From Candidatus Levyibacteriota bacterium (GTDB taxonomy: Bacteria; Patescibacteriota; Microgenomatia; Levybacterales; UBA12049), in NCBI GenBank assembly GCA_038254115.1, contig JBBSGK010000005.1, positions 1 to 63,136 of the forward strand: a stretch of 63,136 nucleotides of DNA. Direction: 5' to 3'. Under the pieces are notes generated by a model. It was not told the origin of the DNA and did not search any database. It saw only the letters and a list, made by a program, of their open reading frames with translations. This document shows, piece after piece, positions 1-63,136 of the stretch. Every line of letters begins with the position of its first letter. Positions within the stretch are counted from its first letter, which is position 1. Both the position numbers and the translations under genes were made by a program.

Positions 1-125
1 GACACTTGCTTGAAGACCGCGATAATTTTGTAAAAGGACTTAGGAATATTGAAAAAGCCGGAATTGTTACGAAATATAAGCAAGTTGAAAACGCAGTTAT
101 ATATAAAGTTAATAAGAAACAATAG
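1..125 (+). CDS. 3' end of an upstream CDS (partial; ...LLEDRDNFVKGLRNIEKAGIVTKYKQVENAVIYKVNKKQ*)
   Basis: The frame is open from the window edge to TAG at 123-125. It is too short to assign, but the tail resembles the wing of a winged-helix protein. Confidence 0.3.
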   Translation, partial: HLLEDRDNFVKGLRNIEKAGIVTKYKQVENAVIYKVNKKQ

Positions 126-142
126 ATATGTTACAAGTTAAA

Positions 143-1234
143 TTAATTATATACAGAAAGAACAGCGTAGAAAAGATATGCTACGTATAGAAGTACAAGC
201 AGATAGCCGGCTTTTTTTCCTATTTTAAATTTTTGGACAAGAAGAACAAAAAATATAGCAATTACCGTAAAGAGTAACAGAAGAACTGAGGAAGACAGAT
301 TTTCGGTAGCTACAACGACATCTTTTTTTGTGTATAAAATATATACGAGCCATGGCAAACCAAGAGCTATAAGAATATCAAATGTATTGCTTCCAACAGC
401 GTTGCTTACTGCCATATCTCCTCTTCCTTTTTTCGCGACAATTAATGACGCCAAAAGATCAGGTACAGATGTTCCGGCCGCGAGAATTGTTAAGGCGATA
501 ATAACCTCAGGTATTCCGACAATTCCGGCAAACCCAACGGCGGATTCAACAAGCGCCCAACTAAGGACAATTATCAGAAGAATTGACATGGAAAATGTCA
601 GCCAGTAAAGCTTGGGTCTTTTTTCAAGGTCAGGAAATAATAACGACAATAATCTATCAACCACGTATACAAATTTTGCGAAAATACCCTTATTCCTCTT
701 AAGAAGAACGTCTTCTTTTTCCATTGCTTTGACTACTTCTTCTTGTTTTTTAAGTTTATTTTTTTCAGGAAACCATTTTCCCCATCTTGAAAGTATAAAT
801 ATATAAACAGCATACGACGCAATATACATACTTGCCTCAGTTAGAGTAATTACCCCGTCTCTAAATGTAAAAAGAAGAACCAGAATCGCGATGACATAAA
901 ACCCCATATCACGGACAACTGGCTTCCAAGACAGAAAAGCTGTTGATACAATTGCTGATCCGCCAACTATTACAAGTATGTTGAAGATCGCCGAACCCAC
1001 AATAGTACCAGCACCTATATTTTCCGATCCCACTTTTGTCAGAGCAATAACTGATGTAAAAAATTCAGGAGCGCTTGTGCCAATTGCCATAAATGTCGCA
1101 CCCGCGACATCTTCCTGAAGCTTGAGTTTATGGGAAATAATATCAAGACTTTTTACAAAATACTGATCGCAGATTTTAGCGAGTAAGTAAAATATAAAAA
1201 CAAGAACAACTATATAAAATAATGCAAGGAACAT
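143..1234 (-). CDS. CaCA-family cation/Ca2+ exchanger (YrbG-like Na+/Ca2+ antiporter)
   Basis: 363 aa and polytopic. It has two alpha-repeat signatures, GTSAPEFFTS and GTSVPDLLAS, typical of the CaCA family. Confidence 0.85.
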   Translation of the reverse strand: MFLALFYIVVLVFIFYLLAKICDQYFVKSLDIISHKLKLQEDVAGATFMAIGTSAPEFFTSVIALTKVGSENIGAGTIVGSAIFNILVIVGGSAIVSTAFLSWKPVVRDMGFYVIAILVLLFTFRDGVITLTEASMYIASYAVYIFILSRWGKWFPEKNKLKKQEEVVKAMEKEDVLLKRNKGIFAKFVYVVDRLLSLLFPDLEKRPKLYWLTFSMSILLIIVLSWALVESAVGFAGIVGIPEVIIALTILAAGTSVPDLLASLIVAKKGRGDMAVSNAVGSNTFDILIALGLPWLVYILYTKKDVVVATENLSSSVLLLLFTVIAIFFVLLVQKFKIGKKAGYLLVLLYVAYLFYAVLSVYN

Positions 1235-1357
1235 AAAAGTTATTTAGACTATTATATAGCAAATTGAATCAATTTTGGTATTTTTTATTAAGCTGCTCTT
1301 TGAAAAAAGTTAATCTTGAGGTGATCTTTGAGAGCACCAAGAGCACACACCATTTTT

Positions 1358-3307
1358 TTAACCGATTTTCTTTTGTAATACTCCCAATGTTAATCCATAG
1401 ACTCCAAAGGTTAGAGCAAACCAGATTGGCGGAAATCCCTTTTCAACAATAATAGGAAATGCTAATGGAAAAAAGAAGTATTGTAAAGCTATCCATCCTG
1501 CTAGAGCATAAAGCACCGAACTCAGAATTTCTTTAATACCACTAGTCCTTCCGATAAAACTAAAGATTGCTCCAAGAATACCCGTTAAAATTAATAAAAC
1601 AATTAGACCAACAATAAAGGGTAAAAAGTTAAACTCTAGAATATTAGCTAAAGCGTCTTTCCCCATTACCATTGAAGCAAATAGACTAGTGGGAGCGTAC
1701 CATGGAAGGTTCAGGACAACCTTTGAAACAAATAACGTAAATACTCCCATAACTGCTCCTGCAATCACACCATATAATCCTCCCTGTCTAACTGAAATAT
1801 TTCCCTTCCCTTTTCCTAAGAAGATCGAAAGCCCAAGGAGCATCACCAGACCTAATAAGGGAACTATTAAACTTGGTCCACCTCTTTGGATACCAACGGA
1901 CGTTTCTGGGTTATCAGATACTTTGGTAACTTTCCAGATAACTCCTGAATTTGGATCAAGCTTTAATCCATCAACGGTAATGTTTACCACTCCCCAATCA
2001 GCAATATACATTGCTCCATCAGGCCCAAAGGTGACGCTAGAAGGATGTTCTAACCCTCCAGCGCTATGTTTTGATGCTTGCCCTGGGACTTTATTAACCA
2101 GAAAATCAGAAATCTGCCCATTCGTTGTATCTACTCTGACAATCTTTATGCCTTGTGGCTTTGTTAAACTACCTGTAGCTGGTGTAAAATCACCAAACAG
2201 GGCTAAGAACATGTCGGTTGGTTTCCCCCAACCGTCTTTAGCAAAGCTAAAACCATTAGCGGCAGCATGGGGTGGAAACTTAGCGATTGGTTTTGGCGGA
2301 TTTTCTGTCGGATGATTTGTGATAAGGAATTCCGGTTGTGGTTTGTCTTTGGTTTTAAATTGCGGATCAGTAACTGGCACATCACAAGCAAAATCAGGCC
2401 ATCCATACCATTTGCCTCGTTCTACTTTATATATGCAATCCCAGGCATTCTCAATAGGTCTGGAACCTCTCGCATCAAAGCCATGCACCGAGATGTATAA
2501 AGCTCCATTAGGGCCAATCTGCAATCCGTAGGGATTTCTCAATCCCCAAGCATACACAGCAAGATCTGTACCATCAGGGTTAGCAGTTAGAACTGCACCA
2601 TTGCATTTCACATCTCCTTTAATTACCGTTCCAGCGGACTGAGTAACTCCAAAGGGGGAATATGCGCTCGTCTTTGTTTTTGGTAAATCATGTCCTGCCA
2701 CATCATCAGATTCAAAAACGGCATTATCTGATAACTTTACATCTTGGCAGGGTATATCATGAAGCTCTTTATTCTCTGATTTTGTAAGCCACCCAAAAAC
2801 TACATTATCAGGACCAACAACTGCTGAATTAGTAACGGTGCCAATACCCACATACATCTTGCCATCTTTGAAAACTAATTGATTAGCTTGATGGTCACCT
2901 CGACCTGGTAATCCAGTAATAATATCATTCAGCGTTCCACCGTCTTGAATAATCGAGACTGTCCCGCCGTGAATCACGTAGATTTTACCTTGATAAAACG
3001 TGACTGCTGTCACAGGAACTTCTTTAGCAAAGACGCCATCTTTTGTAAGGCTTGTCTTTGAACCATCTTTTTCGATCCGTATTACCTTTGGTTCACCCGA
3101 GCCATCATAGCCTGATTCAGCAATCAGCATTCTGCCTTGGTCATCAAAAGCAACCATGGTTGGAGATGCAAGATTATCTACCGCAATTTCTACCTTGTAA
3201 CCTTCAGGTACAGAGATATCAGCGGGCAGTAGAGTTCTTGCCTGAACTGGCCATACTGAAATAAAAAGGGTAACTATAGATAGGATAATACTGAGTATTA
3301 CTTTCAT
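1358..3307 (-). CDS. Secreted beta-propeller, PQQ-dependent glucose/sorbosone dehydrogenase-like, with a C-terminal multi-helix membrane domain
   Basis: 649 aa with a signal peptide (MKVILSIILSIVTLFISVWPVQA). The body is SGDH-like with repeated G-x-LY/IAD blade motifs (e.g. GAMYIADWG). The last ~170 aa form 4-5 hydrophobic helices. Confidence 0.6.
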   Translation of the reverse strand: MKVILSIILSIVTLFISVWPVQARTLLPADISVPEGYKVEIAVDNLASPTMVAFDDQGRMLIAESGYDGSGEPKVIRIEKDGSKTSLTKDGVFAKEVPVTAVTFYQGKIYVIHGGTVSIIQDGGTLNDIITGLPGRGDHQANQLVFKDGKMYVGIGTVTNSAVVGPDNVVFGWLTKSENKELHDIPCQDVKLSDNAVFESDDVAGHDLPKTKTSAYSPFGVTQSAGTVIKGDVKCNGAVLTANPDGTDLAVYAWGLRNPYGLQIGPNGALYISVHGFDARGSRPIENAWDCIYKVERGKWYGWPDFACDVPVTDPQFKTKDKPQPEFLITNHPTENPPKPIAKFPPHAAANGFSFAKDGWGKPTDMFLALFGDFTPATGSLTKPQGIKIVRVDTTNGQISDFLVNKVPGQASKHSAGGLEHPSSVTFGPDGAMYIADWGVVNITVDGLKLDPNSGVIWKVTKVSDNPETSVGIQRGGPSLIVPLLGLVMLLGLSIFLGKGKGNISVRQGGLYGVIAGAVMGVFTLFVSKVVLNLPWYAPTSLFASMVMGKDALANILEFNFLPFIVGLIVLLILTGILGAIFSFIGRTSGIKEILSSVLYALAGWIALQYFFFPLAFPIIVEKGFPPIWFALTFGVYGLTLGVLQKKIG

Positions 3308-3489
3308 TTTTTATTGTGACTTACCATCTCTAATAATTCCTCTTTCGTAAACCGCCAATCTCTTCGACTACCTACTTTTACACCATTGAGTTTTTTCTGT
3401 TGCGCCCAACGGCGAATAGTGCTGACACTTACATTTAAAAAGTGCGCAGCTTGTTGTACGTTAAGTAGTTCTGCTGTTACATTTTCCAT
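3304..3489 (-). CDS. Excisionase/MerR-type helix-turn-helix DNA-binding protein
   Basis: 61 aa. LNVQQAAHFLNVSVSTIRRWAQQKKL matches the excisionase-family HTH pattern. Its stop overlaps the ATG of the downstream dehydrogenase-like gene (ATGA). Confidence 0.75.
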   Translation of the reverse strand: MENVTAELLNVQQAAHFLNVSVSTIRRWAQQKKLNGVKVGSRRDWRFTKEELLEMVSHNKK

Positions 3490-3611
3490 AAATGGCTATA
3501 TTAAACCTTATTATACTAGCCTAGACCACACCAATATACCAAAGAACTATGAGAAGTTGGTAAGAAAATAAAAAAGGTACTGCAAGAAGTACAGACAATT
3601 CAGCGTACCGA

Positions 3612-3631
3612 ATGTAAACTCTACTTGACAA
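3612..3631. promoter_or_regulatory. Operator copy 1: ATGTAAA-N6-TTGACAA (one mismatch to a perfect palindrome); the right arm is a -35 box
   Basis: Read directly from the sequence. TTGACA at 3625-3630, a 17-nt spacer, then TATGAT at 3648-3653 form a sigma70-like promoter for the XRE gene. Confidence 0.55.
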
Positions 3632-3654
3632 AAGCTTGATAATTCATTATGATA

Positions 3655-3674
3655 ATGTCAAATCTACTTGACAT
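3655..3674. promoter_or_regulatory. Operator copy 2: ATGTCAA-N6-TTGACAT (perfect 7-bp inverted repeat)
   Basis: It lies between the predicted -10 (3648-3653) and the XRE start codon at 3685. It starts 43 bp downstream of copy 1, about 4 helical turns. Confidence 0.6.
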
Positions 3675-3684
3675 TGTCTGAAAT

Positions 3685-3897
3685 ATGAGAGAATATATAA
3701 ATAACAAGGTTTTTGAACTTAGACGTAGGAATGGCGCGACACAGGAGGAATTTGCAAAATCAATCGGTGTTTCACGCCAAACAGTAATAGCGATTGAGAA
3801 AGGGAATTATATCCCATCTCTGCTGCTTGGAATAAAAATTGCGAGATTTTTCAAAAGACCGGTTGAAGAAGTATTTACATACAAATATGAAAAATAA
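3685..3897 (+). CDS. XRE/Cro-family HTH transcriptional regulator (YozG-like small regulator)
   Basis: 70 aa. QEEFAKSIGVSRQTVIAIEKGNYIPSLLLGIKIARFF is a canonical HTH_3/XRE motif. Confidence 0.85.
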   Translation: MREYINNKVFELRRRNGATQEEFAKSIGVSRQTVIAIEKGNYIPSLLLGIKIARFFKRPVEEVFTYKYEK

Positions 3898-4252
3898 ATT
3901 TGTTGGAGAAATTATTATCTCAATTGCTCTAATCGGTCTTAGTGCATTTTTTATTGATCCAATGAATTTACTTATGCCTTCCCAAATGCATCCTTTTATG
4001 GTCCCAAGTCTTGTAATACTATTTATTATTTTTGTATCTCTTCTCTGGAAAGAAAAACCAGGAGATGAGCGGGAGCAATTTCATAAATTCATTTCATCAA
4101 GGTTCTCGTATTTTGCAGTAATAGCAACTTTGATAATAGGGGTTATCGTTCAGAGCATAAAAGGATTAATTGACCCATGGCTTGTTATAGCAATTTGCAT
4201 TGCGTTACTGGCAAAAATACTTGGACTGTTTTATGGACACTTTAAAAACTAA
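3887..4252 (+). CDS. Small 4-helix membrane protein, partner of the XRE regulator
   Basis: I chose the ATG at 3887 (MKNKFVGEII...), which overlaps the regulator's stop by 11 nt. The tracked 3839 start lies inside the regulator gene. The protein has several hydrophobic helices. Confidence 0.55.
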   Translation: MKNKFVGEIIISIALIGLSAFFIDPMNLLMPSQMHPFMVPSLVILFIIFVSLLWKEKPGDEREQFHKFISSRFSYFAVIATLIIGVIVQSIKGLIDPWLVIAICIALLAKILGLFYGHFKN

Positions 4253-4267
4253 AGGAGGTGAGTACAT

Positions 4268-4723
4268 ATGAATAAAAATTTGATAATAGGAATTATTGCG
4301 ATATTGATATTGGTTGGAGGAGGAATGTATGTTGCCCATTCTAATTCCGAAAAAGTTGAAACAGAAAAAGCCGCGATGATGAAAAAAGATGAAGACGCAA
4401 AAATGATGAAGGAAAAAGAAGACGCGGTTATGAAAAAAACTGATGAAAAAATGGACGGCGGTAAAGACGAAAAAGCAATGATGGGAACAGGATATATTTT
4501 TAAAAACGGTAAAATGATGGTTGATACCGATGGCAAGATGTCTCCAATGACTCAGAGTGTTACTCTTAAGAACGGAAGCAGCGTTTCGCTAGCGGGTCTA
4601 GTTACCAAAAAAGATGGTACAACGTTCCAGTTAAAGGAAGGGCAATCTATCTGGGAAGATGGAAGTATTGTCACTGATCCTTCGATGATGAAAGAAAAGG
4701 AAGATGCAGCAATGGAAAAATAA
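4268..4723 (+). CDS. Membrane-anchored Met/Lys/Glu-rich protein (C-terminal part resembles DUF6799-type KNGKMM...DG repeats, from memory)
   Basis: Strong SD (AAGGAGG) 8 nt upstream and an N-terminal TM helix. MMKEKEDA-like motifs are repeated (MMKKDEDAKMMKEKEDAVMKK ... MMKEKEDAAMEK). Confidence 0.6.
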   Translation: MNKNLIIGIIAILILVGGGMYVAHSNSEKVETEKAAMMKKDEDAKMMKEKEDAVMKKTDEKMDGGKDEKAMMGTGYIFKNGKMMVDTDGKMSPMTQSVTLKNGSSVSLAGLVTKKDGTTFQLKEGQSIWEDGSIVTDPSMMKEKEDAAMEK

Positions 4724-4745
4724 GCTGCTATGGATTTGGAATCTG

Positions 4746-4776
4746 AAGGGGTTTGTATTTTTAACAAATCCCTTTA
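4746..4776 (+). terminator. Candidate hairpin terminator after the Met-rich gene
   Basis: AAGGGGTTTGT / ACAAATCCCTT stem (10 of 11 pairs) with a 7-nt loop. Only a short T tract follows. Confidence 0.35.
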
Positions 4777-4795
4777 GGTCAAAGATACGGTTTCT

Positions 4796-5392
4796 ATGAA
4801 AATGTTTTTAATTTTCGTATTAGTTATTGGAATAGTAATTGGGTGTGTGATATTTTTACAAAAATCCGGCAATACTAAAAATGCTAACTTGGTTTTGCCG
4901 TTGCCGGTTGCTTCAAGTCAAGTTCGGACTGATACATTGACAATTTTGAATGCCAACAAAATAGCCCCCGAGTTTGCAGGCATTAGCAAATGGCTTAACC
5001 CTGAAAAGCCGTTAACGATTGCGGGACTGCGGGGTAAAGTGGTACTAATAGATTTCTGGACAAATCAATGTATTAACTGTATTCATACACTTCCTTATGT
5101 TACGAAATGGTATGACAAGTATAAAGATAGCGGATTTGTAGTTATCGGAGTGCACACGCCGGAGCTTGCATACGAGAGGACAGTTGCAAGCGTTGAGCAG
5201 GCGATAACTACATATGGTATCCACTACCCTGTCGCGCTGGATAATGATTATTCAACTTGGAAAGCATACGACAACCAATATTGGCCGGCAGAATATCTGA
5301 TTGACAAGAAAGGAATAATTAGACGTACGCACTTTGGTGAAGGAGAATATGAAGAGACTGAGCAGGTAATCCAAACATTACTTAAAGAATAA
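4796..5392 (+). CDS. Membrane-anchored TlpA/ResA-like thioredoxin-fold thiol:disulfide oxidoreductase
   Basis: 198 aa with an N-terminal anchor. FWTNQCINCIHTLP carries a CxxC motif. It is about 50% identical by eye to the thioredoxin domain inside the DipZ-like ORF (YWPAEYLIDKKGIIRRTHFGEG). Confidence 0.8.
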   Translation: MKMFLIFVLVIGIVIGCVIFLQKSGNTKNANLVLPLPVASSQVRTDTLTILNANKIAPEFAGISKWLNPEKPLTIAGLRGKVVLIDFWTNQCINCIHTLPYVTKWYDKYKDSGFVVIGVHTPELAYERTVASVEQAITTYGIHYPVALDNDYSTWKAYDNQYWPAEYLIDKKGIIRRTHFGEGEYEETEQVIQTLLKE

Positions 5393-5412
5393 ATGTAAAG
5401 CCTACTTGACAT
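5393..5412. promoter_or_regulatory. Operator copy 3: ATGTAAA-N6-TTGACAT, overlapping a promoter for the thioredoxin/DipZ/MsrA operon
   Basis: Same 20-bp motif as at 3612 and 3655. TTGACA at 5406-5411, a 17-nt spacer, then TACGAT at 5429-5434, and the ATG 6 nt later. Confidence 0.55.
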
Positions 5413-5440
5413 TAGTCTTTTAGAAGCGTACGATAAGTTT

Positions 5441-5956
5441 ATGAATAAAAATATTATTACAGGGAGTATTATTGCTTTAATAGTAGTTGGAGGTTTTATC
5501 TTCTTCATCAGTCAAAAACCTCACTCAGAAAATTCACAAGTTCAGACAGCAACAAAAGAGGAAGGGAAAATGGTAGCAGGTTACTCTGGTAAAGTTCTCG
5601 CCGGAAGCACATCACCATATATTGCCTTTACAAAAGCGGATTACGGCAAGGCGCAGTCAACCGGAAAAGTAATTTTTCTTGATTTTTATGCCAATTGGTG
5701 CCCAATTTGCCGCGAGGAAACACCTATTCTTAAAGAAGGATTTGATGGATTACAGAATGATAAGATTGTTGGCTTTAGGGTAAATTATAATGACACGGAA
5801 ACAGACGCGGATGAGAAAAAATTGGCAAGTGATTTCAGTATTCCTTATCAACACACAAAAGTGATTTTGAAAAACGGTAAAGAAGTTTTCAGAACTCAGG
5901 AAGCATGGGATAAAGAAACATTTAATACAGAGATTAGCAAAGCGATTGCAAAATAA
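5441..5956 (+). CDS. Membrane-anchored thioredoxin-family protein (WCPIC active site)
   Basis: 171 aa with an N-terminal TM helix. FYANWCPICREE is a thioredoxin-type CxxC motif. Confidence 0.8.
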   Translation: MNKNIITGSIIALIVVGGFIFFISQKPHSENSQVQTATKEEGKMVAGYSGKVLAGSTSPYIAFTKADYGKAQSTGKVIFLDFYANWCPICREETPILKEGFDGLQNDKIVGFRVNYNDTETDADEKKLASDFSIPYQHTKVILKNGKEVFRTQEAWDKETFNTEISKAIAK

Positions 5957-5959
5957 AAT

Positions 5960-7687
5960 ATGTTTTTACTTTTAGGATTCGCATTTTTGGCAGGACTTGT
6001 AACTATTTTGGCTCCATGCATCTGGCCGCTATTGCCGATTGTTTTGTCAGCGTCAGCAACAGGAAAAAGCCACAAAAGGCCTCTTGGGGTAACGCTTGGA
6101 ATTATGTTGAGCTTTACATTTTTTACGCTCGCAATTACCTATCTTGTCCGGATTTTCCATCTTGACCCAAACATTATCAGGATATTTGCTGTAATCGTTT
6201 TAGTTTTCCTAGGTCTTTCCATGATTATTCCGGCTCTTTCAAGGCTTACTGAACTTTGGGTTAGTAGATTAAGCGGGCGATTTGGTATGACAGGGAAAAA
6301 CCTCAATAACGATTTCAGTAGTGGATTTTTGACCGGATTATCACTTGGCATAGTCTGGACTCCCTGCTCAGGACCAATTCTTGCATCAATTGCAACGCTT
6401 GCAGCAACGGGGCAAGTGAGTTTTCAGGTAATTCTGGTGACACTTGCCTATGTAACAGGTGTTGGGATTCCTTTATTTATTTTTGCCTATGGGGGGCAAA
6501 GAGTCGTTGGCAAGACGCGGTTTCTTTCAGCATATACAGGTCGTGTACAGCAGGGATTTGGGATACTAATGTTATTAACTGCTTTAGCCATTTATACAAA
6601 TTACGATAAGGTGCTTCAGCTTAAGCTTCTTGAAGCATTTCCAAGCTATAGTTCAGTGCTGACAAGTTTTGAGAAAAACAGCGCGGTCAAAGACCAGCTC
6701 GACGTCCTTAAAGGCCGAAAATTATCAACTGATACTGATTCCGGAAGTTTATTTAACGCCAATACTCCCGCTCCCGAATTTACAGGGATCACCAAGTGGC
6801 TTAATTCAGAGCCTCTAACTGCAAAAGGCTTAAAAGGTAAAGTTGTACTTGTTGATTTTTGGACGTACACTTGTATCAATTGCATCCGTTCACTTCCTCA
6901 CGTTACCGGTTGGTATGAAAAATACAAGTCTCAAGGGTTTGTTGTTATCGGAGTCCATACGCCTGAATTTGAGTTTGAGAAAGACACCAAAAATGTTCAG
7001 AACGCTATAAAGCAGTACAAAATAAATTACCCGGTGGCACAAGACAATGACTTTGCAACATGGAATAATTACAGCAATCAGTATTGGCCCGCAGAATATT
7101 TGATAGATGCTAAAGGTGTCATAAGGCGTACGCATTTTGGTGAGGGGAAATATGACGAGACCGAGATGGCGATTCAGGCACTTCTTAAGGAAGCAGGTCA
7201 AAAAGTGACCAGTAAAATAGATACCATGTCTGATCAGACACCGACTGGTCAAATTTCACATGAAACATATGTTGGATCCGCTAGGATGAAGTATTATTAT
7301 CCATCAGGAAGCCTGAGCAATGGACACCAGTCGTTTAAATTGTCGGACAACTTAGATCAGAATTCATTTAGTTTGGGCGGAGAATGGGATATTCAAGACG
7401 AATATTCAATTGCAGGAAAAGGGGCAACTCTTAATTATAATTTTTCAGCGGATAAAGTTTATCTAGTCATGAGGCCAGGAAACACAAAAAATGCAAAGGT
7501 TAAAGTTTATCTTGATGGAAAATTAGTTACCCAAGATAAGGCAGGCGCTGATGTGAAAGAAGGAGTGATAAATATTGATTCAGATAGACTTTATAATCTT
7601 ATTGATCTGCATGGAAAAATAGAAAATCATCTTCTGAAGCTTGAATTTACACCCGGCATCGCGCCGTTCGCATTCACTTTTGGATAA
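5960..7687 (+). CDS. CcdA/DsbD-type membrane electron transporter fused to a TlpA-like thioredoxin domain and a C-terminal beta-rich domain (DipZ-like)
   Basis: 575 aa. The N-terminal polytopic part has the CcdA signature Cys residues (ILAPCIWPLLP, WTPCSGPIL). The middle has FWTYTCINCIRSLP. The domain order matches mycobacterial DipZ. Confidence 0.85.
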   Translation: MFLLLGFAFLAGLVTILAPCIWPLLPIVLSASATGKSHKRPLGVTLGIMLSFTFFTLAITYLVRIFHLDPNIIRIFAVIVLVFLGLSMIIPALSRLTELWVSRLSGRFGMTGKNLNNDFSSGFLTGLSLGIVWTPCSGPILASIATLAATGQVSFQVILVTLAYVTGVGIPLFIFAYGGQRVVGKTRFLSAYTGRVQQGFGILMLLTALAIYTNYDKVLQLKLLEAFPSYSSVLTSFEKNSAVKDQLDVLKGRKLSTDTDSGSLFNANTPAPEFTGITKWLNSEPLTAKGLKGKVVLVDFWTYTCINCIRSLPHVTGWYEKYKSQGFVVIGVHTPEFEFEKDTKNVQNAIKQYKINYPVAQDNDFATWNNYSNQYWPAEYLIDAKGVIRRTHFGEGKYDETEMAIQALLKEAGQKVTSKIDTMSDQTPTGQISHETYVGSARMKYYYPSGSLSNGHQSFKLSDNLDQNSFSLGGEWDIQDEYSIAGKGATLNYNFSADKVYLVMRPGNTKNAKVKVYLDGKLVTQDKAGADVKEGVINIDSDRLYNLIDLHGKIENHLLKLEFTPGIAPFAFTFG

Positions 7688-8364
7688 TGAAGAAACAAAT
7701 TAATTCACAATTCAGTATACTCAATCTCAAAAAGACTCCAATTTTATTTATAATATTCGTATCAATAATTACCTCGCTACTTTTTTATAGACAAAATAGC
7801 TTAATAAAAAACAGACATCAATCAAATAAAGTAAAAGGAAATGCAGTTGCTTATTTTGCCGGCGGATGTTTTTGGTCTTCGGAATCAGCGCTTGAAAAGC
7901 TAGATGGAGTGACAGATGCTGTCTCAGGTTATATGGGAGGCGACGAGATAAATCCTAGTTATGAAGATGTTTCATCAGGTAAAACAGGGCATAGAGAGAC
8001 TATAAAAGTTATCTATGATAATAAAAAAGTGTCTTATGATAAATTGACTGAGTATTTTCTCAAACATATAGATCCAACCGATCCGGAAGGTTCATTTTAT
8101 GATCGTGGGTTTCATTATACCTCAGCAATTTATTACTCAACAACAGATGAGAAAGATACAGCAATTCGTATAATCAAAAAGCTTGATAGCACAAAAAAAT
8201 TGTCAAAACCAATAGTGACCAAAATTGAACCGGCAAAAGTGTTTTATTCGGCCGAAGAATATCATCAGGATTATGCAAAGAACAATGCCGTTCAGTATGG
8301 GATTTATCGCGGAGCATCAGGCAGAGATGAATTTTTTTCAAAAACATGGGGCAATACTCATTGA
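7687..8364 (+). CDS. msrA: Peptide-methionine (S)-S-oxide reductase MsrA with an N-terminal membrane anchor
   Basis: GGCFWSSE active-site motif and the conserved MsrA core (GHRETIKVIYD, EEYHQDY). Residues ~17-35 form a TM helix. The start shares one nucleotide with the DipZ-like stop codon. Confidence 0.9.
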   Translation: MKKQINSQFSILNLKKTPILFIIFVSIITSLLFYRQNSLIKNRHQSNKVKGNAVAYFAGGCFWSSESALEKLDGVTDAVSGYMGGDEINPSYEDVSSGKTGHRETIKVIYDNKKVSYDKLTEYFLKHIDPTDPEGSFYDRGFHYTSAIYYSTTDEKDTAIRIIKKLDSTKKLSKPIVTKIEPAKVFYSAEEYHQDYAKNNAVQYGIYRGASGRDEFFSKTWGNTH

Positions 8365-8371
8365 AAAAAAT

Positions 8372-8614
8372 ATGAAAAATATGATTAAAATGTATGGTAC
8401 TCCAACTTGTGATGATTGCCGCCGTAGTAAAGAGGTTCTTGAAAAACATAAAGTTCCTTATGAGTTTTTTGATATCAATACAGATGAGGAAGCGCTTAAT
8501 AAATTATTGGAATTATCAAATGGCGAGCATAGAACACCGGTAATTCTTTTTCCGGATGGCAAGATATTGATAGAGCCCTCAAACAAAGAATTGATTGAAA
8601 CACTAAGTCTCTAA
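8372..8614 (+). CDS. Glutaredoxin-like / NrdH-like small redoxin (CDDC)
   Basis: MKNMIKMYGTPTCDDCRRSKEVLEKHKVPYEFFDI is the glutaredoxin fold pattern. I chose the 8372 ATG because the longer tracked ORF (8225) overlaps msrA. Confidence 0.75.
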   Translation: MKNMIKMYGTPTCDDCRRSKEVLEKHKVPYEFFDINTDEEALNKLLELSNGEHRTPVILFPDGKILIEPSNKELIETLSL

Positions 8615-8632
8615 ATATACTACAATACATGG

Positions 8633-9286
8633 ATGACTCCTAAAATTGCTTTCTTTATAGATGTAGATAATACACTCATCAACAACGATCAGATAAAAGA
8701 AGAGATAAAAAAGTCTCTTATGCAAGTCTTGGGCGAGAAAGAGGCGAATCATTTTTGGCAGCATCATGACGAATTCAGAAGTTATGAAAAATTTGTGGAT
8801 TTTCCAAAAGTAATCAGACAATATTGTTCTGAAAAACATGAGGATCGCTGCGAGCTGGTATTTAATAAAATTTTTGATAGTATCGGGTTTGCCAAAGCGA
8901 TGTATCCCAATGTTAAAGAAGTAATATCTCATTTGCAATCAATTGGTCAGGTTAATCTCTTTACGGAGGGAGACAGTATTTATCAACGAATGAAAATTGA
9001 AAAAAGCGGGTTGTCTGAATTGGTTGATGCCATATTTCTATTTGAACACAAAATGGATCATGTAAAAGAAGTTGTTAATCAATTTGAAGATTTTAAAAAA
9101 ATATTTATTGATGACCGTGCAATGAATTTGGTTAAGATAAAGGCTATGTATCCTGAGGTATATATAATAGAAGTTGCGCAGGGCCACTACAGTACGATTG
9201 ATCATGTTGAGCATGCAGAGACGGATGAAAAAGTCGATTCAATTATGGAATTATTGCAAATGGAAAAAAATCAAATTTTATCTTAA
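8633..9286 (+). CDS. HAD-superfamily hydrolase
   Basis: FFIDVDNTLI is HAD motif I (DxDxT). 217 aa. TACAAT at 8621-8626 lies 6 nt upstream of the ATG. Confidence 0.7.
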   Translation: MTPKIAFFIDVDNTLINNDQIKEEIKKSLMQVLGEKEANHFWQHHDEFRSYEKFVDFPKVIRQYCSEKHEDRCELVFNKIFDSIGFAKAMYPNVKEVISHLQSIGQVNLFTEGDSIYQRMKIEKSGLSELVDAIFLFEHKMDHVKEVVNQFEDFKKIFIDDRAMNLVKIKAMYPEVYIIEVAQGHYSTIDHVEHAETDEKVDSIMELLQMEKNQILS

Positions 9287-9292
9287 AGTGTC

Positions 9293-10534
9293 TTAAAAAG
9301 AAATTGCCTCAAGGAGTTTGCTGAAGAATGTTTCATCTGTCTTGACAATTTTCCCATCAGTTGCTGAGACAAATACAGTCTTGGCAAAAGATACAGGTAT
9401 AAAGCCAAGCGCTTTTTTGTTGGAGAATCCTTTGACCTGGAAGACTGCTTCATTATTTAGTTCTGTCAAAGTAGTTTTTGCTGACTCGGTTGCTTCAGTT
9501 GCCGAGTTTGATGCTTCTAATTCAATACTGTTTAAGATTTTATCTTGCAGTACATTATTTACAGCCTCATCGGGGAGAATTGTAACTGTCTTTGTTCCAG
9601 AAGGGGTCGTTATAGTTAATGCTTTTGTTACCGGATTAAAAGAGAGCGGAAAATGTGTATTGGCTTTTATGCCATTTTTTTTAATTGAAAAGTCATTTGT
9701 CTCAGTCTTGGCTATATCGATTCCTTTATCATCAAGCTCATTATTTATTTCCTCGATCGCATCATGTTCTTCAACTTCTGTTGCTGCCCCATCTGCTTTC
9801 TTGATCTGGGATTTTAATTTATCATCGGGTTTAAGCTCAATCTCTGCTCCTTCACTTTCCAGCTCTTTTTTGATTTTGCTTTTGAGAAATTTAACATGTT
9901 CCTTTTCCTTTTTAGGAGCTTCCTCTATAGAATTGTGTTTTAGTTCTCCAGATGCTGAAGAATCCTGGTGCACCGGCTCAAAATGCGGTCTGAGTTGCGC
10001 AGGTTTTTTGAATAGTGGTTTAAGTACAGTGAATGAAAAATTGTCGTGGTGGAAAGCATGATTGAGATCTGAGCAAGACTTGAAAGAAGTTTGAAAGTGT
10101 TTGTTGTCAGGGCCCACGCAGTCAACGAATGTTCCTGAGCTTACACTTGAGGTTGCGCCTCCTCCTGATCGAAAGGTGTGCTCGGCAGTAGCTGACCCGC
10201 CTGATGAAGTACCTTCTGAGCCGCTTCCCGAAGTGCTACCGCTTCCTGATGTGCCAGAGGCGCTTCCTCCTCCTGAAGATCCACTCCCGCTTGATTCACC
10301 GCCTGAACCTGAACCTGAACCTGAACCGCCACCGCTATCTGATGAATCATCTCCGCCTTGGGCTAGGATGCTGGTGCCTAATACATACGGCTTGTCAATC
10401 GGATGAAGGCCGACTTTACCTACGAGAAGTAGAAGGAACAGTCCTCCTCCTACAATTGTATAAATGCTGTGTCCTCTTTTTTTCTTTATGATAAGCTTTG
10501 ATGATTTCAAAGATTTTTTCTTCAGTTTTTTCAT
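9293..10534 (-). CDS. Membrane-anchored surface protein with a long Gly/Ser low-complexity linker
   Basis: 413 aa. A basic N-terminus and a TM helix are followed by a ~70-aa (G/S)n tract and then a C-terminal globular part. No family recognised. Confidence 0.6.
   Translation of the reverse strand: MKKLKKKSLKSSKLIIKKKRGHSIYTIVGGGLFLLLLVGKVGLHPIDKPYVLGTSILAQGGDDSSDSGGGSGSGSGSGGESSGSGSSGGGSASGTSGSGSTSGSGSEGTSSGGSATAEHTFRSGGGATSSVSSGTFVDCVGPDNKHFQTSFKSCSDLNHAFHHDNFSFTVLKPLFKKPAQLRPHFEPVHQDSSASGELKHNSIEEAPKKEKEHVKFLKSKIKKELESEGAEIELKPDDKLKSQIKKADGAATEVEEHDAIEEINNELDDKGIDIAKTETNDFSIKKNGIKANTHFPLSFNPVTKALTITTPSGTKTVTILPDEAVNNVLQDKILNSIELEASNSATEATESAKTTLTELNNEAVFQVKGFSNKKALGFIPVSFAKTVFVSATDGKIVKTDETFFSKLLEAISF
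10302..10327. repeat. Tandem hexanucleotide (CCTGAA)x4 inside the Gly/Ser tract
   Basis: Read directly from the sequence. It encodes (GS)n on the minus strand, and the unit length preserves the frame. Confidence 0.8.
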
Positions 10535-10684
10535 CTATATACAGTACAGCAGATTTTAAATATATTTGTCAATGGTGGGATAAGAAAAATTCTTTTATAT
10601 TAATAGAATTAATGGTTGAAAATTAACGTTTCGCATTTACGTTTGGGTAAATAATTAGAAATAGCGTGGTATAATACTACAGCC

Positions 10685-10936
10685 ATGCCGGATAAAAAAG
10701 AGCAAGATCTAAAACGTGCGTATTTTGGTGCTCTGCATGGTCTTAATGAGGCCTTGGAAGAGGCTGGGGAGGCTTTTGGTCTATCTAAAACACCACGAGT
10801 TGTTGGTATGAGTGAAGAGGTTATCGACGCCAATTTAGCAGATCAACAACCAGTAACAGCTAAACGCCGGAGGAACATCTTGAGTAAATTTAGAAGAAGA
10901 CCTAAAAATGAGGAACAGAATCCACCCAGAGTTTAA
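10685..10936 (+). CDS. Small hypothetical protein (83 aa, basic C-terminus)
   Basis: ORF only. An extended -10 (TGgTATAAT, 10667-10675) ends 9 nt upstream of the ATG. Confidence 0.4.
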   Translation: MPDKKEQDLKRAYFGALHGLNEALEEAGEAFGLSKTPRVVGMSEEVIDANLADQQPVTAKRRRNILSKFRRRPKNEEQNPPRV

Positions 10937-10987
10937 TTATTCAATTTTCCTCTTGCCCTAATTTAAATTCCTGTATATACTAAATGT

Positions 10988-12211
10988 ATGGTAAGAGTTG
11001 CGATAAATGGGTATGGGCGTATTGGGCGTGTTGCCCACCGTGTAATTCTTCAATGGCACAGTGATGAGATAGAAGTAGTTGCCATCAACGCAGGGCATTC
11101 AACCGATATAAAGGGCTGGATGTATCTTCTGAAGTACGACAGTGTATATGGTCTCCTCCCACAAGACATAAATGTAAAACCAAATCCAAATACCGATGAC
11201 AAAACTATGCTTGGGCATCTTGTAATTTCAGGTAAAGAAATCCCCGTTTATTCACAAAAAGACCCGACACTTCTACCTTGGCGTGATCTAAATGTTGATG
11301 TAGTTATCGAGTCAACAGGGCACTTTACAACTGCTGACAAACTCCAGCCTCATATCGCATCAGGAGCCAGAGCAGTAGTTCTCTCCGCTCCTGCAAAAGG
11401 AGAAGGAGTTCCGACTTATGTTATCTCTGTGAATGAAACAGACTACAAAGGAGAAAGGATGATCAACAACGCTTCTTGTACCACTAATTGTATAACTCCT
11501 GTCGCCAAAATCATCGATGCTGCCTTTGGAATTGATAAAGCCATGATGACAACAATTCATGGATATACATCAGACCAGAAGCTTCAAGATGGAGGACACA
11601 AAGATTATAGAAGGGCAAGAGCAGCAGGGCTAAACATAATCCCGACTTCAACCGGCGCGACTATAGCAGCAGGCGAGGTGTTGCCTCAATTAAAAGGGGT
11701 ATTTGCAGGACTTTCCGTCAGAGTCCCTGTTCCGGTTGGATCACTTTCTGACTTTACATTTCTTTTGAAAAAATCAGTGACCGTTGAGGATGTAAACGCG
11801 GCTCTCAAGCGTGAAGCTGAAAACCCGGTCTATAAAGGTATCCTTGCGGTTACTAATGATCCCCTCGTTTCAAGTGATATTATAGGTAATTCTCATTCAA
11901 GCATAGTAGATTTGTCGCTCACTCAGGTTGCTGGCGGAAACATGCTTAAGGTTATTGCGTGGTACGACAATGAGTACGGATACGCCAATAGATTGGTTGA
12001 GGAAGCAATCATGGTCGGACAGCAACCCGCTTCGACCGCTCAGCGAGGCGAGTCTGCAGCACCTGTAGCGCCTGCGGGTGGGCAAGGAGAACCAATTGCG
12101 CAGCCAACACCGCCACAACAACCTACACCCGTAGTTAATCCGGTGCCATCTGAGCCAAATAATACAGACGGAAACAATTCCGGCGGACCGGCCCCACAGA
12201 ATCCAATTTAG
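10988..12211 (+). CDS. gap: Type I glyceraldehyde-3-phosphate dehydrogenase with a ~70-aa Pro/Gln/Ala-rich C-terminal extension
   Basis: INGYGRIGR, the NASCTTNC active site and WYDNEYGY are all present. The tail QQPASTAQ...PAPQNPI lies beyond the normal end of GAPDH. Confidence 0.93.
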   Translation: MVRVAINGYGRIGRVAHRVILQWHSDEIEVVAINAGHSTDIKGWMYLLKYDSVYGLLPQDINVKPNPNTDDKTMLGHLVISGKEIPVYSQKDPTLLPWRDLNVDVVIESTGHFTTADKLQPHIASGARAVVLSAPAKGEGVPTYVISVNETDYKGERMINNASCTTNCITPVAKIIDAAFGIDKAMMTTIHGYTSDQKLQDGGHKDYRRARAAGLNIIPTSTGATIAAGEVLPQLKGVFAGLSVRVPVPVGSLSDFTFLLKKSVTVEDVNAALKREAENPVYKGILAVTNDPLVSSDIIGNSHSSIVDLSLTQVAGGNMLKVIAWYDNEYGYANRLVEEAIMVGQQPASTAQRGESAAPVAPAGGQGEPIAQPTPPQQPTPVVNPVPSEPNNTDGNNSGGPAPQNPI

Positions 12212-12252
12212 AATTGTAATTTATCATTCACGAGTTAAATACTGGTAATTTT

Positions 12253-12843
12253 ATGGGTAAATTGATTGAACTTCCAAGCATCCGAAACATAACCGTATCC
12301 GGCAGGATCGGTTCAGGAGCAACAACTCTTGCTACCAAACTTTCTGAAACACTAGGATGGGATATCCTGGACGGCGGGAAATTGTTCCGCAAAATCAATG
12401 CAGACCTTGGAATGTCAATTACAGCAAGTAATGTGCGCCCGGATCACTTTGACCTTGAATATGAAGAAAAAATTAAAAAAATGCTAAATGATGAAACGCA
12501 TCACATAATTCAAAGTCATCTGGCTGGTTTTGATGCGCAGGGAATTCCCGGAATTTTTAAGATATTAGTTATTTGCGAAGATCAGGATGGAAACGATAAA
12601 ACAGAAATACGAATTGACCGTTTGGTGAATAGAGATGGCAAAGTAGCTGAGGAGGCAAAAAGAGAAGTGCGGGAGCGTGAAGCAGAGCATCTCAAAAAAT
12701 TCAGAAGACTCTATGCAAATGATAATCAAAAATGGGTGTATTGGGATCATAAATATTACGATTTGGTTGTAAACACGTTTTCCAATAATGAAGAAGAGAG
12801 TCTTAATTCAGCGCTAAAAGCGCTAAAAGTTAGAAAATCTTAA
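12253..12843 (+). CDS. Cytidylate-kinase-like P-loop protein
   Basis: ITVSGRIGSGATTLATKLSETLGWDILDGGKLFR has a Walker A motif and an NMP-kinase-like N-terminus. 196 aa. Confidence 0.6.
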   Translation: MGKLIELPSIRNITVSGRIGSGATTLATKLSETLGWDILDGGKLFRKINADLGMSITASNVRPDHFDLEYEEKIKKMLNDETHHIIQSHLAGFDAQGIPGIFKILVICEDQDGNDKTEIRIDRLVNRDGKVAEEAKREVREREAEHLKKFRRLYANDNQKWVYWDHKYYDLVVNTFSNNEEESLNSALKALKVRKS

Positions 12844-12863
12844 TTTTTAATTTACAATTTTCA

Positions 12864-13478
12864 ATGAAAACTAAATTTTTAATTTTTAATCATTTAAATA
12901 TTAATAATTCAATTCAAATTTCAAATTTCAAATTTCAAATTATTTTTGTAGTGTTTTTATTGATCTTTGGAATTGTTGGCCGAGTCTATGCTCAAGAATC
13001 AGGAAGTGAATCTGCGCAAGCAACAGAGTCATCGAAGGTAAATTACGAGTTATCTTACCCCGGGCTCCTTCCTGACCACCCGATGTATTTTCTAAAAGCA
13101 GCCAGAGAGCAAATAACAGCATTTTTTATTTCAAATCCGTTAAAAAAATCAGAATTTGATTTGTTGCAAGCTGATAAGAGAATTGAATCAAGCTTGCTTC
13201 TGATCCAAAAGGGAAAGATCGCTTTGGCTGAATCTACATTTTCAAAAGGAGAGAATTATTTTGAAGATGCGATAAATAGGGCAAGTGATGCCAAGAGCCA
13301 GGGAACCAATATCTTGGAAATAGCAAATAAGCTAAAGGATGCAAATCTCAAACATCAAGAAGTTTTAGGTGATATAGAAAAAAAACTAGGTAAAAAGAAA
13401 AAAGGAAAGTTTATGAGGGATCGCACCAGGATCCTGGGTTTTGAAAAAAGAGCAAATGAATTAGCGACCAAAAAATAG
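12864..13478 (+). CDS. Secreted/anchored hypothetical protein (LLPDHPMYFLKAAREQI resembles DUF5667, from memory)
   Basis: 204-aa ORF. The first ~28 codons run through an AT-rich heptamer repeat, so the real start may be the GTG at 12951 (MFLLIFGIVGRVYA...). Confidence 0.5.
   Translation: MKTKFLIFNHLNINNSIQISNFKFQIIFVVFLLIFGIVGRVYAQESGSESAQATESSKVNYELSYPGLLPDHPMYFLKAAREQITAFFISNPLKKSEFDLLQADKRIESSLLLIQKGKIALAESTFSKGENYFEDAINRASDAKSQGTNILEIANKLKDANLKHQEVLGDIEKKLGKKKKGKFMRDRTRILGFEKRANELATKK
12915..12941. repeat. Tandem heptamer (CAAATTT) x ~4
   Basis: Read directly from the sequence. It belongs to the AAATTTCAAATT-type repeat family also seen at 37627 and 45361-45469. Confidence 0.8.
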
Positions 13479-13595
13479 AAGAATAGCAGCGTTTTGTAGA
13501 CAATTTTTTAACATCTAAATTGTCCATGTAAGAAAACAATAGCAAAAAAGTATTCATTCAAGGCTATTGACCCCCTTTGATATGGAAGTTTATAG

Positions 13596-13647
13596 TTGAC
13601 ACCCAAGATCTAGTGGCATATGATTTTTTTAGCACTAGATAACGATG
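13596..13647 (+). promoter_or_regulatory. nrdR promoter (TTGACA-17-TATGAT) with two candidate NrdR boxes 31 bp apart
   Basis: -35 at 13596-13601 and -10 at 13619-13624. Box 1 (ACCCAAGATCTAGTGG, 13601-13616) has ~12/16 matches to the acaCwAtATaTwGtgt consensus. Box 2 (GCACTAGATAACGATG, 13632-13647) has ~10/16. The ATCTAGTG/CACTAGAT half-sites are inverted copies of each other. Confidence 0.45.
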
Positions 13648-13670
13648 AGTTTAGATGCTAAAATTAAATT

Positions 13671-14132
13671 ATGCATTGTCCATATTGCGGAACTAAGAAT
13701 TCAGAGGTAGTAGAAACACGGGAGAGTTCAGATCTTGATTCTATAAGAAGAAGAAGGTCTTGCATGGACTGCCAAAAGCGCTTTACAACCTATGAAAGAG
13801 TTGAAAATGTTGCATTGGTTGTCATTAAAAGAGATGGGAAAAGAGAGCAGTTTACCCGTGAGAAGCTGGAGCGCGGACTTCTAAAAGCATGTGAGAAGAC
13901 AACTATACCAACAGAAATAATTGAAAAGACAGTATCAGAAATTACACGAGAGCTTCGCGCACAGGACAGTCTTGAAGTTGAAAGCAAAATGATCGGAGAT
14001 CTGGTCGCCAAGAAGTTAAAAACATTAGATAAGGTAGCCTACATAAGATTCGCAAGTGTATTTAAAAGATTTGTTGATATTGAAGATTTTGAAAAAGAGG
14101 TGAAAGGGTTAACGCCCAAACAAACATTATGA
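13671..14132 (+). CDS. nrdR: Transcriptional repressor NrdR
   Basis: MHCPYCG...C..C zinc ribbon followed by an ATP-cone. 153 aa. Confidence 0.93.
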   Translation: MHCPYCGTKNSEVVETRESSDLDSIRRRRSCMDCQKRFTTYERVENVALVVIKRDGKREQFTREKLERGLLKACEKTTIPTEIIEKTVSEITRELRAQDSLEVESKMIGDLVAKKLKTLDKVAYIRFASVFKRFVDIEDFEKEVKGLTPKQTL

Positions 14133-14536
14133 AATTAAAAACAGAAATAATAGCACTTTGTGAATATGCATCAATTTCCAGAGAAGGAAAGCTTAGTATT
14201 GATGGAGTTTTTGATGAGTTAAGAGTCGAGAAGTTTCCTGGGGGGATTGCCAGAGCATTTTTTGTTGCGACAATTAATGGAAAGCCAGAGACATCATATA
14301 AGTTGGTTATGAAACTTGAGCATGGCAAGGAAGTAAGAAGCACATCTAATATAGATGCATTTACAAGTCCGAATGGTAAAAACAATATAGTTACAGAGAT
14401 TGTGGGTATGGGTTTTGAAAAACCGGGAGATTATAGATTTGTCATTTACGATGGTAAAGATGAGGTCGGATCAACGGTATTAAAAGTTATAGACGCAAAC
14501 CAAACCCAAGAGATAAGATATAAATTACCAAACTAA
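14129..14536 (+). CDS. Conserved-looking hypothetical protein between nrdR and nrdJ
   Basis: 135 aa. Its ATG overlaps the nrdR stop (ATGA), which implies translational coupling. No family recognised with confidence. Confidence 0.55.
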   Translation: MKLKTEIIALCEYASISREGKLSIDGVFDELRVEKFPGGIARAFFVATINGKPETSYKLVMKLEHGKEVRSTSNIDAFTSPNGKNNIVTEIVGMGFEKPGDYRFVIYDGKDEVGSTVLKVIDANQTQEIRYKLPN

Positions 14537-14754
14537 TATGGGAACAAGCACAAATAACGTACAGGAAATCATTATTTTTGAAGCTAAAAATCATAATTCA
14601 GAAGGTAAAATAGTGGCTGCAACTAACAGTAAGATTTTGAATAAAACAAAATAACTAAAGGAAGTGTAGGAATAAATTATATAATCGTTAAAGCCAAACC
14701 GATAATAATAGAAAAGGGCGTAGAGTATCTTTTTAAGTATTTATTTAAACAATT

Positions 14755-17157
14755 ATGAAACTTGATGGAATAAGACACAAAGTATTTATGGACCGCTACT
14801 CCCTCAAAGATGAGGAAGGTACCGCAACCGAGCAAACCCCGGACGACATGTGGAAAAGGGTAGCTCACGGAATTGCCCAGACTGAGAAGAAAGCAGACCG
14901 CACAAAATGGGAAAAAGAATTCTACCGCGTTATGGATGACTTTAAATTCGTTCCGGCAGGCCGCATCCTTTCAGGCGCCGGCACAGGATATCAGGTGACT
15001 TACTTTAATTGTTTTGTTATTCCCTCTCCTAAAGATTCAAGGCATGGAATTTTGGAAGCACTCGGACAATTGGTTGAAATTCAAGCCCGATCAGGTGGTG
15101 TTGGCTTGAATATGTCAAGTTTGAGGCCAAAAGGCGCAAGAGTCAAAAAGGTTAATGGAACTTCATCAGGTCCTGTGAATTGGGCAACACTTTTTTCAGT
15201 TGCAACACATGATATTGTCCAGCAAGGTGGTTCCCGTCGCGGCGCAACTATGCTCATGCTTTGGGATTGGCATCCTGATATCGAAGAATTTATTACTGTC
15301 AAAGAGGATCTGACTAAAATAAACGGTGCAAATCTCTCAGTCTGTGTTTCAGACGCTTTCATGGAGGCAGTCAAACTGGATAAAGATTGGGATTTGGTTT
15401 ATCCGGATCTGACAGATCCCAAATATGACACAAAATGGAATGGGGAGATTGACCTATGGAGAAAAATTGGCGGGCGCGTTATAGTTCACAAAACAATCAA
15501 AGCTAAAAAACTTTGGGATCTTATCTGCACAGCCGCCTGGAAATCCGCAGAACCGGGTTTACATTTTCTTGAAAGATCCAACAAAAGATCAAACACCTGG
15601 TATTTTGAAAGACTTGTTGCAACAAACCCATGCGGTGAACAGCCTCTCGGCGCCTGGGCAGTCTGTAATTTGGGAGCTATGAATCTGGCAGCTTACGTTA
15701 AAGATGGTGAGTTTGATTATGATAATTTAGGAAAAGATACCAAAGTTGCCATGAGGCTTCTGGATAATGTCATAGATCAGACATATTATTTTTTCAAAGA
15801 AAATGAGAAATGTTCCAAAGATATAAGGAGGACTGGTCTTGGAATAATGGGGCTTGGAGACGCGCTTATCAAAATGAAACTTCGTTATGGATCTGAGGAG
15901 TCTTTTCCGACAATTGAGAAAATCTTTAAGACTCTTCGTGACAGCGCGTATGATGCCTCATCGGATTTGGCAAAGGAGAAGGGCGCATTCCCGATGTTTG
16001 ATAAGAAAAAGTACATGAAAGGATATCACATAAAAGCTCTTCCCAAAAAACTTCAGAGCAAAATTGAAAAACAGGGAATCAGAAATGCTGTTTTATTGAC
16101 AATTGCCCCAACCGGGACCACCGGACTTGTCGCAGGCGTTACATCCGGGATAGAGCCTGTTTATGAATTTACTTTTACACGCAAATGGAGAGGCGGGGAG
16201 GAAACAATGTATCACCCACTTTTTGATGAGTGGAGACTAGCAAATCCTGATGCAGAAAGGCCGGAGTACTTTGTATCGGCAAATGATCTGACACCGCTTG
16301 AGCATGCAAAGGTGCAGGCTATTGCACAAGCATACATTGACTCATCTATTTCAAAAACAGTAAACGCTCCAAATTCGCATACAGTTGAGGACGTAAAAAA
16401 TCTCTACATGGCAGCATATGATTTGGGACTTAAAGGTGTTACGTATATGAGGGATGGATCAAGACAAGGTGTCCTTGAGAGAATTGTTGAAAAACCAGCC
16501 GAAAAACCTGTTGAGGCAGCACCGGTTATTCCGGTTACACCCCGGATGCCACGCCCTATGATGTTGACCGGGCTTACATACAAAACAGACAGTCCATCAG
16601 GCAAAGTTTATGTAACCCTAAATCACGATGAAAAAGATAATTTGTTTGAGGTCTTTATAAATCATGGAAAGAGTGGGTCCGATCTTATGGCCTTAGCTGA
16701 TGCTCTTGGGCGTATGATCTCATTTGTTTTGAGAATTCACAGTCCTGTCCCAACCCGTGAGCGGGTACGTGAGATTATCTCAGAATTAACAGGCATTGGT
16801 GGATCGCGAAGTGTCGGATTTGGTGAAAATAGAGTGCGTTCACTTCCTGACGCAATCGCCAAAGTTCTGGCGCGCCATTATGAATTCCGTGTAAACGGTA
16901 AAGTAGAAGACAGAAAGCCAGCAAACGGTAATGGTTTGAGTAACGGTCATGCGATAGACGCTGAGCCCAAAGTTATTGCTCAAGAAACAGTTGATACGAC
17001 ACAACTTTCTATCCCGGCATCAGAAGAGGTAGTTTATTCCGCGCCTTCAACGTCTTCAACATCACTTTTTGATATTTGTCCTGAATGCGGGTCAGGAACG
17101 CTTGCATACGAAGAAGGTTGCCAAAAATGCTACGCATGCGGATACTCCGCGTGTTAA
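14755..17157 (+). CDS. nrdJ: Class II (adenosylcobalamin-dependent) ribonucleotide reductase with a C-terminal CxxC...CxxC zinc ribbon
   Basis: 800 aa with TNPCGEQPL and the class II core blocks. The C-terminus is CPECGSGTLAYEEGCQKCYACG. Confidence 0.93.
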   Translation: MKLDGIRHKVFMDRYSLKDEEGTATEQTPDDMWKRVAHGIAQTEKKADRTKWEKEFYRVMDDFKFVPAGRILSGAGTGYQVTYFNCFVIPSPKDSRHGILEALGQLVEIQARSGGVGLNMSSLRPKGARVKKVNGTSSGPVNWATLFSVATHDIVQQGGSRRGATMLMLWDWHPDIEEFITVKEDLTKINGANLSVCVSDAFMEAVKLDKDWDLVYPDLTDPKYDTKWNGEIDLWRKIGGRVIVHKTIKAKKLWDLICTAAWKSAEPGLHFLERSNKRSNTWYFERLVATNPCGEQPLGAWAVCNLGAMNLAAYVKDGEFDYDNLGKDTKVAMRLLDNVIDQTYYFFKENEKCSKDIRRTGLGIMGLGDALIKMKLRYGSEESFPTIEKIFKTLRDSAYDASSDLAKEKGAFPMFDKKKYMKGYHIKALPKKLQSKIEKQGIRNAVLLTIAPTGTTGLVAGVTSGIEPVYEFTFTRKWRGGEETMYHPLFDEWRLANPDAERPEYFVSANDLTPLEHAKVQAIAQAYIDSSISKTVNAPNSHTVEDVKNLYMAAYDLGLKGVTYMRDGSRQGVLERIVEKPAEKPVEAAPVIPVTPRMPRPMMLTGLTYKTDSPSGKVYVTLNHDEKDNLFEVFINHGKSGSDLMALADALGRMISFVLRIHSPVPTRERVREIISELTGIGGSRSVGFGENRVRSLPDAIAKVLARHYEFRVNGKVEDRKPANGNGLSNGHAIDAEPKVIAQETVDTTQLSIPASEEVVYSAPSTSSTSLFDICPECGSGTLAYEEGCQKCYACGYSAC

Positions 17158-17190
17158 AAGGGTCTTTTTACTTAGTTAATAATTAAACAT

Positions 17191-17313
17191 GGGTAAGTGA
17201 GGTGTAAATCCTCCACAGTGCCGCTACCGTAAAGTCGGAAAACCGAATTTATCCCGAGCAGGAATTATTTTTATAAAGTTATCCTTCTCGGAATTAATGG
17301 GAAGGATTTTTTT
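17191..17313 (+). promoter_or_regulatory. Cobalamin riboswitch 1 (aptamer ~17191-17255 plus terminator/SD-sequestering hairpin)
   Basis: GGGTAA..GGTGTAAATCC..CACAGTGCCGCTACCGTAA..AGTCGGAAAACC matches core B12-element blocks. The terminator is ATCCTTC / GAAGGAT (17281-17307) plus T6, with the ATG at 17314 directly after. Confidence 0.65.
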
Positions 17314-17697
17314 ATGAAAAATAAAAATTTAGGATTTGTCTTGAGAGGTATTTTTTTCTTGCTTATCATTGGGGCCGCTTTATTTGTAGTCAAAAACCCA
17401 AGTCATATATCAACAACTTCTCCAACACCTACTATAGTTATAGATTCACCATCGCCGAACACCTCAATACGATATCAGGGTCATGACGGACAGGATGCTT
17501 TGAGTCTGCTGAAAAAACAGAGCGAGGTCGAGTTGGGTTCATCAGGTTTGGTGACAGCTATAAACGGCAGTAAAGCTGACGATCAAAAGCATGAATACTG
17601 GGCATTTTACGTAAATGGGAAAATGTCGCAAGTTGGCCCCGCAGAGTATAAATCTAAAGACACAGACAAAATTGAGTGGAAGATCGAAAAATATTAA
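17314..17697 (+). CDS. Membrane-anchored DUF4430-like protein (transcobalamin/intrinsic-factor beta-domain-like; probable extracellular B12 binder)
   Basis: 127 aa with an N-terminal TM helix. The C-terminus (LVTAINGSKADDQKHEYWAFYVNGKMSQVGPAEYKSKDTDKIEWKIEKY) matches the DUF4430 pattern, and the gene sits directly behind a B12 riboswitch. Confidence 0.7.
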   Translation: MKNKNLGFVLRGIFFLLIIGAALFVVKNPSHISTTSPTPTIVIDSPSPNTSIRYQGHDGQDALSLLKKQSEVELGSSGLVTAINGSKADDQKHEYWAFYVNGKMSQVGPAEYKSKDTDKIEWKIEKY

Positions 17698-17715
17698 TTA
17701 ATTCTCAAGTTTAAA

Positions 17716-18252
17716 ATGCAAAAGTCAAAATCAAAGTTTATAGCCCAAAGCTTAATCAGCCCCTTGTTAATAATCTATCTTGCTGTTGTTTTGCGGCTTC
17801 TGCCACATCCTCCAAATGTCGCCCCGATTGCCGCAATAGCATTATTTGGCGGTGCTTATCTTAATAAAAAATATGCATTGATCGTCCCGATTGTTGCGAT
17901 GTTTATTTCTGATTTGTTTCTGGGATTTCATGAAAGTGTATTTATGGTATATTTTAGTTTTTTAATTATTGGATTAATCGGAATTTGGCTTTCCAAACAC
18001 AAAAATCCAATCCTAGTTGTATCCGCTACTTTGTTTTCTTCTCTATTATTTTTCATTCTTACCAATTTTAATTACTGGTATGCGACTACTCTATACCCCA
18101 AAACTTTTAGCGGTTTGCTTGCGTCTTATTGGTATGCCCTGCCGTTTTTTAGAAATTCTATAATTGGAGATTTACTATATGTTGGCCTATTTTTTGGGTC
18201 ATATGAGTTAGCGGTTAGACTTATGAAAAAACCTGCTGCCGCAAGGAGCTAA
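17716..18252 (+). CDS. Polytopic membrane protein, DUF6580-like putative (cobalamin?) transporter
   Basis: 178 aa with ~5 TM helices. The N-terminal LRLLPHPPNVAPIAAIALFGGAYL matches what I recall of the DUF6580 putative transport family. Its operon context is B12-related. Confidence 0.55.
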   Translation: MQKSKSKFIAQSLISPLLIIYLAVVLRLLPHPPNVAPIAAIALFGGAYLNKKYALIVPIVAMFISDLFLGFHESVFMVYFSFLIIGLIGIWLSKHKNPILVVSATLFSSLLFFILTNFNYWYATTLYPKTFSGLLASYWYALPFFRNSIIGDLLYVGLFFGSYELAVRLMKKPAAARS

Positions 18253-18257
18253 AATAT

Positions 18258-18797
18258 ATGCCGATTTACACAAGAACAGGAGACAAAGGATCCACATCTC
18301 TTTTTGACAAAACAAGGGTTCTTAAATCAAGCGCCAGAGTCGAAACTTACGGAACAATTGACGAGCTGAACAGTTTAATTGGAGCTGTAGTTGCTCATCT
18401 GGAAAATGATTCGGATTTTGTAAAAGAAGAACTTGAAAAAATACAAAACGATCTTTTGGAGATCGGATCAGCGCTTGCCAATCCAAAAGCGCTACCTATA
18501 AAAGGACTTAGTAAAAGGCCAACAGACTTTGAAAAGTTAATAGATAAAATGACCGATAAGCTGCCGGAGCTTAAGAATTTTATTCTTCCAGGAGGCAGCA
18601 AAGCAGGGGCTCTTCTACATGTTGCAAGGACGACGGCACGAAAAGCTGAGCGGAGAATTGTTGCTCTTATACAATCGGAGAATGTTGATAGCGATATCGT
18701 AATTTACGTAAATAGACTTTCGGATTTGTTATTCACAATGAGCAGATTTGTAAATCAAGCGGAAAATAAAAAAGAGATTAAGTGGACAAAAAAGTAA
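18258..18797 (+). CDS. pduO: PduO-type ATP:cob(I)alamin adenosyltransferase
   Basis: MPIYTRTGDKGSTSLF N-terminus and the PduO-type helical bundle. 179 aa. Confidence 0.9.
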   Translation: MPIYTRTGDKGSTSLFDKTRVLKSSARVETYGTIDELNSLIGAVVAHLENDSDFVKEELEKIQNDLLEIGSALANPKALPIKGLSKRPTDFEKLIDKMTDKLPELKNFILPGGSKAGALLHVARTTARKAERRIVALIQSENVDSDIVIYVNRLSDLLFTMSRFVNQAENKKEIKWTKK

Positions 18798-18801
18798 AGA
18801 G

Positions 18802-18934
18802 AGGGTGAACCAAGTGAAATTCTTGGGCTATGCCGTAACTGTAATACCGGTTTGACCGGGTAAGCCAGATCCCTAAAAACCTTCCGAGCAGAAGTAGTTT
18901 TGTAAATTACTCCTCGGAATTGAGGAGTTTTTTT
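18802..18934 (+). promoter_or_regulatory. Cobalamin riboswitch 2 (aptamer 18802-18874 plus antiterminator/terminator)
   Basis: AGGGTGAAccaaGTGAAAttcttggGCtatGCCgtAACTGTAA...TAAGCCAGATCCCT, with P1 formed by AGGG/CCCT. TTCCGAG (18882-88) is complementary to CTCGGAA (18913-19). The terminator is ACTCCTC-ggaatt-GAGGAGT (18909-28) plus T6. Confidence 0.75.
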
Positions 18935-20236
18935 ATGACAAATTCTGAAGGAGAACCAAGGAGACTTAATACAAGACCATTTAATGTTGTGCGGGATGGT
19001 TTAGTTCCGTCTTCCAGGCTGATAGTGCAGGAAACTCAAACCCAGCGGGATCTTGGGGAAATAGGGATTTTGCAGGCACAGTTTGATCAAGCATTAGGAC
19101 GAAAATACGACAGAGAAGACCTACTCAGTCGCTCGTATAATCCGGTAATAGACCGCTGGCGGATTGATAGTTTACGTGGGGAAAAGGATAAAAAAGGAGA
19201 GAAGGCATATGTTGCAGAAATCCGCACAAATCTAAAAACCAATTTGAAAGAAAGGCTTGGGGTTGGCGACAACGTTATTTATTACCGCATTGATGGAGAA
19301 GATTTGTATTCTGAAGATTTTCCAAAAGAACCTTTTAGTCATGTTTTGAAACGGGGAGCTGAATACCGCTTGCAACATGGAACTTCGGAAGCGGAGAGAG
19401 AAGGGATTCATGGGGAAAGGGGTGGATTTGAAATAATTCGTGCAAAATTTACAGATCCCGGTACTCCGGTTGGGACCAAGATGATATCTTTTTCGCCCAA
19501 AGGACTTGTTGAGGATAGTCCTTATGAAAAAAGTATCGTTGATGAATACGAGTTGGTTGAGGGAATGTCGGGAAGAGTTGTAAAACTTACCAGGAGAATG
19601 GTTAATTTTGATGAAGCCGACTATTTATCAGCTGCTCAGAGCCTGGATCCTAAATTTTTTGAGGATTATGACGGACGGCCACTTGATGCGTGGATGCTAT
19701 CTCATCCGGTTGAAGGTTTTATACCAAATATTGAGGAAAGGCAAAAAGGTATCTCATCTAAAACTTTTGAAAAGATGTATGATAGCGAAATGCTGCAGAG
19801 GATTATTGATAGTTATATAGAAGGTATTCAAGAGCAAAAACCTGATTGGGGAAAAATAGCAATTAATTTTAACGCTATTTATAATCAAATGGATGAAGAA
19901 GAGAAAATGGTACTGGGAAAAGCAAAAAAGAACTATTCTGTTTATGTTTCTCCGGAATCTGTTCAAGATACAATAAGATTGCTGGGCCGTATGAATCCGG
20001 AAAAACGTGGTGGCGGTGGATGCCCACCGAGTAAGGGGTTTGATGTGGCAAGCAATGGATCATCATTTTTGTTGGGGGGCAGTGTTGCCAGTTTTGTCTC
20101 CGGCGCCGGTGGTTTGTCTGCCTCAGATGAAAAAGGTTCGCTTACGTTTCAGTGCAACAATGGACATTGGAATACAAGACCTGTGGGAAAACTTATTGCT
20201 AATTGTATGAGTTGCGGTGATAGTGTAAAGTGCTGA
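18935..20236 (+). CDS. Orphan 433-aa protein gated by cobalamin riboswitch 2 (C-terminal GGGGC motif, Gly/Ser stretch and Cys-knuckle)
   Basis: I chose the ATG at 18935 immediately after the terminator T-run; the tracked TTG start at 18920 lies inside the hairpin. No family recognised. The C-terminus reads ...KRGGGGCPPSKG...FQCNNGHWNTRPVGKLIANCMSCGDSVKC. Confidence 0.6.
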   Translation: MTNSEGEPRRLNTRPFNVVRDGLVPSSRLIVQETQTQRDLGEIGILQAQFDQALGRKYDREDLLSRSYNPVIDRWRIDSLRGEKDKKGEKAYVAEIRTNLKTNLKERLGVGDNVIYYRIDGEDLYSEDFPKEPFSHVLKRGAEYRLQHGTSEAEREGIHGERGGFEIIRAKFTDPGTPVGTKMISFSPKGLVEDSPYEKSIVDEYELVEGMSGRVVKLTRRMVNFDEADYLSAAQSLDPKFFEDYDGRPLDAWMLSHPVEGFIPNIEERQKGISSKTFEKMYDSEMLQRIIDSYIEGIQEQKPDWGKIAINFNAIYNQMDEEEKMVLGKAKKNYSVYVSPESVQDTIRLLGRMNPEKRGGGGCPPSKGFDVASNGSSFLLGGSVASFVSGAGGLSASDEKGSLTFQCNNGHWNTRPVGKLIANCMSCGDSVKC

Positions 20237-20238
20237 TT

Positions 20239-20385
20239 ATGGATATTCAGGATAAACAAAATTGCGAAGTTTGTTACAAAATAATTTGTAAAGGCTGCGG
20301 GTGGGAGGCAAATGATGGGGAAGTTTTATTAATTCAAAAAGAAGAACTAACCGCCTGCCCCATCTGCGGGTGGAAGCCAAAATAG
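20239..20385 (+). CDS. 48-aa zinc-ribbon protein (three CxxC pairs), not in the ORF track
   Basis: My translation is MDIQDKQNCEVCYKIICKGCGWEANDGEVLLIQKEELTACPICGWKPK*. It starts 3 nt after the upstream stop. Confidence 0.45.
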   Translation: MDIQDKQNCEVCYKIICKGCGWEANDGEVLLIQKEELTACPICGWKPK

Positions 20386-20428
20386 AAGAATCATTATTAG
20401 GGTTTTTATAAAATGATATAATTTTTGT

Positions 20429-21205
20429 ATGTCCGAGATGTCAGAAGGTGAACCGCAGGGAGTAGATATCCCGATAATCCATCCAGACGAACTAAGCAGA
20501 AGGCTTGAAGACAAAAGATTTTCAGACCGTATTGCAGCAGTTACAACAACGTCTATTGATGCGGTTCTTAGATTGCTTGCCGATCCTAGCCGAGACTTTC
20601 CAGTAAATGAAACAGGTTACGTAAATCTTGATTTAGCCGATGAAGTGCACGATGAGCTTTCTGGAAGAAATAGGCCGGATAAAATTACGTTGGCTAAAAC
20701 ACTCACAGATAATGATGAATCATATGGGAAAATACAAGCTGCAATGGGACTTTTAAAAGAGAAAGGAGCATCACCGGAAAAAATAAAAACTCTTACAGAA
20801 ACGGGTGAATTTGAATGGTTTACAGAAATGGCGCTAGCTGATTTCCCTAACACTGAAATTGATAAAAAATTGTCTAATTATAAAGAGATTTCATTTTATT
20901 TACATCAGGTATGGAAGAAGACAATGCCTTTAAATTCTCAGTACATGCAGGATGGCGAGAGGGCTTTAAGAGATATTTTTCCAAGAGCAAGAGACGTCAC
21001 AGGGTATTTGAAGAATTTAAGAGGAAGAGGTGGGGTACAAGTTATCTTGGGAGACAGGGCAAGATTCATGAATTTTGTAGAAACTCAGGATTCTAAACTC
21101 ATTGACACTTCAGGGTTAAGTTTATATGGGGATATACCGAGAAATTTAATTATTGGTGTTGTTCCCAGAGGGGAATTTGAGCAGAGAAAACTTTCAGCAG
21201 CTTAA
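20429..21205 (+). CDS. Hypothetical 258-aa acidic protein
   Basis: ORF only. An extended -10 (TGATATAAT, 20414-20422) ends exactly 6 nt before the ATG, so the mRNA is probably leaderless. Confidence 0.55.
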   Translation: MSEMSEGEPQGVDIPIIHPDELSRRLEDKRFSDRIAAVTTTSIDAVLRLLADPSRDFPVNETGYVNLDLADEVHDELSGRNRPDKITLAKTLTDNDESYGKIQAAMGLLKEKGASPEKIKTLTETGEFEWFTEMALADFPNTEIDKKLSNYKEISFYLHQVWKKTMPLNSQYMQDGERALRDIFPRARDVTGYLKNLRGRGGVQVILGDRARFMNFVETQDSKLIDTSGLSLYGDIPRNLIIGVVPRGEFEQRKLSAA

Positions 21206-21278
21206 TTTTGTATTTTTGTAACTATTCTGTCAGGATTTTTTGATTGCCTCTTGAAGCGTTGCGTGATAAGATTATTTT

Positions 21279-21887
21279 ATGGATAATAGCGCTAAGGCTC
21301 AGCAGAATCCCGAGATGCAGCCGCTTGCCCAAGTACCTGTTCCAGTTGCGCAAAACCCTGCGCCTCCGCCTGTACCTCAGCCTGAATCAGCTCAGACTTC
21401 AGGGAATACCCCGGCTATAGAAGATGATTCTTCGGGAGTAACGACCCAGCAAACGGTTGTACCCAACAGAGGAGGAATTCCTATTGCTCCCGTTTCCCGC
21501 CCGGTTGTACCCGCCCAGCCTGAAAGTTCGCCAGCACGTAAGGAGCAGGGGCCTGCTACTTCAGCTGCTACTTCCACCCCTGATATTCAGACAACAGATG
21601 AGGAAGAGATACGAAAAGACGAGAAAGAGATTGAGGCAATGCTTGAAAAAAGTCCGGATACTGAAAAACCAAAGATCCCTGAGGAAGTCAAAGCTGCTGG
21701 TGTAGAACATGCCAAAGAAGACACCCCCATGCCGGAATTGCCTACAGATAAAAAAGGAATGCCTATGGACTTTGATAAAGCTCTTATTACCCGAAAAACA
21801 TACAAATGGATGGATTCAATTGCCTGGTTGGCAACCCTTGTAATGTATCAAATAAAAAAGATGAATTTTAAACCAAAGGATAAATAA
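21279..21887 (+). CDS. Pro/Gln/Ala-rich protein with a C-terminal TM helix
   Basis: 202 aa. The first ~100 aa are low-complexity (PVPVAQNPAPPPVPQPE...), and the C-terminus carries the SIAWLATLVMYQI helix. It ends 2 nt before the ATPase gene. Confidence 0.55.
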   Translation: MDNSAKAQQNPEMQPLAQVPVPVAQNPAPPPVPQPESAQTSGNTPAIEDDSSGVTTQQTVVPNRGGIPIAPVSRPVVPAQPESSPARKEQGPATSAATSTPDIQTTDEEEIRKDEKEIEAMLEKSPDTEKPKIPEEVKAAGVEHAKEDTPMPELPTDKKGMPMDFDKALITRKTYKWMDSIAWLATLVMYQIKKMNFKPKDK

Positions 21888-21889
21888 TT

Positions 21890-24280
21890 ATGCAATTGCC
21901 GGCTTTTCAAGACACGACAGCGCTTTTTTCAACGGTTCTTATAACAGTTCTTATTATAGTAGGAGTTGCCGGTTTTGGAATTTTATCCTTTTACTTTTTT
22001 ATGATGTGGCTCCGCAATAAATCGCGGGAATCAATAGCCCTTAACTCAACTCTTCTTCAGATAACAGTTCCAAGGGATAATGAGATAAAAGTGGATGCAG
22101 CTGAGCAGCTATTTGCGGCCTTATCGGCTCTGAGAAAGACTTACCAGAATGATAAGTTATCATTTTTCAAGCCTCAGCCTCATATCTCTTTTGAAATCGT
22201 AGGATTGCCAGGAGACATCAGATTTTATGTACATGTTCCAAACAACTACCGGGATTTTGTAGAGAAACAGATTAACGGTTCTTATCCTGACGCTGAGATT
22301 GTACCCGTTACTGATGTGACCGCAAAGCAGAAAGCCGGAAATGTTGTCGGATCAGAGTACAATATTTTTTCAAAAGATGGGAAAGTGGCATTTGCTTCCA
22401 TGAATCTTAAAAACGCGAATCACATGCCGATTAGAGTTTATAAGGATTTGCCTATTGATTCACTATCATTTATAACCTCGGCACTTGCCAAAATGGGAGA
22501 GGGAGAGGGCGCAGCAATACAAATTGTCATAAGGCCAGCCAATGATAAATGGAAAAAAGCAGGACGAAATTTCATAGGTTATACCAAGAAAAATGAGGCA
22601 AATCCCGAAAAAGCTAGTTATAAATCAGATGCCAAAGAGCTTGAGGCAATAGAGAACAAAATTCAAAAACAAGGGTTTGATACAATTGTCCGGGTGGTTG
22701 TTTCAGCCAAATCTTATGATATTGCAAAAGCACATGTTGATAACATAAAGGGAGCTTTCAGCCAATTTACTCTTCACAATTATTTTTCAAAAAATAAGAA
22801 TTACATTAAGGGTTGGTTCATGAATGATTTTATTTACCGCTATTTTCCGATGTGGGGCGGGACATCTGTTCTATCAAGCGAAGAATTGGCAACTGTTTTT
22901 CATTTTCCAAATAAAAGTGTCTATACAACTCCTGGAATTCATTGGTTGACTGCAAAAAGAGCCCCCGCTCCCTCCAATTTGGCAACAAGTGGCCTTTATA
23001 TGGGAAAGAGTAGTTATCGCGGAATAACACGGCCTGTCTATATAGAACGCGAAGATAGACGGAGGCATACATACATTATCGGTAAGACTGGTACTGGTAA
23101 AACCGAAATGCTAAAAACCATGATCATGCAGGACATAAATAATGGTGAAGGGTTGGCGGTTATTGATCCCCACGGAGATTTAGTTGAGGATATTCTCCGT
23201 ATGATTCCACCCAAAAGAGCTGAGGAGGTAATTCTTTTTGATCCATCCGATACAGACCGCCCGATGGGTTTTAACATGCTTGAGGCGTCAACTGAACAGC
23301 AGAAGCATTTTGTTGTTAACTCGATAATCGGGCTTATGTATAAGCTTTTTGACCCGAACAAAACCGGTATTATCGGTCCGCGTTTTGAACACGCTATCAG
23401 AAATGCTATGTTAACCGTTATGTATGAAGAAGGCAGTACATTTATTGAAGTTGTGCGTGTTTTGACGGACCAGGCATTTGTTCAGGAGCTTTTGCCCAAG
23501 GTTCAGGATCCGATTATCAGGCGTTACTGGACTGATCAGATTGCACAGACTTCGGACTTTCACAAGTCAGAAGTTTTGGATTATATTACATCCAAATTCG
23601 GACGTTTTGTTACCAACAAAATGATTAGAAATATTATCGGTCAATCAAAAAGCTCATTTGATTTCAGAAAAGTTATGGATGAGGGAAAAATTCTCTTAAT
23701 TAATCTTTCAAAAGGAAAAATTGGAGAGGAAAACGCCAACTTTTTGGGATTGGTTTTGGTTCCCAAAATTTTGGTCGCCGCTATGAGTAGGCAGGATATT
23801 CCCAATCAGGAAGACAGACGCGACTTCTTCCTTTATGTTGATGAGTTTCAGAATTTTGCGACACCCGATTTTGCCCAGATTCTTTCTGAGGCACGTAAAT
23901 ACCGGCTAAATCTTATCGTTGCGAACCAGTTTATTGGTCAGATGGAGGAGGAGATTAAAAACGCTATTTTTGGAAATGTCGGAACAATTGCCTCTTTCCG
24001 CGTTGGTGTAACTGATGCTAATTATCTTCAGCATGAATTTCAGCCTTTATTTAATGAAAACGATCTTATAAATGTGGATAAATACAACGCATATATGAGA
24101 ACTATTGTCGGAGGAGAACCTGTTGCGCCGTTTTCACTAGATACAACAAAAGACGTTTCAAAAGAAAAAGAGCTTCAAAATGACCGCGTTGCGGAGCTGG
24201 TCCGTGAACTATCCAGGCTTAAATTCGGAAAAGGTCAGGAGATGATCGAAACAGAAATCGCACAACGTGCAAGATTGTAA
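21890..24280 (+). CDS. TraD/VirD4/TraG-like (type IV coupling protein-like) membrane-anchored P-loop ATPase
   Basis: 796 aa with an N-terminal TM helix. Walker A is IIGKTGTGKT and Walker B-like is FFLYVDEFQNF. The architecture is HerA/T4CP-like. Confidence 0.8.
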   Translation: MQLPAFQDTTALFSTVLITVLIIVGVAGFGILSFYFFMMWLRNKSRESIALNSTLLQITVPRDNEIKVDAAEQLFAALSALRKTYQNDKLSFFKPQPHISFEIVGLPGDIRFYVHVPNNYRDFVEKQINGSYPDAEIVPVTDVTAKQKAGNVVGSEYNIFSKDGKVAFASMNLKNANHMPIRVYKDLPIDSLSFITSALAKMGEGEGAAIQIVIRPANDKWKKAGRNFIGYTKKNEANPEKASYKSDAKELEAIENKIQKQGFDTIVRVVVSAKSYDIAKAHVDNIKGAFSQFTLHNYFSKNKNYIKGWFMNDFIYRYFPMWGGTSVLSSEELATVFHFPNKSVYTTPGIHWLTAKRAPAPSNLATSGLYMGKSSYRGITRPVYIEREDRRRHTYIIGKTGTGKTEMLKTMIMQDINNGEGLAVIDPHGDLVEDILRMIPPKRAEEVILFDPSDTDRPMGFNMLEASTEQQKHFVVNSIIGLMYKLFDPNKTGIIGPRFEHAIRNAMLTVMYEEGSTFIEVVRVLTDQAFVQELLPKVQDPIIRRYWTDQIAQTSDFHKSEVLDYITSKFGRFVTNKMIRNIIGQSKSSFDFRKVMDEGKILLINLSKGKIGEENANFLGLVLVPKILVAAMSRQDIPNQEDRRDFFLYVDEFQNFATPDFAQILSEARKYRLNLIVANQFIGQMEEEIKNAIFGNVGTIASFRVGVTDANYLQHEFQPLFNENDLINVDKYNAYMRTIVGGEPVAPFSLDTTKDVSKEKELQNDRVAELVRELSRLKFGKGQEMIETEIAQRARL

Positions 24281-24321
24281 ACTTCAATTAATTCTCCATT
24301 TCTGCTACAATCTTGAAACTA

Positions 24322-24394
24322 GCGTCCGTAGTTCAGTGGCTAGAACAGTTGTCTTATACACAACATGTCGGAGGTTCGAGTCCTCCCGGACGCA
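24322..24394 (+). tRNA. tRNA-Ile, anticodon UAU
   Basis: Hand-folded 73-nt cloverleaf: acceptor GCGTCCG/CGGACGC, D arm GTTC-AGTGGCTA-GAAC, anticodon arm GTTGT-CTTATAC-ACAAC, T arm GGAGG-TTCGAGT-CCTCC. No CCA is encoded. Confidence 0.85.
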
Positions 24395-24430
24395 CACTTA
24401 GGTAAACTCAACGCAGGCCCAATTTGAATC

Positions 24431-24982
24431 ATGAAAATTCCACAAAGCGCAAAGCTAGCTTTTAAAGGTAAAATTTTTGATGTCTATCAATGGGAGCAAA
24501 AGCTTTACGACGGATCATTTGCAACTTTTGAAGCATTAAAAAGACCTGGCACTATCCAGATTATCCCAACTAGAGGAGACAAAGTTTTACTTTCCTATGA
24601 GGAGCAACCATCCAAGCCACTGGGTTTTACCTTCCTAGGTGGACGATCTGAAGAGGGAGAAGAGCCACTGGTTACTGCCAAGAGAGAACTTCTTGAAGAG
24701 ACGGGTATGGAATCAAGCGATTGGGAGCTACTTAAATTTTATGAAAATCAGGGAAAGATTGAGTGGAATACTTATTTGTTTGCCGCTCGGAACTGTAAAA
24801 AAGTGGCAGAACCTAATCTGGACCCCGGGGAAAAAATTGAGATAAAAAAAGTAAGTTTTGATGAATTCTTGGACATTGTATCAGGTGAAAAATTCTGGGG
24901 ACGTGATATAGCAAATGATATTTTAAGGATGAGACTCGACCCCAAAAAACTCGAGGAGTTTAAGAAGAAATTATTCCCCTAA
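24431..24982 (+). CDS. NUDIX hydrolase
   Basis: The Nudix box GGRSEEGEEPLVTAKRELLEETG is present. 183 aa. Confidence 0.85.
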   Translation: MKIPQSAKLAFKGKIFDVYQWEQKLYDGSFATFEALKRPGTIQIIPTRGDKVLLSYEEQPSKPLGFTFLGGRSEEGEEPLVTAKRELLEETGMESSDWELLKFYENQGKIEWNTYLFAARNCKKVAEPNLDPGEKIEIKKVSFDEFLDIVSGEKFWGRDIANDILRMRLDPKKLEEFKKKLFP

Positions 24983-25000
24983 AATACCACCCCCGATAAC

Positions 25001-25029
25001 TTGCATTTTGTGGCTAAAAGTTTTAGAAT
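25001..25029 (+). promoter_or_regulatory. Promoter TTGCAT-17-TAGAAT, 6 nt upstream of the ATG (leaderless architecture)
   Basis: Read directly from the sequence. There is no SD between the -10 and the ATG at 25036. Confidence 0.5.
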
Positions 25030-25035
25030 CCGATC

Positions 25036-25686
25036 ATGCGTTTTGAAGTTCATTCGCCACCTATGGAAAAGCTTGGACCAATTAAGCCAAGTCTTATGGG
25101 TCAAATGGCTTCTGTGGCAGAAGAAGTAGTAAGAAAACCCCGACATCAAGAGCCTGGTCGGGCGAGTTGGCGTACTCATGTAGGTGTTGACCCGGATGGT
25201 GGAATGCTAGAGGAGTTTGCCGTTCTTGTAGGAGAAAGGTATTTGGGTAGAGCCCCTAGGAGAGGGGCTGTTGCAACATTATCGGTAGTTACAGATCCAG
25301 ATCTTTTTAGAACAGCCACCCGTGCCAGGAAAATTGCTTTTTATTGGCACCAAGACGTGCTTTTTGACGAAAATAATTTTTTTAAGCGCAAAGAAGGACC
25401 AGTTTTAAATATTGCACATGGAGTAGGCACTCATAGTGCAGAGGGACATCTTATTTTTGATCGCGCTGTGCAAGTAGAGCCAAATATAAGTAAAAAAGAT
25501 GCACTCGCTGCGGGGGAAACAGTCATTGGGGCTGATGGTGTATTATTTATGTCCCAAGTTGATCCAAGTGGCGGAACCATTTTTCAAACAGAACCTGGAG
25601 TATATTATGTTGGTAATAATGTACATAAAGCTGCTGCTTCATCACCTAAGGGTAGGATATTTTATCAGATGGACGCTTGGGAATAA
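25036..25686 (+). CDS. Hypothetical 216-aa protein (orphan; Arg/Gly/Val-rich, visibly GC-richer than neighbours)
   Basis: ORF plus its own promoter. No family recognised. Confidence 0.5.
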   Translation: MRFEVHSPPMEKLGPIKPSLMGQMASVAEEVVRKPRHQEPGRASWRTHVGVDPDGGMLEEFAVLVGERYLGRAPRRGAVATLSVVTDPDLFRTATRARKIAFYWHQDVLFDENNFFKRKEGPVLNIAHGVGTHSAEGHLIFDRAVQVEPNISKKDALAAGETVIGADGVLFMSQVDPSGGTIFQTEPGVYYVGNNVHKAAASSPKGRIFYQMDAWE

Positions 25687-25690
25687 ATGC

Positions 25691-26551
25691 TTAAAGCTCG
25701 CTGAGGGATGTGGTGTCTTTTGCGCGGTCCTGGACATATTCCAGGTATCTTTCAGTTGTTGAAAGTCTTTTGTGACCCAGGATTTTTGAAAGAAGGACTA
25801 GTGAAACGCCGTGTTTTAGATGATGCGCTACAAATGTGTGTCTGAGATCATTTACTTTGGCGTTTTCAATGCCTGCAATTCTGAAATATCTCTCAATGGC
25901 TGTTCTGATATTACGCACAAGAAAGGGTTTTCCTGATTTAGTTACAAATATATGGTCATCCTGGATCTCAGGGCGGATTTTGAGGAATCTATCAAGTGCC
26001 TCTTTTGCTGATTTATTCATAGGTACTACTCTTTCTGCGTGCTTTTCATGAGGGGTGATTCGGAGTCCATCCGGCTGAATGTCTGACATCCGCAGATCTG
26101 CCAATTCTCCAATTCTGATTCCTGTCTGAAGAAGAAGCTCGATTATCGCGTACATACGGGCATCGTTGCGTGCCGCATCTCTAAGTGCCCTATATTCTGT
26201 AGGTTTTAGCATACGGGGCGCTGCCAATTCGTATTGCGGGTGAGACACCAAAAGAGATGGGTCATCAGTTACGTATTCGTTTACTTTGAGAAATCTGTAG
26301 AAAGTGCGTGTGGAGTTGAGTTTTCTTGAAAGAGATTTTGGAGTGTAGCCTTTATCGGAAAGCTTGCCTAGAAATGCTTGAATATCTTCCTTTGTGACCT
26401 CGTGGATATGCTGTTTTTCAAGCTCCTCAAGAAAACTTGTAAGCTGATCAATATCTTTTCCGTAGGCCAAAATTGTAGCACTCGAGTGCTTTTTGCTCTT
26501 TAGAAAATCTAAAAATTGTTTATGCGCATCGCGCACTTTTATAACATTCAT
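25691..26551 (-). CDS. Tyrosine recombinase, XerC/XerD-like
   Basis: 286 aa with an N-terminal SAM-like core-binding domain. The catalytic-domain residues are present (R..., HTFVAHHL, LGHKRLSTTERY). Confidence 0.88.
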   Translation of the reverse strand: MNVIKVRDAHKQFLDFLKSKKHSSATILAYGKDIDQLTSFLEELEKQHIHEVTKEDIQAFLGKLSDKGYTPKSLSRKLNSTRTFYRFLKVNEYVTDDPSLLVSHPQYELAAPRMLKPTEYRALRDAARNDARMYAIIELLLQTGIRIGELADLRMSDIQPDGLRITPHEKHAERVVPMNKSAKEALDRFLKIRPEIQDDHIFVTKSGKPFLVRNIRTAIERYFRIAGIENAKVNDLRHTFVAHHLKHGVSLVLLSKILGHKRLSTTERYLEYVQDRAKDTTSLSEL

Positions 26552-26653
26552 AGAATACTGGATCCCATAATATCATAAATTAATTATAAATACAAGAAGC
26601 AATTTAAAACCCGCTTTGCAAGCGATTTAGAGGTATTATATGATGATATCAGT

Positions 26654-27004
26654 ATGTCTCCAAAGAAAATAGTTTTTTTCATTATCATAGTATTCTCGTT
26701 ATTAATTATCAATAACCTTGTGCGCTCTATATACACCCTCTGGCAGAAAAATGATCTGGTGGAGAATTTAAGATTGGAGGTTAAGAAGAATCAGCGTGAA
26801 AATGAGGATCTTAAAAGAAAATTGAGGATTGTTGAGAAACCGCAGTTTATTGAGGAGGAGGCCCGTAACAAGCTTTTTATGAGTAAACCGGGTGAAGGAG
26901 TGATAGTCCTTTCTCAAAAAGATCGCGAGGCGACTTTGTCTGCAAAGCCCAAGCCCAAAGACACAAGACCAAATTGGAAAAAATGGTGGGATCTGTTCTT
27001 CTAA
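26654..27004 (+). CDS. Septum formation initiator, FtsB/DivIC-like
   Basis: 116 aa with an N-terminal TM helix, a coiled coil, and FIEEEARNKLFMSKPGEGVI, a typical DivIC/FtsB C-terminal motif. Confidence 0.65.
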   Translation: MSPKKIVFFIIIVFSLLIINNLVRSIYTLWQKNDLVENLRLEVKKNQRENEDLKRKLRIVEKPQFIEEEARNKLFMSKPGEGVIVLSQKDREATLSAKPKPKDTRPNWKKWWDLFF

Positions 27005-27023
27005 TTGAGTCTACGCGTTCAAC

Positions 27024-27051
27024 TTGACTAAAAAATCCTTCTTGTTATAAT
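27024..27051 (+). promoter_or_regulatory. Promoter TTGACT-16-(TGt)TATAAT, 6 nt upstream of the ATG
   Basis: Read directly from the sequence. It has an extended -10 and no SD before the ATG at 27058. Confidence 0.5.
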
Positions 27052-27057
27052 CGGGCA

Positions 27058-27999
27058 ATGGTAGAAAGCACAACTGTTCCACCTCATGTCGACCACCAAC
27101 AGGTTGCTTTAATACAGGCACGTCATCTCTCCGCAGCAATAATTCGCAGAAAGACAGCGAGAAGATATGCAAACACATATGAGCTTGAAGGATTATCCAG
27201 AAGACAAATGAGAAAGCTGGCAAAAGCGTATTTACGAAAAAGTGAAGATCAGTCTCCAAGATTTAAGCTGCAGGATTCAGACAGAGTAGAAGAGGAAGGA
27301 AAAATTGATAAAATCCGTGAAGGGATTATTCAAAAAGAAGAAAATCGTCTTAACGCAATGGAGGAGAAAGGTGTTTCAAAGCTTAAGCGAGGTAAAATAC
27401 TTTTTATTGCGAAATCAAAGCGGCTAAGTGGGCAGACAGAGGAAGAAAGAGTCAGAATGTATAAAGAGGCAGGGCATACAGACAAGGACATAGAAGCAAT
27501 TACCGGGGAAAAGCTTGCGAAAACGTCCGCATTAACTGTTGGAATTTTTGGGTTTACGTGGGGCGCAAGAATAGGAGCCTCGGTATTTGATAAAATAGTT
27601 CCTATTGGGGATGTTTTACCAAAGAATGCTACTGGAGTTGCTGCTTCAATAGCTTTATATGCAGTTTCATATGGAGCTTTTGCCCGACAGAATCTTCGTC
27701 TCACCAAAGATGATGAAGGAACAAGTACCAATTTGCCCGTTACGCTTACCTTTCATGGTGCCAAAAATTTAGTTTCAAACAATAACCGTGATAGATTAGC
27801 TGTTGGTTTGCCAACCGCCGCCAATACTTTGCTCGTCGGTGGATTCTATACTGGCATAATTGAAGGAACAACCGGAAATTCGAATAAAGTGATTGTTGCA
27901 AATCTGATTAATACTGGCTTGAATGTCCTTTATGCGGCAGGAGCTGAAGCATGGATTCGCCGAAGAAATAAAAGAGGCATATCTTATGTGTCTTCATAG
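27058..27999 (+). CDS. Hypothetical 313-aa protein (basic/coiled N-terminal half, hydrophobic Gly-rich C-terminal half)
   Basis: ORF plus promoter. No family recognised. Confidence 0.5.
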   Translation: MVESTTVPPHVDHQQVALIQARHLSAAIIRRKTARRYANTYELEGLSRRQMRKLAKAYLRKSEDQSPRFKLQDSDRVEEEGKIDKIREGIIQKEENRLNAMEEKGVSKLKRGKILFIAKSKRLSGQTEEERVRMYKEAGHTDKDIEAITGEKLAKTSALTVGIFGFTWGARIGASVFDKIVPIGDVLPKNATGVAASIALYAVSYGAFARQNLRLTKDDEGTSTNLPVTLTFHGAKNLVSNNNRDRLAVGLPTAANTLLVGGFYTGIIEGTTGNSNKVIVANLINTGLNVLYAAGAEAWIRRRNKRGISYVSS

Positions 28000-28001
28000 T
28001 T

Positions 28002-28274
28002 TCAACGATAACCTAATTTAGGATAAAGTCTAGGTTTTAATTGTAAAATTTGTATTTTTCTTACTCTTTTCCAGCTTTTTATTTCAATTTCCCGCTTCAG
28101 TGCCTCGGATTTGGTAGCAAATTCTTCAGTGTGGATAACTTTCAACGGTTTGTGTGAGCGGGTATACTTCCCGCCCTTTCCATTTGAGTGAGCTAAAAAC
28201 CGTTTATCTATGTCATTTGTAGAGCCTGTATAAAGGCTATTGTCAGCACAGAGGAGAATATAAACAAACCACAT
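28002..28274 (-). CDS. GIY-YIG nuclease-domain protein
   Basis: WFVYILLCADNSLYTGSTNDIDKRFLAHSNG carries the GIY-YIG (URI) motifs. 90 aa. Confidence 0.85.
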   Translation of the reverse strand: MWFVYILLCADNSLYTGSTNDIDKRFLAHSNGKGGKYTRSHKPLKVIHTEEFATKSEALKREIEIKSWKRVRKIQILQLKPRLYPKLGYR

Positions 28275-28276
28275 AG

Positions 28277-28546
28277 TTATTTGGTATTTTCCTTAAAATA
28301 TTCATTTAACATTGTGCGGAGAGTTGTTTTACCCTTTGTCGTTTTGAAGTATTTTTCTCTACGTTTAGCATCTTTTTGATTATGGTAGGCCTCATAAAAT
28401 ATAAGGTTAAATGGTGCATAGCCTTTAGTTGAGTAATTTTCTTTATTGTTATGTTCGAAGAATCTTTTCCGGAGGTTGATAGAGAAGCCTACATAAATAA
28501 AATCTTTAGTTTTGCTTTTGAGGACGTAAACGTAGTAGAAGTTCAT
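28277..28546 (-). CDS. GIY-YIG nuclease-domain protein (second, diverged copy)
   Basis: FYYVYVLKSKTKDFIYVGFSINLRKRFFEHN. 89 aa, in tandem with the previous gene. Confidence 0.85.
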   Translation of the reverse strand: MNFYYVYVLKSKTKDFIYVGFSINLRKRFFEHNNKENYSTKGYAPFNLIFYEAYHNQKDAKRREKYFKTTKGKTTLRTMLNEYFKENTK

Positions 28547-28933
28547 CAGATTTGTTTCATGGGACGTACCAGTCGGTACATCCCTGCCTCACCATTCGCT
28601 TAAATAATTAGTTTAACTTTTATTTCGATGGTTAATCTTAAAAAGTTGCGCAGCGATGAACCTGAGCGTAGCGAATGGTTCGTTGTTGCGGGGACTGCAA
28701 GAACTTAGAACCTCCTTTCTTACCGAACCCCACCCCATATTTATACCAGATTTAGAATAAGATTGACAACCCTCCTGTGGCTGATTATGCCTAAACTTCC
28801 TGCTTCTATAATGGTGAGAGTCTCCTCGCGTGTGGGATTAACCGATACATATATTTAAAAAACGTAAATAATTTTTTTGAAATTTTACACTAATGCAATA
28901 CAAAATTATCTCTGATATACTGATATTAGCTTC

Positions 28934-29854
28934 ATGCCAAATGCTCAAGAGAATCAACAAGATAATGAGTTTAAGATAAAGTTTGATGGTCAACTTCATC
29001 AGGTTGATGCTAATACTTTAATAAATTCCTTAGTAAATATTTCTACGATATTAGAAGAGGTAAATACGGAACTTCATCCTGACGAAAAAACTAAAGTTAA
29101 AATAAAAGCACTTTCTCAAGGAAGCTTTTTAGTACATCTTTTTATAGAAGGTCAAAAATTAGCTCAAAGCATGATTAGCCCAACAGGTATAGCTACAACG
29201 GCTAGTTTAGTAACAATAGTAACTGGATTATTTGCAGTTAAAAAACATTTATTGGGAACTAAACCCAAAGAGACAAAAGAAATAGAAGGCAATAACGTAG
29301 AGATTACAAACGAAAAGGGAAACGTATTGGTTGTAGAATCTCTCACGCTTAATCTATATCAACATAACCAACCAATACAAGATGCTATTAGCAATAATTT
29401 TGAAACACTGGAAAATGATTCTTCCGTAGATGCTTTTGGAATTACAGATACAAACGAGCACGTTTTATTTAATGCAACCAGAGATGAATTTAATGAGATG
29501 GCAATTAAAAGTGTTGCTGTAGACGAGGACAAAAAGACAATAATCGAGTCCGCAACAGTTCATATTTTTAAAATAGTTTTTCAAGATAACTATAAATGGG
29601 AGTTTTACTATAAAGGAAATAAAATTTCCGCAAATATTACCGATACTGAATTCTTTGCCAAGATTGACAAGGGGGAGAGATTTGCAAAGGGAGATACCTT
29701 GATTGCTGAATTGCAAATCAATCAATTATTTGACCCCGCAGTAAATACCTGGGTTAACCATTCTTATCAAATAAATAAAGTAATAAAACATATACCAAGA
29801 GACGAACAGCAAAAGTTTTCTTTTGAAAATAAAGACGACGAAAAAAATAATTAA
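28934..29854 (+). CDS. Hypothetical 306-aa protein (element cargo)
   Basis: ORF only. No family recognised. Confidence 0.5.
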   Translation: MPNAQENQQDNEFKIKFDGQLHQVDANTLINSLVNISTILEEVNTELHPDEKTKVKIKALSQGSFLVHLFIEGQKLAQSMISPTGIATTASLVTIVTGLFAVKKHLLGTKPKETKEIEGNNVEITNEKGNVLVVESLTLNLYQHNQPIQDAISNNFETLENDSSVDAFGITDTNEHVLFNATRDEFNEMAIKSVAVDEDKKTIIESATVHIFKIVFQDNYKWEFYYKGNKISANITDTEFFAKIDKGERFAKGDTLIAELQINQLFDPAVNTWVNHSYQINKVIKHIPRDEQQKFSFENKDDEKNN

Positions 29855-29927
29855 AAGAGTGTACTTGTATTCTTCGGGATTCGGAAAAACCCTCAGGAAA
29901 TGCGTTATCATTAAAGCGCTTCACTGC

Positions 29928-30245
29928 TCAATGCCGAATGAATCTGTATGCAAGGTAAATAAGGAGAAAAGGGAACGTAATAGGTAAAAAGAGAATGAGC
30001 AATCCCCAAGTGAGCCAGTTTGTATTTCCAGCGGATTTAGTCATGTGATTTGTTGAATTTGTTTTGATTAACCTATCAACGCTTACAGAAGTTCTGTTGT
30101 AAACTGCGTTATATGCAGCTTTCTTCGGATTTGTTATAAATCCAGTACCTCGGGGCATTCGGATTTTGGCTCTAACCATCCGCTTTATTGAAGTACGGGC
30201 TGCGAATCTACGCTTTAAAGAAGGTGTACGGATTCCAAATTTCAT
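29928..30245 (-). CDS. Small basic protein with a C-terminal TM helix
   Basis: 105 aa. Its start overlaps the stop of the upstream minus-strand gene (ATGA-type overlap at 30242-30245). Confidence 0.45.
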   Translation of the reverse strand: MKFGIRTPSLKRRFAARTSIKRMVRAKIRMPRGTGFITNPKKAAYNAVYNRTSVSVDRLIKTNSTNHMTKSAGNTNWLTWGLLILFLPITFPFLLIYLAYRFIRH

Positions 30246-30736
30246 ACACTGGATTTTCTATTCTTAACTTTCTTAACACCTTTGTACCCTAGCCAACCAA
30301 GAATACCTAATGTAATAAAGCCCACTAATGGATTTCCATCACTATTTTCCCCTGCAACCTTAGGAGTTGGTGCAATCTTTTTTGTTGGTTCGGCTGTTGG
30401 CTTAGCGGTAGGTCTTATTGTTGGAATTGCGGTAGGTGCTAAAGTTGGAACTTTCGTGGGAATAGCAACAACTGGCGCAATATACTGCTTAACTGGTGCT
30501 GTTGTGGGAGCTGCTATAACTGGTGCGTTTTGTACTGGTGCTGAATTAGCTGGAGCACTTCCGCCACACTCGGAGGAATTTCCAGTATCTCCACAAACAT
30601 AAGAACCAGAATCACTTGGGCAAGAGTGAGCTGCATGACAACCATCTCTATGTGCTTCAACGCTCGATACGCTTACAGAGTAAAGTAATACAAGTAATAT
30701 AGTTACTAATAATTTTTTCATAATTGCATTATACAC
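30242..30736 (-). CDS. Secreted Cys/His-rich protein with a Pro/Ala/Thr linker and a C-terminal membrane anchor
   Basis: Signal peptide, then HRDGCHAAHSCPSDSGSYVCGDTGNSSECGG, a long PTxAP-type linker and a terminal TM helix. Confidence 0.5.
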   Translation of the reverse strand: MYNAIMKKLLVTILLVLLYSVSVSSVEAHRDGCHAAHSCPSDSGSYVCGDTGNSSECGGSAPANSAPVQNAPVIAAPTTAPVKQYIAPVVAIPTKVPTLAPTAIPTIRPTAKPTAEPTKKIAPTPKVAGENSDGNPLVGFITLGILGWLGYKGVKKVKNRKSSV

Positions 30737-30835
30737 TACCTCATATCAATCACGTGTATATTTATTGGTTCCATTTAACATAACCTGTTTTTCAATAGAT
30801 TGCAAACCAAGATTTTAGAGATATAATCTCATATC

Positions 30836-30866
30836 GCCAAAAGCCCCTCTCTTGCAGAAGGGCTTT
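30836..30866 (-). terminator. Rho-independent terminator of the 30903-31337 gene
   Basis: The minus-strand RNA reads GCCCUUCU-GCAAG-AGAGGGGC followed by UUUUGG. Confidence 0.55.
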
Positions 30867-30902
30867 ATGGTTCGTTGGACGCATTTCCTCAAATGTAGCT
30901 AT

Positions 30903-31337
30903 TTAATTCCATGTCACATCTAGCTTGTACTTTTCTGTATCAAATTTATCTGGATAGCTAGTTATCTCAAATGGCGTTGTTGCTCCAACCTCTAGTGGAG
31001 TACTACTCGTATCTCCTGCGTATGAGAAATTTGTCCCTATAACTGAGCCTTTTTCATCATAAAATGTTGCTGTTACTTTGACATAGGTTACTGGTCTTTT
31101 GGTGTTATTTTTCACTTCACCCACGAGTTTTGTGTAGCCTCCATCAATAGTTTTGTTTACAGCTCCATTGACTTCAATCTTTCCCGTTTCTTTTATCTCT
31201 GCTACTGAGTCCGTGGGATTGCTTGAAACAGTTGATGTAGTAGAGCTTTCGTCACTTCCGCTTATGCCAACGAATACGCCAAAAATAAATACTGCAATGA
31301 TTACTACTCCTAAAACTAATTTATTCATATCATTCAC
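30903..31337 (-). CDS. Membrane-anchored protein, FxLYD-domain-like
   Basis: 144 aa with an N-terminal TM helix. VTATFYDEKGSVIGT resembles the FxLYD motif (from memory). Confidence 0.5.
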   Translation of the reverse strand: MNDMNKLVLGVVIIAVFIFGVFVGISGSDESSTTSTVSSNPTDSVAEIKETGKIEVNGAVNKTIDGGYTKLVGEVKNNTKRPVTYVKVTATFYDEKGSVIGTNFSYAGDTSSTPLEVGATTPFEITSYPDKFDTEKYKLDVTWN

Positions 31338-31546
31338 CTCCTCTCAGTGATACTCACGGAAGCATGCAAAAAGCTCCCGTGGCGATGGATTGCTCCACCT
31401 GCTGCTCTTTCAAGCATCAGCCTTTCGAACGCTCCACGAGAGCTTACTGGGTTCGAAAGGTCTTGATGACCATGCCTCAAAGAGGTTTAGGCCAATTAAG
31501 TTGTACTTGTATTATAACAAACTACTTGATAGTTTATTAACAGTAC

Positions 31547-31593
31547 GTCAAGAGTCTTATAGTCTTGACATGGGGTCTCGAAAATGGTATATT
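31547..31593 (+). promoter_or_regulatory. Element promoter TTGACA-17-TATATT with an overlapping palindrome GTCAAGA-N9-TCTTGAC
   Basis: -35 at 31565-31570 and -10 at 31588-31593. The 7-bp perfect inverted repeat at 31547-31553 / 31563-31569 overlaps the -35. Confidence 0.5.
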
Positions 31594-31682
31594 TGTATTA
31601 GAGCTGTATTTCCATACAACTCTTAGAAATAGAAACTGAAAATGAAAATGAAGCTGAAATCAGTGTCTATTCTAGGAGAAAT

Positions 31683-31958
31683 ATGGATAAAGAAATACAG
31701 CAATCAAGCAATCTACATATTGAGAATGACAAGTGGTATTGTCCATTTCTCCTCGCCTCAAGTTTCCATAATTTAATCCAGTTCAAAGGCAGCTCACTCG
31801 CCAACGGCATTCTGTACTGGCAATTTTTCCCAAAAGATAAGGCTTTGGAGTTAATTCAGCAGCTCCGTACAAAAACAGAGCCATCTATACCAGCGAAAGA
31901 CATTTTTGATGCTGTAGACACATTTTGGCGACAGGTGTCGAGCTCAAAATATAGTTAA
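31683..31958 (+). CDS. Small hypothetical protein (DUF5659-like, from memory)
   Basis: 91 aa with an AGGAG SD upstream. Confidence 0.45.
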   Translation: MDKEIQQSSNLHIENDKWYCPFLLASSFHNLIQFKGSSLANGILYWQFFPKDKALELIQQLRTKTEPSIPAKDIFDAVDTFWRQVSSSKYS

Positions 31959-31989
31959 TGCAGTTCCTACAGGAATGGAGAAATGAATT

Positions 31990-32556
31990 ATGGGAAAAAG
32001 TAAGTTGTTCAGAATAATATTTGAAAGATTAAGAATCGTAGTGAGAGATCCAAATATAACAATGCAAGAAAAGGCATTATTACACGATTTGCTTCTATAT
32101 GCTGGGTTAGATGGAGAAGCATTTCCTAGTGAATTACAACTCGCCAAAGACATGGGCGTAACTGATCGTTGTATAAGGAATATTCTGACACGTTTAAAGA
32201 AAAAAAAGTTAATTTATGTGGAAAGAAGATTTAATGCATCAAACAAATACTTCTTTAATAAGGAAATATATTTCCTCAATGATATTCCTACAAGAAGTGC
32301 AGATAGGAACTCTAGTTCCTCACTGATCGGTACTAATGTTCCTGAAGTCTTAGGAACCACTCTTCCTACTAAAGGTAGTCAAGTAGAAATAAGTCATTTA
32401 AATAAGTCACAAAAGGATTCTATGCCAATTTTTACTCCTTGTAATAAAGGCCTTTGTCGTTATGGATATGTATATAAGGAGGAGTATAAAAAAGAAATAA
32501 CTTGCCAGTGCAGAATAGATTTTGAAATGATTCATGGGATAAAAAGCAATAGATGA
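31990..32556 (+). CDS. Winged-helix DNA-binding protein (replication-initiator/regulator-like)
   Basis: FPSELQLAKDMGVTDRCIRNILTRLKKKKLIYVERR is a typical wHTH. 188 aa. Confidence 0.55.
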   Translation: MGKSKLFRIIFERLRIVVRDPNITMQEKALLHDLLLYAGLDGEAFPSELQLAKDMGVTDRCIRNILTRLKKKKLIYVERRFNASNKYFFNKEIYFLNDIPTRSADRNSSSSLIGTNVPEVLGTTLPTKGSQVEISHLNKSQKDSMPIFTPCNKGLCRYGYVYKEEYKKEITCQCRIDFEMIHGIKSNR

Positions 32557-32592
32557 ATATGGATATAGGGTGTACCCCATTACTTAACTAAT

Positions 32593-32955
32593 ATGCAATG
32601 CACAGAACTTAAAAATAATAATGAGAGATGTAATAGTATGTCTTTACAGGGTAAAGACAAATGCTTCTTTCATTCACATGATACACAAGATGAAAGAAGA
32701 GCAGCTACCACTGCTGGCGGTAAAAGTAATAAGAATGTTAACAATCCCTCTGACTTTAGTGTAAAAACTGCTTGCGCAAAAGATCTCTTATCGATACTTC
32801 AACATACCATAGACGATTTGAAAACTCAGAAAGTTTCTCCTAACTATGCAAACTCTATCGGTTATTTAGTGAACATAGCTCTCAAGGTACTTGAACAAAG
32901 TGACATTGAAAAAAGAATGGAGGTAATTGAGTATGCTCTCAAACTCAAAAAATAA
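32593..32955 (+). CDS. Hypothetical protein with an N-terminal Cys/His cluster
   Basis: 120-aa ORF. C..x..C...CFFHSH at the N-terminus. The start is uncertain. Confidence 0.4.
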   Translation: MQCTELKNNNERCNSMSLQGKDKCFFHSHDTQDERRAATTAGGKSNKNVNNPSDFSVKTACAKDLLSILQHTIDDLKTQKVSPNYANSIGYLVNIALKVLEQSDIEKRMEVIEYALKLKK

Positions 32956-33376
32956 ATTTAAGCAACAAGTAGCTGGGCTAAGTATAGAAGAGGCTTTGCG
33001 CGGCTATATAAAAGCAGCCACGTCTGGAGATTTATATCTTGCGGAGTTCATTGAAAGGGAAGTGCCGTTAAAATACAGAAAATATTTTAACTGCGGTTTT
33101 AATCTCTACTTAGCAAAAGTCTCAATAATGAACGCGCTCCTAGTCCAAAAAGCGCTCTTAACAATTAACTTCTATATTATCCAGACCTCGAATGAAATCC
33201 TTAAAGAAAACAGAAAGATTGACGAAAAACTAGTAAAACAAACGATGATTGGCATTGATACGCAGAAGGAATACATCAGGGAAATAGACAAAATGATGAA
33301 GGATGTTTTTGATCCAACAATGTTCGAGAGTTTCAATCAACTTGAAGCGTTTTTTGATCATTGGAAGGAGCTGTGA
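32927..33376 (+). CDS. Hypothetical protein
   Basis: 149-aa ORF that overlaps the previous gene by 29 nt. Confidence 0.4.
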   Translation: MSMLSNSKNKFKQQVAGLSIEEALRGYIKAATSGDLYLAEFIEREVPLKYRKYFNCGFNLYLAKVSIMNALLVQKALLTINFYIIQTSNEILKENRKIDEKLVKQTMIGIDTQKEYIREIDKMMKDVFDPTMFESFNQLEAFFDHWKEL

Positions 33377-33442
33377 ACCAGAGATATGCAAAAAGATAAA
33401 AAGTCCATTGAACTGAAAGAAGAAAAGAAAGGGGAATAATTT

Positions 33443-33631
33443 ATGCAGTTAGATCCACAAGCTATCAATGAGTTCAGAGAGCTGTATCTGAAAGAGTATG
33501 GGATAAAACTTCCTAAAGAGGAGGCATTGGAACTCGGTGCGCGACTCATAAATTTTGTAAAGGCAGTATATGGAAATAATTTACCAAAACCGTATGACAT
33601 TGACACCGATAGAAATATGGATAATAATTAA
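33443..33631 (+). CDS. Small hypothetical protein
   Basis: 62-aa ORF. Confidence 0.35.
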   Translation: MQLDPQAINEFRELYLKEYGIKLPKEEALELGARLINFVKAVYGNNLPKPYDIDTDRNMDNN

Positions 33632-33632
33632 A

Positions 33633-33717
33633 TTGTGCTCACTAGTCCTTACGGCTTTTTAATGGTCGTCTTAGACATATCCGTAAGGGTGTGAGCACAA
33701 CTAAGGCGGCCATTAAA
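33633..33717. repeat. Compound inverted repeat immediately upstream of the recombinase gene
   Basis: TTGTGCTCAC..CCTTACGG (33633-33654) pairs with CCGTAAGG..GTGAGCACAA (33681-33700). A second pair, TTTAATGGTCG (33658-68) with CGGCCATTAAA (33707-17), reaches the recombinase SD. Confidence 0.7.
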
Positions 33718-33724
33718 GGAATTT

Positions 33725-35518
33725 ATGGATACAGAAATGAATCTCCAGTATTTGAGATATAGAAGAAAAAGTTCAGAGGATAACAAAGAACGGCAAGCAG
33801 CTTCGCTGGAGGAGCAAGCCTACGTATTAGATGGTATTGAGGCAAGGCATAAAATTAAAGCGCTTGACGATCTTCACGAGTCCAAATCCGCACATACCTC
33901 AGGCAGAGCTGTATTCAATGAAATGCTGGAAAGAATAGATGCAGGAGGGGCAAATGCGATACTAACTTGGCATCCCAACAGAATATGCCGCAACATGACT
34001 GACGGCGGTAAGGTCATTGACCTTATGGATAGAAACAAACTTCTTGAAATCCGCACTCCATTTCGTATTTACCATGCAACCCCTGAAGATAAATGGCTGT
34101 TAACTCTGGAGTTTGCAAATTCCAAAAAAGACTCAGACGATAAAAGTATTGCCGTAAAGCGAGGTTTGGATAAGAAAAATAGAGACGGCTGGAGGCCTGG
34201 TGTAGCACCCGAGGGATACCTGAACGATAAATATACAGAAAGTGGAAATAGAAGAATACTTACAGACACGGAGCGCCTACCTTATATGACAAAGATATTT
34301 GAATTATTTATGGGCGGTACTTCTGTTGTAGAAATTCACAGGATTGCAAAAGAGGAATGGCATTTCACCACAAGACAGAAGAAGAGGAGCGGAGGAAAAT
34401 CACTTTGTATCAGCACTATTTATTCAATCTTAAACAACCGATTTTATTGCGGAAGGTACGAATATCCTATTGGAAGTGGTAAATGGCATGATGGTAAGCA
34501 TGAGAAGGCGATAAAAGAGGATTTTTTTAACGAAGTGCAGGTAAGACTTGGCAAAAGGAGTAAATATCAACTTCAACACCATGACTATCCTTACTCAAGC
34601 CTTATCCCTTGCGGCCATTGTGGGTCTTCTGTGACCCCTCAGGAGCATTATCAGATCATTTGTTCCGAATGTAAGCAAAAGTTTGCGAGTAAGAATAAAG
34701 ATAGGTGCTTGAAATGTGAAACCCCTATTGAGGATATGAAAAATCCGACCCGCCTGCATTATATCTACTATTTATGTGGCAGGAAGAAAAAGATTGAGCA
34801 AAAATGTGAAGAGCCGAGCATCCGCAATGACAGGCTGGAGGAGCAGGTTAAGGAGAAGCTACTTCCAATACAAATATCCCCTGTTTTCTTGGATTGGGCA
34901 GTAAGAAAAATAAAGAGTATGGATAAAGGGGAGAAGTCCTTTGACGATCAAAAATTGGAGACACTAAAACAGGCGAAAGAAAATTGCAAAATAAAATTGA
35001 ACAACATATTTCAACTTAAAATATCGCCTGCAAACACAGATGGCAGCTTACTGAACGATGAAGACTACAAACAAGAAAAAGAAAAAATTGAGAAAGAAAT
35101 GCAAAGCATTGATAAGCAGCTTGGTATAACAGAGGGTAGCGAGGAGCTAGCGGATGAAAAGACTAAAAAAGCTCTGACTTTTGGGGCGCTGGCGATTAAA
35201 CGATTTGACGAGGGGAATTCAAAGAGAAAGCGAGACATTTTCAAAGGCCTTGCAGGGTTGAACCTAAACCTTAAACTTGGATTAGTCAACTTTGACAGCC
35301 CAAATCATATACAGAAGCTCGCGGAAATTAAAAAAGATGTAGATGAACTAGAAAAGAGGGTTGAACCTAAAGATTTGATTGTTAAATCAACCCAAACGGA
35401 TACATTATATGCCTCAGTTCCAAGTTTGTTGCGGGGTAAGGAGTTGAACCTTATCTGTAAGATTATGAGCCTCACGTGCACCGTACACTACCCCGCGTAT
35501 TGTTCCAAAATCATTTGA
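33725..35518 (+). CDS. Large serine recombinase
   Basis: 597 aa. The N-terminal resolvase domain has YLRYRRKSSEDNKERQAASLEEQ (catalytic Ser). A recombinase domain, a Cys-rich zinc ribbon (CGHCG...CSEC...CLKC) and a coiled coil follow. The last ~30 codons are antisense to a tRNA-like sequence and are probably not native. Confidence 0.88.
   Translation: MDTEMNLQYLRYRRKSSEDNKERQAASLEEQAYVLDGIEARHKIKALDDLHESKSAHTSGRAVFNEMLERIDAGGANAILTWHPNRICRNMTDGGKVIDLMDRNKLLEIRTPFRIYHATPEDKWLLTLEFANSKKDSDDKSIAVKRGLDKKNRDGWRPGVAPEGYLNDKYTESGNRRILTDTERLPYMTKIFELFMGGTSVVEIHRIAKEEWHFTTRQKKRSGGKSLCISTIYSILNNRFYCGRYEYPIGSGKWHDGKHEKAIKEDFFNEVQVRLGKRSKYQLQHHDYPYSSLIPCGHCGSSVTPQEHYQIICSECKQKFASKNKDRCLKCETPIEDMKNPTRLHYIYYLCGRKKKIEQKCEEPSIRNDRLEEQVKEKLLPIQISPVFLDWAVRKIKSMDKGEKSFDDQKLETLKQAKENCKIKLNNIFQLKISPANTDGSLLNDEDYKQEKEKIEKEMQSIDKQLGITEGSEELADEKTKKALTFGALAIKRFDEGNSKRKRDIFKGLAGLNLNLKLGLVNFDSPNHIQKLAEIKKDVDELEKRVEPKDLIVKSTQTDTLYASVPSLLRGKELNLICKIMSLTCTVHYPAYCSKII
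35431..35496 (-). other. tRNA-like sequence (CAU anticodon loop), 66-67 nt, non-canonical
   Basis: The minus strand reads GCGGGGT-AG-TGTACGGTGCAC-G-TGAGG-CTCATAA-TCTTA-CAGA-TAAGG-TTCAACT-CCTTA-CCCCGC. The D arm is shortened and the acceptor/T junction is 1 nt short. It overlaps the 3' end of the recombinase ORF. Confidence 0.4.
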
Positions 35519-35588
35519 TTTTGCCAACATTGTGACTATTAGTATAACATTTGCGCTAAGCACGGTCAAATTGGTATACTTTCAGCAC

Positions 35589-35661
35589 GCCAGGGTAGCT
35601 TAGTGGTTAAAGCTCCGGATTCATAAACCGGCGACCGTGGGTTCAACTCCCACCCCTGGTA
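35589..35661 (+). tRNA. tRNA with CAU anticodon (elongator Met, or Ile2 if lysidinylated)
   Basis: Hand-folded 73 nt: acceptor GCCAGGG/CCCTGGT, anticodon arm CCGGA-TTCATAA-ACCGG (A:A at 31:39), T arm GTGGG-TTCAACT-CCCAC. The anticodon stem lacks the initiator-type 3xGC. Confidence 0.85.
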
Positions 35662-35670
35662 CACCTCACT

Positions 35671-36459
35671 ATGAAAAATAATCCTATCGGTATTTTTGAC
35701 TCAGGTGTCGGGGGACTTTCTATTTTGGCATCGGTTAAGGCTCTTTTGCCCAAGGAGTCTTTTGTGTATTTTGCCGACCAGAAAAATAATCCCTATGGCG
35801 GAAGATCCGTAAGTGAGATTAAAAGACTTTCCTCAAAAGTAGTTTCATTTTTGATTAAAAAGAAGGTAAAGCTCGTAATAATTGCCTGCAACACCGTAAG
35901 TGTCAATGCAATTGAGGATCTGAGATCAAAATTCGATGTTCCGATAATTGCAGTTGTTCCGGTGGTCAAAACAATTGCGCAGAAGAGTAAAACAAAAAAA
36001 GCCGCAGTCTTCGCAACTCCTGCTACGGCAAAAAGCAAATACCTGAAAGATCTAATTAATAATTTTTCAAACGGTACAAAAATCTACACAATTGGTACTT
36101 CCAAATTGGAGCATTTGGTTGAGGAAGGAATTATAACAGGCCCTGAAGTTGAAAAAGCGATTGAGAACTCACTGCTGCCGCTTATCAAAAAAAAAGTTGA
36201 TTCGATTGCTCTGGGGTGCACGCATTATCCTTTTCTGACGTCTGAGATTGAGAAGATTGTCGGATCAAAGGCTGCTATTTATGATTCAGGAGGCGCAATA
36301 GCAAGGCGTACGGAACATGTCCTTTCTCATGAAAATATTGAGGCTTCGAAAAAAGGAGCTGATTATTATTACACGACAGGAGAGGAGTCCAAATTCAAAA
36401 TTATATCGGAAAAACTATTGGGATTTAAACTTGAAAATGTAGAAAAGGTAGAAATTTAA
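35671..36459 (+). CDS. murI: Glutamate racemase
   Basis: GIFDSGVGGLS, ACNT and GCTHYP motifs. 262 aa. Confidence 0.92.
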   Translation: MKNNPIGIFDSGVGGLSILASVKALLPKESFVYFADQKNNPYGGRSVSEIKRLSSKVVSFLIKKKVKLVIIACNTVSVNAIEDLRSKFDVPIIAVVPVVKTIAQKSKTKKAAVFATPATAKSKYLKDLINNFSNGTKIYTIGTSKLEHLVEEGIITGPEVEKAIENSLLPLIKKKVDSIALGCTHYPFLTSEIEKIVGSKAAIYDSGGAIARRTEHVLSHENIEASKKGADYYYTTGEESKFKIISEKLLGFKLENVEKVEI

Positions 36460-36462
36460 AAT

Positions 36463-37821
36463 ATGGACTTAAAAAATAAAAAAGTTGCAATTTTGGGACT
36501 GGGAGTTGAAGGGCTTTCAAGTATCAAATTTTTGGCTGATAAAGATTGCGAAATCTGGGTTCTTGATAGGAAAGAGGATCTGGACCCGGAATTTTTATCG
36601 GTTGTTAAGGGTGCAAAAGCAAATTTGGTGCTTGGGGAAGAATACCTTGATGATCTTTCCAGATTTGACGTAATTCTCAGAACTCCAGGCTTTCAGAGGA
36701 ATAATGAAAAATTATTGGAAGCCGAAAAAAAAGGTACTATTATAACTTCCCTCACAAAACTCTTTTTTGATTTATGTCCTTGCCCAATTATCGGGGTGAC
36801 TGGCACAAAAGGAAAAGGCACGACAGCAAGTTTGATTTATGAAATGCTACTGGAAGCTGGGAAAGAGGTTTTTCGCGGCGGAAACATTGGAACACCACCA
36901 TTGGATTTTTTGCACTTGCTCAAAAAGGATTCAATTGCTGTTCTTGAGTTATCAAGTTTTCAGCTTCAGGATCTTACTAAATCGCCTCATATTGCAGTGA
37001 TGCTCATGACAACCAGCGAGCATCTAGATCATCACAAAACTGTTGAGGAATATGTTGAGGCAAAGCGGAATATTTTAAGGTTTCAAACCAAAGATGATTT
37101 TGCAATTGTGAATAGGGATTATCCGGCAAGTAATGAATCGGATATTTTGACAGATGGAAAAGTTTTTTACGTATCGCGGGAGCGGGTTGGGCGGGACGGA
37201 AGTTTTCTCCGTGATGAAGCTTTGTGGATACAAATTGACGGACAGGAGAACAAAATTATTGATATCAAAGATGTTTTACTCCCAGGTAAACACAATCTGG
37301 AAAATGTAGCAGCAGCATCTTTGGCTTCCCATCTGGCAGGAGTTGAAAAGGAGCAAATTGTAAATGTGCTGAAATCGTTTAAAGGCTTGGTCCACCGTTT
37401 GGAATTGGTTGGCGAAGTCTCGGGAGTAAAATATTATGATGATTCGTTTTCGACAACTCCCGAAACAGCAATTGCCGCAATTGAAGCATTTACCGCACCT
37501 GAAATTCTGATACTCGGGGGATCGGGTAAAAATAGCGATTTTGCTGAGCTTGGGAATACAATAGGTAACGCTAAAAATATAAAAGCAATTATCGGGATTG
37601 GAGATGAGTGGCACCGTATGCGCGCGGAATTTCCAATTTCAAATTTCCAATTTCCACTAATTGAGGATGCGAAGGATATGAAGACTGTTGTTTTGGCAGC
37701 GAGTAAAATTGCAGCTTCCGGGGATGTAGTTTTGCTCAGCCCGGCTTGCGCAAGTTTTGGGATGTTCAAGAATTACAAAGACCGTGGGGAGCAGTTCAAG
37801 AAAGAAGTTGAAAATTTATAG
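36463..37821 (+). CDS. murD: UDP-N-acetylmuramoyl-L-alanine--D-glutamate ligase
   Basis: GLGVEG Rossmann motif, GVTGTKGKGTT P-loop and Mur ligase C-terminal domain. It contains an in-frame ISNFQFPL insertion encoded by an AT-rich repeat. Confidence 0.92.
   Translation: MDLKNKKVAILGLGVEGLSSIKFLADKDCEIWVLDRKEDLDPEFLSVVKGAKANLVLGEEYLDDLSRFDVILRTPGFQRNNEKLLEAEKKGTIITSLTKLFFDLCPCPIIGVTGTKGKGTTASLIYEMLLEAGKEVFRGGNIGTPPLDFLHLLKKDSIAVLELSSFQLQDLTKSPHIAVMLMTTSEHLDHHKTVEEYVEAKRNILRFQTKDDFAIVNRDYPASNESDILTDGKVFYVSRERVGRDGSFLRDEALWIQIDGQENKIIDIKDVLLPGKHNLENVAAASLASHLAGVEKEQIVNVLKSFKGLVHRLELVGEVSGVKYYDDSFSTTPETAIAAIEAFTAPEILILGGSGKNSDFAELGNTIGNAKNIKAIIGIGDEWHRMRAEFPISNFQFPLIEDAKDMKTVVLAASKIAASGDVVLLSPACASFGMFKNYKDRGEQFKKEVENL
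37627..37656. repeat. AATTTCCAATTTCAAATTTCCAATTTCC repeat inside murD
   Basis: Read directly from the sequence. It belongs to the same family as 12915-12941 and 45361-45469. Confidence 0.7.
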
Positions 37822-37882
37822 CCTCAGAGTAGACATCGCCTCAATCTTATAGTACAATACATCACTATTCAAAAGGAGATTT

Positions 37883-38734
37883 ATGCCGAGAAAAGATGAT
37901 GAGCGAAGACCAAGACAAGGGGATGTTAATCCTCCAAAACTTGAAGGTTTGGTAAGAGTATTTGATTGGAGCAAGCAACCTGCACATTTAGTTTCTGTGC
38001 TCGATGGTTTACAGGTGGAGAGTTTTGGACAAGAATATCCCAAAGCACCCGGTTGGCGTCCGTGGGGCTATCAACCTGGTTTACGTTTGGCTTTAGAGCA
38101 TTTACGAAAAATTGATGAAATTCCCGATGCTCCTGTTTTTGATACACATGGTGATCTGCGGCCTGATGTTTTAGCATGTGACTTAAAAGATTTTCTTATA
38201 ACAGACAAAATATTAAAAGGGAAAAGAGTAATTGTTTTTGGAGGGCCGGAAGCGGAAGTTTTTCAAGCAATGGGTGCTGAAGCAGTAGGATTTGATCCAC
38301 AATTTAAAAACTTATCCGATATTAACTGGAGAGCTGATCAACGGGGCAAGACATTAGCAGATGCAGGAAGAGAAATAAGCAATGGCTGGGCAGACTTTAC
38401 TTATTCAAGCAGATTTTTAGACCCCGGTAGTGGATTGGTAGTTGTGAGACGTGATAAGCACGAATATATAGATAATCTAGAAGTTATTTTGCGACTAACC
38501 AAACCAGGCGGATTAAGCATTCATGATGGAGAAGGAGTTTTTAATGCGCTTCACCCCGATTTGGAGTCTTTAATGCCTGGAAGAATCAGTTTGAGCGAAT
38601 TGGAAGCAACAACCTCAAGAGATTTGGTAGTTAGAGAAATTCCTGTAAGAGTTGTGGAAATTGCTCCATATGCTTCTGATGATGAGGTTGGAGATTCACT
38701 TACAACTTATGTCTTGCAGAGAAAAGCGGCGTAA
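37883..38734 (+). CDS. Orphan protein with a class I SAM-methyltransferase-like core
   Basis: 283 aa with SD AAGGAG. KRVIVFGGPEAEVFQAMGAEAVGFDP is a motif I-like Rossmann element and LRLTKPGGLSIHDG is a typical MTase post-II motif. The assignment rests on motifs only. Confidence 0.5.
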   Translation: MPRKDDERRPRQGDVNPPKLEGLVRVFDWSKQPAHLVSVLDGLQVESFGQEYPKAPGWRPWGYQPGLRLALEHLRKIDEIPDAPVFDTHGDLRPDVLACDLKDFLITDKILKGKRVIVFGGPEAEVFQAMGAEAVGFDPQFKNLSDINWRADQRGKTLADAGREISNGWADFTYSSRFLDPGSGLVVVRRDKHEYIDNLEVILRLTKPGGLSIHDGEGVFNALHPDLESLMPGRISLSELEATTSRDLVVREIPVRVVEIAPYASDDEVGDSLTTYVLQRKAA

Positions 38735-38788
38735 TTTGATACAGGAATAGGCTCATATTTGTGGTATACTAGAAAAATTCTATGGCAG
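38729..38788. repeat. Direct repeat copy A (gene 3' end + promoter-like region + ATGGCAG)
   Basis: 53 of 61 aligned positions are identical to 39665-39725. It includes GCGTAATTTGATAC, ATAGGCTCATATTT, TATACTAG and CTATGGCAG. Confidence 0.85.
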
Positions 38789-39582
38789 CTCACGTAGAAG
38801 TCGATAGACCATCTGAAGATGATATGGAACACCCACAGTTAGCTGTTGGTGTCCCGGAGTTGACAGTAGTTACGGCCGAAGATCTCTATCCACATCTTAC
38901 AGAATTAAGTCCAACGCTTGTGGGAGTAGTCACAAAGCCAGATGTTGTCCGCTTGAGGCGCCCACTTAGGGAAATTTCTGTATGGAAGGACAGCCATCAA
39001 CTTTTTGTCGCAGGCATGGTTGGAATAGTATATAAGGCACTTGATGAAGCAGGCTTGCCACACATTCCCGCCGAGGTGGCGGAGGAAGCGCATGCTGTTC
39101 ACGATAATGGATTTGCTGACAATGTGCATATAGAAGATCCACAAGTTGTCAATGCTCCCAGAAAGCTTACGAAAATTGAATTCGATCAAGTCGGCACTCA
39201 TGCCGGTGTTGGTGCTCTACGAGTATCAGATCCAAGGTTGAGCGCTCTCGTTAGTAATCATGATAGCTATGTTACATCTGCGGCACCAGATGAGCGGAGG
39301 AGGTTGCTTTCTGATCCAGTCAGTGTCTCTACACTAGTATTGCAGGGATCAGATATTGCAGAAGCAGTTACTAGCATTTACAGACCTTATCGAAGGAGGA
39401 AAAACCGTTTTGGCCCAGATGATAGAACACGAGACACATTTACAGTAGATGAAACTCGACATGAATTGAGTGCTCAAGTACCCCTTTTGCCTGAAAGAGT
39501 ACGGGAGAGAATAATTGATGCGGTGAATGTCGTATTTAGTGCCCCAGTAAGAGCAGAAATCCACAATCTAGCACGTGTATAG
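38782..39582 (+). CDS. Orphan protein with a degenerate HD / HD-GYP-like phosphohydrolase signature
   Basis: 266 aa. AHAVHDNGF provides H..HD, and SDIAEAVTSIYRPYRRR resembles the D-A-(L)-T-S-x-R-P-Y-R block of HD-GYP domains. The assignment rests on motifs only. Confidence 0.45.
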   Translation: MAAHVEVDRPSEDDMEHPQLAVGVPELTVVTAEDLYPHLTELSPTLVGVVTKPDVVRLRRPLREISVWKDSHQLFVAGMVGIVYKALDEAGLPHIPAEVAEEAHAVHDNGFADNVHIEDPQVVNAPRKLTKIEFDQVGTHAGVGALRVSDPRLSALVSNHDSYVTSAAPDERRRLLSDPVSVSTLVLQGSDIAEAVTSIYRPYRRRKNRFGPDDRTRDTFTVDETRHELSAQVPLLPERVRERIIDAVNVVFSAPVRAEIHNLARV

Positions 39583-39664
39583 ACCTTCAAATTCTCAATG
39601 TGAATAAGGGTGCTTTTGTAAAGGTTGGTAGTTAAGAACAATCTTCGTACAGAAAAGAGTAGCC

Positions 39665-39725
39665 GCGTAATTTGATACTGGCATAGGCTCATATTTTGTG
39701 ATATACTAGCTGAAATCTATGGCAG
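39665..39725. repeat. Direct repeat copy B, forming the ftsH upstream region and start codon
   Basis: See copy A. Weaker similarity continues ~12 nt upstream (CAGAAAAG...GCCGCGTAA versus CAGAGAAAAGCGGCGTAA). Confidence 0.85.
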
Positions 39726-41602
39726 TCAACGGTAAAAGGCAGGGTACAAACGGGAAAAAAAAGGCGCTTAAGCTCAAAGCAAAATTTTCCTGGAAAAACT
39801 TTCTTCTCTATGGTTTTCTAATCATACTCTCCCTATTCATATTTTCAGCTCTAGGTTCTTCATCTGAAAATAAAAAAACAGTTCCCCTGTCGCAAGTTAT
39901 TACAGATGTTAAAAGAGGTGATGTATCTCAAATATCAATAGCAGCTGATAAGTTGACCGTTACTGAGAAAAACGGGAATGTTGTCCAGACATTTAAAGAG
40001 CCCGGATCAAATGTTTACACCATTTTTAAGGACGCAGATATTCCCCTTAATGAAACAAAAATTAGCGTTAAGGATGATACTGCTTTCAGCAGTTGGATAA
40101 ATATTGCATCAGCTGTTTTGCCGGTTCTTCTGATGATTGGGTTTTTCTATTTTATATTCCGCCAGGCAAGGGGTACGCAGGACAGTATATTTTCTTTTGG
40201 CCAGTCACGTGCCAAACTTTTCAACCGCGATAATCCCAAAGTGACATTTAAAGATGTTGCGGGAGTGGATGAGGCAAAGCAGGAGCTGACCGAGATTGTT
40301 GATTTTCTTAAAAATCCTACAAAATATACGGCAATGGGAGCCCGAACCCCAAAAGGTGTTCTGATGGTGGGACCTGCAGGAACAGGAAAGACATTGCTTG
40401 CCCGGGCAACGGCAGGGGAAGCACATGTATCTTTTTTCTCAATGGCAGGATCAGAATTTATGGAAATGCTAGTTGGAGTTGGCGCTTCCCGTGTACGTGA
40501 CTTGTTTAATACAGCCAAAAAAGCCCAGCCTTCGATAATTTTTATTGATGAGGTAGATGCGATTGGTAGACAACGCGGTGTCGGTATGATGGGCGGGCAT
40601 GACGAACGCGAACAGACTCTTAATCAGATCTTAGTTGAGATGGACGGATTTACACCAAACGAGCACGTTATCGTCATGGCAGCAACCAACAGACCCGATG
40701 TATTGGATCCTGCCCTTGTACGCCCGGGCCGTTTTGACAGACGGGTGGTACTTGATCTACCCGATGTTGAAGGACGTAAAAAAATTCTTGCAATTCATGC
40801 AAACGGTAAGCCGTTTGACAAAGATGTTGATTGGGATAAAGTCGCAAAAAGAACAGTCGGATTTTCAGGAGCCGATCTTGAAAATATGTTAAATGAAGCG
40901 GCAATCGGGGCCGCAAGACATAGTAAAAAAGCAATAGATATGGCAGATCTTGAAGAGTCGGCAACTCGTGTGAAATTGGGTCCTGAGAAAAAGCGCTTGC
41001 AGTCTGATTTGGACAAGAGAATGACTGCGTATCACGAGGCAGGACATGCTTTAGTCGCCTGGGAAATGCCGCATGTTGACCCCGTCCACAGAATTTCAAT
41101 TGTTTCCCGAGGCATGAGTCTGGGGCATACCATGACTGAGCCGATTGAGAGAGTCCATGAAACAAAAGCCCATCTCCTTGAGCAAATTGCGGTAATGATG
41201 GGAGGACGCGCTGCGGAGAGTCTGGTGTTTGAAGACGTCACAACGGGAGCCTCAGATGATATAAATAAAGCAACCGAAGTTGCCCGTGCCATGGTCACGA
41301 AATTTGGAATGAGTGACTTGGGTCCGATTACATACGATTCACAGAAGTCAGTATATGAGCAGAGCGATGTATCTCCAGAGATGGCTGCAAAAATTGATGG
41401 GGAAGTTAAAAAAATTGCTGAGACAGCATACAAGCAGGCAACTGATATTTTGACAAAACTCCGCAAAAAATTGGATGTACTGGCCGAGGAGCTTTTGATA
41501 AAAGAAACAATCGAGTCAGATGAATTTATAAAGTTGATTGGTATAAAAAAAGCTCTGCCTGCCGGCAGACAGGTTTTGGCAACCGCCCCGGCAAAATCCT
41601 AA
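39719..41602 (+). CDS. ftsH: ATP-dependent zinc metalloprotease FtsH
   Basis: GPAGTGKT Walker A, the AAA SRH and the HEAGHA zinc motif. 627 aa. Confidence 0.95.
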
Positions 41603-41635
41603 AATCTCAACAGTCTTCTGTGCTAAACTACATTA

Positions 41636-42589
41636 GTGAAAAAACTTATCATCATCGACGGGAATGCTATACTTCACCGGGCGTATCATGCTTATCCCCC
41701 GCTGACCAATAATCAGGGAATGATCATAAATGCGGTTTATGGATTTTTTTCAATGCTTTTTTCAATAATCACTGATCAGAAGCCTGAGTATCTGGCAGTG
41801 TGTTTTGACCGCGCGGCGCCAACTTTCCGCAAAAGCATGTTTGCCGGATATCACGCAGGGCGCCCTGAGCTTCCTGAGGATTTTGTACCGCAAATAATTC
41901 TTGTCCATGAATTATTGGAAAAGATGAAAGTTGGGATCTTTGAGCTTGATGGATACGAGGCGGATGATTTGATTGGAACTCTGTCAACGAAGGCAGTTAC
42001 AACGAAAGATATAGAGGTTGTTATAGTTACCGGGGACCGGGACATGCTTCAGCTGGTAAATAAGAAAGTAAAAGTCATGATGCCGCTTCTTGGTATTACC
42101 AAAACCGCGATTTTTGACGAGAAAGCGGTGGAGGAAAAATACGGAGTGAAGCCATCCCAATTTATTGACTACAAAGCGCTGATCGGTGATCCGTCTGATG
42201 GATATCCAGGCGTTACAGGAATTGGCCCAAAGACAGCTGCTAATTTGATCAGAGAGTACGGTACTTTTGAAAAATTGTATGAAAGTATTCCCAGTCTTCC
42301 CAAAAAAGTTGGTCTCAAACTCGCAACTGATGCTGAGCAAGCAGCACTTGCCAAAAAGCTTGCAACAATTGTGACAGATGCTCCAATTCAGTTTGATATT
42401 TTGAAATGCGCATATATAGATTTTGATATCAATAGCCTTCGCGCTGCATTTCTGGAACAGGGATTTAATACACTGACAAAAAGACTTGATACGGTTTTTG
42501 GCGCAGGGACAAATGGGACAGAGGAGCCAGAGGAGACAAAAAAAGATGCAAAGAAAAAAAAGAAAAGCGATCAGTTGGAACTCCTATGA
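41636..42589 (+). CDS. Stand-alone 5'-3' exonuclease (Pol I N-terminal/FEN-like)
   Basis: GTG start. LIIIDGNAILHRAYHA, GYEADDLIG and GIGPKTA H3TH motifs are present. The C-terminal tail is Lys-rich. Confidence 0.88.
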   Translation: MKKLIIIDGNAILHRAYHAYPPLTNNQGMIINAVYGFFSMLFSIITDQKPEYLAVCFDRAAPTFRKSMFAGYHAGRPELPEDFVPQIILVHELLEKMKVGIFELDGYEADDLIGTLSTKAVTTKDIEVVIVTGDRDMLQLVNKKVKVMMPLLGITKTAIFDEKAVEEKYGVKPSQFIDYKALIGDPSDGYPGVTGIGPKTAANLIREYGTFEKLYESIPSLPKKVGLKLATDAEQAALAKKLATIVTDAPIQFDILKCAYIDFDINSLRAAFLEQGFNTLTKRLDTVFGAGTNGTEEPEETKKDAKKKKKSDQLELL

Positions 42590-43746
42590 AAGTTGCGATT
42601 GTTCATGATTATATTAAGGAATACGGAGGGGCGGAGAGGGTTCTTGAAACGCTTCTTGAAATTTATCCTGATGCTGCTGTTTTTGCATCGATTTATGCGC
42701 CGGAATTTCTGGGTCCGCACCGGGAGCGGTTTGAGAAATTCAAGATTAAGACAACATTTCTTAATGAAATTCCTTTCCGCCACAAACTTATCTCTCCCCT
42801 GAGACTTATTGCGCCAATGGCATTTAGGTCAATGGATTTATCAGGCTTTGACGTTGTCATCGTATCCCAAACAGGGGCGTATTTTCCGAATCTAGTAAGC
42901 GTTAAGAATGGCAAGGAAGCTCAGGTTTTGATTTGTTACACCCATACGCCGCCGAGATATTTGTATGGGTACGCAACTGCCCGGGATTGGAAAAAAAATA
43001 AGATTTTTGCTTTTTTTGCTGAAATCGCAAATCACTTCTTGAGGATGACTGATTTTAATTCATCAAAAAATGTTGATTTTTTTATCGCCAATTCTGAGGA
43101 AGTAAAATCACGGATTAAGAAGTTTTACCGCCGAGATTCGGTGGTGATTTACCCTCCGGTCGGGGTTGTAGGGGGTAGGGTGTCGGGGTTAGGAAAGTCA
43201 AAAACAAAGAACTACGACCTACAACCTAAAACCTATTACTTAACCGGGGGGCGTTTGGCGCGGGCAAAAGGGATTGATGTAATCGTTAAGGCATTCAACA
43301 AAAACGGTTTGCCGCTTAAAATATTTGGTAAAGGATTTGCGGGATATGAAGAAGAACTAAAACAAGAAGTAAGAAGTAAGAATCAGGAATCAATAATTGA
43401 GTTTCTGGGAGAGGTTACTGACGATAAAAAGTTTGAGTTAATGAGAAATGCAAAAGCATTTGTATTTGCATCATATGATGAAGATTTTGGGATAACACCT
43501 GTCGAGTCAATGAGTGTCGGGACACCGGTAATAGCATTTAGAAGCGGAGGAGTAAAAGAAACAATTGTTGAGGGAAAGACAGGATTATTTTTTGACGAAA
43601 ACTCACCGGAAGAATTGAATAAAGCAGTTGATAAGTTGAAGAAAATAAATATCGATCCAAAAGATTGCATAAAACAAGCAGAAAAATTTTCAAAAGAGCG
43701 ATTTGAAAGAGATATTAAAGATTTTGTAAATGATAAAATAAAATAA
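42586..43746 (+). CDS. Glycosyltransferase family 4 (GT-B)
   Basis: IVHDYIKEYGGAERV N-terminus and the E-x7-E region (EDFGITPVESMSVGTPVIA). The interdomain segment carries an unusual insertion (VGGRVSGLGKSKTKNYDLQPKT). Confidence 0.85.
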   Translation: MKVAIVHDYIKEYGGAERVLETLLEIYPDAAVFASIYAPEFLGPHRERFEKFKIKTTFLNEIPFRHKLISPLRLIAPMAFRSMDLSGFDVVIVSQTGAYFPNLVSVKNGKEAQVLICYTHTPPRYLYGYATARDWKKNKIFAFFAEIANHFLRMTDFNSSKNVDFFIANSEEVKSRIKKFYRRDSVVIYPPVGVVGGRVSGLGKSKTKNYDLQPKTYYLTGGRLARAKGIDVIVKAFNKNGLPLKIFGKGFAGYEEELKQEVRSKNQESIIEFLGEVTDDKKFELMRNAKAFVFASYDEDFGITPVESMSVGTPVIAFRSGGVKETIVEGKTGLFFDENSPEELNKAVDKLKKINIDPKDCIKQAEKFSKERFERDIKDFVNDKIK

Positions 43747-43747
43747 T

Positions 43748-44593
43748 ATGCCGGAACTTCCTGAAGTAGAAACATTAAAATTAGGTTTACATAAATATCT
43801 TGTAGGACATAAAATTTTAGATGTTGATGTTCAGTCAAGACGGATATTCCGGGATGATGAGAATCAGATTATCGGCGGCAAAATAGTAGACATCAGGCGG
43901 TTCGCCAAAGTTTTGTCTTTTGACTTGTCAAACGGAAAATCATTCATAGTACATATCAAGCTTACGGGGCAGCTTATTTACCGCGGACCAAATCTCAAGG
44001 AAGATATTGAACTGTCCAAGAAAGTAGCCGGACTTCCGGGAAAGTCCACCCATGTGATATTTAAGCTGGATCGGAATGGAACCCTTTTTTACAATGACTT
44101 CCGTAGATTTGGCTGGATAAAGATTGTAGACACCAAGGACGTTGAAACATCGGAGTTTATCGGGAAGCTTGGTCCTGAGCCACTGAAAGATCTTACTCTA
44201 GAAAACTTCAGAGAGATTATTTCCCGCTCCAAATCACCAATAAAAGTTATTTTGATGGATCAGGCTAGAATTGGAGGAGTCGGCAACATCTACGCAAATG
44301 ATTCTCTCTGGATGAGTAAGATCCATCCACAGCGTCCTGCGAACAGTTTGACTAAAACGGAACAAAAAGAATTATTTAAAAATCTCGTTGCCGTACTCAA
44401 AGAGGGGATAAAATATGGAGGGGCGAGTGAGCTTAATTTCGTGACAGCCGAAGGGACGGACGGCGGATATCAAAATCATTTCAGGTCTTATGGTCAGCAA
44501 AATAAGCTGTGCCAGCGTTGTAGAAAAGCGAAAATTGAAAAATATTTCCTAGCTGGCCGCGGAACCTACTTTTGTCCAAACTGCCAGATCTGA
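43748..44593 (+). CDS. mutM: Formamidopyrimidine-DNA glycosylase
   Basis: MPELPEVE N-terminus, H2TH and a C-terminal CxxC...CxxC zinc finger. Confidence 0.92.
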   Translation: MPELPEVETLKLGLHKYLVGHKILDVDVQSRRIFRDDENQIIGGKIVDIRRFAKVLSFDLSNGKSFIVHIKLTGQLIYRGPNLKEDIELSKKVAGLPGKSTHVIFKLDRNGTLFYNDFRRFGWIKIVDTKDVETSEFIGKLGPEPLKDLTLENFREIISRSKSPIKVILMDQARIGGVGNIYANDSLWMSKIHPQRPANSLTKTEQKELFKNLVAVLKEGIKYGGASELNFVTAEGTDGGYQNHFRSYGQQNKLCQRCRKAKIEKYFLAGRGTYFCPNCQI

Positions 44594-44651
44594 ACTGTTT
44601 GTGTTTTCTGCAGTTTTTTGTTAGTATCTATACTTAGAACTTAGAAAATTT

Positions 44652-45362
44652 ATGGGTAGTAAGAAAAACCGCAAGCGTATTATTATTTCAGTCGGGGGAT
44701 CCCTCATAGTCCCAAATGGAGGGATTGGAATTGACTTTCTCAAAAAACTAAATAGCTTTATAAGGGAGAAACTGGCAGAGGACGAAGACCGCCAGTTTTT
44801 TTTGGTTACAGGCGGTGGTGCAACAGCAAGACATTATATCGATGCAGGACAACAAGTCATAGAGCATCAGCTATCGAGAGATGATTTGGACTGGCTTGGA
44901 ATTCACAGCAGCAGGCTTAACGCGCATCTGGTCAGGACAATTTTCCGCGATATTGCACACCCTTATATAGTCAAAAACTTTGATATTATCCGTAAAGCCG
45001 ATGAGCCGGTTGTTGTCGCTGCAGGATGGAAGCCAGGCTGGTCAACGGATTATGACGCGATCTTACTTTGTGAGGATTATGGAGTAGATACGGTAATTAA
45101 TTTAAGTAACATAACGCAAGTTTACGATAAAGATCCCAATGAATTCAAAGATGCAAAGCCGTACAAAAAAATGAGCTGGGTGGAATTTAGAAAATTGGTC
45201 GGGGATGAATGGACGCCCGGGATGAACGCTCCTTTTGATCCGATTGCTGCCAAAAAGGCACAGGAATTGGGAATAAAAGTTGTAATAATGACAGGTCAGG
45301 ATTTTGACAATATTGAGAAGTATTTTAAAGGCGAAGATTTTGTAGGAACGGTAGTTGAATAA
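44652..45362 (+). CDS. pyrH: UMP kinase, archaeal-type (amino-acid-kinase fold)
   Basis: IIISVGGSLIV and LVTGGGATARHYI. The 236-aa length and motif pattern fit the archaeal PyrH type. Confidence 0.75.
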   Translation: MGSKKNRKRIIISVGGSLIVPNGGIGIDFLKKLNSFIREKLAEDEDRQFFLVTGGGATARHYIDAGQQVIEHQLSRDDLDWLGIHSSRLNAHLVRTIFRDIAHPYIVKNFDIIRKADEPVVVAAGWKPGWSTDYDAILLCEDYGVDTVINLSNITQVYDKDPNEFKDAKPYKKMSWVEFRKLVGDEWTPGMNAPFDPIAAKKAQELGIKVVIMTGQDFDNIEKYFKGEDFVGTVVE

Positions 45363-45469
45363 TTTTCAATTTATAATTTTTAATTTTCGTTGAATTTTAA
45401 ATTGCAAAATGTTTAAAAGATTGAAACATTGAGATTTGATTGAAAATTGTAAATTTCAAATTGAAAATT
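45361..45469. repeat. AT-rich intergenic element bounded by 12-bp inverted repeats (AATTTTCAATTT / AAATTGAAAATT)
   Basis: The arms are at 45361-45372 and 45458-45469. Internal TTGAAAATTGTAAATTTCAAATTGAAAATT is related to the heptamer repeat at 12915. Confidence 0.65.
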
Positions 45470-45475
45470 AAGTGA

Positions 45476-46561
45476 ATGATACTCAAGCACCTTACTCTCC
45501 AAAATTTTAGAAACTACACAAAGTCCGGGTTTAATTTTAATAGTAAGACTACAATTATCGTCGGTCCCAATGCAGTCGGGAAGTCCAATTTAATTGAAGC
45601 GATACATATAATCTCAACCGGCAAGAGTTTCCGGACAGACAAAGATAAGCAATTGATTCTATTTGGGCAAGGTGTAAGTAGAATTAAAGGTTTATTAGAG
45701 GACACCCCACTCCGCCAGGGCTCCGTGGGGCAAGCGGAAGAACTGGAGGTGGTTTTTGCCGAAAGTCCGACCGGATTTATCCAGAAAAAATATTTAGTGA
45801 ATGGTGTTTCCAAAAGACGGGCCGATTTTGCCGGCTGGGCACCGGTGGTTTTATTTACTCCAGAAGATCTGGATATAGTTGCCGGACAGCCGGGAAACCG
45901 ACGGAGATTCCTGGACAGTGTACTGATACAAATTGATGATGAATACCATCTTGCTCATACTGAATTTGTAAAAGCGCTCAGACAAAGAAACGCACTGTTG
46001 GAGCAAGCGCAAAAAAGCGGCATAAGACGGGATAGTCTTTTTCCATACTGGGACACACTGATTATAAAAAGCGGGCAAATAGTTACACAAAAGAGAGGAG
46101 AGCTAATTCAGTACATAAATAAAAGAAAAAAGGAAATATTTGATTTTGAGCTAGAATATGACAGCAGTACAATCTCAGAAGAAAGACTATTACAATATAA
46201 AACGGCTGAAGTTGGAGCAGGAGTTACGCTTGTCGGTCCACACAGGGATGATATTGTGATAAGGGCAAAAAACAAACTATCAAAAAATTCCGAAGAGGTG
46301 AGGTATTTTGGTTCCCGCGGCCAGCAAAGATTGGTTGCTCTGGAGTTTAAGCTCGGACAGATAGCGCTCATTAAAGAACGAAGTGAGAATCCACCTATTC
46401 TTCTACTTGATGACGTTTTTTCGGAACTGGACAGCAGCAATATCTCACACGTTATGAATCTTATGAATATTTATCAGACAATCGCGACAACGACACATAA
46501 AGAGTTTATAGGAAAACACGGTTTAAAAAATATGGAAATGATAGAATTAGGAAAGAAATAA
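45476..46561 (+). CDS. recF: DNA replication/repair protein RecF
   Basis: LTLQNFRNY, GPNAVGKSN Walker A and LLLDDVFSELD Walker B. It contains a GC-rich in-frame insertion (TPLRQGSVGQAEE). Confidence 0.9.
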   Translation: MILKHLTLQNFRNYTKSGFNFNSKTTIIVGPNAVGKSNLIEAIHIISTGKSFRTDKDKQLILFGQGVSRIKGLLEDTPLRQGSVGQAEELEVVFAESPTGFIQKKYLVNGVSKRRADFAGWAPVVLFTPEDLDIVAGQPGNRRRFLDSVLIQIDDEYHLAHTEFVKALRQRNALLEQAQKSGIRRDSLFPYWDTLIIKSGQIVTQKRGELIQYINKRKKEIFDFELEYDSSTISEERLLQYKTAEVGAGVTLVGPHRDDIVIRAKNKLSKNSEEVRYFGSRGQQRLVALEFKLGQIALIKERSENPPILLLDDVFSELDSSNISHVMNLMNIYQTIATTTHKEFIGKHGLKNMEMIELGKK

Positions 46562-46580
46562 ATTTCAGTTGAGTTTTACT

Positions 46581-47399
46581 ATGCAGGAATTTAATCCAGA
46601 AGAAATTAGAAAACTTTACATCCCGCCATCGGATTCCCATAAAGGGCAGAATGGTAAGCTCCTGATGATAGGCGGATCACATCTTTTTCATGCAGCGTCT
46701 TTGTGGGCACTGACTGTTGCAAGTCGGATCGTTGATATGGTTTTTTACTCATCAGTTCCTGAAAATAATGAGATTGTTCTGAGGGCAAAGGAAGAATTCA
46801 GAAGCGGGATAGTAGTTCCAAGAGGCAAAATTGAAGCGTATATGGAGGAGGCAGATTGTATATTAATCGGTCCGGGACTTCCCCGTCCCGAAGGATCGGA
46901 AGCCCGGGATGATGATACAAAAAAGCTTACTGAAAAACTATTAAGCAAATTCCCTGATAAGAAATGGGTAGTAGATGGCGGGAGTCTGCAGGTAATTGAT
47001 CCTGGGGTGTTGCCAAAAAATTCAATTATCACTCCTCATCAAAATGAATTTGAGACACTGTTTGGACTTGCCCCAACAGAAGATAACGCTTCTAAAATGG
47101 CGAAGAAATTCGGGATAATAATTCTCCTTAAAGGTGAAAAAGATATCATCTGTTCGCCTGAAAAGTGTTTGGAACTACCCGGTGGAAATGCAGGAATGAC
47201 CAAAGGAGGAACAGGCGATGTGCTGGCGGGACTAGTAGCTGCGCTTGCATGCAAAAATGACTTATTTCTCGCAGCGAGTGCGGGCTCATACATAAATAAA
47301 AAGGCAGGGGAGGATCTTTTTAAAAAAGTAGGATATAATTTTAACTCAACGGACTTGGCAAATCAGATTCCAAAAACAATGGCGTTACTTTCAAAATGA
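46581..47399 (+). CDS. nnrD: ADP/ATP-dependent NAD(P)H-hydrate dehydratase (YjeF C-terminal type)
   Basis: HKGQNGKLLMIGGS and GGTGDVLAG motifs. I chose the ATG at 46581 over the TTG at 46569. Confidence 0.85.
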   Translation: MQEFNPEEIRKLYIPPSDSHKGQNGKLLMIGGSHLFHAASLWALTVASRIVDMVFYSSVPENNEIVLRAKEEFRSGIVVPRGKIEAYMEEADCILIGPGLPRPEGSEARDDDTKKLTEKLLSKFPDKKWVVDGGSLQVIDPGVLPKNSIITPHQNEFETLFGLAPTEDNASKMAKKFGIIILLKGEKDIICSPEKCLELPGGNAGMTKGGTGDVLAGLVAALACKNDLFLAASAGSYINKKAGEDLFKKVGYNFNSTDLANQIPKTMALLSK

Positions 47400-48097
47400 A
47401 AAAAGATATCCCCACTGTCCAGATCAAGAAGAAAAAGAGTAAGATCCTTCTGGTGCTTGAGATTGTTGTTGTTTTTACAATCTATACTGCAATATTGATT
47501 TTTTTACGTAATCATATTCCTAACGCGCCGAGCATCGTCAGCAAAATTGAGATGCTATATGGAAGTTATGGGTATGAACTTATATTCTTAGGGGCGCTTC
47601 TTGAAGGCACTTTTATGGTCGGGTTTTATGTGCCGGGGTCTTTTATAGTTTTACTAGGAGCTGCCCTTGCAAGACGGGGAGTTGTCTCTTTTCCTTTGGT
47701 AATCCTATTTGGAACATTTGGGTTAACTGCAGGTTATCTGGTAAGCTATCTTCTTGGAAGATTTGGGTGGTTCCGCATAATTGAAGGATTCGGTCTGGAT
47801 AAAAATATTAAAGATGCTGAGAAAAAACTTCTTAAACATCAGGACAAAGCTTTATTTTTCTGCTATATGATGCCGAGTACCGCGTCATTTCTATCAACAG
47901 CTGCCGGAATTTTGAAAATAGATTTAAAAAAATTTATTTTAAAAAGTCTTGGGATGCAATTGTTCTGGAGCTTGCTTTGGGGAGGCCTTGCCTACACTTT
48001 TGGTATGAGATTTGTCGAAGCATTTATAGCTTACTTTGGTTTCATCGCATTAGCAGGTTTTCTTTTAGTCGTTGTTAAGAAATTGAGGTGGAAGTAG
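47396..48097 (+). CDS. DedA-family membrane protein
   Basis: 233 aa and polytopic, with a DedA-like core (GTFGLTAGYLVSYLLGRFG). Confidence 0.8.
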   Translation: MKKDIPTVQIKKKKSKILLVLEIVVVFTIYTAILIFLRNHIPNAPSIVSKIEMLYGSYGYELIFLGALLEGTFMVGFYVPGSFIVLLGAALARRGVVSFPLVILFGTFGLTAGYLVSYLLGRFGWFRIIEGFGLDKNIKDAEKKLLKHQDKALFFCYMMPSTASFLSTAAGILKIDLKKFILKSLGMQLFWSLLWGGLAYTFGMRFVEAFIAYFGFIALAGFLLVVVKKLRWK

Positions 48098-48121
48098 GCC
48101 GAATAATCAAGCTGCAAAAAT

Positions 48122-48508
48122 TTACAGGTCAGTGCCTAGGTATACTATTCTTCCCAGAGGTTTTCCACGCTTACCTTTCAATATCCTTCCTGCTTGACCG
48201 TCTGCTGCATCCGTGGAGGATTCACTAACAGAAAATACTATATTATTGCTCGATTTTCCTTTATAAACTACAGCCTTACCTCTAATTTTCGATGGCCGGT
48301 CTCTAATTGAGAATGGTGCACCTCTTTCGGCAGTGAAGGAAATGTAAGCATTATCTGGTAATCTTACGATAACTATTCCAGTAGTCCCATCTACCTCTTC
48401 TATGTTTGCGCCACGGCTTAATTTTAAACTCCTTAAAGGAAACGCTTCACCATCAGCTTCAAATCTTGTTGTCATATATATAATTAATTTAGGTTGAGAA
48501 TATAACAC
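48122..48508 (-). CDS. Hypothetical protein (orphan, Gly/Arg-rich)
   Basis: 128-aa ORF. The start may be Met12 (48475). No family recognised. Confidence 0.4.
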   Translation of the reverse strand: MLYSQPKLIIYMTTRFEADGEAFPLRSLKLSRGANIEEVDGTTGIVIVRLPDNAYISFTAERGAPFSIRDRPSKIRGKAVVYKGKSSNNIVFSVSESSTDAADGQAGRILKGKRGKPLGRIVYLGTDL

Positions 48509-48580
48509 TATTTGAATTGAATAGCAAGGTTTGAGCGTTGTATTGCCAAAATTCGGGAAATGTGCGAGAATTATATACTC

Positions 48581-49633
48581 ATGTACACCCCCAAATTCAC
48601 AATTACAAATACAATTTTAAAAAATATCGGTGTTATTGAAGCAGCCCGGGAAGTTATAGATCACGCTCCATTACTTCCTTTCTATGAAAAAGAATTCCAA
48701 AAGGACGCTCTCGCCAGATCTGTTCATCACGGGACACACATTGAGGGAAATGAGCTAAATCTTAATCAAGCCGAGAAAGTAATGATGGGTGAGGTGGTTG
48801 CTGCAAGAGCCCGGGATATACAAGAAGTTATTAATTACCGCCGGGTGATGGAGCGCATCGGCGAGTTCAAAGTGCAAAGTGAAAAGTTCAAAGTTGAAGA
48901 AGATTTTATAAAAGAGTTGCATAAATTGACCGTTGAGAAGATTTTGGATCATTCCCGGACAGGAGTTTATCGGAGTACCCAGGTTGTTGTAAAAAATAGT
49001 TTGACTGGAGAGGTTACCTTCCGTCCGCCGCTTCCTATCGCGGTGCCGATTCAAGTGAAAGAATTGTTGGAATTTATGAATACGGCGGAAGATATACATC
49101 CTGTTCTCAAATCGGGGGCAGTACATTACGAGCTTGTGAGGATCCACCCTTTTGTGGACGGGAATGGACGAGTAGGACGCGCGCTTTCAACACTAGTGCT
49201 TTTTCAGGAAGGATATGATATACGGAAATTTTTCTCACTAGAAGAATATTTTGACCACGACGCTGCACGCTATTATGATTCTCTCCAAAGCGTTGGTCGG
49301 ACGGATGGTGATTTATCAACTTGGCTTGAGTATTTTACAGAAGGGCTTGCGATTGAACTCGCCAAAATAAAAGATAAGATTGAGAGAATCTCAATTGATG
49401 CAGGACTAAAACAAAAGTTAGGAGGTGCACCGCTTCTTCTATCAGATAGACAGCTTAAAATAATAGAGTACATCCAGAAAACGGGATATCTGCAAAACCA
49501 GGCATTTAGAAATCTGTTTCCTATGGTGTCTGAAGATACAGTTCTTAATGAAATTAAAGTTCTTTTAACTGCCGGCATAATTAAAAAATCAGGAAAAACA
49601 AAAGGCGCGAAATATATAATGGCAACAAAATAA
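48581..49633 (+). CDS. Fic-family protein (AMPylase-type) with a C-terminal winged helix
   Basis: HPFVDGNGRVGRAL is the canonical Fic motif. An N-terminal HIEGN inhibitory-helix-like motif is present. I chose the ATG at 48581. Confidence 0.88.
   Translation: MYTPKFTITNTILKNIGVIEAAREVIDHAPLLPFYEKEFQKDALARSVHHGTHIEGNELNLNQAEKVMMGEVVAARARDIQEVINYRRVMERIGEFKVQSEKFKVEEDFIKELHKLTVEKILDHSRTGVYRSTQVVVKNSLTGEVTFRPPLPIAVPIQVKELLEFMNTAEDIHPVLKSGAVHYELVRIHPFVDGNGRVGRALSTLVLFQEGYDIRKFFSLEEYFDHDAARYYDSLQSVGRTDGDLSTWLEYFTEGLAIELAKIKDKIERISIDAGLKQKLGGAPLLLSDRQLKIIEYIQKTGYLQNQAFRNLFPMVSEDTVLNEIKVLLTAGIIKKSGKTKGAKYIMATK
48864..48891. repeat. 28-nt repeat AGTTCAAAGTGCAAAGTGAAAAGTTCAA inside fic
   Basis: 26/28 nt identical to 49927-49954 in the ligase gene, but read in a different frame. 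Confidence 0.85.
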
Positions 49634-49634
49634 T

Positions 49635-51419
49635 ATGAAATTTTCAGAGCTTGCTAAATATTTTGAAAAACTTGAGGAAACCTCATCCCGTTTGATTTTA
49701 ATCGATATTCTTTCGGATTTATTTAAGCACATTGACAAAGATGAAATTGATAAAATAATTTATTTGACTCAGGGACGTATTGCTCCCTTTTTTGCTCCTG
49801 TTGAAATCGGAATGGCAGACAAGACAATTGCTGACGCACTCGCGCGGGCCTTTGATCAAAAAAAGGAAAACGTTTTGCATTTATACAGTAAGATAGGGGA
49901 TATGGGATTAACTGCAGAGCAGTTAAGTTCAAAGTTTAAAGTGAAAAGTTCAACTCCGATTAAATCGGGGTCAAAATTGACTGTGGGTGACGTATTTAAA
50001 ATTTTGACTGAGATTGCCGGAACTTCCGGTGTTGGGACTGTTGAGAAGCGGATTGTACTTCTTTCGGATCTATTGAAAAAAGTAGATCCTATATCTGCAA
50101 AACATTTGGTCAGAGTACCACTTGGTAAAACCCGTCTTGGGATAGGAGATCCGACAATTCTTGATGCCCTCTCGCTTGCAATTCTTGGGGACAGATCCAA
50201 AAGAAAACTTTTAGAAAAAGCGTATAACGAAACATCAGATCTCGGACTGATCGGAAAAACACTTGCGTCACAAGGTTTGGCAAAAGTCCAAAAATTGACG
50301 TTAACAGTTGGTCGTCCAATCAGATCTGAGCTTTGTGAAAGACTTCCAAATCCTGAAAAAGTGTTCTCAAAGATGGGTGACAGAGTCCATGCAACGCCTA
50401 AGTACGATGGTTTCCGAGTTCAAATCCACAAAGATGGCAACAAAGTCTCGATGTTTTCCCGCAATCTTGAGGACATGACTCACATGTTTCCCGAATTAAT
50501 CGCGGGAACGATTCAGCAGGTCAAATCCAAAACTGCAATTCTTGATACCGAAGCTCTTGCATATCAACCGGAATCAGAAGAATTTCTGCCGTTTCAGGAA
50601 ACAACAAAAAGAAGACGCAAATATGGAATTGAGGAGATGCAAAAAACTCTGCCCCTCCGGGCATTTGTTTTTGATATTTTATACGCTGATGGTAAGTCTT
50701 TGATTGACACACCGCTACACGAAAGGATTAAGATATTGAAAAAAGTTGTAGAAAAAGGTGATACGTTGATAGAAGCTCCGGGCGAGATCCTAACAGATCC
50801 CAAAGATCTGCAGCTTATGCTTGATGACTCAATTTCAAAAGGACTAGAGGGAGTGGTAGTCAAAAAAGTTGATTCACTATATGTTGCAGGAGGACGAAAT
50901 TTTAATTGGGTAAAATTGAAGCGCCATTCATCAGGAGAATTGCATGACACAATTGATACGGTGATTCTGGGATATATTTTCGGCAAGGGAAAAAGGACTG
51001 CATTTGGCGCAGGAGCTCTTTTGGTCGGAGTATACGATAAAGCTACAGACGAATTTGTAACAGTCAGTAAAATCGGGACAGGACTGACAGATGATGAGTG
51101 GAGAAGCATAAAACTAAAAACTAAAAACTTAGAACGTAAAAATAAACCCGCTAGAACTAATTCATTAATTGTTCCCAGCGTATGGGTTGAGCCCTCAATC
51201 GTCATAGAAGTACTGGCAGATGAGATAACTAGGAGTCCACTGCACACAGCAGGTTTAAAGGTTACAAAAGAGACAGATGGGACAAAGGAGACAAAGGAAC
51301 CAGGTTACGCATTACGCTTCCCGCGGTTAGTCAATTTCCGGGATAAAGATAAAAAAGCAGAAGACGCAACGACAGTTGACGAGCTGATGGAAATGTTCAA
51401 ACAACAGGGGAAGAAGTAA
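49635..51419 (+). CDS. lig: ATP-dependent DNA ligase (archaeal/eukaryotic Lig1-like, with an N-terminal DNA-binding domain)
   Basis: 594 aa. Motif I is KYDGFRVQIH, with EGVVVK, a WVKLK-like motif and motif VI LRFPRLVNFRDDK-like. Confidence 0.9.
   Translation: MKFSELAKYFEKLEETSSRLILIDILSDLFKHIDKDEIDKIIYLTQGRIAPFFAPVEIGMADKTIADALARAFDQKKENVLHLYSKIGDMGLTAEQLSSKFKVKSSTPIKSGSKLTVGDVFKILTEIAGTSGVGTVEKRIVLLSDLLKKVDPISAKHLVRVPLGKTRLGIGDPTILDALSLAILGDRSKRKLLEKAYNETSDLGLIGKTLASQGLAKVQKLTLTVGRPIRSELCERLPNPEKVFSKMGDRVHATPKYDGFRVQIHKDGNKVSMFSRNLEDMTHMFPELIAGTIQQVKSKTAILDTEALAYQPESEEFLPFQETTKRRRKYGIEEMQKTLPLRAFVFDILYADGKSLIDTPLHERIKILKKVVEKGDTLIEAPGEILTDPKDLQLMLDDSISKGLEGVVVKKVDSLYVAGGRNFNWVKLKRHSSGELHDTIDTVILGYIFGKGKRTAFGAGALLVGVYDKATDEFVTVSKIGTGLTDDEWRSIKLKTKNLERKNKPARTNSLIVPSVWVEPSIVIEVLADEITRSPLHTAGLKVTKETDGTKETKEPGYALRFPRLVNFRDKDKKAEDATTVDELMEMFKQQGKK
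49927..49954. repeat. 28-nt repeat AGTTCAAAGTTTAAAGTGAAAAGTTCAA inside the ligase gene
   Basis: Partner of 48864-48891. Confidence 0.85.
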
Positions 51420-51440
51420 ATTTTGTGCTAAAATAATTTC

Positions 51441-53879
51441 ATGCCCGACATTTCCGATTCCTCAAAACCTAATTCCGGTTTAACGACTGCCCAAGTTTTA
51501 GAACATCAAAAACAATACGGATTAAATGTTGTTGAAAATAAGAAAGTAAATATCTTCTCAATTCTTATCCGTCAACTAACCGGAAATCCTTTAACAATTA
51601 TTCTAGCCTTTGCGACATTTCTCTCTTTCATACTTGGGGAACGCGCAAGCTCCTATTATATTTTTGGAATTATTGTTGTAAGTATTCTCCTCGGATTTTG
51701 GAATGAGTATTCTGCTGAAAAAACAATTGACAATCTCTTAAAAAAAATCAGCTCTGCGGCACTTGTTATCCGAAACAGTGAAAAGCAGGAGATACCGGTA
51801 AACCAGGTAACCATTGGAGATATTGTTCTACTCTCACAGGGTAGTATAATTCCATCGGATCTTAAACTTTTGGAAACATACCGCCTTGAAGTAAATGAAT
51901 CAGCGCTTACCGGTGAGGCGAAAACAATTTACAAAAAATCTGATGACAAGGCGTTTATGGGAACAAGTGTTGATAGCGGATCCGCAACGGGAGTTGTAAT
52001 TGCGATTGGAAAAGATACGGAGTTTGGAAAAATTGCAAAAAGCGCTACTTTTATAAAACCTGCAACGGAATTTCAAAACGGATTGGTGAAATTCGGGCAA
52101 TTAATTGTCAAAGTTATTATTATTATGACAATTGTTATTTTTGCTGTTAATTCACTCTTGGGGCACAAAATACTTGAATCTGCTATTTTTGCTCTTGCGA
52201 TCGCAGTTGGTCTGACTCCTGAGCTGTTGCCAGTTATTGTGACAGTGAGTCTTTCACACGGGGCCGGAAAACTTGCAAAAAAACACGTTGTTGTTAAAAA
52301 ACTTCTATCTCTTGAAAATCTTGGCAACATGGATGTCTTGTGTACCGACAAAACAGGGACATTAACAGAAGGGAAAATTGAGGTTGTCGATTATATCAAT
52401 CCTGATTGGAAAAAAGATGAGCGTGTTCTTCAAATGGCGCTACTTGCAAATACTGCTGTAGTTCACCATAAGGTTATCGGAAATTCTATCGACGTTGCTC
52501 TTTGGGAACACAGTATGAATCACAAAATAGAGCCGGAAAAAACTACTAAAAAACTTCATGAGGAAGATTTTGATTATAACCGCAAGGCAGGATATGCAGT
52601 GATCCAAAATGGAAATGAAACAACGCTTATCGCCAAAGGAAGTCCTGAATCAATCATAGAGGCTTGCCGGAATATTAAAGACAAGCAAAAAATAAATCAA
52701 AAACTTCTCGAGTTGCGCAAAGATGGATTGAGAATTGTCGCAGTTGCGACAAAATCAATTGGTAAAAAAGAAAAATATTCATGGAGTGATGTTGAAGGGT
52801 TGCAGTTTGAGGGGTTGATAACTTTTCTTGACATTCCACAGAAAACAGCCGGTATTGCGATAGCGCAACTGCACAATCTCAATGTAACGACCAAGGTTAT
52901 AACAGGGGATAATGAAATTGTAACAAAAAAAATTTGCTCTGTCGTTGGGATGAATGTCACGGAATCAATAACCGGTCCACAAATGGAAAAAATGTCTGAT
53001 GAAGAATTTAAAAAATTGGTTATTGATATTGATATTTTTGCGCAAGTTACTCCTTTTCAAAAATTGCAAATTATAAAAGCATTGCAGGCAAATGGGCACA
53101 CCGTTGGATACCTGGGGGATGGGATCAATGATCTGCCGGCTCTTCACAATGCAGATATTGGTATTTCTGTGAATAATGCTATGGATGTTGCCAAAGATGC
53201 GGCATCGGTTGTGCTCTTACACAAAAGTCTTGAAGTGATTCATGACGGGATCCGAGAGGGAAGAAAGACCTTCAGTAACACTATTAAATATATTTTGATG
53301 AGTACCAGCTCGAATTTTGGCAATATGGCAAGCGCTGCTACGGCTTCTTTTTTTCTTCCGTTTCTGCCAATGACACCCGTCCAGATACTTCTAACTAATA
53401 CGCTTTATGATGTTTCCCAATTGAGTCTCCCAACAGATAATGTTGATCATGAGTCACTTGTCAAACCAAAACATTGGAATATAGAATTTCTCAAAAGTTA
53501 TATGCTTTTCTTCGGACCGTTGAGTTCTATTTATGATTTCTTAACTTTTAGTGTTTTGATTTTTGTGTTTCATGCTAGGGGTGCTCTTTTTCAAACAGGT
53601 TGGTTCATCGAGTCCCTTGCGACAGAAATATTGGTTGTGTTTGTCATAAGGACTGCCAAGACACCTTTTTATAAATCCCGCCCCAGTATGTGGCTGACAT
53701 TGGCATCGCTTGGAATTGTCGGAATAGGGACACTACTTCCTTTTACACCGTTTGCAAAAGCTTTAGGTTTTGTACAGCCGCCACCACTTTTCTTTATAAT
53801 CCTGATTATCCTAACAGCAACTTATTTATTGTTGGTTGAAAAAATAAAGTCTGTATTTTTGAAGAAATATAGCTTGTAG
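51441..53879 (+). CDS. P-type ATPase, MgtA-like (Mg2+-importing type)
   Basis: CTDKTGTLTEGK phosphorylation site, GDGINDLPAL, and TPELLPVIVTVSL resembling the MgtA PEMLPMIV motif. 812 aa. Confidence 0.85.
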   Translation: MPDISDSSKPNSGLTTAQVLEHQKQYGLNVVENKKVNIFSILIRQLTGNPLTIILAFATFLSFILGERASSYYIFGIIVVSILLGFWNEYSAEKTIDNLLKKISSAALVIRNSEKQEIPVNQVTIGDIVLLSQGSIIPSDLKLLETYRLEVNESALTGEAKTIYKKSDDKAFMGTSVDSGSATGVVIAIGKDTEFGKIAKSATFIKPATEFQNGLVKFGQLIVKVIIIMTIVIFAVNSLLGHKILESAIFALAIAVGLTPELLPVIVTVSLSHGAGKLAKKHVVVKKLLSLENLGNMDVLCTDKTGTLTEGKIEVVDYINPDWKKDERVLQMALLANTAVVHHKVIGNSIDVALWEHSMNHKIEPEKTTKKLHEEDFDYNRKAGYAVIQNGNETTLIAKGSPESIIEACRNIKDKQKINQKLLELRKDGLRIVAVATKSIGKKEKYSWSDVEGLQFEGLITFLDIPQKTAGIAIAQLHNLNVTTKVITGDNEIVTKKICSVVGMNVTESITGPQMEKMSDEEFKKLVIDIDIFAQVTPFQKLQIIKALQANGHTVGYLGDGINDLPALHNADIGISVNNAMDVAKDAASVVLLHKSLEVIHDGIREGRKTFSNTIKYILMSTSSNFGNMASAATASFFLPFLPMTPVQILLTNTLYDVSQLSLPTDNVDHESLVKPKHWNIEFLKSYMLFFGPLSSIYDFLTFSVLIFVFHARGALFQTGWFIESLATEILVVFVIRTAKTPFYKSRPSMWLTLASLGIVGIGTLLPFTPFAKALGFVQPPPLFFIILIILTATYLLLVEKIKSVFLKKYSL

Positions 53880-53916
53880 GTTTACTTTTAAAAAAAATGT
53901 GATATAATCCCTCACT

Positions 53917-55125
53917 ATGGGATCAGAAAGAGCACCCGTAAACGTATTTATGGGAGTACCAGGAGGATTTAAGGGAGTAGCTTTGACTGAAAATAAACGT
54001 CTTATGAGGGAGGTAAATCCTCATGGGCCAACTTGTTTTAAGGTAAAAGAAGGTACTAGAAACAGATGGAAAGAAGTAACAGGGCTTGAGCCTCAGGACA
54101 GTAGATTTACTTTAATTGTACCTATTCACAATGAAGAAAGGTATCTCCAAGCAGCACTAGGCGCCATAGCCCGGTCGGATATTCCAAGCTCTGCGCACGT
54201 AAACTTTGTCTTTGTCACCAATGACTGTACTGATTCAAGTCCTCAAATTGTAGATAATTTTTTGGGTGGTTTGGGTGAAGTTCAATCGGATACGTTTGAA
54301 CTCGATGAGCTTGATGATCTTAGGGATACAGGATTGAGTGTAGGGTACAAATATGTTAAATGCGGAAAATTAACTTTTACTCACGTAGATACTTCGACCC
54401 GTTCTCAATCCAATGCTTTCAACATAGGCAGTATTTTGGCCCTCTCAAAGGGTCACAAAATTACTATTAGTGTTGATGCAAATAATTTTTTAGAGTCACA
54501 CACAATTGCGCAGCTTTATGGCACAGCGCATCGCATGATGGAAGAAGAGGATGATGGAACCGTACTTATAACGGGTGTTCATAAGTCTGAAATGTTGCCA
54601 AGAAGGATGTTGTCAATTGTTGAGACAATCAAAAAAGGCGCTGCAGATCAAGAAAAAAAACCAGAAATTCGAGTAGCAGGTTGCTTAATGGCTTGGGATT
54701 CAGAGTTTTTTCATGAGGTCGGAGGTATTCCTAAATTAGCTTTAGTGGATTACGGTACCGGAGTATTGGCGCGTTTGAATGGAAGACGGGTGAAGAAGGA
54801 TGAAGAAGCAGCCGTTTGGGGCTATGAACCAAATACACTGTCTGACCGGGTGAATCAATATAAAAGAGGTGTTCGGGGAAGAATGCAGATTATGGCAATG
54901 AGTGCTGAAGCTGAGTATATGGTTAGAAAAGATTTCCCTCATCTTACTGGTAGCTTTTTAGAAAGGACTAAGCTTAATCTTGCGATGATGGCACATAATC
55001 CTACTAGAAGTCCCTTTATGTTTCTGAAATATTTAATGCATGAGTATGCAGCTGTAATGGGTAAACGTGAGTTCAATAGGGATCCGAATAATCCTTCCTG
55101 GGATCCTATTAAATCAACCAAATGA
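53917..55125 (+). CDS. Family 2 glycosyltransferase-like protein (divergent)
   Basis: FTLIVPIHNEERYLQAALGAI is a typical GT2 N-terminal strand, and a DAN (DxD-like) motif is present. 402 aa. An extended -10 (TGATATAAT, 53900-53908) ends 8 nt before the ATG. Confidence 0.6.
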   Translation: MGSERAPVNVFMGVPGGFKGVALTENKRLMREVNPHGPTCFKVKEGTRNRWKEVTGLEPQDSRFTLIVPIHNEERYLQAALGAIARSDIPSSAHVNFVFVTNDCTDSSPQIVDNFLGGLGEVQSDTFELDELDDLRDTGLSVGYKYVKCGKLTFTHVDTSTRSQSNAFNIGSILALSKGHKITISVDANNFLESHTIAQLYGTAHRMMEEEDDGTVLITGVHKSEMLPRRMLSIVETIKKGAADQEKKPEIRVAGCLMAWDSEFFHEVGGIPKLALVDYGTGVLARLNGRRVKKDEEAAVWGYEPNTLSDRVNQYKRGVRGRMQIMAMSAEAEYMVRKDFPHLTGSFLERTKLNLAMMAHNPTRSPFMFLKYLMHEYAAVMGKREFNRDPNNPSWDPIKSTK

Positions 55126-55131
55126 CAATTT

Positions 55132-56985
55132 TTAGAATAAATCTTCTTTGCTATCAAGTTCTACTTTTAATGATCCGAAGTTTTGGGATACGACGTGTTC
55201 AGGGAGTTCCAGGACAAATCTTGAAACGGTATTGGCAGTTCTTTGACCAAAGAAAAGACGGCGTCTTGCGTAAGTTAGGAAAAGCTTTTCTTTTGCACGT
55301 GTCATCCCGACATAGCAAAGACGTCTTTCTTCTTCCAGCTCCGATCTATCCATAAGAGAACGGGAGTGCGGAAATAATCCCTCTTCCATCCCGATCATAA
55401 AAATTACCGAGAATTCCAAACCTTTGGCAGCGTGAAGAGTCATGAGCGTAATCGCATTTTTCTTTTCTCCATCAGCTTGCTTCTCAGAATTATATTCCTG
55501 CTCCACAAGGGAGACGTTTTCCAAAAAGTCTGTAAGATCAGGAAAGGCGATTGCAACTGATCTGAGCTCTTTTATATTCTCAAGTCTCATCCGGTCTTCT
55601 TCAATCTTCTCATCGTACAATTCAAGATAACCGGTTACTTTTATCACTCCATCTAAAATATCAATTGTATTGAGGCCCTCTTTTTCATCCAATGTGTTTT
55701 GGAATTCCAGAAATTTTTGTAAGCGGCCTTTTCCGAGTTTTTCAATGCGTTTGTATGAGACCATGTCTTTTGGATTGGACTGCACCCGAAGATAAGACAG
55801 GACATCTTTTACTTCTTTCCTGGCGTAAAAGCGGGTACCTCCGATCAGAACATAAGGAATTCCATGATGAAGAAATGCCTCCTCGATCACACGGGATTGG
55901 GCATTGGTTCTGTATAAAACAGCAACATCACTCAAATTTGAAAGTTTCATTTCCAAAAGATTTTGGATTATGTAATCCGCCTCATCCTGCTCGCTTTGCG
56001 CTTCATAAATCACTATTTCTGAGCCCTCCGGATTCTCAGTCCAAAGCTTGAGTACAGGATGGCTTGTATTCTTGGAGATAACAGCTGAGGCGCCATCAAG
56101 AATCTTTTGGGTAGAACGGTAATTCTGTGAGAGGGCGAATGTCAACGTGCCCGGAAAATCATCCTTGAACTTCATAAGGTTGCGGTAATCAGCCCCCCGC
56201 CAACTATAAATGCTTTGTGAGAAATCGCCAACTACACATATATTTTTCCATTTTCCGGAAAGCATTTTGGTTAACATGTATTGGGCGCGGTTGGTATCCT
56301 GATATTCATCAACCAAAATATATTCAAACCGCATTTGATATTTCTTAAGAATAGGCTCCTGATCTTGAAAAAGCTTTATTGTGTAAAGAATCAGATCATC
56401 AAAGTCCAGAGCGTCGTTTTCCTTGAGGATGGCTTGATACATCGGATATATTCTTGACACCGTTTCCTGGAAATATCCTCTGGCATAATTCAAATATTCG
56501 TTAGCGGTAATCAGCTCATTCTTGGCTGAGGAGATAGTTGCCAAGACAGAGCTGGGTTTAATATCTTTGATTGAGATCCCAAGCCTTACCATTGCTTCTT
56601 TGAGGACATCCAGTTGATCTTGTGAGTCATAAATTAAAAACTTTTGGGAAAAGCCGAGATGTTTTCCCTCAATTCTCAGAATCTTTGCACACATGGAATG
56701 GAAAGTCGAGATCCAAGGCATTGCAGACGAATTGATTGGGAATTTATTAGCAGACAAATATTTTCGCATTCTTTCCTTCATTTCCTGCGCGGCTTTGTTG
56801 GTAAAAGTAATCATCAAAATTGACTCAGGCTCTATTTTCTTCTCAAGCATAAGGTAGATTACTTTATAGGTTAGGACGCGTGTTTTGCCAGAGCCCGCAC
56901 CGGCAAGTATAATAACGGGTCCATCAGTCTGCAGTACCGGTTCAATCTGCGCTGCATTTAAATCCTTGAGTAGTATGTCTTTCAT
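55132..56985 (-). CDS. UvrD/PcrA/Rep-family DNA helicase
   Basis: AGAGSGKT, VDEYQDTN, and TLHAAKGLEF / YVGMTRAK motifs. 617 aa, which is short for the family. Confidence 0.92.
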   Translation of the reverse strand: MKDILLKDLNAAQIEPVLQTDGPVIILAGAGSGKTRVLTYKVIYLMLEKKIEPESILMITFTNKAAQEMKERMRKYLSANKFPINSSAMPWISTFHSMCAKILRIEGKHLGFSQKFLIYDSQDQLDVLKEAMVRLGISIKDIKPSSVLATISSAKNELITANEYLNYARGYFQETVSRIYPMYQAILKENDALDFDDLILYTIKLFQDQEPILKKYQMRFEYILVDEYQDTNRAQYMLTKMLSGKWKNICVVGDFSQSIYSWRGADYRNLMKFKDDFPGTLTFALSQNYRSTQKILDGASAVISKNTSHPVLKLWTENPEGSEIVIYEAQSEQDEADYIIQNLLEMKLSNLSDVAVLYRTNAQSRVIEEAFLHHGIPYVLIGGTRFYARKEVKDVLSYLRVQSNPKDMVSYKRIEKLGKGRLQKFLEFQNTLDEKEGLNTIDILDGVIKVTGYLELYDEKIEEDRMRLENIKELRSVAIAFPDLTDFLENVSLVEQEYNSEKQADGEKKNAITLMTLHAAKGLEFSVIFMIGMEEGLFPHSRSLMDRSELEEERRLCYVGMTRAKEKLFLTYARRRLFFGQRTANTVSRFVLELPEHVVSQNFGSLKVELDSKEDLF

Positions 56986-57044
56986 AGAGTATAATTATTT
57001 AGTTAATCCGTAAATGCTTGTTGGGGTAGTATTTATTGTAGCAT

Positions 57045-57710
57045 ATGAAAAAACTTTTTATAGTTGCCAATTGGAAATCAAACAAGACAACAAGTGAAGC
57101 CCACGAGTGGCTTTTAAAAGCAGAAAGAGGTTATCAATTCATCGCAAATGCAGAGCGGGAAGTAATCGTTTGTCCATCTTTCACATCTTTGCCAAGCATG
57201 AAAGCATACATAATACAAAAAAACTTACCGTTTAAGATGGGTGCCCAAAATGTTTCGCCTTTTGAGGAAGGCGCATTTACAGGAGAAGTCAGCGCAAAAC
57301 AAATTAAAGAAGTCGCAGATCACGTAATTATTGGACACTCTGAAAGAAGAAAGGAATTTGGGGAAAATGATGAAATGTTAACTAAAAAAGTTCAGATGGC
57401 ACTTAAGTATGATCTGATTCCTATATTTTGTGTTCCAGGAGTTGATACTCCTATTCCTCAAGGTATCTCGGTTGTTGCTTATGAGCCACTTTTTGCTATA
57501 GGCACTGGTAATCCGGATACTCCTGAAGACGCAGAGATGGTAGCAAAAACAATTAAAGAAAAACACGGGGCTCAATGTGTTTTGTATGGAGGAAGTGTTA
57601 AGCCTGAAGATGTCAAGAGTTTTACTCAAATGCCATCTGTTGATGGTGTATTGGTAGGTGGAGCAAGTCTTGATGCAGATAAATTCTTACAGATCATAGA
57701 AAATGCTTGA
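57045..57710 (+). CDS. tpiA: Triosephosphate isomerase (short, 221 aa)
   Basis: VANWKSN, IGHSERR, YEPLFAIGTG and GGASL motifs. Confidence 0.92.
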   Translation: MKKLFIVANWKSNKTTSEAHEWLLKAERGYQFIANAEREVIVCPSFTSLPSMKAYIIQKNLPFKMGAQNVSPFEEGAFTGEVSAKQIKEVADHVIIGHSERRKEFGENDEMLTKKVQMALKYDLIPIFCVPGVDTPIPQGISVVAYEPLFAIGTGNPDTPEDAEMVAKTIKEKHGAQCVLYGGSVKPEDVKSFTQMPSVDGVLVGGASLDADKFLQIIENA

Positions 57711-57731
57711 GATAGTCCTTATTTAACTATT

Positions 57732-58898
57732 ATGCTTCACAAGAGACGGGAACCAACCAGAAAAAGAGTAATTTTTGCTATAGTTATTTTTTTTCTGGTG
57801 CTTTTTGGCATATTTTTGGTAAAGGGTGGTAAATATATTCCTGCGCTTTTTCAGCTGATATTTCAAAAAGAAGTTAACCTCAAAACGTCTGAACAAAATA
57901 AGATAAACATTCTTATCTTGGGAGTTGGCGGCGGAAATCATGATGGTCCCAATCTGACGGACACTATGATTTACGCTAGCATTGATCCAAATAACAAAAA
58001 AGTAACTCTCACATCAATTCCAAGAGACTTATGGATGCCGGAGCTGAAAGCAAAAATTAATACTGCTTATGCAGTAGGTGAAGCAAAAGAAAAAGGAGGA
58101 GGGCTGAAATTGGCAAAAGCCAGCGTCTCACATCTCCTAAATCAGCAAATAGATTATGGAGTAAGAATTGATTTTGACGGCTTCGTAAAAGCTGTGGATA
58201 TGGTCGGAGGTCTTGATGTCACAGTTGATAATACACTTGATGATTATCAGTATCCGCTTGAGGGGAAAGAAAGTGACAGTTGTGGACTGAGCGATAACAA
58301 AATAGCATCGCTTTCTGCAGAGCTCGCAACAGGATCAGCAACTGAGAATGAAGCATTCCCGTGCAGGTATGAACATGTACATTTTGACAAGGGATCTCAA
58401 AAAATGAACGGGATAAATGCATTGAAATTTGTGAGATCACGACATGCACAGGATGGTGAAGGATCTGATTTTGCCAGATCCAAAAGACAGGAAAAAGTCA
58501 TATCAGCATTTAAAGATAAAGTTTTTTCAGCGGGCACTCTTCTAAATCCGGTTAAGGTGGTGAGTCTTGTTTCTGTTTTGTCAGGAAGCATAGATACTGA
58601 TATTGAAGAGGATGAATACGATGATTTTGTAAAGCTGGCGCAGAAATTAAAAGGGTCAAAGATTGATAGTGCGATTTTGGATATTGGAGATGAGCAGATA
58701 CCACGTCTTGGGCTTTTGGAGCATCCGGATAGTGGAGATTATGACGGTCAATATGTTCTTGTGCCTACTTTGGGAAATGGGAAATATGCGGAAATTCAGG
58801 AGTACATAAGTTGTGAAGTTCAATATGGGAATTGTGTTGTTAGTAAAAACGGAATAACTACTCCAACCCCACAACCTGTAAAGAGCATAAAAAATTAA
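57732..58898 (+). CDS. LytR-CpsA-Psr (LCP) family protein
   Basis: N-terminal anchor, then NILILGVGGGNHDGPNLTDTMIYASIDP...SIPRDLW and ALKFVRSRH. Confidence 0.85.
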   Translation: MLHKRREPTRKRVIFAIVIFFLVLFGIFLVKGGKYIPALFQLIFQKEVNLKTSEQNKINILILGVGGGNHDGPNLTDTMIYASIDPNNKKVTLTSIPRDLWMPELKAKINTAYAVGEAKEKGGGLKLAKASVSHLLNQQIDYGVRIDFDGFVKAVDMVGGLDVTVDNTLDDYQYPLEGKESDSCGLSDNKIASLSAELATGSATENEAFPCRYEHVHFDKGSQKMNGINALKFVRSRHAQDGEGSDFARSKRQEKVISAFKDKVFSAGTLLNPVKVVSLVSVLSGSIDTDIEEDEYDDFVKLAQKLKGSKIDSAILDIGDEQIPRLGLLEHPDSGDYDGQYVLVPTLGNGKYAEIQEYISCEVQYGNCVVSKNGITTPTPQPVKSIKN

Positions 58899-59560
58899 AA
58901 TCTTAATATTCTAAAAATTGCTATTAGCGCTATATCAATTCCAACCGGTGCGACCAGATAAAGATCTGCTTTTTGGAATGTTTGCTGCAAAAGTACCTTT
59001 GCAAAAATAGTGTCAGGATTAATTTGGGGAATTCTAAGGCCAATAAAATATAGAACCAGTGTTATAAAGATTAAAGCTGCTATTACTTCAAGCGCTCCCT
59101 CCATGTCTTTTTTGCTTGAAAACATGGTGTTGCCGATCTCGAAAACACAATAACCGATAACAATAACAAATAATAGATTTGCGAAAAGATTATAGCTGAC
59201 AGCGAAAAAAAATATGCCAAGAAGAATTGATGTCCCAAATATAAAAGGCGCCATACCTATCAGTATTCTCCTGATTGGGTCAGTCTTGCCGATTTCAACG
59301 CTGCCCAATTTCAAATTGTTATCCATAAGTTTGGGTATAAATTCCATTTTTCCAACGTGAACCCGGAGTAGAACAGCCATAAGCGCATGAGCAAGTTCAT
59401 GAATTACTGTTCCGGGTAAGAAAATAATACTCATCAAGTACACGCTAATTTTTTTACTTTTTGTCGTTCTGTAGAAGAATGTAAAAAGAAGATTGGTTAA
59501 AGATCTTGATAGGAGAAATAAAATAAAAAGTTCGGAAAGAAAGATAATTACATTTAACAT
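58895..59560 (-). CDS. Polytopic membrane metalloprotease-like protein (HExxH; M50/site-2-protease-like)
   Basis: VIHELAHALMA lies within a TM-rich 221-aa protein. Confidence 0.6.
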   Translation of the reverse strand: MLNVIIFLSELFILFLLSRSLTNLLFTFFYRTTKSKKISVYLMSIIFLPGTVIHELAHALMAVLLRVHVGKMEFIPKLMDNNLKLGSVEIGKTDPIRRILIGMAPFIFGTSILLGIFFFAVSYNLFANLLFVIVIGYCVFEIGNTMFSSKKDMEGALEVIAALIFITLVLYFIGLRIPQINPDTIFAKVLLQQTFQKADLYLVAPVGIDIALIAIFRILRF

Positions 59561-59637
59561 ACTCTTATTATTACTTTTTATTTTGCCACTTGCAAAACCT
59601 AAAAAGTTTGTTCTATGATAGACAAAGAGATAAAGTT

Positions 59638-60261
59638 ATGTCCAAAAAAACTCTTGCCCTTATTTCTGCTTTGGTACTCGTTACAGTTGTACTTTTTGTA
59701 ATTGCGTTAAAATCAAGTCAAAACGCTACTCAGAATCCAGTTACACCTTCAGGTACAGTTATGAAACCATCTCCTACTGTTTCAGTAGCACACTCCGTTT
59801 TGAGTTTATTACCTAATCCTGTAAGAGTTATTCCTGGTGGTTTGGGAACGGCAAGTGTCGAGATTAATACATCTGATAATCCTGTAACTGCTGTCCAGCT
59901 TGAAATCTCCTATGACCCCAAGGTTCTCAGCAATGTCAAGGTTGTTCCCGGACCACTTTTTCAGAATCCGGTAGTTCTTATAAATAAGGATAACCCGGTG
60001 ACCGGAAAATATACATATGCTTTTGGCAGAACACCTGCCCAAACACCGGTACAAGGCACAGGAGTCGTAGCAACAATTACTTTTTCAGCCAATGCTTCCA
60101 TCCAACCATCTCAATTGACGCTTTTACCAACAACACTGGTCACAGCAAGAGGAGTAGCAACATCAGTTCTTAAGAGCAGTTCAGGTACAGTAGTAGTTGT
60201 TGGCTCAGGAACAGGAGCGGCTATTCCCCCACAGCAATCTTCCAACTCCGCAGGGCAATAA
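59638..60261 (+). CDS. Anchored cohesin-domain-like surface protein
   Basis: I chose the ATG at 59638 (MSKKTLALISALVLV). AVQLEISYDPKVL and GVVATITF resemble the type I cohesin pattern. Confidence 0.55.
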   Translation: MSKKTLALISALVLVTVVLFVIALKSSQNATQNPVTPSGTVMKPSPTVSVAHSVLSLLPNPVRVIPGGLGTASVEINTSDNPVTAVQLEISYDPKVLSNVKVVPGPLFQNPVVLINKDNPVTGKYTYAFGRTPAQTPVQGTGVVATITFSANASIQPSQLTLLPTTLVTARGVATSVLKSSSGTVVVVGSGTGAAIPPQQSSNSAGQ

Positions 60262-60302
60262 TTAAATCTCGTCGTTTTATTTCTGTTAGAGTTTAAGTAT
60301 TG

Positions 60303-60373
60303 TCGGGGTGCGGAGAATCGAACTCCAGCCATACGGCCCCCAGCCGCACATTCTACCATTAAACTACACCCCG
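60303..60373 (-). tRNA. tRNA-Pro, anticodon GGG
   Basis: Hand-folded 71 nt on the minus strand: CGGGGTG-TA-GTTT-AATGGTA-GAAT-G-TGCGG-CTGGGGG-CCGTA-TGGC-TGGAG-TTCGATT-CTCCG-CACCCCG-A. Confidence 0.85.
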
Positions 60374-60426
60374 AAATTGCCTATTGTATTTTAGCACACA
60401 ACATTGTTAATATAAGAACATAAATT

Positions 60427-61518
60427 ATGGCGAAGGCATCAGCTAATTCAAAAACATCAACCCCGGTTCTTGAGCAAACAGACAACAAACAAAAAATGGA
60501 ATCGATCCAAGTCGCCATGGATCAGATCGAGAAACAATATGGCCGTGGAGCAATTATGCGCTTTGGCGACGCGGGTCAGAAATTTGATATCTCAGTTATC
60601 TCAACAGGCTGTCTTCCGCTGGATCTTGCGCTTGGCGCAGGAGGTCTTCCAAGAGGAAGAATTATTGAAATTTACGGGCCTGAAGCATCAGGAAAAACTA
60701 CAGTCTGTCTCTCAACTATTGCACAAGCCCAAAAACACGGTGGAGTCGCTGCTTTTATAGATGCAGAGCATGCGCTTGACCCTATCTGGGCTGAGAAACT
60801 CGGAGTAAAGCTCGATGAGCTTCTCATATCCCAACCTGACACGGGTGAGCAGGCGCTTGAGATTACTGAGAGCTTGGTCCGCTCAGGCGGAATTGACGTT
60901 TTGGTTATTGATTCTGTCGCAGCATTGGTGCCGCGTGCTGAAATAGAAGGAGATATGGGAGATTCAGTTATGGGTTTGCAAGCGCGTCTTATGTCTCAAG
61001 CCTTGAGAAAATTAACCGGTGTTATTTCAAAATCAAAAACGGTCGTTATTTTTACCAATCAACTCCGTCAAAAAATCGGTGTGATGTTTGGAAATCCTGA
61101 AACAACAACCGGTGGAATGGCGCTTAAATTTTATTCATCAATAAGGATGGATATAAGGAAGATTGAGACGCTTAAAGACGGTGATAAAGTAATCGGGTCC
61201 CGACACCGCGTAAAAATTGTAAAGAATAAAATTGCATCACCATTTAGACTCGCTGAGTTTGATGTTTCAGGAACTGGCATCTCAAGAGAAGGTGGAATTG
61301 TGGACGTTGCTGTTGAGATGGAAATTATTCAAAAATCAGGCGCGTTTTATAGATATGGCGAGCGGATGCTTGGTCAGGGAAAAGTTGCAACAATAGATAC
61401 TATTAAGGAAGATAAAGCGCTTTCCAAAGAAATTGTTGCCAAGATCATGGCTCAGAATAAAGATGGCCGACCAGCCCCAATCATGGTCGGAGGCGACAAG
61501 GAACAAGATACAAAATAG
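60427..61518 (+). CDS. recA: Recombinase RecA
   Basis: GPEASGKTT Walker A, IDSVAAL and the full RecA core. 363 aa. Confidence 0.96.
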
Positions 61519-61537
61519 CCCCAATATAGTCCTATAG

Positions 61538-61566
61538 TTGATTTGCCCCGTGTTTTATAGTAATAT
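61538..61566 (+). promoter_or_regulatory. Promoter TTGATT-17-TAATAT, 6 nt upstream of the ATG
   Basis: Read directly from the sequence. There is no SD before the ATG at 61573. Confidence 0.5.
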
Positions 61567-61572
61567 CCAGTA

Positions 61573-62415
61573 ATGGGAGAACGACCTCCAGGTAGAGAAG
61601 ATGGTAAATGGAAAGCTAGGGCTGCAAAATTAAGTGCCAGACTGAAGCCTTCAGTAGAAGCTGTAGTGCAAAGAGCAGGAATGATTCAGGCTAAATTCAA
61701 TGATGACAAAAATTGGGAAGTCACTGGCGAAAGAATAAGTAGAAGATTTATACCTGCTTTTGAAAGAGGTGTAGAGCGTAGGGTTAGAAGATTTGATATA
61801 CAAGTACAAAACGAACAAAATTTGGAGGCACTACAGGAACAATCGCATATTGTAGTTGCAAATCATCCTTATCCTCAAGATAAAATATCACTCATAAGTG
61901 GCATAAGTCCTGACTCAGCGGTGTTGTTTTATGTAATAAGGAAAGCAACAGGAGAAAATGTTCATTTTCTTAGTCATTATGGAGAAGAACCAGCTCCATT
62001 TATTAAAAATTTCCCCGATAAGTGGCAAAATCGCTGGAAAAGAACGCATAAAGGGATTATTAGAGGTTCTGACATGCTTTCTGTTGATACGGCACCTGGT
62101 GTACTCCCTACAGATTTTGTTAAAGAAGCTGAGCAAATTCTTGCTAGTGGAGATTCTATTTTTATATATCCATAGGGAACTTGGCATGAAGATGAAGAAT
62201 TAGTAGGCAAAGTGAAAAAGGGTGCAGCATTTTTAGCCAGACGTTTTGGCGTACCAATTCTTCCTATATACATTGATGGTGCCCGTACATGGCATCCTGG
62301 TGAAAAATCAAAAGTTGTTGTGGGAACTCCTTTTACTACAGGAGGATTAAAGTATTCCGCTGTAAATCAAAGAATACAACAAGATATTTTAGATCTGAAG
62401 GCTCAAATTGCATAG
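61573..62415 (+). pseudogene. PlsC-like lysophospholipid acyltransferase interrupted by a single in-frame TAG (62173-62175)
   Basis: HPYPQD gives the HX4D motif. ...DSIFIYP-TAG-GTWHED replaces the conserved (F/Y)PEGT Glu codon, and the downstream ORF (62212-62415) is in the same frame. Confidence 0.7.
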
Positions 62416-62440
62416 AAAGATTTGATGATATAATGTCCTC

Positions 62441-62941
62441 ATGCTTGATTCTCCGGATTTATTTGATAAGTATCTTAATAAAGCATTTCATTTCCTTTCT
62501 TTCAGGGCCCGTTCTGAAAAAGAAGTCCGGGATAATTTGCTGAAAAAGAAAGCACCTGAGGAAATAATTGAAAGAGTTATCAACTCCCTTAAGGAGAATA
62601 GGTTCTTAAATGATGAAGATTTTGCAAAACTCTTTATAGAGCAGCGATTACGCTTTCGTCCCAAAGGAATGCGGATTATCAAAATGGAACTGAAACAAAA
62701 AGGAATAGATCAGGAAATAATTGATGAAGCGATTAGCAAAGCATCAATAGACGATGAAAGTAACCCTGTAAATAATGATTTGGATTCAGCGAAAAAGCTG
62801 GTTGAGAAAAAATTGCCCCGTTATAAAGATATGGAGAAACAAATTATTTATCAAAAACTTGGAGCTTTTCTTGCGAGACGCGGATTTAACTGGGATACTA
62901 TCAAGAAAAGCATTGACGATGCTTTGGATGATGAGGTATAA
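62441..62941 (+). CDS. recX: Regulatory protein RecX
   Basis: A 166-aa helical-repeat protein next to recA, with a FLSFRARSEKEVRDNLLKK pattern. An extended -10 (TGATATAAT, 62426-62434) ends 6 nt before the ATG. Confidence 0.88.
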   Translation: MLDSPDLFDKYLNKAFHFLSFRARSEKEVRDNLLKKKAPEEIIERVINSLKENRFLNDEDFAKLFIEQRLRFRPKGMRIIKMELKQKGIDQEIIDEAISKASIDDESNPVNNDLDSAKKLVEKKLPRYKDMEKQIIYQKLGAFLARRGFNWDTIKKSIDDALDDEV

Positions 62942-63038
62942 TGCAGATGATAATGGCAACAGAGAAATTTATTATCTTCACTAAGACAGTATAAGGAAGC
63001 AGTAAGCGCTCCCAATCTCTTCTTGCCGCAAAAACTAT

Positions 63039-63136
63039 ATGTCAGATACAGCAACACCAAAAGACTTAATTGAGCTTGAAAAAAAGCTTATTGAGAGGCA
63101 GGAAAGACTCGATAACAAACAGGAAGAGGTAGATAA
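63039..63136 (+). CDS. 5' end of a CDS (partial; MSDTATPKDLIELEKKLIERQERLDNKQEEVD...)
   Basis: The frame is open to the window edge and looks like a coiled coil. Its identity is unknown. Confidence 0.3.
   Translation, partial: MSDTATPKDLIELEKKLIERQERLDNKQEEVD

Follow-up and report, generated by a model that had tools for sequence, protein, structure and literature searches.

The window, i.e., the whole stretch of 63,136 nucleotides that was analysed (Candidatus Levyibacteriota bacterium, contig JBBSGK010000005.1), contains a mobile element of 6,743 bp, integrated at 28694-35436 at the tip of the initiator tRNA gene. Judged from the sequence, the insertion replaces the conserved last 21 residues of the element's own large serine recombinase (LSR) by residues translated from tRNA antisense sequence. 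The insertion, the ends of the element, the family of the enzyme and the split of its gene are established by the comparisons described below. The reading as a whole, in which an element of the LSR family has its attP in the 3′ end of its own gene, its attB at the 3′ tip of the initiator tRNA and a split tail, is held with high confidence.

An insertion at the tip of the initiator tRNA gene

The element is bounded by an 11-mer, TTGTTGCGGGG, of which the first-pass annotation of the window had reported two copies; they are exact, and the right copy forms the 3′ end of a tRNA(CAU) gene.

28683-28693, + strand: attL core, the displaced last 9 nt of the tRNA and 2 nt of trailer
35426-35436, + strand: attR core, exact repeat
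35428-35497, − strand: initiator-type tRNA(CAU), target of the integration and not disrupted by it (ARAGORN and Rfam, 43.7 bits)

The same annotation had proposed an integrated element of ~6.7 kb between the copies and a search for the empty site in related genomes. Such a site was found in G001 (same genus) and in G012 (another genus), where the left flank up to 28693, i.e., the host DNA (B arm) to the left of the attL core, a single 11-mer and the tRNA are contiguous. Because the site is uninterrupted in these two genomes, the insertion of 6,743 bp is proven. The predicted attB agrees with both empty sites base for base around the core, and the tRNA sequence is identical in the unoccupied site of G001. 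G003 and G004 (same genus) were rejected as empty sites, the neighbourhood around the tRNA pair being rearranged in both. In G025 the corresponding site, with the same flanks, holds a sister element of 6,562 bp whose LSR is 53% identical. A tRNA-gene island is recognised by an intact tRNA beside the integrase gene, by a copy of the tRNA 3′ end at the opposite boundary and by empty sites in relatives; all of these are present here, with a displaced tRNA fragment of only 9 nt plus 2 nt of trailer.

The target is a genuine initiator tRNA with a C1:A72 acceptor end, and not merely tRNA-like as had been thought; 40 tRNAs were found in the assembly, two of them with a CAU anticodon, and this one is the sole initiator-type tRNA. 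The crossover must lie inside the attR core, probably within its bases 2-9 (TGTTGCGG); in the sister elements of G025 and G075 only 8-9 bp of the core block are common to both ends, the identity block between the element ends of relatives ranges from 7 to 16 bp, and a dyad-symmetry scan for the crossover dinucleotide gave 12/25 matches at best.

The enzyme gene lies at the right end of the element and runs across the attR core.

33725-35518, + strand: LSR, integrated form, 597 aa (PF00239, PF07508, PF13408)
28695-28760, + strand: detached 3′ end of the LSR gene, 21 codons and TAA, also the P′ arm of attP (joined ORF)

The Pfam domains Resolvase (PF00239, E 6.7e-10), Recombinase and Zn_ribbon_recom bear out the earlier assignment of a large serine recombinase to the element, and the catalytic domain, Recombinase domain and zinc ribbon with a coiled-coil insertion are those of a large serine recombinase. 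R14, S16, R61, R86 and R89 are invariant in alignments of the clade, as are the cysteine clusters 296/299, 313/316 and 328/331, and the models contain long paired helices at 386-431 and 445-496. Foldseek matched the LSR to cryo-EM complexes of full-length serine integrases with their att sites (E ~1e-18 to 1e-9).

The ORF is encoded by the element through Gly571, the last base of whose codon (35437) comes from the host side, and residues 572-597 are readthrough of the antisense tRNA; the ~30 codons once estimated beyond the right repeat are in fact 26, and they span the whole tRNA. When position 35436 is joined to 28694, as it would be in an excised circle, the reading frame stays open through the reconstructed attP and yields an LSR of 592 aa, and only in this join can the detached tail be read. 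The suspicion that the C-terminus of the recombinase was created at the junction was therefore well founded, and the native end has been located. No excised circle or attP junction of the window element itself was seen.

The displaced tail of the recombinase

The far end joins the LSR in frame in 10/10 relatives, detected with an nhmmer model to which no frame filter was applied, and these joins add 14-26 codons with a conserved motif of the type L-E-E-I-R-T-Y-F. For the Ser, Gln and His elements, a search for exact repeats of 7-10 bp gave too much noise to identify the far ends and was replaced by nhmmer and motif searches; four further far ends were found by motif and frame, while those of the G014, G035, G008, G242 and G217 elements were found by neither nhmmer nor the motif search. 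Pairwise differences in the tail are 0.37/0.27/0.61 at the three codon positions, i.e., the third positions are the most variable, which is a coding-type pattern of substitution, and five codons (AGA, AGG, CGA, CGC, CGG) are in use for an invariant arginine. The tail is contiguous in P0043 (591 aa, on a contig of 7,128 bp) and in the distant homologues P0114-P0120, whereas at least 93 of the 120 best database homologues have ends of the integrated type. These comparisons, all made at the level of sequence, place the native C-terminus of the LSR at the left end of the element, conserved across the family, and establish that the tail is under selection as protein.

Other searches for the intact form returned little. 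A protein search with residues 540-591 of P0043 (the tail only) recovered P0043 itself and nothing else, a metagenome scan with P0043 gave four relatives, none with an intact tail and P0043's own contig not among them, and no relatives of the element were found in IMG/VR contigs. A DNA pattern specific for attP matched once in 185,579 species genomes; this match, on an Amesbacteria contig, is a degenerate remnant that has no LSR gene and lies ~0.9 kb away from a tRNA of the initiator type. AlphaFold2 places the crossover of P0043 within a helix (565-580, pLDDT ~79-88), and the chimeric tail of the 597-aa window protein was modelled with a pLDDT of 26-50. The latter model is poorer overall (72 vs 82.5), and the gap in confidence between the native and the chimeric tail may reflect only alignment depth.

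In the mechanism that is proposed, the LSR would recombine attP, which lies within the 3′ end of the LSR gene, with attB at the 3′ tip of the initiator tRNA. The two sites would share 11 bp, the last 9 nt of the tRNA included, and since this identity covers the tRNA end, the tRNA would be regenerated. As the crossover lies within the L-L-R-G codons, integration would leave the last 21 codons of the LSR at the opposite (left) end of the element, and the chromosomal gene would then read 26 antisense-tRNA codons in place of the native tail. The complete enzyme of 592 aa, with a conserved tail that is predicted by AlphaFold2 to be helical, would be encoded only by the excised circle. Presumably the LSR itself made the insertion in the window, and the element is likely to excise still. 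The exchange of tails might also alter the activity, stability or direction of the LSR between the integrated and the excised state, as far as sequences and models suggest. A stronger version, which we regard as speculative and rather unlikely, is that the exchange serves as a state sensor, the circle encoding a full integrase competent for attP × attB and the chromosomal form being locked or directed to excision with a 62-aa partner (see below). If this were true, gene topology would have a share in deciding the direction in which a serine integrase works, and most database entries for this large clade would be chimeric proteins without the true C-terminus.

The split could also be real and functionally neutral, attP overlapping the end of the gene for compactness and a tail-less or chimeric enzyme being equally good. 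This is a serious possibility, albeit one that we tend to doubt. The tails of the integrated forms in relatives range from 0 to ~30 residues, so nothing specific would be needed; all integrated copies keep intact ORFs of ~570 aa; and McMurdie et al. (PMC3146451) describe variable translation of the C-terminus as a trivial possibility in the case of DsiB, a recombinase discussed below. The far-end tail is, however, conserved as protein across LSRs that are 31-60% identical and target four kinds of tRNA, and it is contiguous in distant homologues; it therefore appears to matter at least in the excised state.

It is improbable that 28695-28760 is conserved only as a DNA signal, be it a promoter or a P′ half-site for the integrase, without coding for protein. 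The segment does coincide with the expected P′ arm, and a ATTTATAC block farther out is conserved as DNA but lies in different frames in the window and in G006. Against this stand the bias at third positions, the use of arginine codons from both codon families, the in-frame joins without stops in all ten relatives and the fact that P0043 and P0114-P0120 carry this peptide without interruption. Since the tail codons overlap the expected P′ half-site, part of their constraint at the DNA level may nevertheless serve integrase binding.

tRNA targeting in the clade and the cargo of the element

The first-pass annotation had considered an 11-bp repeat combined with a tRNA-end target to be atypical for serine integrases. 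Such targets are indeed unusual for the classical enzymes, but on present sequence evidence they are the rule in the clade of the window LSR: in at least 15 of the 23 members examined the LSR ORF runs into an antisense tRNA and stops either within it or past it, the tRNAs being of the fMet/Met, Asn, Ser, Gln and His types, and all of these LSRs read the T-loop in the same frame. The length of the repeat is no mechanistic anomaly either; to restore the tRNA gene on insertion, the element has to bring along a piece of its 3′ end, and the 11-bp identity is simply that piece. The element family is widespread in Patescibacteria (CPR).

That another enzyme made the insertion, with the LSR as cargo, is very improbable. 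A gene for a XerC/D-like tyrosine recombinase (25691-26551) is found 2 kb leftward of the element, and according to the Islander paper tyrosine integrases classically target tRNA ends; yet this gene is outside the element, beside conserved host genes such as divIC, no tyrosine integrase was found inside the element with Pfam, and it is the LSR that abuts the tRNA, of five types, in at least 15 relatives and whose ORF spans the core in frame. The notion that the 11-bp repeat is a coincidence in ordinary chromosome, at an estimated ~1 in 100, is practically eliminated: a third exact copy does occur in the genome (contig C25, in an unrelated context; ~0.5 copies expected by chance in 1.14 Mb on both strands, by simple arithmetic) and the GC content is not distinctive, but chance is excluded because two empty sites exist, which agree at base level, and a parallel element lies between the same flanks in G025.

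Composition was rejected as a marker of the boundaries. The element is AT-rich as described earlier (GC 0.373 vs 0.392 ± 0.02 for the genome), but weakly so, only at the 15th percentile of 6.7-kb genome windows. Shine-Dalgarno (SD) sequences had been attributed to the element genes more generally than is warranted; SD-like motifs precede 5/10 of them, and a crude count over long ORFs gave 3/7 inside vs 6/53 outside.

The remaining features of the element are as follows.

28934-29854, + strand: 306-aa cargo gene, candidate defence family PDC-S42 (PADLOC) and phrog_3243 (HMM matches)
29928-31337, − strand: leftward block of three small genes (105, 164 and 144 aa; ORFs)
31384-31493, − strand: LOOT RNA (Rfam RF03000; cmscan 67.6 bits vs a gathering score of 46.4)
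31683-33376, + strand: rightward block of four genes (91, 188, 120 and 149 aa; Pfam, PHROG)
33443-33631, + strand: gene of a 62-aa protein directly upstream of the LSR gene (conserved position)

The 306-aa protein matches PDLC05015 over its full length (E 3.6e-38) and phrog_3243 (E 8e-42), and weakly hypothetical genes of Lactobacillus phage A2 and of a Bifidobacterium phage; it is a candidate anti-phage cargo, PDC-S42 itself being only a candidate family. The leftward block gave matches to phrog_10934 and phrog_14275 and weak ones to PT-repeat and DUF3426 families, and its 144-aa protein is common to the G025 element (58% identity). On the same strand, 46 nt upstream of the 144-aa gene, lies the LOOT RNA, whose match covers model positions 1-121 and places it within the family. 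It is also present in the elements of G025 (87 bits) and G024 (80 bits), and its stems covary in a three-way alignment with these; LOOT is absent from the discussion in the main text of Weinberg et al. 2017. A winged-helix (wHTH) protein had been noted inside the element, and it is the 188-aa product of the rightward block, a Rep-like wHTH protein (HTH_36/DnaD_N; Pfam HTH_36 E 1.8e-7) with matches to PHROG replication-initiation families down to E 1.3e-11, which presumably lets the excised circle replicate. The 91-aa protein is common to the G024 and G108 elements.

Homologues of the 62-aa protein (30-65% identity) stand immediately before the LSR in 9/11 other delimited elements. It gave no Pfam family at E values up to 10 and no informative protein Atlas match; its conserved position makes it a candidate recombination directionality factor or regulator, and we infer the former, for the LSR. 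The cargo varies between elements of the family. No capsid, portal, terminase or tail genes were found among the 10 element proteins with Pfam and PHROGs, and a tailed prophage was rejected as a description of the element.

Significance and known systems

Serine integrases are prized tools for genome engineering and are mined from genome annotations by large surveys. In this clade the integrated-type homologues counted above are annotated with junction-artefact C-termini that lack the native tail, and testing the enzymes would need a rebuilt, circle-encoded ORF. The element adds a serine-integrase family that targets tRNA genes, and the family (integrase, 62-aa partner and attP) is a small and simple system for asking whether the split of the gene controls the direction of recombination. 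It also gives the orphan LOOT RNA a genomic home, and it shows that candidate defence genes pass between CPR bacteria by way of elements of this kind.

Serine integrases use short att sites with a 2-bp central crossover, and their direction is set by a separate factor (RDF). φC31, Bxb1, A118/LI and SPβ SprA have protein-coding or intergenic targets and an attP outside the integrase gene. The window LSR agrees with these enzymes in its fold and in the order of its domains (catalytic, recombinase, zinc ribbon with coiled coil), but sequence identity to the classical phage integrases is only 12-21%. In mycobacteriophages such as BPs and Brujita (integration-dependent immunity) attP lies in the 3′ end of a gene, and integration at a tRNA changes the C-terminus and stability of the protein; it is the repressor gene that is affected there, integration is catalysed by a tyrosine recombinase, and experiments have shown the effect.

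According to the Islander paper (2015), serine integrases were not known to target tRNA genes, and the tyrosine recombinase IntP/IntX of myxophage Mx8 has, like the window LSR, attP inside the integrase ORF. In SSV1-type integrases (also tyrosine recombinases; the SSV type is listed in PMC8371274, a review of archaeal recombinases) tRNA integration likewise alters or partitions the integrase. The enzyme family and chemistry of both are unrelated to the window LSR, and SSV1 breaks its gene into two sizeable portions; in the window LSR only the final 21 codons are swapped.

The closest parallel is DsiB of Dehalococcoides (McMurdie et al. 2011, PMC3146451), the serine recombinase of ssrA-specific genomic islands. 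Like the window LSR, DsiB (~540 aa) is a large serine recombinase encoded at the border of its island, the 3′ end of its gene invariably extends over the att repeat, and the gene reads into the antisense of an essential gene, in its case single-copy and tRNA-like; its authors proposed that full function is perhaps attained only on the circle (PMC3146451). The target of DsiB is a tmRNA and that of the window LSR a tRNA, and the hosts of the present family are CPR bacteria. DsiB is CcrB-like and paired with a second, small serine recombinase, DsiA, whereas the partner of the window LSR is the 62-aa non-recombinase. No conserved far-end tail was reported for DsiB. The gene-over-att layout has a published precedent in DsiB at ssrA; the window clade extends it by a far-end tail that is, by its pattern of substitution, under selection at the protein level.

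Insertion at an initiator tRNA gene

The 11-bp repeat TTGTTGCGGGG, taken in the first-pass annotation as the boundary of an integrated element, is present in two exact copies at 28683-28693 (attL core) and 35426-35436 (attR core), and the integration itself was confirmed by searching both flanks in related genomes. In G001, an element-free genome of the same genus, the matches to the two flanks overlap by exactly 11 bp (left flank up to contig position 1990, right flank from 1980), and the sequence, which runs left flank, single 11-mer, tRNA, agrees with the empty host site (attB) predicted from the two junctions of the window. The site is likewise uninterrupted in G012 (same family, other genus), and in G025 (same order, other family) the conserved left flank and the tRNA are the same but are separated by a 6,562-bp element, whose recombinase is 53% identical to that of the window. 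The insertion covers 28694-35436 (6,743 bp). The AT-richness that had been noted for it is weak (GC 0.373 versus 0.392 +/- 0.02 in 6.7-kb windows of the genome, the 15th percentile), and composition is no useful marker of the element.

Features of the element (window coordinates)
28934-29854, plus strand: 306-aa protein matching candidate defence family PDC-S42 and phrog_3243
29928-31337, minus strand: three small genes of unknown function
31384-31493, minus strand: LOOT RNA
31683-33376, plus strand: four genes, including a 188-aa Rep-like wHTH protein
33443-33631, plus strand: 62-aa protein
33725-35518, plus strand: large serine recombinase

The right copy of the 11-mer consists of the final 9 nt of a tRNA(CAU) gene, found by ARAGORN and Rfam on the minus strand at 35428-35497, and 2 nt of its trailer. 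The DNA beyond this repeat had been described as antisense to something tRNA-like; it is indeed antisense, and the gene is an intact initiator-type tRNA rather than a mere likeness. As read from the sequence, its acceptor end carries C1:A72, typical of bacterial initiator tRNAs, and CCA is not encoded. Its Rfam score is modest (43.7 bits), and since the tRNA of the element-free G001 is identical base for base, it is the normal gene of the genus and not a damaged one. Among the 40 tRNAs of the source assembly (1.14 Mb, 43 contigs, 95% complete), only this tRNA and an elongator-type tRNA 90 nt away have the CAU anticodon. At 24322-24395 (plus strand) lies a tRNA-Ile whose UAU anticodon is genomically encoded, and the presence of just two CAU tRNAs is consistent with the lack of a lysidine-type tRNA-Ile2.

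Serine recombinases exchange strands at a 2-bp centre that is identical in both partners. In G025 and G075 the tRNAs diverge right after CGG, which shortens the block of identity to 8-9 bp, against 11 bp in the window; given the 2-bp requirement, the crossover would therefore fall within TGTTGCGG, provided that the clade uses one position. A symmetry scan did not yield a narrower position.

About 45 bp of host DNA directly downstream of the initiator tRNA (the B arm; window 28600-28682) are near-identical in G001, G012 and G025, across genera and families, a conservation far above that of the neighbouring genes (68-76% identical). The same stretch is the upstream region of two tandem stand-alone GIY-YIG domain genes (28002-28546, minus strand, 89-90 aa) that flank the site, and it may represent a conserved RNA, a control element or a sequence retained as part of attB. 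GIY-YIG homologues lie on either side of the element in G025. In G003 (L033/L018) the pair of initiator and elongator tRNAs lies in the opposite orientation with respect to murI, and in G004 (L034) the tRNA and GIY-YIG genes are ~7.9 kb apart, with no gene of this recombinase family between them; the site has therefore been rearranged repeatedly within the genus.

A recombinase gene split by integration

The recombinase, 597 aa with Resolvase, Recombinase and zinc-ribbon domains, is the large serine recombinase of the first-pass annotation, which had also suspected that its C-terminus was created at the junction. On the chromosome the reading frame runs across the entire antisense tRNA. When 35436 is joined to 28694, as in the excised circle, the result is a 592-aa frame in which the L-L-R-G codons are followed by 21 codons from the left end of the element (28695-28757) and a stop (28758-28760). 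The far-end tail of the G025 element is of equal length and clearly homologous, with many synonymous differences.

Recombinase loci were gathered from 22 further genomes of the order, giving 23 with the window. In at least 15 of the 23, the frame ends inside or past an antisense tRNA (fMet/Met, Asn, Ser, Gln or His), and all these tails read the T-loop in one common frame, giving D/E-S/L-N-type residues. Five other loci have a stop directly after L-R-G and a group I intron in the adjoining DNA: L043 1279-1472 (G225), L042 1300-1492 (G229), L044 10941-11149 (G092), L046 1325-1527 (G210) and L035 1539-1829 (G053). The DNA around these introns reads as exons of tRNA-fMet, or of tRNA-Asn in G053, and the sites in these CPR genomes seem to be intron-containing tRNA genes that ARAGORN could not call, with the elements still targeting the 3' exon. 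Among the best 120 database homologues, at least 93 have ends of the integrated type (60 antisense-tRNA tails and 33 stops straight after the core).

With an nhmmer model of this region and no filter on frame, far ends were located in seven more genomes, and each of the 10 sites examined continues the recombinase frame, adding 14-26 codons; a motif-and-frame search added those of G108 (two sites), G159 and G072. The tails have in common the motif L/V-E/D-x-I/V-R-T-Y-F. Pairwise comparison of 15 tails gives differences of 0.37, 0.27 and 0.61 at the first, second and third codon positions, the invariant arginine uses five codons drawn from both codon families, and the tail peptide is contiguous in P0043, a close homologue (591 aa, 7,128-bp contig), and in the distant P0114-P0120. 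The codon-position bias, the arginine codons and the contiguous homologues together show that selection on the tail acts on protein. In the AlphaFold2 model of P0043 the crossover lies within a helix predicted with confidence (565-580, pLDDT about 79-88), whereas the chimeric tail of the window protein has a pLDDT of 26-50, a contrast that carries little weight because the window model is poorer overall.

A lone attP-like relic, in which the core stands between the final codons of the recombinase and the opening codons of the tail, occurs without a recombinase gene in L060 (Candidatus Amesbacteria MEXP01000001.1, reverse strand, ~5144-5175), with an initiator-type tRNA ~0.9 kb away. G229 and G108 each have two far-end (P') sites, which suggests tandem insertions and decay at a hotspot.

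Cargo and the LOOT RNA

Only the recombinase and the 62-aa protein recur across 11 other delimited elements, and the remaining cargo differs between them. Ten of the 11 comparisons recover the recombinase (the gene of G024 runs off the contig end) and nine the 62-aa protein, every time directly upstream of the recombinase. This small protein, for which no Pfam family was matched, is a candidate directionality factor or regulator. Since none of the element proteins was recognised as a capsid, portal, terminase or relaxase and no relatives were found in viral contig collections, the family is read as small elements that integrate and may replicate themselves, not as tailed prophages.

LOOT (RF03000) scored above threshold in three elements, those of the window and G025, which target tRNA-fMet, and that of G024, which targets tRNA-Gln; the copies outside the window are at L032 5142-5256 (plus strand) and L041 5079-5192 (minus strand). 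Two stems carry compensatory changes across the three copies, and each copy stands just 5' of a same-strand ORF, these ORFs not all being homologous. Nothing on the function of LOOT was found in the literature searched; for this motif these elements may provide the first genomic context.

Tail exchange and known systems

The results uphold the first-pass interpretation overall: an integrated element, a large serine integrase and a junction-made C-terminus. We infer that the recombinase made the insertion. The circle would encode the complete enzyme, and after integration the chromosomal form would lack the tail helix and end in 0-30 junk residues, a number set by the host tRNA. Members of the clade occur at many tRNA types and in many genera, which means that they must still be mobile and makes a dead tail-less form unlikely. 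The tail would therefore matter mainly for the reaction of the circle (integration), for enzyme stability or for the restraint of excision. That the swap of tails is a real functional switch is conceivable, though rather unlikely; that it is a neutral by-product takes up a substantial minority of the remaining uncertainty.

In open-access text, no tRNA-targeting clade of serine integrases with a split gene was found. In 2015 the Islander paper stated that no serine integrases were known to target tRNA genes; it also describes integrases of Mx8 and SSV that extend across attP. These belong to the tyrosine family, whereas the present enzyme is a serine recombinase. The same geometry is seen in DsiB, the CcrB-like serine recombinase encoded on Dehalococcoides islands at ssrA: its gene overlaps the att repeat in every case and continues into ssrA antisense, and the authors proposed that it might be complete on the circle alone (McMurdie et al., PMC3146451). 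No conserved far-end tail was reported for DsiB in that paper, whereas the family of the present element has one.
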